Notes under the pieces: model-generated | Told to the model about the DNA's origin: nothing | The model's database searches: none | Seen by the model: only the letters and a program-made list of their open reading frames with translations | NCBI GenBank assembly: GCA_950097015.1 | Contig: CATNEN010000024.1 | Coordinates: forward strand, 4,340,001 to 4,404,000 | DNA length: 64,000 nucleotides | DNA from: Macrostomum hystrix | Taxonomy: Eukaryota > Animalia > Platyhelminthes | Direction: 5' to 3' | Shown here: piece after piece, positions 1 through 64,000 of the stretch | How the letters are laid out: every line of letters starts with the position of its first letter | How positions within the stretch are numbered: the first letter of the stretch is position 1 | Position numbers and translations under genes: made by a program

Positions 1-1096
1 TTCGAGAAAGCTTCTCAAGGTAGTCCAGGTGTCTTGCCATAAGGCGAGAGAGGTCCAGTAGCCGTTCATCCTTCATGCAAGACAGCTGCTTCAGCACGTG
101 ATTAATAGAATGGCGCTCATAATTTGGCTCTTTAACATTGATTTCGTTGTTGATGTTTCCTTTGTTTAATTTCTCTATCATTTTTTACAGACCGACGGAA
201 AACAATATAATTAACCTGTGTGTAAAGATATCCGCGAGTCCTGTGTGTCTGTGTTATGACGGAACAAAAATGGGTGACTGCTCTTATCTCTCACTCTGTC
301 CAGCAGCACGCTAAAATAATCAATATTTTTGGGGGTAGGCCTAGCCCAGTCCATTTGCGTCATTAAACACAGTAATCAGTTTAGATAAGGCGTATTAGTG
401 CAAGTGCAGTGGAAATTTCCATAATCGAGAGCGCTAAATGTACAAGTGCGCTGAAATTCTATCGATCCGCCATCACCCTTCCGCTGCGCTCAAACAACAG
501 ATGTAACTTTGACGTTAATGCCGACAGTTCAATCCACCCACCAACCACAAAATTCCTGCCCCACTGACCAATCGGATTTCGCCACTTCAAACTAAAGAAG
601 CGACCACCCCTACTCGCGATTCAAAAAGTGATGCTAAGATGCCTAAAGTAGCTGGATGGGCCATAGACTACGAGTATCTTTGACTGAGAATAATAAAATT
701 GGTTCAGTTCATCCACTCGATTAACTTTAAGAACCCCTGCTCCTGATTATAATATAGTATTTTCATTTTTAGTATATGAGATAGATTCTACTCTATATAT
801 TATCGACGAGCATAGTCTCTGTATATAGGGTATAGTGGGTTTACTCTGTGCCCCTACCTAGTGTGTCTAGTGCATCATAAATAAAGCTAGTAATCATGTG
901 ATTTGAGATTTAGCAAGTTTCACAGATACTACATTAATGCATTTTATGTGCTTTATTTTATGAATAAACCTTTACAGCCCTTATAAAACAGCATTCAATA
1001 GGGAAAATTCCATTTCTACGATTGTACGAGTATTAAGGTGGTCTAAGTTGCTTTTGAATTTTTACTATCCAATCACAGGTAATAGAAATCCTCCAG

Positions 1097-4000
1097 TCGA
1101 AATTCGGCAACACCTACACGGAGAAAAACGTCCTGCTATCAGCTATTCACACTCACTCTGGGCCAGGCGGTTTCCATGGCTACACACTGTACGCGATTTC
1201 AACTCTGGGCTACATGGCCGACACGTTCGAGGCATTCTCAAACGGCATCGCCAGTGTAAGCATGTTTTCAGGCTTTCATTTGGATAGACTAGTGCTCCGT
1301 GCGTCCCCAGATCTCCATTTGTTGATGCACTTTTACTGTCAATACTCTCAGAGTTCAATGCTCTCAGAAAAAAATCAATCATCATCGCGCAGAGTATCGA
1401 GCAGGCCCACCTGTCCCTTCGGCCCACTCGTCTGTTCTACAACGAAGGCGAACTGACAAACAGCAGCGTTAGCCGCAGCCCCAGTTCCTACCTGTTAAAT
1501 CCGGCAGCTGAACGAGCCCACTACAATGGCGACGTTGACCGGACAATGCAGCTGGTGAAGCTGGTGGACAGCAGCACCGGGCAGCCGTTCGGTATGCTGA
1601 ACTGGTTCCCCGTGCACTGTACTAGCCTCAACAACACCAACCAGATGATCAGCGGCGACAACAAGGGCTGGGCAGCGCAGACTTTCGAACGCTACATGTC
1701 CAACGGAACCCAGCTGCCAGGTAAGCAGATAGTACTAATAATAATTGCAGGAGGGCTGTGGGCAATGGCACGTCATTTAATGACACTAGACGCGCAGCCA
1801 GCGAGGAGGCAATTCTGCCCATTTCGCTGACTCCTGAGCACACACGCACACTGATACTGTACGCAGGCATACGCTCACACAGGTGTGTACATCTGCCCTG
1901 ACTTTCTCATCGTCAGACAGTGTACACTCTCACTGTGCCTTGGATGTTGGCCCTCAAGGGCGTAAATTTCACAACAAGCCCCAAGCCTGCTCTTCGCGGC
2001 TGCGCCCCAAATGAATGTGGCCTCGCCGTGGAATCGAACTTAGGGACCTTGGTGCGAGAGGCAACGCGTTAACCGCTCTGCCACCGACCCACCCAGGCAA
2101 GCAGAAGTTTGTGGCTGCATTCTCCAACGCTAACGAAGGCGACGTCAGCCCAAACACGGCAGGGCCGCGATGCGTGGACACTGGAGAGCCGTGCGACATC
2201 ATCAGCAGCACCTGCGGCGGCCGGTCGCAGAAGTGCATCGCCTTCGGACCTGGACGAGACATGATTGACAGCGCCAGGATCATTGGGCTTCGGCAGTTTA
2301 ACAAGGCTTTGGCAAGTGGCCGCTATGGATATCGCTCGTATAGGGCCGAATCCACCCTCTAAGATCTTTCAGGCCTTGATTCATTTAGTTCGCGAAAGAA
2401 TTTAGGACCTTTTAGAGAAAAAAGCTGATAAAACTGGTCCAGGCATGCAATATCTACGATAATCTTGAGCGATCCTTCTATATTTTCCGGACAGCAAACA
2501 CCAGCTAAAAATAATGTTAGTGAGTCGAGCGTAAATCTACCGATCTAATTGGAGTTTGTAATGAGTTGTAATAAATTTGAACAAAAAACTGAGTTAAAAA
2601 TCAGTTTGTTGCCATTAGATTGAAGCATTTATACTAGTATTTATACTCATATTCCTCTAGTAACGTCTTAGAAGTCTTGACAATGAAATCATTCGAAACC
2701 AACGCTGCTGCCTATAGTTTGCGGAGCACAACTGCTAGCGTCGACCAGGTGAATTCAAACAACTCGGGCTGCTTGACCACGCGAGCTCGATGCTCTCGCC
2801 ATAGTTCGGCGCAGACGTTCGCTTTGTCAGCCACAGATCGCGATGCCTTGAGGCTTTCCAAGAACGAGGATTCCAAGGTGACGCGACAGGAGGCGGAGTA
2901 GTCCGCTGCGAACTTGCTCACGTCGCCATGGCGAAGGAAGTCTTCGTAGTAGGCTGAACGGTTCTGTGGAAGCTTCTCGACCCGCAGTAGCTCCAGACCC
3001 AGCGACTCGTACTGAGACGGCTCGCTCACCTCCTCCACCGACCTGAAGCATATTGGGACATTGAAGTCGATGAGCTCCTTTTGCTTGATGACGCCGCCTG
3101 CTAGCAGAGCCTCTGCAGCCTTATATATTTCGTCGAAAATGCTGCGAGACTTGCCCTGCGTTGATAGAAAATTTGCAGCCAGCACACCACCCTTGACGAG
3201 CTCCTTGGAGCGAGCCTCTAGGAAGCTCCTCCAGTCCTTGGCGGCCTGCTCTCTGAACGCTCGCTGCTCCTCGTCAGTGCCGAACATGGCGAAGCTGTGA
3301 TTAGCCAGCTTCACTGGCAGCATCGAGCACCAGTGCAGGCAGATGTTGGACATTCCGAGCTGCAGGCTGTTTGATGGTAACACCTGTGAGTGTGCGTCAT
3401 CACAAAATTGCGCGAATAATCAGTTTAAAAACCCAGACATTCCTAAGGTACGGCGTTACTGGTAAAAAGTTATCATGTGTCATGTGCAAAGAACTCATAG
3501 AATGAGTTGAGTCACTTTTGCTACACGATTGTGAAAACTTTCCTCACACCTTCGGCACTGACAAAAACAGTGGCAGCAGCGTCCTTATAGTTGAGTCTAT
3601 GGCAGTGTCAGTGCCCTACATCGGTGACAGTCCATGTTCACAGATTGGAAGGCCGCTAGCGACCACCCACCTGTTCGTAGAAGCTCATCCCTGAGGTGAC
3701 TGCGAACACTTCCGGGAGCTGGCGCAGGAACGATCGCTCATCTCCGTGCAGGAAGTTGAACAGCTCACTCCAGTGGTTGCTGGGCAAGTCGTTGAGCACA
3801 ACAAGCACCGAGCCGCAGCTCTCGGTGCCGTACTTGGCGCGCACCTGTCGGACGAGGTGAGAGATCGCGTCCGAGCTGTTCAGGCCGGTGCTGCAGCCAA
3901 AGTCAGCGATCACGAATGAGCTCGCAGACTTGCTGAGGTCCGATGAGTGCGCGGCCACCGCTGCGTCTAAGAATGGCTGAAAGAGAAGCAGAGCTCGCGA

Positions 4001-7000
4001 TTGATTTCGCGACTGAGCATTGTAGTCTGACTGCATCTTCAGGGTAGTAGACGCCATTTTTGCGTCCTGCGCTGCTGCCGCAATCGTGGCTGTTGTTGAG
4101 CGTTTGTTACAACAATGAGTCTCAGGTTTGTCCCGCTGCAGTGCGGTGCGTGTATATTATTGAGCTGATATCACATAATGCGAGCATTCGAAGCGCTCTC
4201 CGCTCCACTACGCTCGTATCTTGAAGCCTGTGTTTAGCCCTTTCATTTTAGTGTTCATGAAAATGAATGAGTATGCACTCATGTACACTGCTCGGTATCT
4301 GGTTAGCTTGTGTGTGGCTGTGCATGTGTGTTGTGACCATGCAAAACTTTTCTTTAACCTTTCAATTAGCAGGTGTTTTGTTTTGACTTTGAGTGTTTCG
4401 TAGCAATCCAACTGCAATTTTTCATAATAATAATAATAATAATTATTATTATTTCTTTTTTATTATTATTATTGCAGGAGGGCTGCGGGCAATGGCACAT
4501 CATTTAGTGACACTAGATTCGCAGCCAGCGAGGAGGCAATTCTGCCCATTTCGCTGACTCCTGAGCAAACACGCACTCAGATACTGAACGCAGGTATACA
4601 CTCACACGGGTGTGTACATCTGCCCTGACTTTCTCATCATCAGGCAGTGTACATTTGACTGTGCCTTGGAGGTTGGCCCTCAAGGGCGTAAATTGCACGA
4701 CACGCGGCTGCGCCCCAAATGAATGTGGCCTCGCCGTGGAATCGAACCTAGGGACCTTGGTGTGAGAGGCAAACGCGATAACCGCTCTGCCACCGCCCCC
4801 CAATGTGTCATCAATAAAACGATTACTACTTAGGGAGAAGAAGAATAGAATCACACCAAACCCAATTGGCCGGATGTACAGCCAGTTGCGCAACCGCAGT
4901 CCACGGGCTGTCAATGTACAACTGTTCAGTCCATGGACTGGTGGCCACCAGTGGCTCGTACCAGTGGGTACGAGCTTCTACATATTTTGCAGCTCAGAAA
5001 ACTGAATGAATTGGTGATTAACTGTGCCTTGCCAAGGACACAATTTATTTTCCCTGGCCTGTGACCTTTGTCCATGACCTCGGTCAGACATCGGAAAGTC
5101 CTCCCTGTATGGAGCAATCTCTCCTAGCATTATTTATTGGGTTTAGGACTTTATACGAGATACTGGTCCGAGGATTTTTGCGGATGAGGATAACGTTGAC
5201 CTTGCACTGCACAATATTTAGTCTTTGTTCGAGTCCGCTAGCCTCGAGGTGCCGGTGGACAGAATCAGCTACGTTCACCAGAATGTGGACATGACCAACT
5301 ACCAGCTGACTGTGAACGGCCAGCAGGTGCGCACCTGCAAGCCAGCCATGGGATTCAGCTTCGCGGCCGGCACCACGGATGGTCCGGGTGGTTTTGACTT
5401 CACCCAGGGCGACACCAGCGGCAATATGTTCTGGAACATTGTGCGCAGCGTGCTCAGCAAGCCCAACGCTGAGCAGGTGGAGTGTCAGAAGCCCAAGCCC
5501 ATACTTCTCAACACTGGCTACGTGAGTTTGGGCATGAACCTAATTGTGCTAAACTTTGCACCACGCTGATTGCCCCTAGCTTGCAAAATTTGAACCCCCC
5601 GCCATCAGATGACCTTCCCAACCGAATGGCAGCCAAGCGTTGTTGAGACGCAAATCGTTCGCATTGGTCCTCTGGCCCTTGTGGCCCTACCTGGCGAGTT
5701 CACCACAATGTCTGGGCGACGAGTGCGCCAAGCCGTGCAGTCGGCTTTAGAACAGAGCGGCATGCGCGACGCAACTGTGATTCTGGTTGGCCTCTCAAAC
5801 CTTTACTCGAGCTACATTGCCACTTATGAGGAGTATCAGGTTAGTTATATTTTGGCATAAAGAGAAAAAGTAAAAAATAAACGCCATGATAAGATTTTGG
5901 TACTAGCATTGTTGGCTGATATGGCCTCAGGGCAGTTGTTCTTTGATTATTGACATCTCTATACAATGTACTTTGCCTGCCATCTGTACACTATATTACA
6001 TGCTAATATGAATAGGCACAACGCTACGAAGCGGCTTCGACCATCTATGGACCGCACACACTGTCCGCCTACGTGGACCAGTTCAGCAAGCTGGCCAAAG
6101 CGCTGGCCACTAACTCGTCCGTGGACCCTGGCCCGCCGGTGCCCAACCTCTACGCCAAGATCAAGGGATATTCGTTTGTTACGCCCATCGTGTACGACGC
6201 TGTTGGAATCGGACGCAGCTTCGGCGAAGTGGTGACCCAACCAAATGCCGTCTATCACCCGGTGAGTTTTATACCGCCTAACAGGTTATCTGATGATCTT
6301 GATACTCAAAGGTGAATACAGGTTTATGTCTCGTAAATTGTACCTGACAGAGAGGGTCATTGCCACTAGTCAGAACTTTTAGATAAAGAATGTTGCTTGG
6401 TGTCTGGTAAAAACGCTGCAACTATTATTGGTTTTCAACTTCTATTTCAAACTAAGTAACTTCAATTTCGCCCGCGGGGAGGGGGATGCTCGTGTGTACC
6501 CGATGAGTAACTTCAATTTCGCCCGCGGGGAGGGGGATGCTCGTGTGTACCCGATGAGTAACTTCAATTTCGCCCGCGGGGAGGGGGATGCTCGTGTGTA
6601 CCCGATGAGTAACTTCGATTTCGCCCGCGGGGAGGGGGATGCTCGTGTGTACCCGATGAGTAACTTCGATTTCGCCCGCGGGGAGGGGGATGCTCGTGTG
6701 TACCCGATGAGTAACTTCGATTTCGCCCGCGGGGAGGGGGATGCTCGTGTGTACCCGATGAGTAACTTCAATTTCGCCCGCGGGGAGGGGGATGCTCGTG
6801 TGTACCCGATAAGTAACTTCAATTTCGCCCGCGGGGAGGGGGATGCTCGTGTGTACCCGATAAGTAACTTCAATTTCGCCCGCGGGGAGGGGGATGCTCG
6901 TGTGTACCCGATGAGTAACTTCGATTTCGCCCGCGAGACCGCGGCCTGCCCAGGTTAGAGTAAATCAATTTCACAAAAAGTAAGCTTCTATTTCGTCTTG

Positions 7001-8749
7001 CATTTTTTTCATCCGGCTTTAAACATTAATATAGGCCATAATGGGCCTGTACTTTCAATATATATTTTTGACGCATCAGGCAAGACACCAAATTGGGAGA
7101 CAGACAACAAAAAGAGCTCTTATTGTCGCTCCAATAAGATTGGAGCTTCAAGAGCGGCTGGATGTGAAAGTGTCGGCGCTATCCGATTAGCTGATTTTTT
7201 TTTTTGATTCTGTGCTATAGTGTCATAAATTCAAAAGGCTCATAAATCACTCGACACTCGACAGAATCAAGATATTATAATTGCATTGCGGCGGAGTCGG
7301 TGGCGGCGTCGGCGTCGGCGTCGGCGAAGATCAAAGGCAAGGACAAAGTCCGTATTTCATAGAGCAGACGCAAACACAAATCGCTGTGCTGAAGAGACGA
7401 AATAGAAGTTACTTTTTGTGAAATTGATTTACTCTAACTGGGCAGGCCGGTCTCGCTGGCGAAATTGAAGTAACTAACGCCAGCCAGAGAGCCACCAGGC
7501 GGAGCGGTTAACGCCTTTGCCTCTCGCACCAAGGTTTCTGAGTTCGATTCCACGGCGAGGCCATATTAAATTGGGGCGCAGCCGCAGAGAGAAGGCTTGG
7601 GGGCTTGTCGTGCAATTTACGCCCTTGAGGGCCAACCTCCAAGGGACAGTGAGAGTGTACACTGCCTGACGATGAGAAAGCCAGGGCAGATGTACACACT
7701 TGTGTGAGCGTGTACCTGCGTACATTATCTGTGCGTTTGTGCTGCAGGTCTAGTATCAGCAAACGGTGTGTCATTGCCCGCAGCCCTCCTGCAAATAATT
7801 ATTATCAGTATTGAACAAGTCTTGTCACTCAACCGAGCGGGTCCGTTGTGTACATAAACACAATAAACTTCTCGAACCTCCGCAGGGGGACACAGTGTCC
7901 GCCAGCTTCAGGACTGGCCATCCGCGCAACAACATGATGCTTGGTGGCAGCTTCCTGATGGTGCAGCGCAAGACTTCCACAGGAGACTGGGAGGATGTTT
8001 GCAATGACGCCTGCGTGGAGACCAGGTGAGGGAGATATCAGACTTGAAGTTCTTGATGTCCGTCTGTGTTTTCATTTACTAATTTTTTTGTACATTTTCT
8101 TATTACGAGTATTTTGATAATTGATTACAACCTGCCCCAATAGGACCAGACGGGTACAGCCGCAGCTATTGCGTGGCGCATCTGCGTTACAGCTGTTCAG
8201 TCCGTGGACTGTGGGGACGCCACTCCCCAATCAACCCAACTAATGCTGGTACCCACTGAACAGCGGGGTGAACGGAAGTGATGCAGAGAGTTATGTGTCA
8301 TGCTAATTGTTCCAGTGGAGTCGGAAATCGAAACCTCGACCTTTAACACTCTAACCGCCAGGCTACAACCCCTGCTGGCGCTAGCGGAAAAAATTTTCTT
8401 AGCTTAATGCAAAATACGTTTTCCCTAAATCGCTCATTTCTACCACCTGAAATTCTGTATGCAAAATTGTTAATGCCGAGCACACCTGCCCCGCAGATTC
8501 CGCTGGGAGAGAACCAACGCCCTGCTGGGTTACAGCCTGGCCCACATGGCCTGGGACATTCCCAGTTGTGCCAGGCCGGGCAGCTACCGCCTGGTCCACA
8601 CCGGCTGGTTCAAACCGGTTCTGGTGTGGCAGAAGCCGCGCCAGTTCAGCGGCGCAACCAGCGAGTTTCGAGTCGAAAGTGGCGCAAAGCGACGCACCTG
8701 CAGCGATCGTGACGTCATCGATGAGCAGGTTGGCGCCGGGTGCCGTTAA
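1097..8749 (+). CDS. ASAH2: Neutral/alkaline non-lysosomal ceramidase (5'-partial; exons 1097-1255, 1393-1720, 2097-2311, 5222-5521, 5609-5839, 6016-6261, 7886-8025, 8497-8749)
   Basis: Spliced translation gives the family motifs SAIHTHSGPGG, SRSPSSYLLNP, NWFPVHCTSLNNTN, GDNKG, AAFSNANEGDVSPN, CKPAMGFSFAAGTTDGPG, PGEFTTMSGRR, YIATYEEYQAQRYEAASTIYGPHTL and GHPRNN. All seven joins keep frame. Donors are GT except one GC donor at 2312. Confidence 0.95.
1730..2092 (-). mobile_element. tRNA-derived SINE family 1, full-length copy filling ceramidase intron 1721-2096
   Basis: On the minus strand: A box TGGCAGAGCGG, B-box-like AAGTTCGATTCC, shared body and (ATT)n-like tail. Flanked by a 13-bp duplication at 1717-1729 and 2093-2105. 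Confidence 0.88.
2712..4057 (-). CDS. SABATH-family SAM-dependent carboxyl methyltransferase (Methyltransf_7-like), 352 aa, 2 exons (4057-3671, 3383-2712), nested antisense in a ceramidase intron
   Basis: Motifs IADFGCSTGLNS, NDLPSNHW, GMSFYEQVLPSNSL, SNICLHWCS and DWRSFLEARSKELVKGG match SABATH motifs (IADLGCSxGxN, NDLPxNDF, GSFY..LFP, SLHWLS, DFxxFLxxRxxELxxGG). Phase-0 intron CAG|GTGGGT...CTCACAG|GTG. ORF is intact. Confidence 0.88.
4425..4801 (-). mobile_element. SINE family 1 copy
   Basis: Near-identical to 1730-2092, with B box GGTTCGATTCC on the minus strand and a long (AAT/ATT)n tail at 4425-4473. Confidence 0.88.
4880..5060 (-). mobile_element. SINE family 2 (CORE-like) fragment
   Basis: Minus strand TTGTGTCCTTGGCAAGGCAC..., plus the family palindrome CAGTCCATGGACTG. 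Confidence 0.6.
6455..6935. repeat. 51-bp minisatellite, 9 units plus a partial
   Basis: Unit AGTAACTTCAATTTCGCCCGCGGGGAGGGGGATGCTCGTGTGTACCCGATG, starting at 6455, 6506 ... 6914. Confidence 0.97.
6455..7475. mobile_element. Non-autonomous DNA transposon-like element with about 85-bp TIRs (6914-6999 / 7393-7475) and a tandemly amplified left end
   Basis: 6914-6999 is the near-perfect reverse complement of 7393-7475 (AGT[A/T]ACTTC[A/G]ATTTCGCC..GCGAGACC..GGCCTGCCCAG.TTAGAGTAAATCAATTTCACAAAAAGTAA.CTTCTATTTCGTC). No coding capacity. Confidence 0.72.
7495..7806 (+). mobile_element. SINE family 1 copy (short internal deletion)
   Basis: GGCGGAGCGG...GAGTTCGATTCC head, shared body, TGCAAATAATTATTAT tail. 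Confidence 0.85.
8150..8372 (-). mobile_element. SINE family 2 copy
   Basis: Minus strand GTTGTAGCCTGGCGGTTAG...GTTTCGATTTCC head, CACCCCGCTGTTCAGTGGGTACC, CAGTCCACGGACTGAACAGC and CAATAGCTGCGGCTGT, homologous to 63515-63735. Confidence 0.75.
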
Positions 8750-9136
8750 GAAGCCCGATTTGAATCGGCGCCAAAGGATTGCAACAAGCATTATAACAAA
8801 AGTGTTTATTTAGACACTACAGACTTGAAGCTTGCTTGGATTAATAGCCTGTTTTTATAATGAAACAGCAGAAGCTGGGCAATTCTAAACATTTTAAACC
8901 CGCGCCTATATTTAAAGCTTGTTGGCTTTCCTCGCAACAAAAGTTTTTTCTGAACTGACAAGAATTTGCTTGCTTCAAAATAACTGTTTCCTAGCCACCA
9001 ACTTTGTGGAATTACAGCTTTCGAGTACATATTGACCTTCTAGATTACAGCACATTATTTACTCAGATGGAGCTATTTAAAACATTTTTGTAAACCATTT
9101 TGGGATGAGCCAGGAAAGAAATTACTATCGAAATAG

Positions 9137-9823
9137 TGTTGTGTCTTGGCCTAATGGCCGACGGAGGGAGATGGGGGTTGGGTCCACCTGCCCGAGACAC
9201 CCAGGTCCCAGACCAACCCTGCATACGCCTAACAGACCGGATTGGTTCAGCGAGAGTTCACTGAGCCAACCGCCCTGAGACTAGCGAGAGTTCACTCGTC
9301 TCAGGTCCCTAACGGAGCGAGAGTTCACTCAGTACGCCCCACCGGCCCGACGCGGTAATCCCCGGAATGAGGAAGACACGAGCTCACCTTGAACTTCTCC
9401 ACGCAAGCTGATCGGCTCTACTCGTTTATTGCCGGCACTTGAATAACAACTATGATTGGTAGATAGGCAATGCACAGACTTGCAGAAAGGCAGGTAGGAA
9501 GTCGCGCCGGACGGGGTTACAGATAGGGCGGGGCGACTACTTATAAAACTTACTGTACAGGGCAGAGAAGAGGGAGAGAGAGAAAAATGAGACACAAAGC
9601 CTGGGTCACTGGCGGCTTATCCGGCCGCCAGCCAATGCGAGTGGCCCAGGTGGGGGGAGGGGTAGAGAGAGGTGGGGCTAGCGCAACGCTGGGGCAAGGG
9701 CAGGTGGGCGCAGAGAAGAAAAAAGGGGGGCTAGGCCGTGGTTGAGGCGTAAGCCTCTTACAAACCCTGACCTAGGCTGGCACGGGTGTAGGAAGGGGTG
9801 GGGCAGACAAACACGGCACAACA
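9137..9823 (-). mobile_element. Solo LTR (687 bp) of an LTR retrotransposon
   Basis: Ends TGTTGTG...CACAACA (TG..CA, 7-bp terminal inverted repeat). ATAG target duplication at 9133-9136 and 9824-9827. On the minus strand TATAA (about 9545) precedes AATAAA (about 9428). No internal coding region. Confidence 0.8.
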
Positions 9824-9934
9824 ATAGTAATGACATCGTATTTGCGGGGGCAAATTAACTTGCAGACGAAAAGATGGTCAGGGATGACGTACCTGTGTGA
9901 GCACACCTGTGCTCTTATCCTGCGTTATTACTTT

Positions 9935-10105
9935 GAGAGGGTGAGTGGCAGAGCGGTCTGACGCGTTTCCCTCTCGCAACAAGGTCCTGAGCTCGATTCC
10001 GCTGCGAGGCCACATTCATTAGAGGAGGGAAGGTTTTGGAGGCTTTGTCGTACAATTCACGCCCTTGAATGCCGATCTCTAAGGCACAGTGAAAGTGCAC
10101 ACTTG
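9935..10105 (+). mobile_element. SINE family 1, 3'-truncated copy
   Basis: GTGAGTGGCAGAGCGG...GAGCTCGATTCC...CACGCCCTTGA...AAGGCACAGTGA. Confidence 0.8.
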
Positions 10106-10956
10106 GTAGAGTTTTTAGAATTACCACTCGCAGGCTGCAGATATCACCAAATGGTGATACAGGGCCCACAGCCGTCCTGCAAATATCATAGTCTCATCTT
10201 GCGTTATTACTCAGTACTCAAAAAAAGAAACGCAAGCCACATATGTGTATATATTTCCTTATTTAGGAACTTGAATCCGAATCACCAAAAATACGCTGTT
10301 TTTTAAGTAAAAAACATCCGGCAGTTTTAATCATGATCCTACGATTATTTATTAAGCAGGTTGAAAGCGGAAAGCTGAATTTACAAAAGGTTAAACGAAA
10401 ACAACAAACAGGTAAAATTCTAGCCTGCTAAATAAACAAAGCAATTATGAAATACGGTCAGTCGCATAGACCTAGCTCACTACTCACTCAGTAGTATAGT
10501 TCTTGAGAAAGTATAGAAAACAGATAAGAAAAGTAGGCTAAGAAATTAGTAGGCTAAAAATGGGCTATGGAAATTTCGTGGATTGTTATGAGAAAAGCAT
10601 GTCTGCCACTTAGAAATAAACTTCGAATGAACATTTGGAAGCATAAAAATGTACTGTACTAAATTCATTTATTGATTATTCATTTAAGACACATCTTTAT
10701 TAAACCTGTAATGGCTTGTATTACGCTAAATTACTTATAAATTAAGAAATTAAATATCCATTTAAATATTAAAGCTTTAAAAAATACAATTAGTAAAACA
10801 AAATATCGCTCATTGGAGATTCCAATTACACTAGTCACAATAGCCAGATTTCATAAACGATTAAATTTTTAACAAAAAAGTTTTGGCACTGAAGTTTTTA
10901 ATAATATTTTAGAGCATCGGCGTAAGTTTCAGGATGATAACAATGGCAACTTTGGT

Positions 10957-12443
10957 AAGGATGATAACTTTGGATAGTTCAGGATGATAACTTTGGATAG
11001 TTCAGGATGATAACTTTGGATAGTTCAGGATGATAACTTTGGATAGTTCAGGATGATAACTTTGGATAGTTCAGGATGATAACTTTGGATAGTTCAGGAT
11101 GGTAACTTTGGATAGTTCAGGATGGTAGCTTTGGATAGTTCAGGATGGTAGCTTTGGATAGTTCAGGATGGTAACTTTGAATAGTTCAGGATGATAACTT
11201 TGGATAGTTCAGGATGGTAACTTTGGATAGTTCAGGATGGTAACTTTGGATAGTTCAGGATGGTAACTTTGGATAGTTCAGGATGATAACTTTGGATAGT
11301 TCAGGATGATAACTTTGGATAGTTCAGGATGATAACTTTGGATAGTTCAGGATGATAACTTTGGATAGTTCAGGATGATAACTTTGGATAGTTCAGGATG
11401 GTAACTTTGGATAGTTCAGGATGGCAACTTTGGTAAGGATGATAACTTTGGATAGTTCAGGATGATAACTTTGGATAGTTCAGGATGATAACTTTGGATA
11501 GTTCAGGATGATAACTTTGGATAGTTCAGGATGATAACTTTGGATAGTTCAGGATGATAACTTTGGATAGTTCAGGATGATAACTTTGGATAGTTCAGGA
11601 TGATAACTTTGGATAGTTCAGGATGATAACTTTGGATAGTTCAGGATGGTAACTTTGGATAGTTCAGGATGGTAGCTTTGGATAGTTCAGGATGGTAGCT
11701 TTGGATAGTTCAGGATGGTAACTTTGGATAGTTCAGGATGGTAACTTTGGATAGTTCAGGATGATAACTTTGGATAGTTCAGGATGGTAACTTTGGATAG
11801 TTCAGGATGGTAACTTTGGATAGTTCAGGATGGTAACTTTGGATAGTTAAGGATGGTAACTTTGGATAGTTCAGGATGATAACTTTGGATAGTTCAGGAT
11901 GATAACTTTGGATAGTTCAGGATGGTAACTTTGGATAGTTCAGGATGATAACTTTGGATAGTTCAGGATGGTAACTTTGGATAGTTAAGGATGATAACTT
12001 TGGATAGTTCAGGATGATAACTTTGGATAGTTCAGGATGATAACTTTGGATAGTTAAGGATGGTAACTTTGGATAGTTCAGGATGATAACTTTGGATAGT
12101 TCAGGATGATAACTTTGGATAGTTCAGGATGATAACTTTGGATAGTTCAGGATGATAACTTTGGATAGTTAAGGATGGTAACTTTGGATAGTTCAGGATG
12201 ATAACTTTGGATAGTTAAGGATGGTAACTTTGGATAGTTCAGGATGATAACTTTGGATAGTTCAGGATGATAACTTTGGATAGTTCAGGATGATAACTTT
12301 GGATAGTTAAGGATGGTAACTTTGGATAGTTCAGGATGGTAACTTTGGATAGTTAAGGATGGTAACTTTGGATAGTTCAGGATGATAACTTTGGATAGTT
12401 CAGGATGGTAACTTTGGATAGTTCAGGATGGTAACTTTGGATA
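10957..12443. repeat. 23-bp minisatellite, about 65 units
   Basis: Unit GGATAGTTCAGGATG[A/G]TAACTTT. Confidence 0.97.
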
Positions 12444-12837
12444 GTAGGTAGGAGCTAGTAAACACAAGCTGCGCAACATGAAAGGCATCTTTGAAATGAT
12501 TTTCACTGAGGCAGTGTCACCTTTGTCACTTTGAGCTGTGCATGAGTCACATGTAGTGCGCGCCGAATTCATTGGCTCAATAGTATAAAAATGCAACGAA
12601 AGTTCGAAGCAGAATGTGATTAGGCAGTTTTATCTACATCTAGGAATGTTAAGCTGAGAAAAACAGATAAGAAATTTACGGCATCAGTGGACAGTTTATC
12701 GTACTGTATCTACAGTTCGCATGTACAAAAATTTCTCAACAATCAACGGGATTATTACGAGATTCGATGAATATGTAATAAAAAACTGGCATGTGAGAGC
12801 TCGACTGTGTAGTAGTATGTACGAGACACGGAGCCTA

Positions 12838-13178
12838 GGTCTGTACTTTAGAGTGGGACCTGGGTCTGTACTTTAGAGTGGGACCTGGGTCTGTACTTTA
12901 GAGTGGGACCTGGGTCTGTACTTTAGAGTGGGACCTGGGTCTGTACTTTAGAGTGGGACCTGGGTCTGTACTTTAGAGTAGGACCTGGGTCTGTACTTTA
13001 GAGTGGGACCTGGGTCTGTACTTTAGAGTGGGACCTGGGTCTGTACTTTAGAGTGGGACCTGGGTCTGTACTTTAGAGTGGGACCTGGGTCTGTACTTTA
13101 GAGTGGGACCTGGGTCTGTACTTTAGAGTGGGACCTGGGTCTGTACTTTAGAGTGGGACCTGGGTCTGTACTTTAGAA
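12838..13178. repeat. 25-bp minisatellite, about 13 units
   Basis: Unit CTGTACTTTAGAGTGGGACCTGGGT, with degenerate units to about 13290. Confidence 0.96.
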
Positions 13179-13777
13179 AAGGCCCTAGATCTGTTCTCTA
13201 GACTGGGACCTGAGTTTGTACTTTAATGCGAGGTTTCCATTCCACGTGTACTTTACAGTAGACCCCAAACAAAAATGTACTTTAGAGTCCTGATAGCGAC
13301 AAGGAAACTAAAGTTGTGGCCATATATACTGGTAAAATATTTAGTGTACACTCATTAACTATTTTTACATATAAAATACTTCTATCTATTACTCGACATA
13401 AAATGACAATGCGAAAATCTTTGCTTTGTCGAAAAACGATGGATGACGAAAAAAATCTTCTAAAAGCTGAAATACTTCCCTAGCAATGCGCTCTAAAATG
13501 AAACTAAATATAAGCAGAAGATCTCCATAAGAAACCAAGAGACCAGCTCTGTTGTACTTATATAAAAATATATGGTCAACTGAAACAGCAGCTAGGCTAA
13601 CAGGTAATCACTATGCCACCGTTTCTATTCAACGGCTTCAAATCACAGTCTGATCAAATAGGAAATTGGGATATTAATATCTTTCGGTCACAAACACCAG
13701 CTGAACAAAACGCTGAACTGAATAGAAAAACTGAGAAAAATCTGAGAAAGTTACTGATTCAACAAAAATTAGAGAAT

Positions 13778-16700
13778 TCATGCGCGTCCGCCACCTTCAC
13801 TGTCGCCGCCGCCGTCGTGGCCCGGCTGCAGAGCCGACAGCGGAGCGGTCACAGGCGCGGACAGCACCGTAATGCCGGAAGTTGAGGCCGCCAATGCGGC
13901 GCTATGCTTAGCCCGACTGGCCTCTAGCAGAGCCCGACTCTGCCGAATCTGCGCCACCAGATCTGTTTTGGCTGCCGACTGGGCAGTGGCTGCCCGGAAT
14001 CCGCCGGCCTGCAGCTGCGGGCTGTAGTGATCACCCAGACTGGCGGATGACGACACCGCGGCGCCGATGCCTGCCGAAGGATCGGCGCTGGCAGGACGAC
14101 TCAGCAGGGCATCAACTCGGTAGGCCGCGTACTGCCGGCTCTGTTGGCGAACGGCAAGACGCTGAAGAGCCGCATTCAACGCTGCCTCATCGTAGGTGGT
14201 CAGCGACTTTAGATTGCCGCCTGCGGGGGCGCCAGGCGTCGAAGCCGGCTGTTGAAATTCCCGACCGCCGCTGGCACTTATTGGACGCCGTCGGGAATGG
14301 CTCCCGCCGACATTGCCGACGTTTAGCAGTGGTGACGCACCTGCCGCTGACGAGGATGCACCTGTCGCCGAAGAAGCCGATGCTGAGATGAGTCGGGTGG
14401 ACGGAGAGGCACTGGGCGATGCGGAGACGACCCGCTGCTTTTGCGATGCTGAGGAGACATTCGAGGCGCGGATGAAGACTCCGGCACTGCGGTTTGCCCT
14501 GGTGTAGGCGGTCAGCAGAGCCTCCAGCTGGGCCTCCTCCGCAGTGCGAGCAAACACTGCGAACTCGCCGGCTGGCAGTCCGCTACCGCCGCCGCCACCG
14601 CCGACATCTTCGCCCCGCTGCCGCATGGCTTCCGTCTCTCTGGCGTAGCGCCGAACGAAGTCGGCCAGCAGGTCGGCCAGGATGGCCTGTCTCTGTGCCA
14701 GGCCGAGCCGCCGGCTGGGCAGGTTGGAAGCTCTGCCAGCGCCCTCCGCGTCGGCTCGGCGAAGAAAGCGCAGCACGAGGTCGAGCTGGTCGTTGGCCAA
14801 GCGTTCGTCTTCAGGCGAGAGGGTCTCGTGAGCCAGCACGGCCTTGATGGAAGGGCAGGATTATTTGCTGTAGCGCATATAAAACCGATCAATTAACTCA
14901 AAAGACTCCAAGTCTTGCAGTCTCACAGCCGATATTTCAAGCCGCCAAACGCCCGCTGGCACCTACCTGATCGGCCAGAAGGCGCCTCCGGATGCGCGCC
15001 AGGTAGGCGGCGAATGCCTGACGGGCTTGCAGTGGCGACATCGAGCCGCCACGCGACACCACTGACTCTAGATCGATTGGCGGCAACGGCGGCGTTGAAT
15101 AATTTGAAGGCGATATCAGGCGCTGCTGCTGCTGCTGCTGCTGCGTCTGGTCCGTCGGCTGCCTCACTGAGGACCTCGGCCTGGGAGGCCGACGAGAATT
15201 CGCGCTGCTCGACGGCGCTGGCGGATGCGGTGGCAGCTGCTGAGAAGCTGAGGACGCAGAAGGAGGAATCGCCAGCGTTGCAGTTGTTTCGCCCGAGAAC
15301 TCTGGAGGCGGCGGAGGAGGAGGAATCGGATCCGGCTGCTCTCTTTGGCGTCGAGTCGCTGGCGTCGCTTCCTCGGTTGCAGCTTCCCCACGGCCGGCGC
15401 CAAGTTTGCTTTCATAGCGACGGATTCGCTTTAAAGCTGTCCTGTAGGCGGCCCGGATGCGGCCGTATTGCCTGACCGCCAAGCCGCTGGCTGTGCGCAC
15501 GGCGCCAGCTAGCGAGGCCGGCGATATGCTGTGCAGAGACAGCTTGCCAGCCGGCACCGCAGACACCGAAGCTGAGTTCGGGCGCGACTGCGCCTGCGGA
15601 GCCTGAAAAATGTTAGGAAATTTCGGAGGTTAATTTTTGCCTGAAATGTGCTGTTTTAAGCGTTTGAAGATCTAGATAGTCAGGAGAGTGACAAGTCGAG
15701 AGAGTGAAAAGTCGAGAGAGTGACAAGTAGGGAGAGTGACAAGTAGGGAGAGTGACAAGTCGGGAGAGTGGGAAGTCGAGAGTGAAAAGTCGGGAGAGTG
15801 AAAAGTCGGGAGAGTGACAAGTAGGGAGAGTGACAAGTCGGGAGAGTGGGAAGTCGAGAGTGAAAAGTCGGGAGAGTGAAAAGTCGGGAGAGTGAAAAGT
15901 CGGGAGAGTGACAAGTCGGGAGAGTGACAAGTAGGGAGACTGGGAAGTCGAGAGTGACAAGTCGGGAGGCTGAAAAGTCGGGAAAGCGACAATTTAAAGT
16001 GACATGTGTTGCGAATGTCAAGTGGGAATGAGGCTGGCAGGAAGGTGCCAGTATTAGTCTGACCTGCGCCTGCCAGCGCTTCGGATAGAGCAGCCGGTGC
16101 AGAGCGGCATTGGCCTGACCATGCTGCGGGCTCTGCTGCTGGAACGCCGAGTAAGTGTCCCAGCTGTGCGGACTGGGGAACACCCGGAGCCAGCCGCCCC
16201 TGCGCCGGAATTCCTCGCGGGCGATGCGCAGCATTCGCTGTTCATCCAGGCTGGACGGTCCGCCACCGCCGCCGCCACCAACGGAGCCGGATGAGCGCAA
16301 AGAACCAGCGGAGCCGGGACGACTGCCATTGCCAGTTGCACTGCCGGCTCTAAAAATTTATCGAAATTTCAGCAAATTAATTTAACTTAGATCGGAATTG
16401 AAAACGGGCATTAGTTGCTCACCTGGAGCCACCTGGCGCGTGCATCACTCTCAGCATTGGATCCTGGCAGACGAATCCGACCAGAGACAGCAGGTCGCTG
16501 AGCATGTGGCATTTGATTTTAAAGTCCAAAGGCGAGTCGCAGGCTAGAGACGGGCTGAGGTTGACCTCCAGCAGCCAGGGCCGCAGTGCCTCGTCCAGGA
16601 TGATGTCGAAGCCGTACAGCTCGAAGCAGTTGCCACGGTGCGGTTGGAACATCTTGCAGGCGGCTGACACGGCTGACTCCACGCTGAGGATGGCCTTAAT

Positions 16701-17768
16701 GATGACATCCTCGATGCGCATCATCACGGCCGCAGTGTCGTGCCCCTCGGAGCGCAGGTACCTCAGCAGAGCGCCCAGCGACCATTTGTTGCCATAGTCC
16801 TCAACTTCAGCGTCGTCATTCTGCACAAAGTCTCGATTGCGCTTGTTCACACTGTAGTTGGTGAGGTGCATGCACTGGTTGCGCAGCTGCCGGCCGTCAG
16901 CCTGGTAGCGAACGGTGGCGAACCGGGCTAGGCCTTCCTCGTACACGTAGATCATTAGCGGATCGTAGGAGGTCACGGCGACGTAGATTCTTAAGTCAAA
17001 TTTGAAGCCATCAACAAGAAGTGGATTGGCGATGTACTTGCAGGCGACCAGCTGTTCGTCTAAGACGATCTGCTCCGGATTGTTGACGATAAAGATGCCC
17101 CTACCTCGACTGCTGGCGATGGGTTTCACAATGAACGGCCCCTTGTCCGTGTGGTGGTAGGCGCACAGGTCTTGGTATTCGGCTGGTAGGACAAAACTGG
17201 GCGGCACAAAGTCAAAATGCCGCGCCCCCATCAGCTGCTGCATCCGCTGCACATTCTTGAACAGCCGGTCCTTTCTAGTGAGCTCGTAGGAGCGGGGAAA
17301 GTGATTGATCTTCTGGAACTCGGTCATGCCACGCAGGCTGTAGGGCTTGAGGTGGCCGCCGGTCCACACCAGGTTGAAGTCCAGGCTGTTCGGATGCGTC
17401 TCGTGGAATCCGTGCGCCAGCAGGATGGTCTTAAGCAGCTTACAGTCGGTGCGGACAATCTTAAATGCCAGGTGATATTTCTCGCCTATGCAGCGCACCT
17501 GTGGATTTCTGCGCTCAACGGCGTGGGGCAAGAAGACGAGAATCGGCCGCTTCCGCCGCTGGCCGCACCAGACGAGGCTCGGATGCTCCGCGTCCGGCAC
17601 GCATAGCTCAATGGCGTCACCTTCGCCGCCTCCACCGCACTCGTCTTCCTCTTCGTCGTCATCTTCGTCGTCATCATTGGCATCGCCATCGGCCAATGGC
17701 ACAACATCGTTTAGGTCGTCGATGACGGCGGAGTGTGCGGTCTTATCGGCGGCAGCTGCAGAAATCAT
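13778..17768 (-). CDS. TTLL5: Tubulin polyglutamylase TTLL5-like (exons about 17768-16423, 16349-16064, 15602-14967, 14842-13778)
   Basis: TTL domain: [72 protein letters not shown]5-specific downstream motifs [15 protein letters not shown] and [22 protein letters not shown]. Start codon uncertain: an acceptor at 17756-17757 could link to an upstream exon. Confidence 0.92.
15676..15985. repeat. About 16-bp minisatellite in a TTLL5 intron
   Basis: Unit AGTGA[A/C]AAGT[C/A]GGGAG. Confidence 0.93.
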
Positions 17769-19910
17769 GATGTACGTAAAGATCCAAAAGATGTGTCTCT
17801 TTTTGATCAAGCAAAGGATAACTGAAATAGAGATCAGTGATTTGAAAAGTTTGGCTGTCCAAGAAATTTAATCAATATGTCCACACTGCTGCGAAATGTA
17901 TTTATTTTTAGTAAGGTAAAAAAATAAACCAATAGGTCTCTGAATTCGGACTTTCAAAAGCTAATTTTGTTTCGTTTTCATTTATGCATAAAAGCTAATA
18001 TGTGCGATGCTCTTCTTTATTATTTTAAATGATATATTTTATTATACAAAATAATTACTCGTAATAGTCTTCGTCTTCGTTTAAGAAAATAATGTCTTCG
18101 TTTTTTATGTATACCAAACTATTTTATCATTATAAAGAAATATATATACAGGAATGTTCTGTTCAATACATATGTTAGGCTTTACATTAAATTTTGACCA
18201 TTTTTCGACTAAGCAAGAAAACTTGAGATATTTTGACCTTTGAACTATTTTTTAAACATTTTTTAAATCGCCTTAAAAGCTTGATGACTTTTTCGAATCC
18301 ATGAGATATTGAACTCCAAATCTTTGATTTCCACATTTTATTAAGTAAGTTCTCTCAAAAAAACGACTCAGTTTGCAACAAAATATTTGGTTTATCTAAT
18401 GTAGCTACATAATACCCAGACTATTCTGATAATTAAATAAAGCCTGGGCCTGTGCTCAACATGTTCAGTATAGCAAAACATGAAAAGGAAACATTTTAGG
18501 AAATAATTATTTTAACACATAAAAACTGTATATAAGCAAATCTAAAAGGAACATCATAATTTTAAATACAGCTCAACCGCATAGGCCTATTCGATGTAAA
18601 ATTTTAAATTACATAACACAGCACTGATTCACGGATTCTTTGAACATAAAAATGCGGATTTCGCCTATCGAATCATTGCAGAAAAGCAAATAACTCTATG
18701 AAACAAAAGCTTTTTAATGTTATCAAATAAGTTATAAAAACTTTTTGTATGCTTTTTGTAATTCTCGGGATGCAATTGTATCCCTAGCGTTGTAAATAGT
18801 TTAAAGCTTTTGTTATAATAAGAAACAAAATAATTTTGATGCCGTTAAACTATCATTAAGTGTAGTGTCCGTATTTGATAGGCTTTACATAGTATTAAAA
18901 AAAATTGTTTTCTGCAACTTTATTAAATGCAAATAATTTTGAAATCATTTTATATCATTTTTTTCTAAATTTGTGAATTTTTTAAAAACTTTTTTACTTC
19001 TTTAGCACAGCTGCGGCTGAGCCACTCGACTGCCCAAATGGTTAGTTGTGCCTTTTATATACCTAATTTTATTTACCTATTTTAGCTATAATTCATCGAG
19101 GATTCAAAACTAGAGTAATGAGATGGCTTTCATTTGCAATTGTTAATGCATATTACGTTTTTTGTGCCCGAATCAATTCTGATTAGTGGTATAACTTCTA
19201 GATAGTGTCAAGGTATAATACATGCATGTTCTCGTGTTAACATGTAATGAGTAAAGGATCTGAACTTGTCGTTACTTGAAAACTTCATCGGTATTGTTGT
19301 TGACATCATTTAAACATTCTAAAAGCGATCGAAAAATGTTTTGTCCTCGTTTCTAGCAATTTTCATATCACTACAGTAGTGTGTAATTGGAAGTATAGTG
19401 TTTTCGCCTGCAACAGTATTATCAAATCTCGCCTTCTTTACCCTTACTTGCGGCAACTTCGATTAAAATAGATAGCTGTACTTATATATGCACTCAACAA
19501 CTTACAACACTTTTGTATTACGAGCGTAGCTTATCGTTTTTGTCCTGAGTGTAGCGCTCTCTTCTTGACTTTTAAGGCAGTGTAAGTTTAGTTAGTATTT
19601 CTACTGCTGCCCTTTTCATAAGCCACTCACTCTCTACCCTATTCTATTTCGTCTTACGACCCCATATCAAGATGATTATACTCTAATAGGCCACCCATGT
19701 TTCGGCAGCTTTTACTATCGCGGCACGTTACACTTTCTGGTTCGCTATCTGGTTTTGAGGGGGTTCTGAAAACTATGCAATGTTACTAAGCAATGTCTCT
19801 ATTGAGCAAGTCAAGGGCTCATATATAAATTTATATATATATGTGTGTAGGTCAATCGGTCTCACACTAATACTAGTGGCATTCATTCGACAGGCGAAAA
19901 AATATCAACC

Positions 19911-22900
19911 ATGCCAAACAATGCAGATAATAAGCCGCCTCGGATGTTTCGGATCGTCATCACCATCGGGCTTGCGATGCTGGAAACCCTGTTATTCTCC
20001 GGTGTGTCCTACGGCGTTATCTCCCTGGTGCCCATGCTGATTGACCGCGGCGTCTATGGCCACTTGTGCGCCAATTCCACCGATGCCAACTCCACAGTCA
20101 GCAGTTGTTCGGCCACTCGGGAACAGGTGACACTGGCTTTCACCGTCACTCAGGTGGTGACTCCGTTCGGCAATCTGGCCTCCGGCCTCATTCTCGACAG
20201 GCTGGGATTTCGGGCTACCAAGGCTGCGGCAGCTGTGCTTTTCGGTTTGGGCAGTCTCTGCTTCACCCTGGTGCAGCCCGGTAAGCAGCATTGGGGCAGG
20301 GCGGGACAAATTGGGGAATTGGCTACTCGTAGATGAGTAGCGGCAGCTCAAGCAATCTACTTTCGGTAGATTTAGGTGGGTTCGCCTTACGATCTAATCT
20401 ACTCGTACTAAACATAGAACTAATTTAACTTTTACAGATTAAAAACTGGGACCTTTAGTATTAACACGGATGAAAATATTTGCAGGAGGTTGTGAGCACT
20501 AATGTATCATTTAGCGACGGCCAGCGAGGAGGCAACTCTGCCCAGTGCGCTGATCCCTGAGCTCTATGAGCACATTACACGCATGTGAAAACGTACGCAG
20601 GCACACACTTAAACAGGTGCGTACATCTGCTACGACTTTCACACCGTCCAGCAATGTACACTCTCACTGTGCCTTAGGTGGCCCTCGTGAGCGCAAATTA
20701 CACGACAAACCAACAGTCTTCTCACCACTGCAGCTACGGCTGAAATGAATGTGCGAACTCGAACTCAGGCACACTCGCTGCGCGACTAACCCCGCCCATA
20801 CGCTGCCCATATTCTCCTATTTATTTTGCAGGTGTTGACTGGTTAATCTTTCCCGGCACAATGATGCTGGGCATCTCGGGCATCCAGCTGATCATGTGCA
20901 ACCTGCAGCTGGCGCCAATGGTAACGATTCCATTCGTGGTCGCTTCCATTATTAGCGGCCTCTTTGACGCGTGCACCATGGTGACATCGGCACTGGTGGT
21001 GAGTTCATTTGGAGTTTGTCTACTGTGATTGGTTGGGAGGAAAGTATGCTCGGGATTGAGTGCGCACTATAGGTCGAAAATTGATCAATTGAGGCAGAAC
21101 TTAGACTCCCGGAAAAAGCACCAGCGATCTACTAAATACTCGTATAATTACATCCGCATAGATAATAGTAATAATTATTGCAGGAGGGCTGCGGGCAATG
21201 GCACATCATTTGGTGACACTAGGCCGGCAATTCTGCCCATTTCGCTGACTCCTGAGCACACATGCACACAGATACGCAGGCACACGCTCACGCAGGTGTG
21301 TACATCTGCCCTGACTTTCTCATCGTCAGGCAGTGTACACTTCACTGTGCCTTGGAGTTTGTCCCTTAAGGGCGTAAATTGCACGACAAGCCCCCAAGCC
21401 TTCTCTCAGCGGCCGCGCCCCAAATAAATGTGGCCTCGCCGTGGAATCGAGCTCAGGGACCTTGGTGCGAGTGGCACACGCGTTAGACCAACCCCTAATC
21501 TTCCGCATCGAATGATGACATCCGTCGGATGTCTCAGCAAATCTCGCAGGCCGGGATCAGCAGCTACGTGGCATTCGGTGTCTTCACCGGCCTTGGTGTG
21601 CTCACCATCTGCCTGACCATCGTACTCTACCCGGGCAAGCACAGTGTGCTCCGAGTCGAAACCGAGTTAGCGACGAAGACCGGGGACAGGGTTCATCGCC
21701 AAAGCACCGAGGAACAACCACAAAAACAGCTAGAGAAGAGGAAGGAATCAGCCGAGAAAGTTTCTGAGGAATCGACTGAAGAGGCAAGTAATGTATCCCA
21801 TTGCGCCTAAAAATATTCTCTGCTATTATACTAAATTTCGATCGGACTCTGTCTGACCGTTTGTTCGATAATTCGTAGGACATGGATGGCTGAAACTTAA
21901 TGGGACTAGCGTTGAACGGTCAAGCAAAAACTCTACGTGTCATAGGCTACTTGTTTATTCCATTATTTTAATTCCATCATTTTGAAAAAACAGAAAACAT
22001 TGTTTCTCGACCTTCTCTTGATACATGTTTGCTCCAGACCGACACTTGGCTAAAAAATGACTTCGGTTAAATGAGTTGCGTCAACAGTATGTGCCTATCT
22101 GTTTAGTGTATTTTCTCTCCAGCGGAGGGCGCTCAAATGAAACCTGTTAAAATTGTACATAACTCAGATTGAGTGGAGCAGGTGCGTGATGCGGTCTACT
22201 ACTAAGGCGGGTCTGTTCAATTCAATAAATAACAGCGTACACTCACTGGGCTAGAGGAGGTGGGGGAGAGAATATTAAATTAATTTCAATTCGCACCTCT
22301 GACTTAAAGGCATGTGCTTACAAAAATGGGAGACCTGGGCATCGCTGTCCTCAAATGGAGTGTTTTGAGTTCACCTGATTGGTTTGTCGATTGCCTCGTC
22401 GATTTACTAATTTTGCTGGGTAATATTGGTTCTCTTCTGCTGGGGGGACATTGGTTCTCTTCTGCTGGGGGGACATTGGTTCTCTTCTGCTGGGGGACAT
22501 TGGTTCTCTTCTGCTGGGGGGACATTGGTTCTCTTCTGCTGGGGGACATTGGTTCTCTTCTGCTGGGGGACATTGGTTCTCTTCTGCTGGGGGGACATTC
22601 GTTCTCTGTTGCTGGGGAGGGACATTTGTTATCTTCTGCTGGGGGACATTGGTTCTCTTCTGCTGGGGGACATTGGTTCTCTTCTGCTGGGGGACATTGG
22701 TTCTCTTCTGCTGGGGGACATTGGTCCACTAATTGCTCTAAACTCCATCGGTTTGTGCTCGTAAACAGTCGTGCTGTGCCGGCCTGCGATTTCTGCTCAC
22801 AACCGACTTCTTCCTGATGATCGTGTGGATGATATGCAACAATCTGCGCCTCAACTACTTCTTCGGCTCGTTGAACGCCTACGTTGACCTAATCACCGAT

Positions 22901-25687
22901 GGCGACAGAAATTCCGCGCAGTATTATGTCACAATGTTCGGCTACTTTTTCCTGGCTAGTCCGCTGATATCGATGCTGCCTGGAGCCATTCTGGACCTGC
23001 AGAAACGCTTCATTCCGACTCGTGAGTCGCTCGCCAGCTTGCTCACAGATGTCAGGGCGAGATTATGAGGCATGAGTGACTGTCACCGATGTAGGGACTG
23101 TGACTGTCACCGGTGTAGTGACTGACTGTCACCGATGTAGGGACTGTGACTGTCACCGGTGTAGTGACTGACTGTTGCCGATGTAGTGACTGTGACTGTC
23201 ACCGATGTAGGGACTGTGACTGTCACCGATGTAGAGACTGTGACTGTCACCGGTGTAGTGACTGACTGTCACCGATGTAGGGACTGTGACTGTCACCGAT
23301 GTAGGGACTTTGACTGTCACCGATGTAGGGACCGTGACTGTCGCCGATGTAGTGACCGTGACTGTCACCGGTGTAGTGACTGTGACTGTCACCGGTGTAG
23401 TGACCGTGACTGTCACCGATGTAGTGACCGTGACTGTCACCGGTGTAGTGACTGTGACTGTCACCGGTGTAGTGACCGTGACTGTCACCGATGTAGTGAC
23501 CGTGACTGTCACCGGTGTAGTGACTGTGACTGTCACTGGTGTAGTGACCGTGACTGTCACCGGTGTAGTGACTGTGACTGTCACTGGTGTAGTGACCGTG
23601 ACTGTCACCGGTGTAGTGAGCAAATTAAGGTAGTGTTATAAGGTTTACTGATGAGTACATGCAGATATTATGGGGCATTGCTGACTGCATGCATGCCTCA
23701 CCCTTGACTTTTCAGTGCGCCAGAACACGCATCGGGCCTACAAGCTGAACACGGTCACGACGCTGACTCTGACACCTCTGATTGGAGTGATCAGCTGTCT
23801 CATGATGCTGCCAAACAGCACAGGCATTCTGATCCCAGTGTATGTTGCTATGGCCGTGCACAGGGCTTTCCTGTTTACCACTCTTGGCAACTACTGTATC
23901 TCTGTGTAAGGACTGAGCATACTGTCTTTCATTCGTTGCTTCTTCGTCTTTAGGTTCGATCAGTGCAGATTTTACTGCTCTTGTACTGTTCCCACCCAGA
24001 TTCGAACCGCAGCACTTTGGCATCGTGTACACCAGCATTATCTGCACAGCGGCGCCATTCATGTTCCTGACTGTGCCGCTGACCAACTGGATGGAGGGTT
24101 CAAAAAACCCTGACGCTGTGAGTTTTGCGAACACATTTCCTTGAGTTTTGAGAACACATTTCCTTGAGTTTTGAGAACACATTTCCTTGAGTTTTGAGAA
24201 CACATTTCCTTGAGTTTTGAGAACACATTTCCTTGAGTTTTGAGAACACATTTCCTTGAGTTTTGAGAACACATTTCCATGAGTTTTGAGAACACATTTC
24301 CATGAGTTCTGAGAACACATTTCCTTGAGTTTTGAGAACACATTTCCTTGAGTTTTGAGAACACATTTCCTTGAGTTTTGAGAATACAATTCCATGAGTT
24401 TTGAGAACACATTTCCTTGAGTTTTGAGAATACATTTCCTTGAGTTTTGAGAACACATTTCCTTGAGTTTTGAGAATACATTTCCTTGAGTTTTGAGAAC
24501 ACATTTCCATGAGTTTTGAGAACACATTTCCATGAGTTCTGAGAACACATTTCCTTGAGTTTTGAGAACACATTTCCTTGAGTTTTGAGAACATATTTCC
24601 TTGAGTTTTGAGAACACATTTCCTTGAGTTTTGAGAACACATTTCCTTGAGTTTTGAGAATACATTTCCTTGAGTTTTGAGAACACATTTCCTTGAGTTT
24701 TGAGAATACATTTCCTTGAGTTTTGAGAATACATTTCCTTGAGTTTTGAGAACACATTTCCTTGAGTTTTGAGAATACATTTCCTTGAGTTTTGAGAACA
24801 CATTTCCATGAGTTTTGAGAACACATTTCCTTGAGTTTTGAGAATACATTTCCTTGAGTTTTGAGAACACATTTCCTCGAGTTTTGAGAACACATTTCCT
24901 TGAGTTTTGAGAACACATTTCCTTGAGTTTTGAGAACACATTTCCTTGAGTCTTGAGAACACATTTCCTTGAGTTTTGAGAACATATTTCCTTGAGTTTT
25001 GAGAAAAAATTTCCTTGAGTTTTGAGAACACATTTCCTTGAGTTTTGAGAACATATTTCCTTGAGTTTTGAGAAAAAATTTCCTTGAGTTTTGAGAACAC
25101 ATTTCCTTGAGTTTTGAGAACACATTTCCTTGAGTTTTGAGAACATATTTCCTTGAGTTTTGAGAACACATTTCCTTGAGTTTTGAGAACACATTTCCTT
25201 GAGTTTTGAGAATACATTTCTTTGACTTTTGTAACTTTTTTTCGTGAGTTTTTATAATCTATGAACTGACATGCTGAGTTTTATAATCTATGAACTGACA
25301 TGCTGAGTTTTATAATCTATGAACTGACATGCTGAGTTTTATAATCTATGAACTGACATGCTGAGTTTTATAATCTATGAACTGACATGCTGAGTTTTAT
25401 AATCTATGAACTGACATGCTGAGTTTTATAATCTATGAACTGACATGCTGAGTTTTATAATCTATGAACTGACATGCTGAGTTTTATAATCTATGAACTG
25501 ACATGCTGAGTTTTATAATCTATGAACTGACATGCTGATGAATCCACAGGTCAACTACATCTTGTCAGCGCTGGCCTGCGTGTCCCTGGTTCATCCGCTG
25601 GTGCTGTTGCTGAGGAATCTCCGACGCAGCGCTCGCCAGCAGGTGCAGCCAATTGTTAACGAAGCGGATCTGGACACTCACCTGTGA
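19911..25687 (+). CDS. SLC43A3: SLC43-family (SLC43A3/LAT3-like) MFS transporter (exons 19911-20280, 20832-20998, 21538-21783, 22769-23021, 23716-23905, 24000-24117, 25550-25687)
   Basis: N-terminal LETLLFSGVSYG, GLILDRLGFR, SGLFDA, LRLNYFFGSLN and FEPQHFG motifs, with many hydrophobic helices. Frame-consistent joins; the 21784 donor is GC. Paralogue assignment within SLC43 is less certain than the family call. Confidence 0.82.
20475..20795 (-). mobile_element. SINE family 1, diverged copy in SLC43 intron 1
   Basis: TTGCAGGAGG...CCAGCGAGGAGGCAA...TGTACACTCTCACTGTGCCTT...TGAATGTG match to the family. Confidence 0.75.
21163..21495 (-). mobile_element. SINE family 1 copy in SLC43 intron 2
   Basis: Tail AATAGTAATAATTATTGCAG through head GGAATCGAGCTCAGGGACCTTGGTGCGAG. 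Confidence 0.87.
22425..22727. repeat. 24-bp minisatellite in SLC43 intron 3
   Basis: Unit GGGGGACATTGGTTCTCTTCTGCT. Confidence 0.95.
23075..23618. repeat. 24-bp minisatellite in SLC43 intron 4
   Basis: Unit GTGACTGTCACCG[A/G]TGTAG[T/G]GAC[C/T], with internal hairpin GTGAC-T-GTCAC. Confidence 0.95.
24119..25222. repeat. 23-bp minisatellite in SLC43 intron 6, about 48 units
   Basis: Unit GAGTTTTGAGAACACATTTCCTT, beginning at the splice donor. Confidence 0.97.
25247..25537. repeat. 29-bp minisatellite in SLC43 intron 6, about 10 units
   Basis: Unit GAGTTTTATAATCTATGAACTGACATGCT, ending just before the acceptor. Confidence 0.96.
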
Positions 25688-26084
25688 CCTGCAGGCCAGC
25701 TGTTTGATCAGCTAATAGACACAGCTCATTCTAGGAGACCGCATCCGCATGCAGTACATCAGTCCAGTCATCTTGTTGTTTCAATTTAGGATTAGTTAGA
25801 CATTAGAATTAGTTAGACATCACTTTATTTATTGCAGTCTAACAAGTGTTCTGCAATAAACACCATTCTGCAAACTGGGCGCTATTGTCTGTTTCGCTGC
25901 TTCACAATGGAACTGCTCGTTCAATGCTTTTGCCTTATTCACATTTCTTTCAAATCGACAATTCATAGACAAGCGAGTCGAGTTACTCGGTGCATTCTGC
26001 ATTTGCCTCAGAAGGGTGCTGAAATTGTTACGCTTAGGTATATGACTAATTAACTAGCTAAATACCGCAAGGTAAATAGATAAG

Positions 26085-26220
26085 ATACATAGATACATAG
26101 ATAGATAGATAATTAGATAGATAGATAGGATAGATTAGTAAGAGTTAGTTAGTTAGTTAGTTAGTAAGAGTTAGTTAGTTAGTTAGTAAGAGTTAGTTAG
26201 TTAGTTAGTTAGTTAGTAAG

Positions 26221-26251
<31 letters not shown>

Positions 26252-26265
26252 AAGAGTTAGTTAGT
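26085..26265. repeat. Compound microsatellite (TAGA)n/(AGTT)n
   Basis: Direct inspection. Confidence 0.9.
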
Positions 26266-27099
26266 TTTGTTGTTTATTTGTGTCTATTTATTTTTCTTTG
26301 AATTTCTTCAAAGCAGAACGAGATATATAATATATATATATAGGTTCATGATTACCTTTGCGTAGCTATAATTTAAACAAAACAGACAGAAACACTCCGG
26401 GTTTACGTAGATTTTCTTAACGACATCGACAGTTTCGTTGCGTACGATTTTAAATTAAAAGGTAATTTCGCTCTTTGCATCGGCTCTTAAGTTGGCAAGT
26501 TATAGTTCAAAATACATAGTGTTTGAAATTCTATAAATAAATTTGACTAACCCTCTGGTTGAATCACTACACCTTTCTGCATAGGAATGCCAATAAGCCA
26601 TACCAGTCACTTCCATAGCCTGCTTTTTATCACATTCATCGCTAAATGTACCATTCTGCTGTGTTTCAACTGCGCCATCGGTATGTAATCACAATCATTT
26701 AAACTATTTTGAATGCGCTCAGTTTAAATTTTATTATTTTAAACGAAAACACAATTCAAAAGTAATTAGCAGTTTTTTAACAAATACAAGCTGCAAAGCT
26801 ACAAAAGCAATAATTGCCTCATAACTTCTAACTTTCTAAACTGCTATTTTAGCGGACTCAACCAGGCCATTAACCTTGCTGGCCAAGGTGAGAACATTTC
26901 AGGCCAACGATGGTCTTGAAGTTCAGCCTAGCCGGGTAAGAAAAGTCTAATTCTAATTCAACAAAATGTTACATCAATGACATTACTGTTTCTTCTTCTG
27001 TACGTGAGCTACGAGCTACAGGGGGTTGGCTTGGTGCAAATGTTTTCCATTTCCCGGAAATCATCCAAGACACATTTAGGAGTCAACAGCAGTAGCTAG

Positions 27100-30000
27100 A
27101 TGGGCCTCTGTGTGCTGCTGCTGCTGCTGCTGCTAAAACTGCACGCAGTCGAACGCCCAGTCTGTCGGATGAATCATCAGATGCTAAGTAAAACATGCAG
27201 TTCAATTTGTATCTACGCTCGCAGTTTCCGTTGCTATAGCTATACGGAACACTTGTTTACACAGTATACATGCTGTGTGCTGCACTCGGCAGGCTATTTT
27301 TAATGCACCATTTTTTCCATTCCAAACAGATTACTTGCTCGTACGAGTATATACTATCAGTTGTTTAGCTTCAGTTGCCTTTTAGTCAGAGATTCCAATT
27401 TAAGCGAGTGAGCACAGTGGCTAAAACGATGAGCAAATTGGAACAGTTGTATATGTTCTGTGTCATTAAACGCCATCACTCGCACTGTTACCAACCTCAT
27501 TGCGTTGAAATCTTGCGCCAACAAAGAGGCTAGAAGGTCATGCCTACAGGCCTACATATGAATCTTTGTTGAGTTGATTGGTTGAGCCTAATTGGAAGGT
27601 TGCCCTATGAGTGGAAGGTTGTCCTGTCTGAGTAAGGTTGTCTTGTCAGAGTAAGGTTGCCCTGTCAGGGGAAGGTTGCCTTGACAATGGAAGGTTAAAG
27701 GTTGAAGGTTGTCGGTGAATCTATCTATCGGAAGAAAGTTGCCCTGTCAGTGGAAGGTTGCCCTGTCAGTGGAAGGTTGCCCTGTCAGTGGAAGGTTGCC
27801 CTGTCAGTGGAAGGTTGCCCTGTCGTTGTTAAGTTTCCATGTCGTTGGAAGGTTGCCCTGTCGGTGAATGGTGCCCCTATCGGCAGAAATTTGACCCTGT
27901 CGGCAGAAGGCTGTGCCAGCTGGTACACACCGATGGTTGGAAATTGTATCAATCAGTTCGAAATTTGTGAACTCAATTTCACCGCTTCAGAAAATCGGCA
28001 GAAATTTGGTCCTAGAGATTGTTGCTATGCCATCGCTGCGCCGGTTTTCATTCTACTTAGCAGTGAGAAGGTAAGCACCAATGCACTTTTATAATGTTTA
28101 ATAATACTCTAACATTGCTGCAAGCTTTTTGTTAAATCCCTTTCCAGACCTGAAGAGTTCCCAGTTCGAATCATGGGGAGTCGATCCCGGGCCAGCAAAT
28201 CGCGCCATCGCTCCCAGTGTCACTACTCAGTGTGGCCGATTGAGTCTGGGACAGCCCAGTTGGGCAATGAGACTCAGCCAGGCCTCGTGTCCCTCTGCTC
28301 TGACCTGCTGCGGTGAGAACAGACACCCCAGAACAGAGATATCAGAACAGACACCCCAGAACAGAGATATCAGAACAGACACCCCAGAACAGAGATATCA
28401 GAACAGACACCCCAGAACAGAGATATCAGAACAGACACCCCAGAACAGAGATATCAGAACAGACACCCCAGAACAGAGATATCCGAACAGACACCCCAGA
28501 ACAGTGATATCAGAACAGACACCCCAGAACAGACACCCCAGAAGACATCCCAGAACAGACATCCCAGAACAGACACCCCAGAACAGACACCCCAGAAGAC
28601 ATCCCAGAACAGACATCCCAGAACAGACACCCCAGATCAGACACCCCAGAGCAGACACCCCAGAACAGAGATATCAGAACAGACACCCCAGAACAGAGAT
28701 ATCAGAACAGACACCCCAGAACAGAGATATCAGAACAGACACCCCAGAACAGAGATATCAGAACAGACACCCCAGAACAGACACCCCAGAAGACATCCCA
28801 GAACAGACATCCCAGAACAGACACCCCAGAACAGACACCCCAGAAGACATCCCAGAACAGACATCCCAGAACAGACACCCCAGATCAGACACCCCAGAGC
28901 AGACACCCCAGAACAGACACCCCAGATCAGACACCCCAGATCAGACACCCCAGATCAGACACCCCAGATCAGACACCCAGATCAGACACCCCAGATCAGA
29001 CACCCCAGATCAGACATCCCAGAACAGACATCCCAGAACAGACACCCCAGAACAGACACCCCAGATCAGACACCCAGATCAGACACCCCAGATCAGACAC
29101 CCCAGATCAGACACCCCAGAGCAGACACCCCAGATCAGACACCCCAGATCAGACAAGATACCCCAGAACAGACAGTCCTGCAGACAAGACACCCCAGAAC
29201 AGACACCCCAGATCAGACAGACACCCCAGATCAGACACCCTGACAGCCGAATCCAACCCTTACAGTGGCACGCTGCCAGTCAACCTGACTCACCTGGGTC
29301 ACATTCAAGCCACCGGGCATCGCATTCGGGTGGGTGACTCAAGCTGGCAGGTGTACCAGCTCAACTTGTATCCTTCAAGTGTCAGCTGGAAGCAGCGTCA
29401 AGCATTGGAATCGGCCTATGGCGTGCTGAACAAGTGGATTGCTGCAGGTCAGTATGATTTTTGTTTTAATTGACATCATTTTAAAAATAGATTGACATGC
29501 TCCGTGAATAAGTAGTTGGGTTTTGCAAAACTTTCAGTAAGTCCACAGCAACTGACAGAAATGCTTGGTGGCGGCGTTTTATTGCAGGTAAGCCATTATT
29601 TGGATCAATAAAGTTTAAGTGAGTGTTTGAATGTGTCAAGTTATTCTATAATTATATCCTAAAGACTACGGGTAATATCAGATGGATGGCTGTTCTGATT
29701 GTTGATAAAGCGGACCAGTAGATAGGGGTAGATTTATACGAGGGGTATAGTGGAGGCTTAGCTTTGCAAATTGTATGCTTCGTGGCAAGACAGTCAATTT
29801 CGTGTTGCTTCAGCTTAAACAGCAGTAAAATTCTGTAGCAGCATTAGCTCGGGTAGAAATTTGGGCTAGTGCGGCGGTCCATGGACTGAACAGCTTACAC
29901 AGACTGACTGACTGAATACTCGCCATTTGCTCATTAAATACTCAAATACAGAGGCACCGGCGCTCCGCAAGCAAGATTCGGTCCATTAAGCTGGACCTGA

Positions 30001-33000
30001 GCAGGCCGGTGCTCAGTCGTTACGGCCCATTCATTCTGCAGCTCTACCTCATCGCTGACAATGGGTTTGTGAGTATAACATCTAGAATGTTTTATGTTAT
30101 TATAACATATAACATACATTATAACATAACCTGACACTCAAGGTCTTGAGGGAGAACCATAGACATTACTCAAGGTCTTGAGGGAGAACCATAGACATTA
30201 CTCAAGGTCTTGAGGGAGAACCATAGACATTACTCAAGGTCTTGAGGGAGAACCATCGACTTTAGGCCATGTCATGAGATGTTTCCATAGACATTACTCA
30301 AGGTCATTGGGGTGTACGATAGACATTAGGCCACGTCATGAGGGTGTACCAAAAACATTAGTCAAGATCATGGAGGTGTACCATAGGCATTAGGCGAGGC
30401 AATCGAATAGAGTAAAATGGACAAGATGGTTGTTAAGATTGCAAACAGTTCTGCTTAGTTACAGCTCGACATTCTAATGTTGTGCCAGATGTAATGTAAA
30501 TTAAGCTCAACGTTGACTCGTTTGACCCACCCTGGCTCCTTTTTTGTCCGCGTAAGGTTTTGTAATGTGATGAATAATTCATTACAGGCTCATTCGAATT
30601 CACTCGTACATTTTTTCTCAATGCGTAAAGTTTAGGGTTATCTTGCATGCCATCGGGGTAACCATGGCAACTAGCGGGCCTTAGCAACGATTAGCATTTC
30701 CGATGTGAAAAAACTTCACTCAATTAAGGTCCAAAGAATAACTTAATTAGAGTAATAGGCCAGCTGCTCACTTCTCATTGCAGTACAAAATTCACTCCTC
30801 GAGCTCATCGGCTGTGATTGACGCCGCACAGAGCATTATTGGCATCGTCAACAATGTGAGTATTGCGTCTAACAGGTGACACCCATGTCTAACAGGTTGA
30901 CACCCATGTCTAACAGGTTGACACCCATGTCTAACAGGTTGACACCCATGTCTAACAGGTTGACACCCATGTCTAACAGGTTGACACCCATGTCTAACAG
31001 GTTGACACCCATGTCTAACAGGTTGACAACTATATCTAATAGGGTGACACCAATGTGCAACAGGTGACACCCATAACTAACAGGTGATACAAATGTCCTA
31101 CAGGTTGACACGGGGGTGGGTGGCAGAGCGGTTAACGCGTTTGCCTCTCGCACCAAGGTCCCTGAGCTCGATTCCGCGGCGAGGCCACATTTATTTGGGG
31201 CGCAGCCGCGGAGTGAAGGCTTGGGGGCGGGCTTGCAATTTACGCCCTTGAGGGTCAACCTCCAAGGCACAGTGAGAGTGTACACTGCCTGACGATGAGA
31301 AAGTCAGGGCACATGTACACACCTGTGTTGCCTCCTTGCTGGCTGCGAGTCTAGTGTCACTAAATTATGTGCCATTGCACGCAGCCCACCTGCAATTATT
31401 TATTTTATTGTCACGCTGTAAAAAATTCCACATAAAAGATTCTGAATATATAAAACTGCACTTTGTTTTTCGCACTCTACTGAAAGCAGTATAAGAGGCA
31501 TCTGTTCGCAATTTCTGCAGATGTTTCGCCGCTTCGACGTTCATATAGTAGTCAGCGCGCTGGAAATTCACACCAGAACAATTTCTGGCTTCGATTTCGC
31601 AAATCGGACCAATCAGAATCCGTCCTTCACGCTGGACTTGGTGAAGAATTATTCGGAGAGGATTAGAAATGAAGTGGAGTACGACTGTGTGCACCTGCTT
31701 AAGTGAGCTGAGTTGGGTAGCCCTGAGTGTTCACTGTCTATTTGCAGGACTACTGCCGATAGCACATTGTCTTCTACAAAAGAGTCCTATCTACCAGACT
31801 CTCTTATCCAAATTACTCCTTCAACCAGACTCTCTTATCGGCAATGCCTTAAAAACCTACCAGACTCTTTGTCTCGAGTAGAATCTCATCTACTAGACAC
31901 TTCTGTCGTGTATAAAATTACAAGCCAAAACCTTTTATCAACTTAAACTTCAGTGGCAGAGAATACTACGGCACCACAAGTGGCCTTGCCTCTGTGAAAT
32001 CCATGTGCGTCAGGAAAGAGTGCGCTGGCCTCAGCGTTGTAAGTAACTAACCAATTGGCTTCAAACTGAAGACACTAGTCCCAATTTTGGCATGAATGGG
32101 GAGACCAAACCCGGTCTTTCAATTCCTCTCTAGATTCCCCAGTCTCCCTATTTTTGATCCCCAGTGTCCCTAACCTCGGTTCCCCAGCCTCCCTAATCTC
32201 GGTTCCCCAGCCTCCCTAATCTCGGTTCCCCAGCCTCCCTAATCTCGGTTCCCCAGCCTCCCTAATCTCGGTTCCCCAGCCTCCCTAATCTCGGTTCCCC
32301 AGCCTCTCTAATCTCGGTTCCCCAGCTTCCCTAATCTCGATTCCCCAGCCTCCCTAATCTCGGTTCCCCAGCCTCCCTAATCTCGGTTCCCCAGCCTCCC
32401 TAATCTCGGTTCCCCAGCCTCCCTAATCTCGGTTCCCCAGCCTCCCTAATCTCGGTTCCCCAGCCTCCCTAATCTCGGTTCCCCAGCCTCCCTAATCTCG
32501 GTTCCCCAGCCTCCCTAATCTCGGTTCCCCAGCCTCCCTAATATCGGTTCCCCAGCCTCCCTAATCTCGGTTCCCCAGCCTCCCTAATCTCGGTTCCCCA
32601 GCCTCCCTAATATCGGTTCCCCAGCCTCCCTAATCTCGGTTCCCCAGTCTCCCTAATCCCTTGCAACTCGAATATCGCCGACTGCCCTCCACAGTCTCGC
32701 CAGTCCAGCGGCATATTCGCCACCACCGGCCTGGTGATGGCGCACGAGCTGGCCCACAACCTGGGCGTCGATCACGACGACGCATACCAAGGCCGGGCCT
32801 GCGACTGCCCCTCCTCAGCCTGCGTGATGAGCCCCAACGCGCGGCCTGTCAGCGACTGGCGCAACATCAGCTGGACGGCCTGCTCAGCCGACGCCCTGCT
32901 GAACTTCCTGGATTCCGGCTTCCGTCACTGCCTGCTGATGCCGCGACCGGAGGCCGACAATTGGGGCGAGCTTCTCCTGCCAGTAGCCGGGGTTTGGGCA

Positions 33001-35884
33001 GCAGCTGTCTGCGGCAACGGCCTGCTGGAATCCGGCGAGGACTGCGACTGCGGTGGCGAGGCGGGTTGTCGTGGCGGCGTTGGGGATGCGTAGGTCTGGG
33101 AACTCAATCAGCTGGGATTTGGCTGCTTGAATCTGACCGATATTGGGATTTTTTACTTTTTACCTTGTGCTGTACAATTCAGGTTACAATTCTTCTCACT
33201 TATATTTTTATGTAAAATCTATAGGGGTGTGAGTGGCAGGAGGCCACATTCGTTTGGGGCGCAGCCGCGGGGAGAAGGCTTGGGGGCTTGTCGTGCAATT
33301 TATGCCTCTGAGGGCCAACCTCAAAGGCACAGTGAGAGTGTACACAGGGCAGATGTACACACCTGTGAGAGTGTATGCCTGCATACAGTATCAGTGTGCG
33401 TGTGTGCTCAGGAAGAATTGCCTCCTCGCTGGCAGGTCTAGTGCCACCAAATGATGTGCCATTGCCCGCAGCCTTCCTGGGGTTATAAATACGTACTATG
33501 CTTTACTAATTCTTCCTACGAGCTACTAGCGAATTTTAGGAAATTTTTCTCCGTCTGAGTAGGTCGGGAGTTCGAATCACAGCCCAGAAGAAAAAAATCA
33601 ATTCAATTCCCTGATTGTGTAATTTCAGCCACCAGTAGAATGGCTAGCAGAATCAGCTGGGAGGGGCAGCACCCCAGTCCATGGACTGAACTGTGCCAAG
33701 TGGATTTCGGTGCAATATTGATTCTTTTTTCTACAACTCTTTTTTATATATTTAATCTAACAAGATCCAATGTCTCGAGCGTTGTGTCAGAGGTAACAAA
33801 CAAGTCGTTAGTTATCAGCTCACCGATTGTTTCACAGGGGCAACGCCTGCTGCAACGCCACCTCCTGCCAGCTGGCTGAATCCGCTGCCTGCGCTGCTGG
33901 GCGCTGCTGCGACCTGACGGTCTGTCAGCCGCGCCCGGTAGGCACCGTCTGTCGCGCCGCCAAAGGACAATGCGACCTGCCGGAATTCTGCGACGGTGTT
34001 CAGCCATCCTGCCCGGCCGATGTCGCTGCCAGAGACGGGACACCGTGCGGCAGCAACTTCTGCGCCAACGGTCTGTGCGGCTCCGCCCTTGCTCAGTGTC
34101 ACTTACTCTGGGGACCGACGGCACAGGATGCCGTGAGTCTGAGGAATTCCATCATTCTCGGAAGCTCTATTTTAAACTACTAAAGCTTGCGTTTACTTTG
34201 ATTGAATTGCTTCTTTTCCTACCGGTCGATATCACTGCCTTTTAAGTCCGCTTTCTAGCCCACCTCCCTATTTTTATTGCTTTTTCCTCCTAAGCGATTC
34301 TGATTGGTTGTCTAGTTCAACATTTAGTTACTCATCCACTTCACTACCGCTTGCAGAGATCCTGGTGCCCGTTAATTAACCTGAATTCCGATTGTGAAAA
34401 GTTAGAGTGCGCCAACATGCGAGACAATCACCCCATCGGCGCCTTTTGCTCATCGGTGACAACGTCCAGCAATTCGGCCTGCAAAGTTGTCGGCTGCAAC
34501 TACAGTCCGGCGGTGCGCGGACCCGATCTAGTGCCAGACGGTGCGCGTTGCGGAAACGGTAACGGCGAGCAAATGTGCCTAGCTGGAGCTTGCAAATCCG
34601 CCTCGGAGATTCGTGCCCGAACAGCTGTGGCTGACGGTATCACCTGCCAAAACGGCGGAATCGTGAACTCGCGCGGCCACTGCCACTGTCCGGCAGGATT
34701 CGCCCCGCCCGACTGCCAGTTCGCTGGTAACGGTGGCAGCATCGACAGCGGTCCGGCCGGATCGCTAAGTGGCGGCCTGAGCCCTGGCGGAGTTGCCGCC
34801 GCCGTCATGGTAAGCCTGGTCTGCTTGGCAGCCGCCGCAATCACCGTCTACTTGGCTGTCCGGGGCGGCGGTGGCGGAGGTGCCAGCAAGTGCTGCTTCC
34901 AGCAGATGCCGCCGCTGATGTCAAGACTGGCGCATCTGCTCAGCGGTCAACGTCGTCAACGCCGGTCAACGTTGGAGACAGTGAAAGTAGCGAGAACTCC
35001 GCCAAAGTTTGTCAGCGCTGGTGTTCGTCCACTGATCAGCGGCCCGCTGGAACTTGAAGCACGGTGAGGCCTTTTGCTACCTGGGATTATCCGCTGTGGC
35101 AGGGTATGAGAGAGTGGTGAAGCTATTTTCTTGAGAACTATAAGCATTTTACTCTTAATTACGAAGAAACATGGTATTTTAGCGCCATACTCGTAGCGAT
35201 TAATAATTTTCTCCTCCACGTACCAGAGTCTCTGGCGCCCAATCGCCGACGCCCGTACCTTCAACACCCAGGACGCTTATGCCAACGACGACTGCGACAT
35301 CGAACCAGCTACTGACCCCGATGTCACAGCCGGGTCATGCGTCGAAACTTGCAAATTCACCGAAACCGGCACCTGTACCAAAACCGGCACCTGTACCAAA
35401 ACCGGCACCTGTACCAAAACCGGCACCTGTACCAAAACCGGCACCTGTGCCAAAACCGGCACCTGTACCAAAACCTGCACCTGTACCAAAACCGGCACCT
35501 GTACCAAAACCGGCACCTGTACCGAAACATTCAACTGCACCGAAACCTGCCAAGATAGACCAAGATAAACATGCACCTGTACCAAAACCGGCACCTGTAT
35601 TGAAACCTGCACCTGTACCAAAACCTAATTTTGTACCGAAACCTGCACCTGTTTCGAAACCGAAGCCGAAGACGACACATAAAACACCGACATCGGTGCC
35701 AACGCAGAAGCCAGTAACGAAGTCGAAGGTACCGCACGTCAGTGACCCATCTGCCACCGGCAGCCAACCAATCTCTGTGCTCGCCTTGGTGCAACAGTAT
35801 AGTAGCAGCGGTGCTGGGGCTGCGGGCACTTCGCGTTCGGCTGTACCAATCATTGGGGCTAAGCCTCTGGTTACGAAGAAATAG
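27100..35884 (+). CDS. ADAM disintegrin and metalloproteinase (13 modelled exons: 27100-27187, 28016-28070, 28148-28312, 29266-29447, 29559-29587, 29952-30068, 30784-30855, 31521-31702, 31954-32038, 32695-33089, 33838-34132, 34357-35063, 35227-35884)
   Basis: Signal peptide MGLCVLLLLLLL; pro-domain CHY...VSLCS; furin site RHRR; ILQLYLIADN; zinc motif HELAHNLGVDHD; Met-turn CVMSP; disintegrin CGNGLLESGEDCDCG...CRAAKGQCDLPEFC; Cys-rich and EGF (CHCPAGFAPPDC) domains; TM helix; Pro-rich tail. N-terminal small exons are less certain than the core. Confidence 0.9.
27590..27910. repeat. Degenerate 19-bp minisatellite in ADAM intron 1
   Basis: Unit GGAAGGTTGCCCTGTCAGT. Confidence 0.85.
28317..29240. 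repeat. 14/28-bp higher-order minisatellite in ADAM intron 3
   Basis: Subunits CAGACACCCCAGAA, CAGAGATATCAGAA and CAGACACCCCAGAT. Confidence 0.95.
30135..30400. repeat. 32-bp short tandem array in an ADAM intron
   Basis: Unit ACTCAAGGTCTTGAGGGAGAACCATAGACATT with hairpin CTCAAG-GT-CTTGAG; 3 good units plus degenerate ones. Confidence 0.85.
30866..31110. repeat. 21-bp minisatellite in an ADAM intron
   Basis: Unit TCTAACAGGTTGACACCCATG. Confidence 0.93.
31112..31408 (+). mobile_element. SINE family 1 copy in an ADAM intron
   Basis: GGGGTGGGTGGCAGAGCGGTTAACGCG...GAGCTCGATTCC...TGCAATTATTATT. Confidence 0.87.
32165..32660. repeat. 23-bp minisatellite in an ADAM intron, about 21 units
   Basis: Unit CTCGGTTCCCCAGCCTCCCTAAT. 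Confidence 0.96.
33224..33479 (+). mobile_element. SINE family 1 copy lacking most of the tRNA head
   Basis: GTGAGTGGCAG joined directly to GAGGCCACATT; the rest of the body matches the family. Confidence 0.8.
33550..33712 (+). mobile_element. SINE family 2, degenerate copy
   Basis: GGTCGGGAGTTCGAATC B box and CCCCAGTCCATGGACTGAAC. Confidence 0.55.
35360..35660 (+). repeat. 18-bp coding repeat encoding (PKPAPV)n in the ADAM cytoplasmic tail
   Basis: CCAAAACCGGCACCTGTA x9 in tandem (35360-35521) plus about 4 variant units, in frame with exon 35227-35884. Confidence 0.9.
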
Positions 35885-36584
35885 AAATACTTGCCTATTT
35901 TGGATATCAATTAAAAAGCGTTCAATTAGCTCACAAATTTGTCAATTATTTTCGTCATTGATTCGAGCGCACTGTTATTTTTCTATATTGCGGGCCTCTT
36001 AACCGCAGTAACTTGACGCTGCAATTCTGTACTCTAGTTTGCTGAGCACTATGTCGGGTTGCCTGAACACTCTGAAATTATTCGCTGTGAGTTTTTAATT
36101 GTTTTCAAAGCTTGCAATGGCTCGTAATTAATTAATTTGCAAACTCAGCCCTAAAAGTTTGCATGCAATGACTAGTTTTTTTAATTGCAACTGTGCCTTA
36201 ATGTAACAATAACCACTAAAATGTATGCCTGCTAATGTGAAGCTGCTGCTGTACATGTAGCAAAATGTTTAAGCGACTGCATTATGTTTAAATTTATGTT
36301 GTTTTATGAAATTCCGTAATTAGGTCAGCCTATTTCACACAAATCAAGAATAAGTAATGATGAGACCAAGATCTAGGGACATTCTTTCAATTGAGATCGC
36401 TCCACCACAACTTGATAATTACAGCTAGTAAAAAAATTCCCGGGACCCTTCCATGGAAGTAAAATTTAAACAGTCTATTTACAAGAGAAAAACAGGGTAA
36501 CAGAAAACTGAGTATGGGATGGGATATATAGAGCAAACTTTGAAAATGGCTACCAGAGACGATCAGTTAACAGGCTATTTCAGT

Positions 36585-37640
36585 TTAGTTGAAAGGTACC
36601 TCCTGGATGCATTGTGGGAAGCTCCGGTTGCAGGAATTTCCCACCTGGCTACCTTCATTGGCGTCACAACTTGCAGAGTCTCGGCCCACTCGCTCCAGCA
36701 GAAAAATGCGCCATTCCACGCAGGTGACTACATCAGGTCGTCCACCAGCTTCTTCCTCCACCAGTGCGGGATCAGCGAGCTGCAGCTTGATCGAAGCCTT
36801 CACTGCACTATGAGCCATCTCACACGGGTTGAGAAACGGCGAGTAAGCGGGCAGCAGCTGAATTTCAAACTGATGGCGGTGCTGCTCCGGCACTGTCACA
36901 CCGCGATGAAAGCTTGGACCATCGCAGACTATGACGACTCTGGCGTTGCCGATTTACGGGATGACTTGCTCCACGAGGTCATTGATGAATTGTTGAAACC
37001 TCTCCTTTGTCTGGCCTCCTCTGAAAAACTCACTCTTCACCAACCCAAGTGCAGATGACACGGCCAGACAGATGGAAAGATTTGGACCCCTCTGTGTTGG
37101 GCAACGCCGTCTCACTGGCTGACCCCGTCGCGACCTTCCCTGTGATCTGCGCGTCCAGAGGTTGTACCCCGTCTCGTCTATATAGATTACCACCGTATCC
37201 AGTTGCAGTCCCGCCATGAATAGCGCATACTCGCGTCGCTTCTCTATCACCACGGGAGAGTTCGCGCTCAATCGAATGTCGCAGTTCTTAGTGGCAATCT
37301 TAAATGCATACAGGGCTCCATCCAGAGCTCTGGCTATTGTCTTAATGGAGACCGGTGGCTTGTCTGGAAGCTGAGCAGCGATATTAGTCTGCAATGCTTT
37401 CAGTGTCGCCATCGGATTTCATTTAAGAGGCCGATGAGCACTTGGCGCATCTCGTCGCCCAGCTTGCATGAGCCGATCTTCCGGCCTCCGCGCTGAAGAG
37501 CATCAATCCGACCTGTAGCTTCAAATGTGGCGAGCGGTTTTCAATTTAATGCCGAGAATTGTAGCGGCTAGACCAATATCCTGTCCTTCCGTCCACGCGG
37601 AGATCAAGCGTCTTCTATCAACGTTGCTGGTTGCCCTCAT
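36585..37640 (-). pseudogene. Decayed IS630/Tc1-mariner superfamily transposase
   Basis: HTH-like N-terminus from ATG 37640 with frameshifts; YIDETG (first D); in-frame TAA at 36954-36956; IVCDGPSFH (second D); LPAYSPFLNPCE (E). TIRs not identified. Confidence 0.85.
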
Positions 37641-38154
37641 TTTGGCGGAACAGCTTCAAATGTTAACAAAACTATGGACCGAATAACATAGAACTTATAT
37701 GTTGGCTGAGATTTCTCGTCCCAAGCTGAGATAGCATGGTCTTAAAATGCATGTCTATGGTAAAACTTAGCAGCTTCAGTAAAACAACCGCAGTGACAAG
37801 ATGGGCTGGCTGAGTTTGAATTCCCATTCGCTGAGATTTAACGCAGATTCCTGTCATTTAAAAGTTTCACAACAGCTAGCACCTATAAGTTTCAATGAAA
37901 AAAAAACTAAATTCAATAGCTGCCCATAAACTGAGAATATGTTTGATGGGCTTTAATAAAATTTGTTTTAATTTGGTTGCTAGTGAATATGATCTTTTTA
38001 ATGTGATTTTTTGTTGCATTATTAGGCGGTCGCTCGCTAAATTATAACTAACTCCCTTTCGTTAAACTTTAGAAATTCTAGAATTTGTTGTCATTGCATC
38101 TTAAATTGGTAATTCACTTTCAGCATTTATTTTGCTCTCCTATTCTTCTGAATG

Positions 38155-41616
<3,462 letters not shown>

Positions 41617-41799
41617 TCTGCCAGACCTAGGATCATCGCCCAGATTGAAGAAGCTGAGCTGTACCATTTCGGTTTTTAATCTCCTCTTTATGCCTATAGG
41701 CATTTTTTCCTGCGCGACTGTCTTAGCTTTAAATATTAGAGTTATTGAATATTCAGTTTTTCTAGGCCTCATTAGAATATCTCTTTGGAAAAGTCATAG

Positions 41800-42405
41800 C
41801 TTTGGCCCTCTGACTGGGAGGTCGGGAGTTCGAATGTCAGCCAAAATATTCGTGAAATTCGAGAAATTCGTGTCATGGTGTCCATAGTGGCCTAGTTTCA
41901 CCTGCTGTAGCCCTTGTAGGTCCAGTAGCTCCGTCTAGATAAAGGTAGGTGACCACCGAGGACGGAGATGATGCAGGCACATTCGGGTGACATGCTGATA
42001 AATGTTGAAGGCCTGGCAAGGCCGCACTGAGGCGCAGTGCTAATTAATGTATATGGGGTATGAAATACACTAGCTCTTATGGGAAAGCAGACCTTTGGCC
42101 AGAACCATTAAAAATCTGGACTTGATTATTGTTTCAGAAGATGCGCAACAAAAGTTTGGCTCGTGTTTTTTAGTTTCGTGTTCTTGCGTTGCTTCGTTCT
42201 GGTGCAGCACAAAAATTGTCGCGGGGTGGAAATTTCCCTTGAAGGTTCTACAGTTAAGCGGAACATATGATTCCCTATTGCTTCAGTTCACCCAGCCTGG
42301 GTTGAGATTCGGGTGTGGTGGTATCCCTCTCCCCCAGTCCACGGACTGAAAAGCTGTACACAGCCTTTGGATGCGCAGCTCAGTTTCCGGCCCAAGTGGA
42401 TTAGG
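41800..42405 (+). mobile_element. SINE family 2 fragments (head about 41800-41912; CORE/3' part about 42270-42405)
   Basis: GGTCGGGAGTTCGAAT; ATTGCTTCAGTTCACCCAGC; CCCCAGTCCACGGACTGAA. Confidence 0.55.
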
Positions 42406-42849
42406 TATCTCGGTCTGTCTCTCTTGAAATTATAAAATTCGACAAATCTACATTGAATTAAATTAGTTGCTTCAGTTGATTAACTTGCTTTATTGTCCTA
42501 CCCTGCGTTCACTTCATGAATTCATCTAAGAATATTGTATTTGCGACTGTTGCTTGGCCAATTAAGAATTAACTGAGACTCTGACCACACAAATGGTTTT
42601 AGGATGCTTTAATGTCGAACTTATTTGCTAAATTAATGTTTAATTCTTTCCTACTTTGACTAGGTTTACTTTGCTTTCTGTCCTATTTGTTTTCTTAATT
42701 ATTTCAGCACCGCCACTTTTCACTGTGTTTTTACTTCAGTCTGTCAAATCCAAGTGTTCTTAGGACTGTTTTATATGGTGATTAAAAAACATTACTTATT
42801 AAGTTACATGATGTCTATAGCAGTTGATAATGTGCTATTGACAAAAGAT

Positions 42850-43290
42850 ATATTGTCTATGGCAATTAGAAATGTGCCACTGGTGTGTACTAGGTAGATG
42901 TATTGTCTATGGCAATTAGAAATGCGCCACTGGCACTTGATTGATGTATTGTCTATGGCAATTAGAAATGCGCCACTGGCACTTGATAGATGTATTGTCT
43001 ATGGCAATTAGAAATGCGCCACTGGCACTTGATTGATGTATTGTCTATGGCAATTAGTAATGCGCCACTGGCACTTGATAGATGTATTGTCTATGGCAAT
43101 TAGTAATGCGCCACTGGCACTTGATAGATGTATTGTCTATGGCAATTATAAATGCGCCACTGGCACTTGATTGATGTATTGTCTATGGCAATTAGTAATG
43201 CGCCACTGGCACTTGATAGATGTATTGTCTATGGCAATTAGTAGTGTGCCACTGTAACTCTCGATTTGTTGTCTACTACAGTTGGTAATG
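42850..43290. repeat. 46-bp minisatellite, about 8-9 units
   Basis: Unit GATGTATTGTCTATGGCAATTAG[A/T]AATGCGCCACTGGCACTTGAT[A/T]. Confidence 0.93.
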
Positions 43291-44069
43291 TGCCACTGGC
43301 AAGTTAATGTTCTCCTATTACACATAACACATACACATGATTCATTCTACACCATACCCTATTATAAAATGTAATAATCAGTTAGGTTTTTAGCATGTTT
43401 CCACGCTTTTTATATCAAGATTTGTCGGTCCGTTAAATTATTATTATATATGTATACTTGATATAAATATCATAATCATTGCTAAAATAACAATGGCTGT
43501 TTTTAATTGCTTACGATTTTCCTTTCATACTTCTCTTTATACTTTCGTTCCCACTTTTGCACAAAAAACACAGCTGTTATTTGTTTGTTGCAATCTTTTT
43601 AGCTTGCACTTGAACATTTAAGCAGAGAGAACTGTCTTTGACATCATTCCTTTGTGTTCATTGGTCTTATTGATCGGCCCCGTTTTTTACTTCTTGTTCT
43701 TCTTGTTTTTTTTAAACTAAATTTCATGCCTCCAACACACAAACTGATTCCTTCAAATGCCTTTAAAATGTTTGAGTACATGTAATTTTAGTTTATTTAG
43801 CGGCATAGCTACAGTTTTTTTTCCAAGCAAATATTCACCTGTGCACACTGGCCTTTTTCTATCGTGTCTGTGATTTATTATAATCAGTTTGCTGGTGAAA
43901 TATAAGTGCATAATTTTAGTTGCCATTAAATAAAAAATAACAAAATTATTCGACAGTTTAATCAGAGCAATACTGCAGAGAGTAACTTAGACTAATTGTT
44001 TTTCTCTACTGCTGAAGAAATCTAGATCTGTAAGTAAAAATAATAGCTTTTTGTGAAGAAGTGGCATTT

Positions 44070-44650
44070 GGTTGGTTAAGGGTTAGTTGAGGCGCTTGGC
44101 TGGTTAGGGATTGGTTGAGGGGTAGAGGGGCTTGGCTGGTTAGGGATTGGTTGAGGGGTAGAGGGGCTTGGCTGGTTAGGGGTTGGTTGAGGGGTAGAGG
44201 GGCTTGGCTGGTTAGTGGTTGGTTGAGGGGTAGAGGGGCTTGGCTGGTTAGGGATTGGTTGAGGGGTAGAGGGGCTTGGCTAGTTAGGGATTGGTTGAGG
44301 GGTAGAGGGGCTTGGCTGGTTAGGGATTGGTTGAGGGGTAGAGGGGCTTGGCTGGTTAGGGGTTGGTTGAGGGGTAGAGGGGCTTGGCTGGTTAGTGGTT
44401 GGTTGAGGGGTAGAGGGGCTTGGCTGGTTAGGGGTTGGTTGAGGGGTAGAGGGGCTTGGATGGTTAGGGGTTGGTTGAGGGGTAGAGGGGCTTGGCTGGT
44501 TAGGGGTTTAGGGGTAGAGGAGTTTTCAGGTTAGGGGTTGGTTGAGGGGTAGAGGGGCTTGGCTGTTTAGGGGTTTAGGAGTAGAGGAGTTTGACAGGTT
44601 AGGGGTTGGTTGAGGGGTAGAGGGGCTTGACTGTTTAGGGGTTGGTTGGG
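44070..44650. repeat. 36-bp G-rich minisatellite upstream of MLX, about 15 units
   Basis: Unit GGGGTAGAGGGGCTTGGCTGGTTAGGG[A/G]TTGGTTGA. Confidence 0.95.
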
Positions 44651-44892
44651 GGTGAATAAATGTATGGCAAACTTTAGTTTAGGCGAATTAGTGTGGGCTT
44701 GAAAGAGGTTTTTAATGAAAATAATCAACTTATCCCTAATCTGTTTGATTTTTTAAGGCTTTTCTTTACTTCGATTCCGCTAGAAAAAATAATAAGCTAT
44801 TTTAAGCAAATAAGTTTCTGTTAGAAGTTCTTGCTTCTAGTGATCCTTGGTTCAATTTTTTCTTTTCATGATACTATTTCAGCAGCTCACAC

Positions 44893-45913
44893 ATGGCCAT
44901 GCTGGCCTCCGATCAATCTGGCCTCGATGACGACGACGATCGTCGGCAAGATGGCTCCGACGCCACTTCATTGGCTGATCGCCGACGCCAGCTGCACCTG
45001 CAGTCGGAGCAGAAGCGCCGGGACAGCATCAAGCTGGGCTATGATAGGCTGAGCGAGCTGGTTGGGCAGGGCAGCGCAGCGCTCAGTAAGGCGACGATTC
45101 TGCAGAGATCGATTCGGCACATGGAGTCTCTGAATAGGCAGCGCGAGATTCAGCAAGCCGAGTTGGATTGCTTGAAGAAACAGGTACGCGGATTACTTTA
45201 GATCGAAGAGTCTTGGAAAATTTCCAAGAAAGTCTTGTGACAATGTGTTAAACTGTACATTTTCTAAAACGTTCTCTTAACTGTACATTCCTACAACTGC
45301 ACATTCTCTAAACTGTACATTCCTACAACTGCACATTCTCTAAACTGTACATTCCTACAACTGCACATTCGCTAAACTGTACATTCCTACAACTGCACAT
45401 TCGCTAAACTGTACATTCCTACAACTGCACATTCGCTAAACTGTACATTCCTACAACTGCACATCCCCTCGCAGACACGCATACAATTTTGTACATGTAC
45501 TCAGGTAAACACAAAGGTCTTATATATGCCTGACCTCCTCAAAATGATCTCATCGACTAATCACCTTAACTCCCCAGGTGATGGCCATGCAGGTAATTGA
45601 AGCCAGCTATCGTCAGCTGCTGGCCTCCGGCCGACTCGCCGAGTCGCTCTCGGCAGCCGAAGAATCCGGCGCGGCGCGCGTGCCCGACTCTGTGAAGCTT
45701 GACGTGTTCCGCGCCGTAATGGACGCCCTGTTTGAGTCCTTTGACTCGGCGACTGGATCCGCCATCAGCTTTGCCGACCTGTCAGCCAGGTGCGTGGCCT
45801 GGCTAGAGGAGGCGGGCAGGCCGCAGGTGATGCACCAGCTGTGCGAGCAGGTCCTGCAGCGGGTGCTCACTCAGAGGATGGGAACCAACTCAATCGTGGG
45901 CGGCTGCTACTGA
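44893..45913 (+). CDS. MLX: Max-like protein X (MLX) bHLH-ZIP transcription factor (exons 44893-45183, 45578-45913)
   Basis: bHLH RRRQLHLQSEQKRRDSIKLGYDRLSELV...LSKATILQRSI, zipper, then MLX C-terminal DCD-like VKLDVFRAVMDALFESF...SFADLSARCVAWLEE. Phase-0 intron. The start may be preceded by an upstream exon (acceptor near 44882). Confidence 0.85.
45250..45465. repeat. 32-bp minisatellite in the MLX intron
   Basis: Unit CTAAACTGTACATTCCTACAACTGCACATTC[T/G]. Confidence 0.92.
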
Positions 45914-46014
45914 GACTGCTCAAAATGACTACTTTTTGGATTTTTTATGCCTTTGACACTTTCTAAGAAACTTGCTTTCATTTTGAAGGTCTTGAGATTT
46001 TGATGAAAAGCTTA

Positions 46015-47210
46015 TCAACAAGTGGGTGAGATTTTGAGATATCGGCCTCGACTGGGTGAGATTTGAGATATCGGCCTCCACTGGGTGAGATTTTGAGATA
46101 CTTTCCTCCACTGGGTGAGATTTGAGATACTGGCCTCCACTGGGTGAGATTTTGAGATATCGGCCTCCACTGGGTGAGATTTGAGATATCGGCCTCCACT
46201 GGGTGAGATCTTGAGATACTTTCCTCCACTGGGTGAGATTTGAGATACTATCATCCAGTGGGTGAGATTTTGAGATACTGTCATCCAGTGGGTGAGATTT
46301 TGAGATACTGTCAGTCAGTGGGTGAGATTTTGAGATACTGTCATCCAGTGGGTGAGATTTTGAGATACTGTCAGTCAGTGGGTGAGATTTTGAGATACTG
46401 TCAGTCAGTGGGTGAGATTTTGAGATACTGTCATCCAGTGGGTGAGATTTTGAGATACTGTCAGTCAGTGGGTGAGATTTTGAGATACTGTCAGTCGGTG
46501 GGTGAGATTTTGAGATACTGTCATCCAGTGGGTGAGATTTTGAGATACTGTCATCCAGTGGGTGAGATTTTGAGATACTGTCAGTCAGTGGGTGAGATTT
46601 TGAGATACTGTCAGTCAGTGGGTGAGATTTTGAGATACTGTCATCCAGTGGGTGAGATTTTGAGATACTGTCATCCAGTGGGTGAGATTTTGAGATACTG
46701 TCAGTCAGTGGGTGAGATTTTGAGATACTGTCAGTCAGTGGGTGAGATTTTGAGATACTGTCATCCAGTGGGTGAGATTTTGAGATACTGTCATCCAGTG
46801 GGTGAGATTTTGAGATACTGTCATCCAGTGGGTGAGATTTTGAGATACTGTCAGTCAGTGGGTGAGATTTTGAGATACTGTCAGTCAGTGGGTGAGATTT
46901 TGAGATACTGTCATCCAGTGGGTGAGATTTTGAGATACTGTCAGTCAGTGGGTGAGATTTTGAGATACTGTCAGTCAGTGGGTGAGATTTTGAGATACTG
47001 TCATCCAGTGGGTGAGATTTTGAGATACTGTCATCCAGTGGGTGAGATTTTGAGATACTGTCATCCAGTGGGTGAGATTTTGAGATATTGTCATCCAGTG
47101 GGTGAGATTTTGAGATATTGTCATCCAGTGGGTGAGATTTTGAGATACTGTCATCCAGTGGGTTAGATTTTGAGATACTGTCCTCCACTGGGTGAGATTT
47201 TGAGATAAAA
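46015..47210. repeat. 30-bp minisatellite downstream of MLX, about 39 units
   Basis: Unit GTGGGTGAGATTTTGAGATACTGTCA[TC/GT]CA. Confidence 0.97.
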
Positions 47211-48016
47211 TTACCTTGAAAATATTTTTTTGTTTTTTTACAGTACCAATTTACAGATAATATGTTTATTGCGCTCCCAATACTCTTTTTTAACAGGCAC
47301 TCGCGACTGTAAGCACTAACCTGAACTTTCATTGCGCACTTTTTGCTGTTATTGTTGACTGTATTAGCCAAAACTTTTCTCTGTGATTTTGCGAGGTCAT
47401 TCTACTGTGTAAGAAGTTCATTTTGCAGATTTTAAGCATTAAGCATGTAAAGGAAAAGTGTAGATAGCTATAAGATTAGTGTCTTATGTAATTATCCTAG
47501 ATTTAAACCTTAGAGCTGGCAAAGTTTTTTGCACCATCCACCACAGTCAGCCAATTCAGAATCCCAGTTTTGCCTTCTTACACCGTTTCAATACATAAAA
47601 AAGCAAGCTTTACTCTTGTTTTAAATTGTGGCTTAATTGCCTTTTTGTTGACTAATGCGCTACGTACATTAGCAATGTGCTGACTTCCATGTACATTCTC
47701 TATATTCTTCTGCAAGGTAACTGCACCTTGCATTTCTGCATCCGTGAGTTCTAATTGCTAGTTTAACAATATAAGCTAAATTCTAGCGAATAGCGAATGT
47801 TTTCTTTTAACCTATTTTATTTTCCACTGTACAGAATGCAGCTGAAAAAAGGGCCAAATGTTTTTATATTTATTAGAATTCAGATACATTAAGGTGTACA
47901 TGCTGGCACAAATGAATCGTTCTCTGATTCTTGAGAAAATCAGTTTCAATAGTTTTATCTTTATTTTTGTTTTTTTCAAGTTGCAAAAATGCAACCATCC
48001 TACTATGAGTAGACTT

Positions 48017-48274
48017 GGGAGTAAAGTGGCGGAGCGGTAGCGCGCGTTCGAGTCTCGAGTACATGTCCCTGAGCTCGAATCCGCGGCGAGGCCCTATCAA
48101 TTTTGGAGGCGCAGCCGCGGTGAGAAGGCTGATAATAATAATAATAGTATTGTAGGAGTGCTGCGGACAATGGCACATCATTTTGACAATGACACTAGAC
48201 CCCCAGCCAGCAAGGAGGCAATTCTGCCCATTTCGCTGACTCCTGAGCACATACGCACGCACACAGATGCCATA
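48017..48274. mobile_element. Composite of SINE family 1: head on + (48017-48130) abutting a tail fragment on - (48132-48274)
   Basis: GTGGCGGAGCGG...GAGCTCGAATCC...GCAGCCGCGG, followed by (AAT)n TTGTAGGAG...CCCATTTCGCTGACTCCTGAGCAC. Confidence 0.75.
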
Positions 48275-49464
48275 TACATTATTTTTCGGGCTCTTGATGA
48301 AATGTCTATGGTCAAGACACCTCGTTCGTCGCACATGAAGTTTCAGCAAAAATGTCTATGGTACAACTAACCATTTGAAATACCCCCGTGGTCCCCAGGG
48401 GAAAAATGGCGTGTTCTACTCTCTACTTTCTATCATAGCCTACTTTCTACTTTTAAGTGCATAAATGGCAAATTGGGTTTAGACCATAGAACATACTATG
48501 ATACTTTACAGCAAAAGAAGACCAATATGTTTTCGAAAATGTGTCAGCGAGTTGCTTCTAGTCACGTGACTGTGTGTGACATCGAGTTAAACAATGTCAG
48601 TTGTCCAATTCATGTCATTACAAAGTTACATTTGACTCCAACGTACATGTGGCTACAATGAATATCAATTGAACTTAGTGCAAGCCAGTAAACTAGTGCT
48701 AGCCAGTTTTTTGCTTCGCTTCACTTCACACACCCACATTCCGCCCAGTGACTGTTTATTTCACCTTCGCAGTTTCTCTCTCCCTTCTCCCCCGCCTAGC
48801 TAAACTTTTTCGCGCGTTGACGCATTTCGCTAGTCTAAAAATAGACTAGAAAATCCAAAGCTAGGCAGTTCTAGGTTTCACACCTTACCCTCACATAATG
48901 CCCTTTAGTTCTTATCTCCCGATTACTTATAGGCTCATTTTGTTCGAAAATAAAAAACATGAATTATTTAGAACTATCTAAGTGCGCGATGCACTTATTT
49001 TATCTCGTTTTTGTTATAATTAATGCAAAATGGAATCTACTTTATTTCCAACGCACCCTCTGACATGAAATCTACATTACATTTCGACATGCTTTTGGAA
49101 AATGGAAAGAAAATGCATCGCAATACAATAATAGCACGACTCACCACTATTTTTAGCTCAGTTAATACTTTTGATACATTGTAGTAAGCACTCTGGGTGT
49201 ACTTCGGTTAGTTTGCAGTTAACATCTTAGCATGGCATGGCTTTCGGAGCTTCGGACAAAATGACTAAAAATACAACAATGAGACAGAAAAATAACAATA
49301 GCAAATCTGTGGAATAGAATAGAATTACTACGCGATACATGATTTCGACATTCGAGTCTATAAGTCATGAGTGGCGTACGCAGTAACGCTTGATCTATGC
49401 ACTTCCATAGCTTCCTTATGGATGCTAGCTATAGAAGACCATGGATTGAGTAATATACGGACTC

Positions 49465-50757
49465 CAACAGGTCTAAGCAACCGTGTCTAACAGGTCTAAG
49501 CAACCGTGTCTAACAGGTCTAAGCAACCGTGTCTAACAGGTCTAAGCAACCGTGTCTAAAAGGTCTAAGCAACCGTGTCTAACAGGTCTAAGCAACCGTG
49601 TCTAACAAGTCTAAGCAACCGTGTCTAACAGGTCTAAGCAACCGTGTCTAACAGGTCTAAGCAACCGTGTCTAACAAGTCTAAGCAACCGTGTCTAACAG
49701 GTCTAAGCAACCGTGTCTAACAGGTCTAAGCAACCGTGTCTAAAAGGTCTAAGCAACCGTGTCTAACAGGTCTAAGCAACCGTGTCTAACAGGTCTAAGC
49801 AACCGTGTCTAAAAGGTCTAAGCAACAGTGTCTAACAGGTCTAAGCAACCGTGTGTAACAGATCTAAGCAACCGTGTCTAACAGGTCTAAGCAACCGTGT
49901 CTAACAGGTCTAAGCAACCGTGTCTAACAGGTCTAAGCAACCGTGTCTAACAGGTCTAAGCAACCGTGTCTAACAGGTCTAAGCAACCGTGTCTAACAGG
50001 TCTAAGCAACCGTGTCTAAAAGGTCTAAGCGATAGTGTCTAACAGGTCTAAGCAACCCTGTCTAACAGGTCTAAGCAACCGTGTCTAACAGGTCTAAGCA
50101 ACCGTGTCTAACAGGTCTAAGCAACCGTGTCTAACAGGTCTAAGCAACCGTGTCTAACAGGTCTAAGCAACCGTGTCTAACAGGTCCAAGCAACCGTGTC
50201 TAACAGGTCTAAGCGATGGTGTCTAACAGGTCTAAGCAACCGTGTCTAAAAGGTCTAAGCGATAGTGTCTAACAGGTCTAAGCAACCCTGTCTAACAGGT
50301 CTAAGCAACCGTGTCTAACAGGTCTAAGCAACCGTGTCTAACAGGTCTAAGCAACCGTGTCTAACAGGTCTAAGCAACCGTGTCTAACAGGTCTAAGCAA
50401 CCGTGTCTAACAGGTCTAAGCAACCGTGTCTAACAGGTCCAAGCAACCGTGTCTAACAGGTCTAAGCGATGGTGTCTAACAGGTCTAAGCAACCGTGTCT
50501 AAAAGGTCTAAGCGATAGTGTCTAACAGGTCTAAGCAACCCTGTCTAACAGGTCTAAGCAACCGTGTCTAACAGGTCTAAGCAACCGTGTCTAACAGGTC
50601 TAAGCAACCGTGTCTAACAGGTCTAAGCAACCGTGTCTAACAGGTCTAAGCAACCGTGTCTAACAGGTCCAAGCAACCGTGTCTAACAGGTCTAAGCGAT
50701 GGTGTCTAACAGGTCTAAGCAACCGTGTCTAACAGGTCCAAGCAACCGTGTCGAACA
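49465..50757. repeat. 23-bp minisatellite downstream of SLC25A44, about 56 units
   Basis: Unit AACAGGTCTAAGCAACCGTGTCT. Confidence 0.97.
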
Positions 50758-50847
50758 AGTACACATATCTCAAAAACTGCATACGCCACTGGTCTCACTA
50801 GCCAGACCTCGTCAGGTCAGACAGATGTCCTGTCAAGCAATCAGTTG

Positions 50848-52648
50848 TCAGGCTATCACACCCTTGAATTCGTCTTTCAGCGCCAGTCGTTTAGCTGGCT
50901 CATAGTAGAGCACGAACAGGAAGCTGAACATTGCCGACTGGGCCAACCGTGCGCTGAGGCCCTTCACGAGCCAGGCCGCGCCCTCCTCGGCCCAAAGGCG
51001 TCGAAGGGCTTCCCTGGCGCCGGCGCCCCGCTGGGCCTGCAGCATGATTCGCAGGCGAAGCACATCGATTGGATTCGTCAGCAAGCCGGCCGTGGCTCCA
51101 GCCAGCGGCGCCGCGGTCAGCTGGACGGCTAAACGCGACGGCGAGTCCAGCCAGCGATAGAAACAGTTGCAATAGAGACTGTAGGCTGACCACATTGCGG
51201 CGGAGTTTGGCAGGAATAGAACCAGGGACCACAGGCCGCCCTGGAGACGATGGAGAAAAAAATCGTGAGGAATCAAGGGCAAATCGACTGTGAAATTCCA
51301 CTCAATAATATATTTTATACTCTCGAAGTTTCATTCAAAAGTCCGTAAATTTCATCTAAATCTACACATATTGATTTTTTATTCCAAAATTTCGTTCAAC
51401 GCATCGTAAATTAGGGAAAAAATGCAAATTTGCCATACAGGCGAGAATCAAGAGAACATCAATAATACAAGAGATCGAATTACAGACAAATTTGAATTTC
51501 AATTGGCGCCATATCACCTAGCTACAGTCCTCACCTTGTAGAAGCCGGTCAGCCCATGCCGCTGCCGGATCCAGCCAATCACAGCGCCCGCCTGGCCAGC
51601 CCAGCCAGCCCCGGGTGCGATGGCAACCGTTGCCGACACCGGGCTAATGCGGGCCGCTGACAGCAGCATGATGTGCTGAGTCACAACGTCGGCTGGCACA
51701 AGCAGAGCCTGGGAGGCCAGGGCGGCGCAAGCGCCAGCCAGGGCTCCTCGCGCCGGCGCAGGCAGCGGCTCAGAAGAGGCTCGCACAGTTTCGTAGGTGA
51801 CGCCGACCATGGCGGCATTGATAACGTGAGCTGCGCGTGTCCAGGCGCCGGCGTAGAGGCCGCGCGGCCCCTCTCGCGCTAGCACAGTGCGCAGGCAGTG
51901 GGCCAGGCCGCGATACTCCAGTCGGCCCGGCTGCGCTGTAAGGCGAGTGCGCGCCAGAGCCAGCGGGTAGAGCGTGGCGTGCATGATGGCATTGCCGAGG
52001 CAGTTGTAGGCCAGGAAGTGGCCGAGTTTCATGTGGCGCAGTTCGATCACGCGAAACTCTTCAGGCGGCTGCGATTTGGACTGCGGATGAAGGATATAAA
52101 TAAATAATAATAACATTTTTGTTGGCTTCTGTAAATACGTGAAATGAAATGGTAAACAGTTAACAACAGGCATTAGAATATGTATATTGCTGTGAACAAA
52201 AATGCCAATTGTACTAATATTCACGACTAATGTAGAATTAAATCTTACTGATTTTTTATATATAGATAAAAAAATGCGTTAAGAAATATTGTGATGCAAG
52301 CTAAAAATGGAATATGAAAAACAAAAAAAATACGGGTTGATTAAGTTCAAATTATTTAAGAAATAAATTCGCCAGGAACTTCTCTGGACTATTCAATTTT
52401 TAAGCAAGGTAAGACACTTTTCCTTACATTAGTTAAAATAAATAGTTTATGTTGATTATACAAACTATAGATCGAAAACTCTCTGTAGGCAAAAAATATT
52501 ATACTCTCTGAATTAAATAAAGGTTACTTAAAATAAATCACTCAAGAATAGTAAAAAAACACAGGAACTAAGCCCAGTAAAGGTTTGTGAATCCGCATCC
52601 GAAAGAAAAATGTAAATTTTAATGGAAAAATACATTAAGACTTACCAT
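50848..52648 (-). CDS. SLC25A44: Mitochondrial carrier SLC25A44-like, 313 aa (exons 52648-52646 [ATG only], 52080-51535, 51240-50848)
   Basis: FRVIELRHMK N-terminus; carrier signatures YPLALARTRL, VPADVVTQHIM and NPIDVLRLRI; C-terminal KGLSARLAQS...VLYYEPAKRLALK. ATG|GTAAGT micro-exon at 52646-52648. Confidence 0.87.
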
Positions 52649-54368
52649 GCTCTCAATTTTGTTACTAATTTAGTAGAATTTAATATTGAGCTGAAAGGAA
52701 ATTATGATTTCGACAATTTGCTTTTTGTGTTTCTATTGTGTCCTTGTTGTTGCTTGCTTGGAGCATCGAAATTGTGGTCCGCGTTCTTACAAACTTAAAA
52801 AGTGATGTTTTGGGTGATACATTGTTTTATGCATTTTAAAGGGACTTCATATCATTAATTTTATTAAAATATAACAATTAAAAGCTTGCCACTATTCTGA
52901 TCTATATATTAAGCATCAACATATATATATCGCTTTAAAGTTTGTTTTATGTGATTTGCGTTATCCCTTGATTCCGCTAGAAATTGTCAATTTGAAAGAG
53001 AAAAGCGCGATAACGCAAATTATTTAATCGAAAAATATGCCAAATGTTTTGTTTAGGAAAATAGTGAGAATAAATTTTAAAAAAAACTAAATACATCAAT
53101 TTCTTTTTAGAGCATCCTAACATTTTTGTTCCTAAGAACATAATTAGCTCTTGGATTAAGCCTACTCCCGTAAACACTTTCTCATAACCAGTTTGGCGTA
53201 AGTTACACATTGTGTATCCAATGCCGTATAAATTATATAATTCGAAATTCGAAACGATCACTTCCTCTTTTTTGTACACTTCATAAGAAGATCATTAAAA
53301 AATACCAAATACCAATATTTTGCAAGTGGGATTGCTCTTGTGAGAGTTGCCCGCCATTGCATGAAACTCACTTAATAATATATTCATTCGGTCTATTGAA
53401 GTATGTTTTGCAATCTAACACATTAAAATCAAATAAAATCTATGTTAACCTAAAAGCCGACAATGTAACAGCAAAACGGAATACGTCATAAACTCTTAAT
53501 TCGTGTATATTAAGAGTTTACTATAGTTTACTTTAATTGATTTAACATGAACTGTGCCCATGGAAAGTGGAATCAATTTAATTTTACTAAAAATCCTATA
53601 TACTACCATCAACGTGAAGATCGAGAATTTAATTCCTGAGGCGCTGGACAATTATCAGAATTTTGTGAATTCGTGCTCCCCATCCTATAACATCCAAACT
53701 AAATGCATATCCCAAGTCCCAAACTACTAATAGTGGTCCTTGGCTTAATGCTTGGTTTTTGCCTAAACACTTTTAGGTCAAGCGGGACTCCCAATTGACG
53801 TAAACGGAATAGTAAAAATGCATTACCTATCTCTGTCTCACCTTTAGTTGGCCTTTGGTAAAAAACTGGCCGCTAAAGAACGCATCTGACGAACTTCGAG
53901 TGCGCGCCCAGCCAACGCCGATAGCATCTATACACCTGTACAATGTGCTCACCGTGGGTCATAAAATATATTTTTTCTAAACCTTATTTGCCAGAGAGTA
54001 ACTGTGAGCGCATTAATTAGTGCCATCAGTTTTCTTTAGAGAAGCTTCTCTATTGTCTCGGGCTGTCTGGCACCTGCTCGCGTATGTCTGCCAGCCTCTC
54101 GAAAAAAAGCTTTATCACACAGAGAGAAGCTTCTAGCCAAGCTTCTAGTCCGTAATTTCTCTTGAACCCGTTAAATTGCTCATTAGGACGCCTACTTGTT
54201 ATTGCCCAACATTAAATTAGGCTATTTACGACAAGAAGAGAAAAATATAGGGAGACAGACCAAAGGGCCGATTCAAAGGCTGAAATAAACTCCAGGGCCC
54301 AGCTGTGCAGAGCTCGCATCAGCATCATCATTTGAAGCCCTGTCGCGAACTCGCCACCAGCCCTGCAC

Positions 54369-63979
<9,611 letters not shown>

Positions 63980-64000
63980 GTAAGTGATCAACATATAAAA

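Follow-up and report, generated by a model that had tools for sequence, protein, structure and literature searches.

A SINE insertion in a coding exon is the very probable origin of a spliceosomal intron in a flatworm ceramidase gene

Introduction

The origin of new spliceosomal introns is a long-standing question, and to our knowledge animals offer few clear recent gains whose mechanism can be seen. Several described systems come close to the case presented here. In rice, the catalase A gene (CatA) was reported in 1998 to carry a SINE-made intron in its coding region, as summarized in PMC2394776 and cited in PMC11282704. Human Alu elements have been intronized as well, giving alternative introns in 3′UTRs (Sela et al. 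2007, PMC2394776) whose splice sites were activated by mutations inside the Alu or in old exon sequence (PMC2394776). In Rogers' tandem-duplication model, duplications that contain AGGT yield introns (Zhuo et al. 2007, as cited in PMC2394776). Finally, introners are mostly DNA transposons with TIRs, non-LTR retroelements making up ~5% of the classified families in a survey that counts 201 introner species (Gozashti et al. 2025, PMC12130899), and the co-option of a target-site duplication (TSD) for a splice site has been described for them (PMC11282704).

Here we describe an intron in a neutral ceramidase gene within a 64-kb stretch of DNA from the flatworm Macrostomum hystrix (the window, to which all coordinates given without a locus name refer), where a SINE inserted into a coding exon very probably became a spliced intron, the TSD supplying both its GT and its AG. 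This intron belongs among the known introns made by insertion of transposable elements (TEs), and what sets it apart is its position in animal coding sequence, the derivation of both splice sites from the TSD and how complete the evidence is; every step is visible, from the element and its TSD to the intronless site in relatives and the exact join in the mRNA. As in rice CatA, as far as the summaries of that gene go, a single SINE in a coding exon gave a spliced intron that is absent from related genes; here the host is a flatworm rather than a plant, both splice sites lie in the TSD and the element is antisense. Unlike the Alu introns, the ceramidase intron lies in coding sequence, its removal is needed for the reading frame and both of its sites come from the TSD.

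The resemblance to introners extends to the conversion of a TE into an intron, the co-option of a TSD and the exact restoration of the frame (Huff et al. 2016; Gozashti et al. 2022, PMC9860276; Gozashti et al. 2025, PMC12130899). Introners, however, are defined in these sources by large sets of similar introns spread over unrelated genes, and most introners carry one splice site themselves, whereas the ceramidase SINE is one verified case. Like Rogers' model, as it is outlined in PMC2394776, the ceramidase locus has a duplicated exonic AG|GT segment that sets both ends of the intron, and the original message is regained by splicing; unlike that model, the duplication is a 13-bp TSD of retroposition and the body of the intron is foreign (a SINE) rather than duplicated exon. 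SINEs, flatworms and Macrostomum go unmentioned in the main text of both introner surveys (PMC9860276, PMC12130899), and full-text literature searches for intron gain in Macrostomum, or for a comparable flatworm case, found nothing.

Results and discussion

The intron consists of a SINE and parts of its target-site duplication

Most of the neutral ceramidase gene lies on the + strand within the first 8.7 kb of the window. The features discussed below are as follows.

1079-1255, 1393-1720, 2097-2311, 5222-5521, 5609-5839, ~6016-6255, ~7883-8029 and ~8495-8746, + strand: ceramidase exons, from translation and alignment
1393..1720, + strand: upstream half of what was very probably a single exon (SIEQAH...TQLP and the first base of the Gly codon), from translation; an RNA piece covers 1393-1716 directly after 1078-1255
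1717-1729, + strand: left TSD copy, CCAG|GTAAGCAGA, which ends the exon and forms the 5′ splice site CAG|GTAAGC
1721-2096, + strand: very probably new spliceosomal intron, 376 nt, GT..AG, phase 1 within a Gly codon
1730-2092, − strand: full-length SINE labelled tRNA-derived, 363 nt, antisense to the gene, with its tail at the 5′ end of the intron and its head at the 3′ end
2068-2073, + strand: candidate branch point GTTAAC (yUnAy), with A2072 24 nt before the 3′ splice site; role proposed from the sequence
2073-2094, + strand: C-rich putative pyrimidine tract in the antisense SINE head, 16/22 pyrimidines (73%)
2093-2105, + strand: right TSD copy, CCAG|GCAAGCAGA, giving the AG of the 3′ splice site and the first 9 exon bases
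2097..2311, + strand: downstream half of the same probable former exon (GC AAG CAG ... NKAL), from translation; an RNA piece covers 2093-2311
2312..5221, + strand: neighbouring intron with a GC donor (TTG|GCAAGT ... TTTAG|TCT); an RNA piece ends at 2311, and a single junction keeps the frame, NKAL|SLF, which M. lignano shares
2712-4057, − strand: SABATH-type (Pfam Methyltransf_7) gene, nested antisense in intron 2312-5221; the position is also kept in M. lignano (L003 8859-10560, L004 8062-9763)

The original prediction for this locus held that the 376-nt intron is made up of 9 nt, an antisense SINE (1730-2092) and CCAG, and this was borne out both by direct reading and by alignment of the SINE: the intron runs from 9 nt of TSD through the element to 4 nt of TSD (CCAG) and contains nothing else. 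The predicted 13-mer repeat was likewise recovered, as the best direct repeat within 1600-2220. Its two copies, CCAGGTAAGCAGA (1717-1729) and CCAGGCAAGCAGA (2093-2105), abut the head and the tail of the SINE, start 376 nt apart and are identical at 12 of 13 positions by both sequence reading and repeat search. By our own calculation, the chance that two 13-mers agree with no more than one mismatch is 40/4^13 = 6e-7 at fixed positions, or ~7e-5 if a slip of up to 5 nt is allowed at each end.

The sole mismatch, a T/C difference between 1722 and 2098, falls on the +2 base of the donor (T in the left copy, C in the right) and, in the right copy, on a third codon position, where it is synonymous as had been claimed (GGT and GGC both encode Gly). 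Both splice dinucleotides lie inside the TSD copies, with the GT donor at 1721-1722 in the left copy and the AG acceptor at 2095-2096 in the right one, and the mRNA contigs described below use them, which agrees with the proposed origin of the splice sites. The C-rich tract that had been ascribed to the antisense SINE head is present and may serve as a pyrimidine tract; direct reading places an AG-free zone of 34 nt before the acceptor (2061 to 2094), and the candidate branch point is the antisense of the A-box region of the SINE. The prediction that splicing is required also stood, in that 376 is not a multiple of 3 and the unspliced reading stops at 1828-1830 (ORF 1546..1830). Joining 1720 to 2097 yields ...TQLPGKQKFVAAF....

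The element belongs to an abundant SINE family

A blastn search of the window found ~9 copies or fragments of the SINE at 77-91% identity, to which 363 of the 376 intron nucleotides align. An alignment of five copies revealed a common head, an (AAT/ATT)n tail and lengths of ~335-363 nt, which fits a short, non-coding and highly repeated SINE with variable TSDs and a simple-repeat tail; the copy in the ceramidase gene is ~4.6% diverged from the local majority consensus. The head contains A-box-like (TGGCAGAGCGG) and B-box-like (GGTTCGATTCC) pol III motifs, and it is these motifs to which the label tRNA-derived refers, since ARAGORN and Rfam (at gathering and E-value thresholds) called neither a tRNA nor any other RNA family within the SINE. 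The summed contig depth of the DNA run X9 over the SINE (1714-2121) reaches up to 2-3 million, compared with ~80 in the single-copy flanks. Together with the density of copies in the window, this is consistent with a copy number in the genome of the order of 10^4, a rough figure given that depth is not a copy number.

In M. lignano, loci L001-L004 contain matches to the core of the SINE only (~111-317; for example at L002 4022-4231 and 9831-9968), at 73-82% identity and with the tRNA-like head unmatched. Sequence similarity of this kind suggests a SINE superfamily in which a common core may be combined with different heads in the M. hystrix window and in M. lignano. Adjoining another SINE copy in the window is a tandem repeat (30792-31070) that is open in several frames, has a 7-aa unit (CQPVRHG) and is not coding-like.

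The site is continuous in M. lignano

The closest public proteins are the neutral ceramidases of M. lignano (Mlig021249), with 80% identity over the exons of the window, and an older paralogue, Mlig016966, shows 66% identity. We examined four M. lignano loci, of which L001 is the older paralogue and L002, L003 and L004 are ceramidase homeologues. In all three homeologues, the region corresponding to the two half-exons is a single continuous exon of 543 nt (L002 6485-7027, L003 7217-7759, L004 7039-7581) reading CTGCCCGGCAAGCAGAAGTTTGT, with 100% tblastn identity over aa 160-340 in each. The half-exons of the window also total 543 nt and align to this exon without indels, the upstream one (1393-1720) being colinear with aa 160-268. 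The empty site reads CTG CCC GGC AAG CAG AAG TTT (LPGKQKF), and removal of the SINE and one TSD copy from the window restores the same LPGKQKF, as had been anticipated. The paralogue L001 is continuous at this site as well, so that the comparison with paralogues and related species that the original prediction had proposed finds the site intronless in three homeologues and one paralogue. All remaining intron positions are common to the window and the M. lignano homeologues, and over M. lignano aa 97-730 the alignment of all later exons shows introns at identical positions.

At four-fold sites, 51% of positions differ from M. lignano (JC distance ~0.87), whereas only 18/181 amino acids differ across the pair of half-exons, indicating that the ceramidase coding sequence is under constraint. 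Searches with a profile, with the full-length M. lignano query and with the single exon found no relative closer than M. lignano. The empty-site comparison is thus with one distant relative, and it bounds the date of the insertion and the ancestral T/C state loosely.

The older paralogue has an intron of its own, a private 90-nt GT-AG intron (L001 ~5104-5193) located after GWAAQ, 14 codons upstream of the site, without an obvious repeat or TSD; it is absent in the orthologue group and in Priapulus.

An ancient intron lies 5 nt away, in a different phase

The original prediction named an outgroup intron at exactly this phase-1 position as the observation that would speak against a new intron. 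What we found in outgroups is a phase-0 intron after the Lys codon, both in Priapulus caudatus (L005 3801/4127; PGK|GKF) and in Schistosoma turkestanicum (L006 ~8099; LGK|GPF). It is the nearest outgroup intron. The distance from the phase-1 site is 5 nt in the downstream direction, and 5/5 of the examined Macrostomum gene copies lack it. Because the nearest ancient intron is offset by 5 nt, is in phase 0 and is absent in Macrostomum, the SINE intron occupies a new position rather than a retained one. The phase, the 5-nt offset and the absence in all Macrostomum copies speak against both retention of the ancient PGK|GKF intron and sliding from it, and we rejected these readings. By this comparison of gene structures, the Macrostomum lineage lost the ancient intron, whose position is 5 nt away from that of the new SINE intron.

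The intron is spliced, and the SINE is present in genomic DNA

Contigs from three sequencing runs were placed on the window: the RNA run X5, which shares its organism code with the best DNA runs; the RNA run X1, from another study and with another organism code; and the DNA run X9, which is possibly the assembly's own sample. X5 can be recognized as RNA by its zero depth in ordinary introns. An X5 contig of 2578 nt is placed on 1078-1255, 1393-1716 and 2093-2311 with 0 mismatches over 721 nt, and one of 386 nt from X1 aligns to 1516-1716 and 2093-2277, likewise without a mismatch. Since CCAG flanks both sides, a join of 1716 to 2093 is equivalent to one of 1720 to 2097, and only the latter register gives GT..AG. 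The spliced join is not a shortcut of the assembly, because the mismatched 13-nt repeat is far shorter than the 31-letter words. The RNA check proposed for the 1720/2097 junction was therefore positive at the contig level in two studies.

For the DNA, run X9 gave contigs of 3409 and 2427 nt, which span 1000-1758 at a depth of 76.5 and 2065-2500 at a depth of 80.4 and pass from the unique flanks across both SINE junctions with 0 mismatches and no break at 1721 or 2093. No SINE-free allele was seen in X9, as judged by contig continuity, the listed joints being the 15 best-supported of 285; such an allele at appreciable frequency should break the contigs at 1721/2093, so the unbroken contigs count against it. 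This evidence is at the level of assembled contigs rather than reads, and the interior of the SINE is swamped by other copies.

Origin of the intron

The locus thus presents the element, its TSD, the empty site in relatives, the mRNA junction and the filled DNA site, and we consider it very probable that a SINE inserted into the coding exon became the spliced intron. Under the mechanism that we propose, a ~363-nt, putatively tRNA-derived SINE would have retrotransposed in antisense orientation into the middle of the 543-nt ceramidase exon after the split from M. lignano, duplicating 13 bp of exon (CCAGG[C/T]AAGCAGA) that contain AG|GY. The left copy of the duplication offers a donor close to consensus (CAG|GTAAGC), and the right copy has the acceptor AG with a G after it, while the antisense SINE head upstream of this AG may contribute the branch-point-like TTAAC, the C-rich tract and the AG-free zone. 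The spliceosome removes the SINE and one TSD copy (376 nt), which returns exactly the pre-insertion coding sequence, LPGKQKF. As splicing restores the pre-insertion coding sequence, the insertion would have been tolerated and left a new, constitutive-looking intron.

The most serious alternative is that the copy carrying the SINE is dead or a null allele and that the seemingly spliced RNA derives from a SINE-free allele or from a second copy with the same exon. The joined sequence is indeed identical to an empty site with GGC, the RNA and DNA runs stem from different studies, and the three near-identical homeologues in M. lignano make extra copies conceivable in the genus. Against this stand the DNA contigs (organism C), which cross both junctions, stop only inside the SINE and show no branch at 1721/2093, and whose depth equals that of the single-copy flanks; the RNA contigs, moreover, agree with the window at all of their 721 and 386 placed nucleotides, the donor is close to consensus, and the ceramidase gene is otherwise intact and constrained. 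We therefore regard a null allele as unlikely.

It is even less likely that an old intron was hit by a SINE at a later time and that the 13-bp repeat is a coincidence of splice consensus. The PGK|GKF intron of Priapulus and Schistosoma lies very near, but it sits 5 nt further downstream, has phase 0 and is lacking from the five examined Macrostomum gene copies, and such a history would demand two independent losses in M. lignano. Nor does the window intron contain sequence beyond the SINE and its TSD, and as nothing is left when these are subtracted, there is no room for an earlier functional intron; seven of the matching bases (AAGCAGA) lie outside the splice consensus, with a chance of ~6e-5. 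A misplacement of the SINE into the exon during assembly has to be considered for an element this abundant, with a summed depth ~10^4 times that of the flanks, but short-read DNA contigs lead from unique sequence into the SINE at both of its ends without a mismatch, and a clean TSD that includes a substitution is unlike the product of a misjoin, making an artefact the most improbable of these explanations.

Could the SINE act as an introner?

If this origin is correct, an ordinary retro-SINE without built-in splice sites suffices to make an intron, both sites coming from a protosplice motif (AG|GY) within the duplicated target sequence, with the antisense tRNA-like head as the putative source of the branch point and pyrimidine tract. 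This predicts a simple, testable rule on which exon insertions persist as introns: any antisense insertion with AG|GY in its TSD could be excised exactly, and intron births could repeat. Given ~10^4 copies, and AG|GY in ~1/10 of TSDs by our own estimate, recurrent introns of this kind are plausible. Whether the family is a true retroposon introner of the Macrostomum genome, repeatedly turning exon insertions into introns, is a more demanding proposition that we advance tentatively and would lean slightly against. The ceramidase intron is the one verified SINE-made intron, and the 64-kb window contains no second example, 0/8 of the other copies or fragments being bounded by coding sequence. The only copy with open frames on both sides (31114-31404) was rejected, its flanks being a tandem repeat and not exon. 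If the introner reading is true, bilaterian animals would have in this SINE their first introner family of the SINE type, and one whose host genus includes a laboratory model; should further cases hold in the genome, Macrostomum would become an experimentally tractable animal system for intron gain.

A plausible GC-AG birth, and the neighbouring intron

The codon interrupted by the intron reads GGC in M. lignano and in the right TSD copy, and GGT in the left copy. Because M. lignano has GGC and the next ceramidase intron (2312-5221) uses a GC donor, it is plausible that the new intron was born as GC-AG and that its donor changed from C to T at a later point. The tolerance of GC donors in this genome, which the original prediction had assumed, has a concrete example in that neighbouring intron, which starts with GCAAGT; all three M. 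lignano homeologues have a GT donor (TTG|GTAGGT) at the matching intron. With 51% of four-fold sites differing, synonymous positions are saturated, and M. lignano consequently does not fix the polarity of the T/C difference.

The antisense methyltransferase gene inside intron 2312-5221 keeps its nested position in M. lignano, and the nesting is therefore older than the split between the two species; this synteny accords with the protein matches to M. lignano. A further ceramidase intron contains a tandem repeat (6428-6958) with a 14-aa unit, ...SNFNFARGEGDARVYPM..., which is open in several frames and not coding-like.
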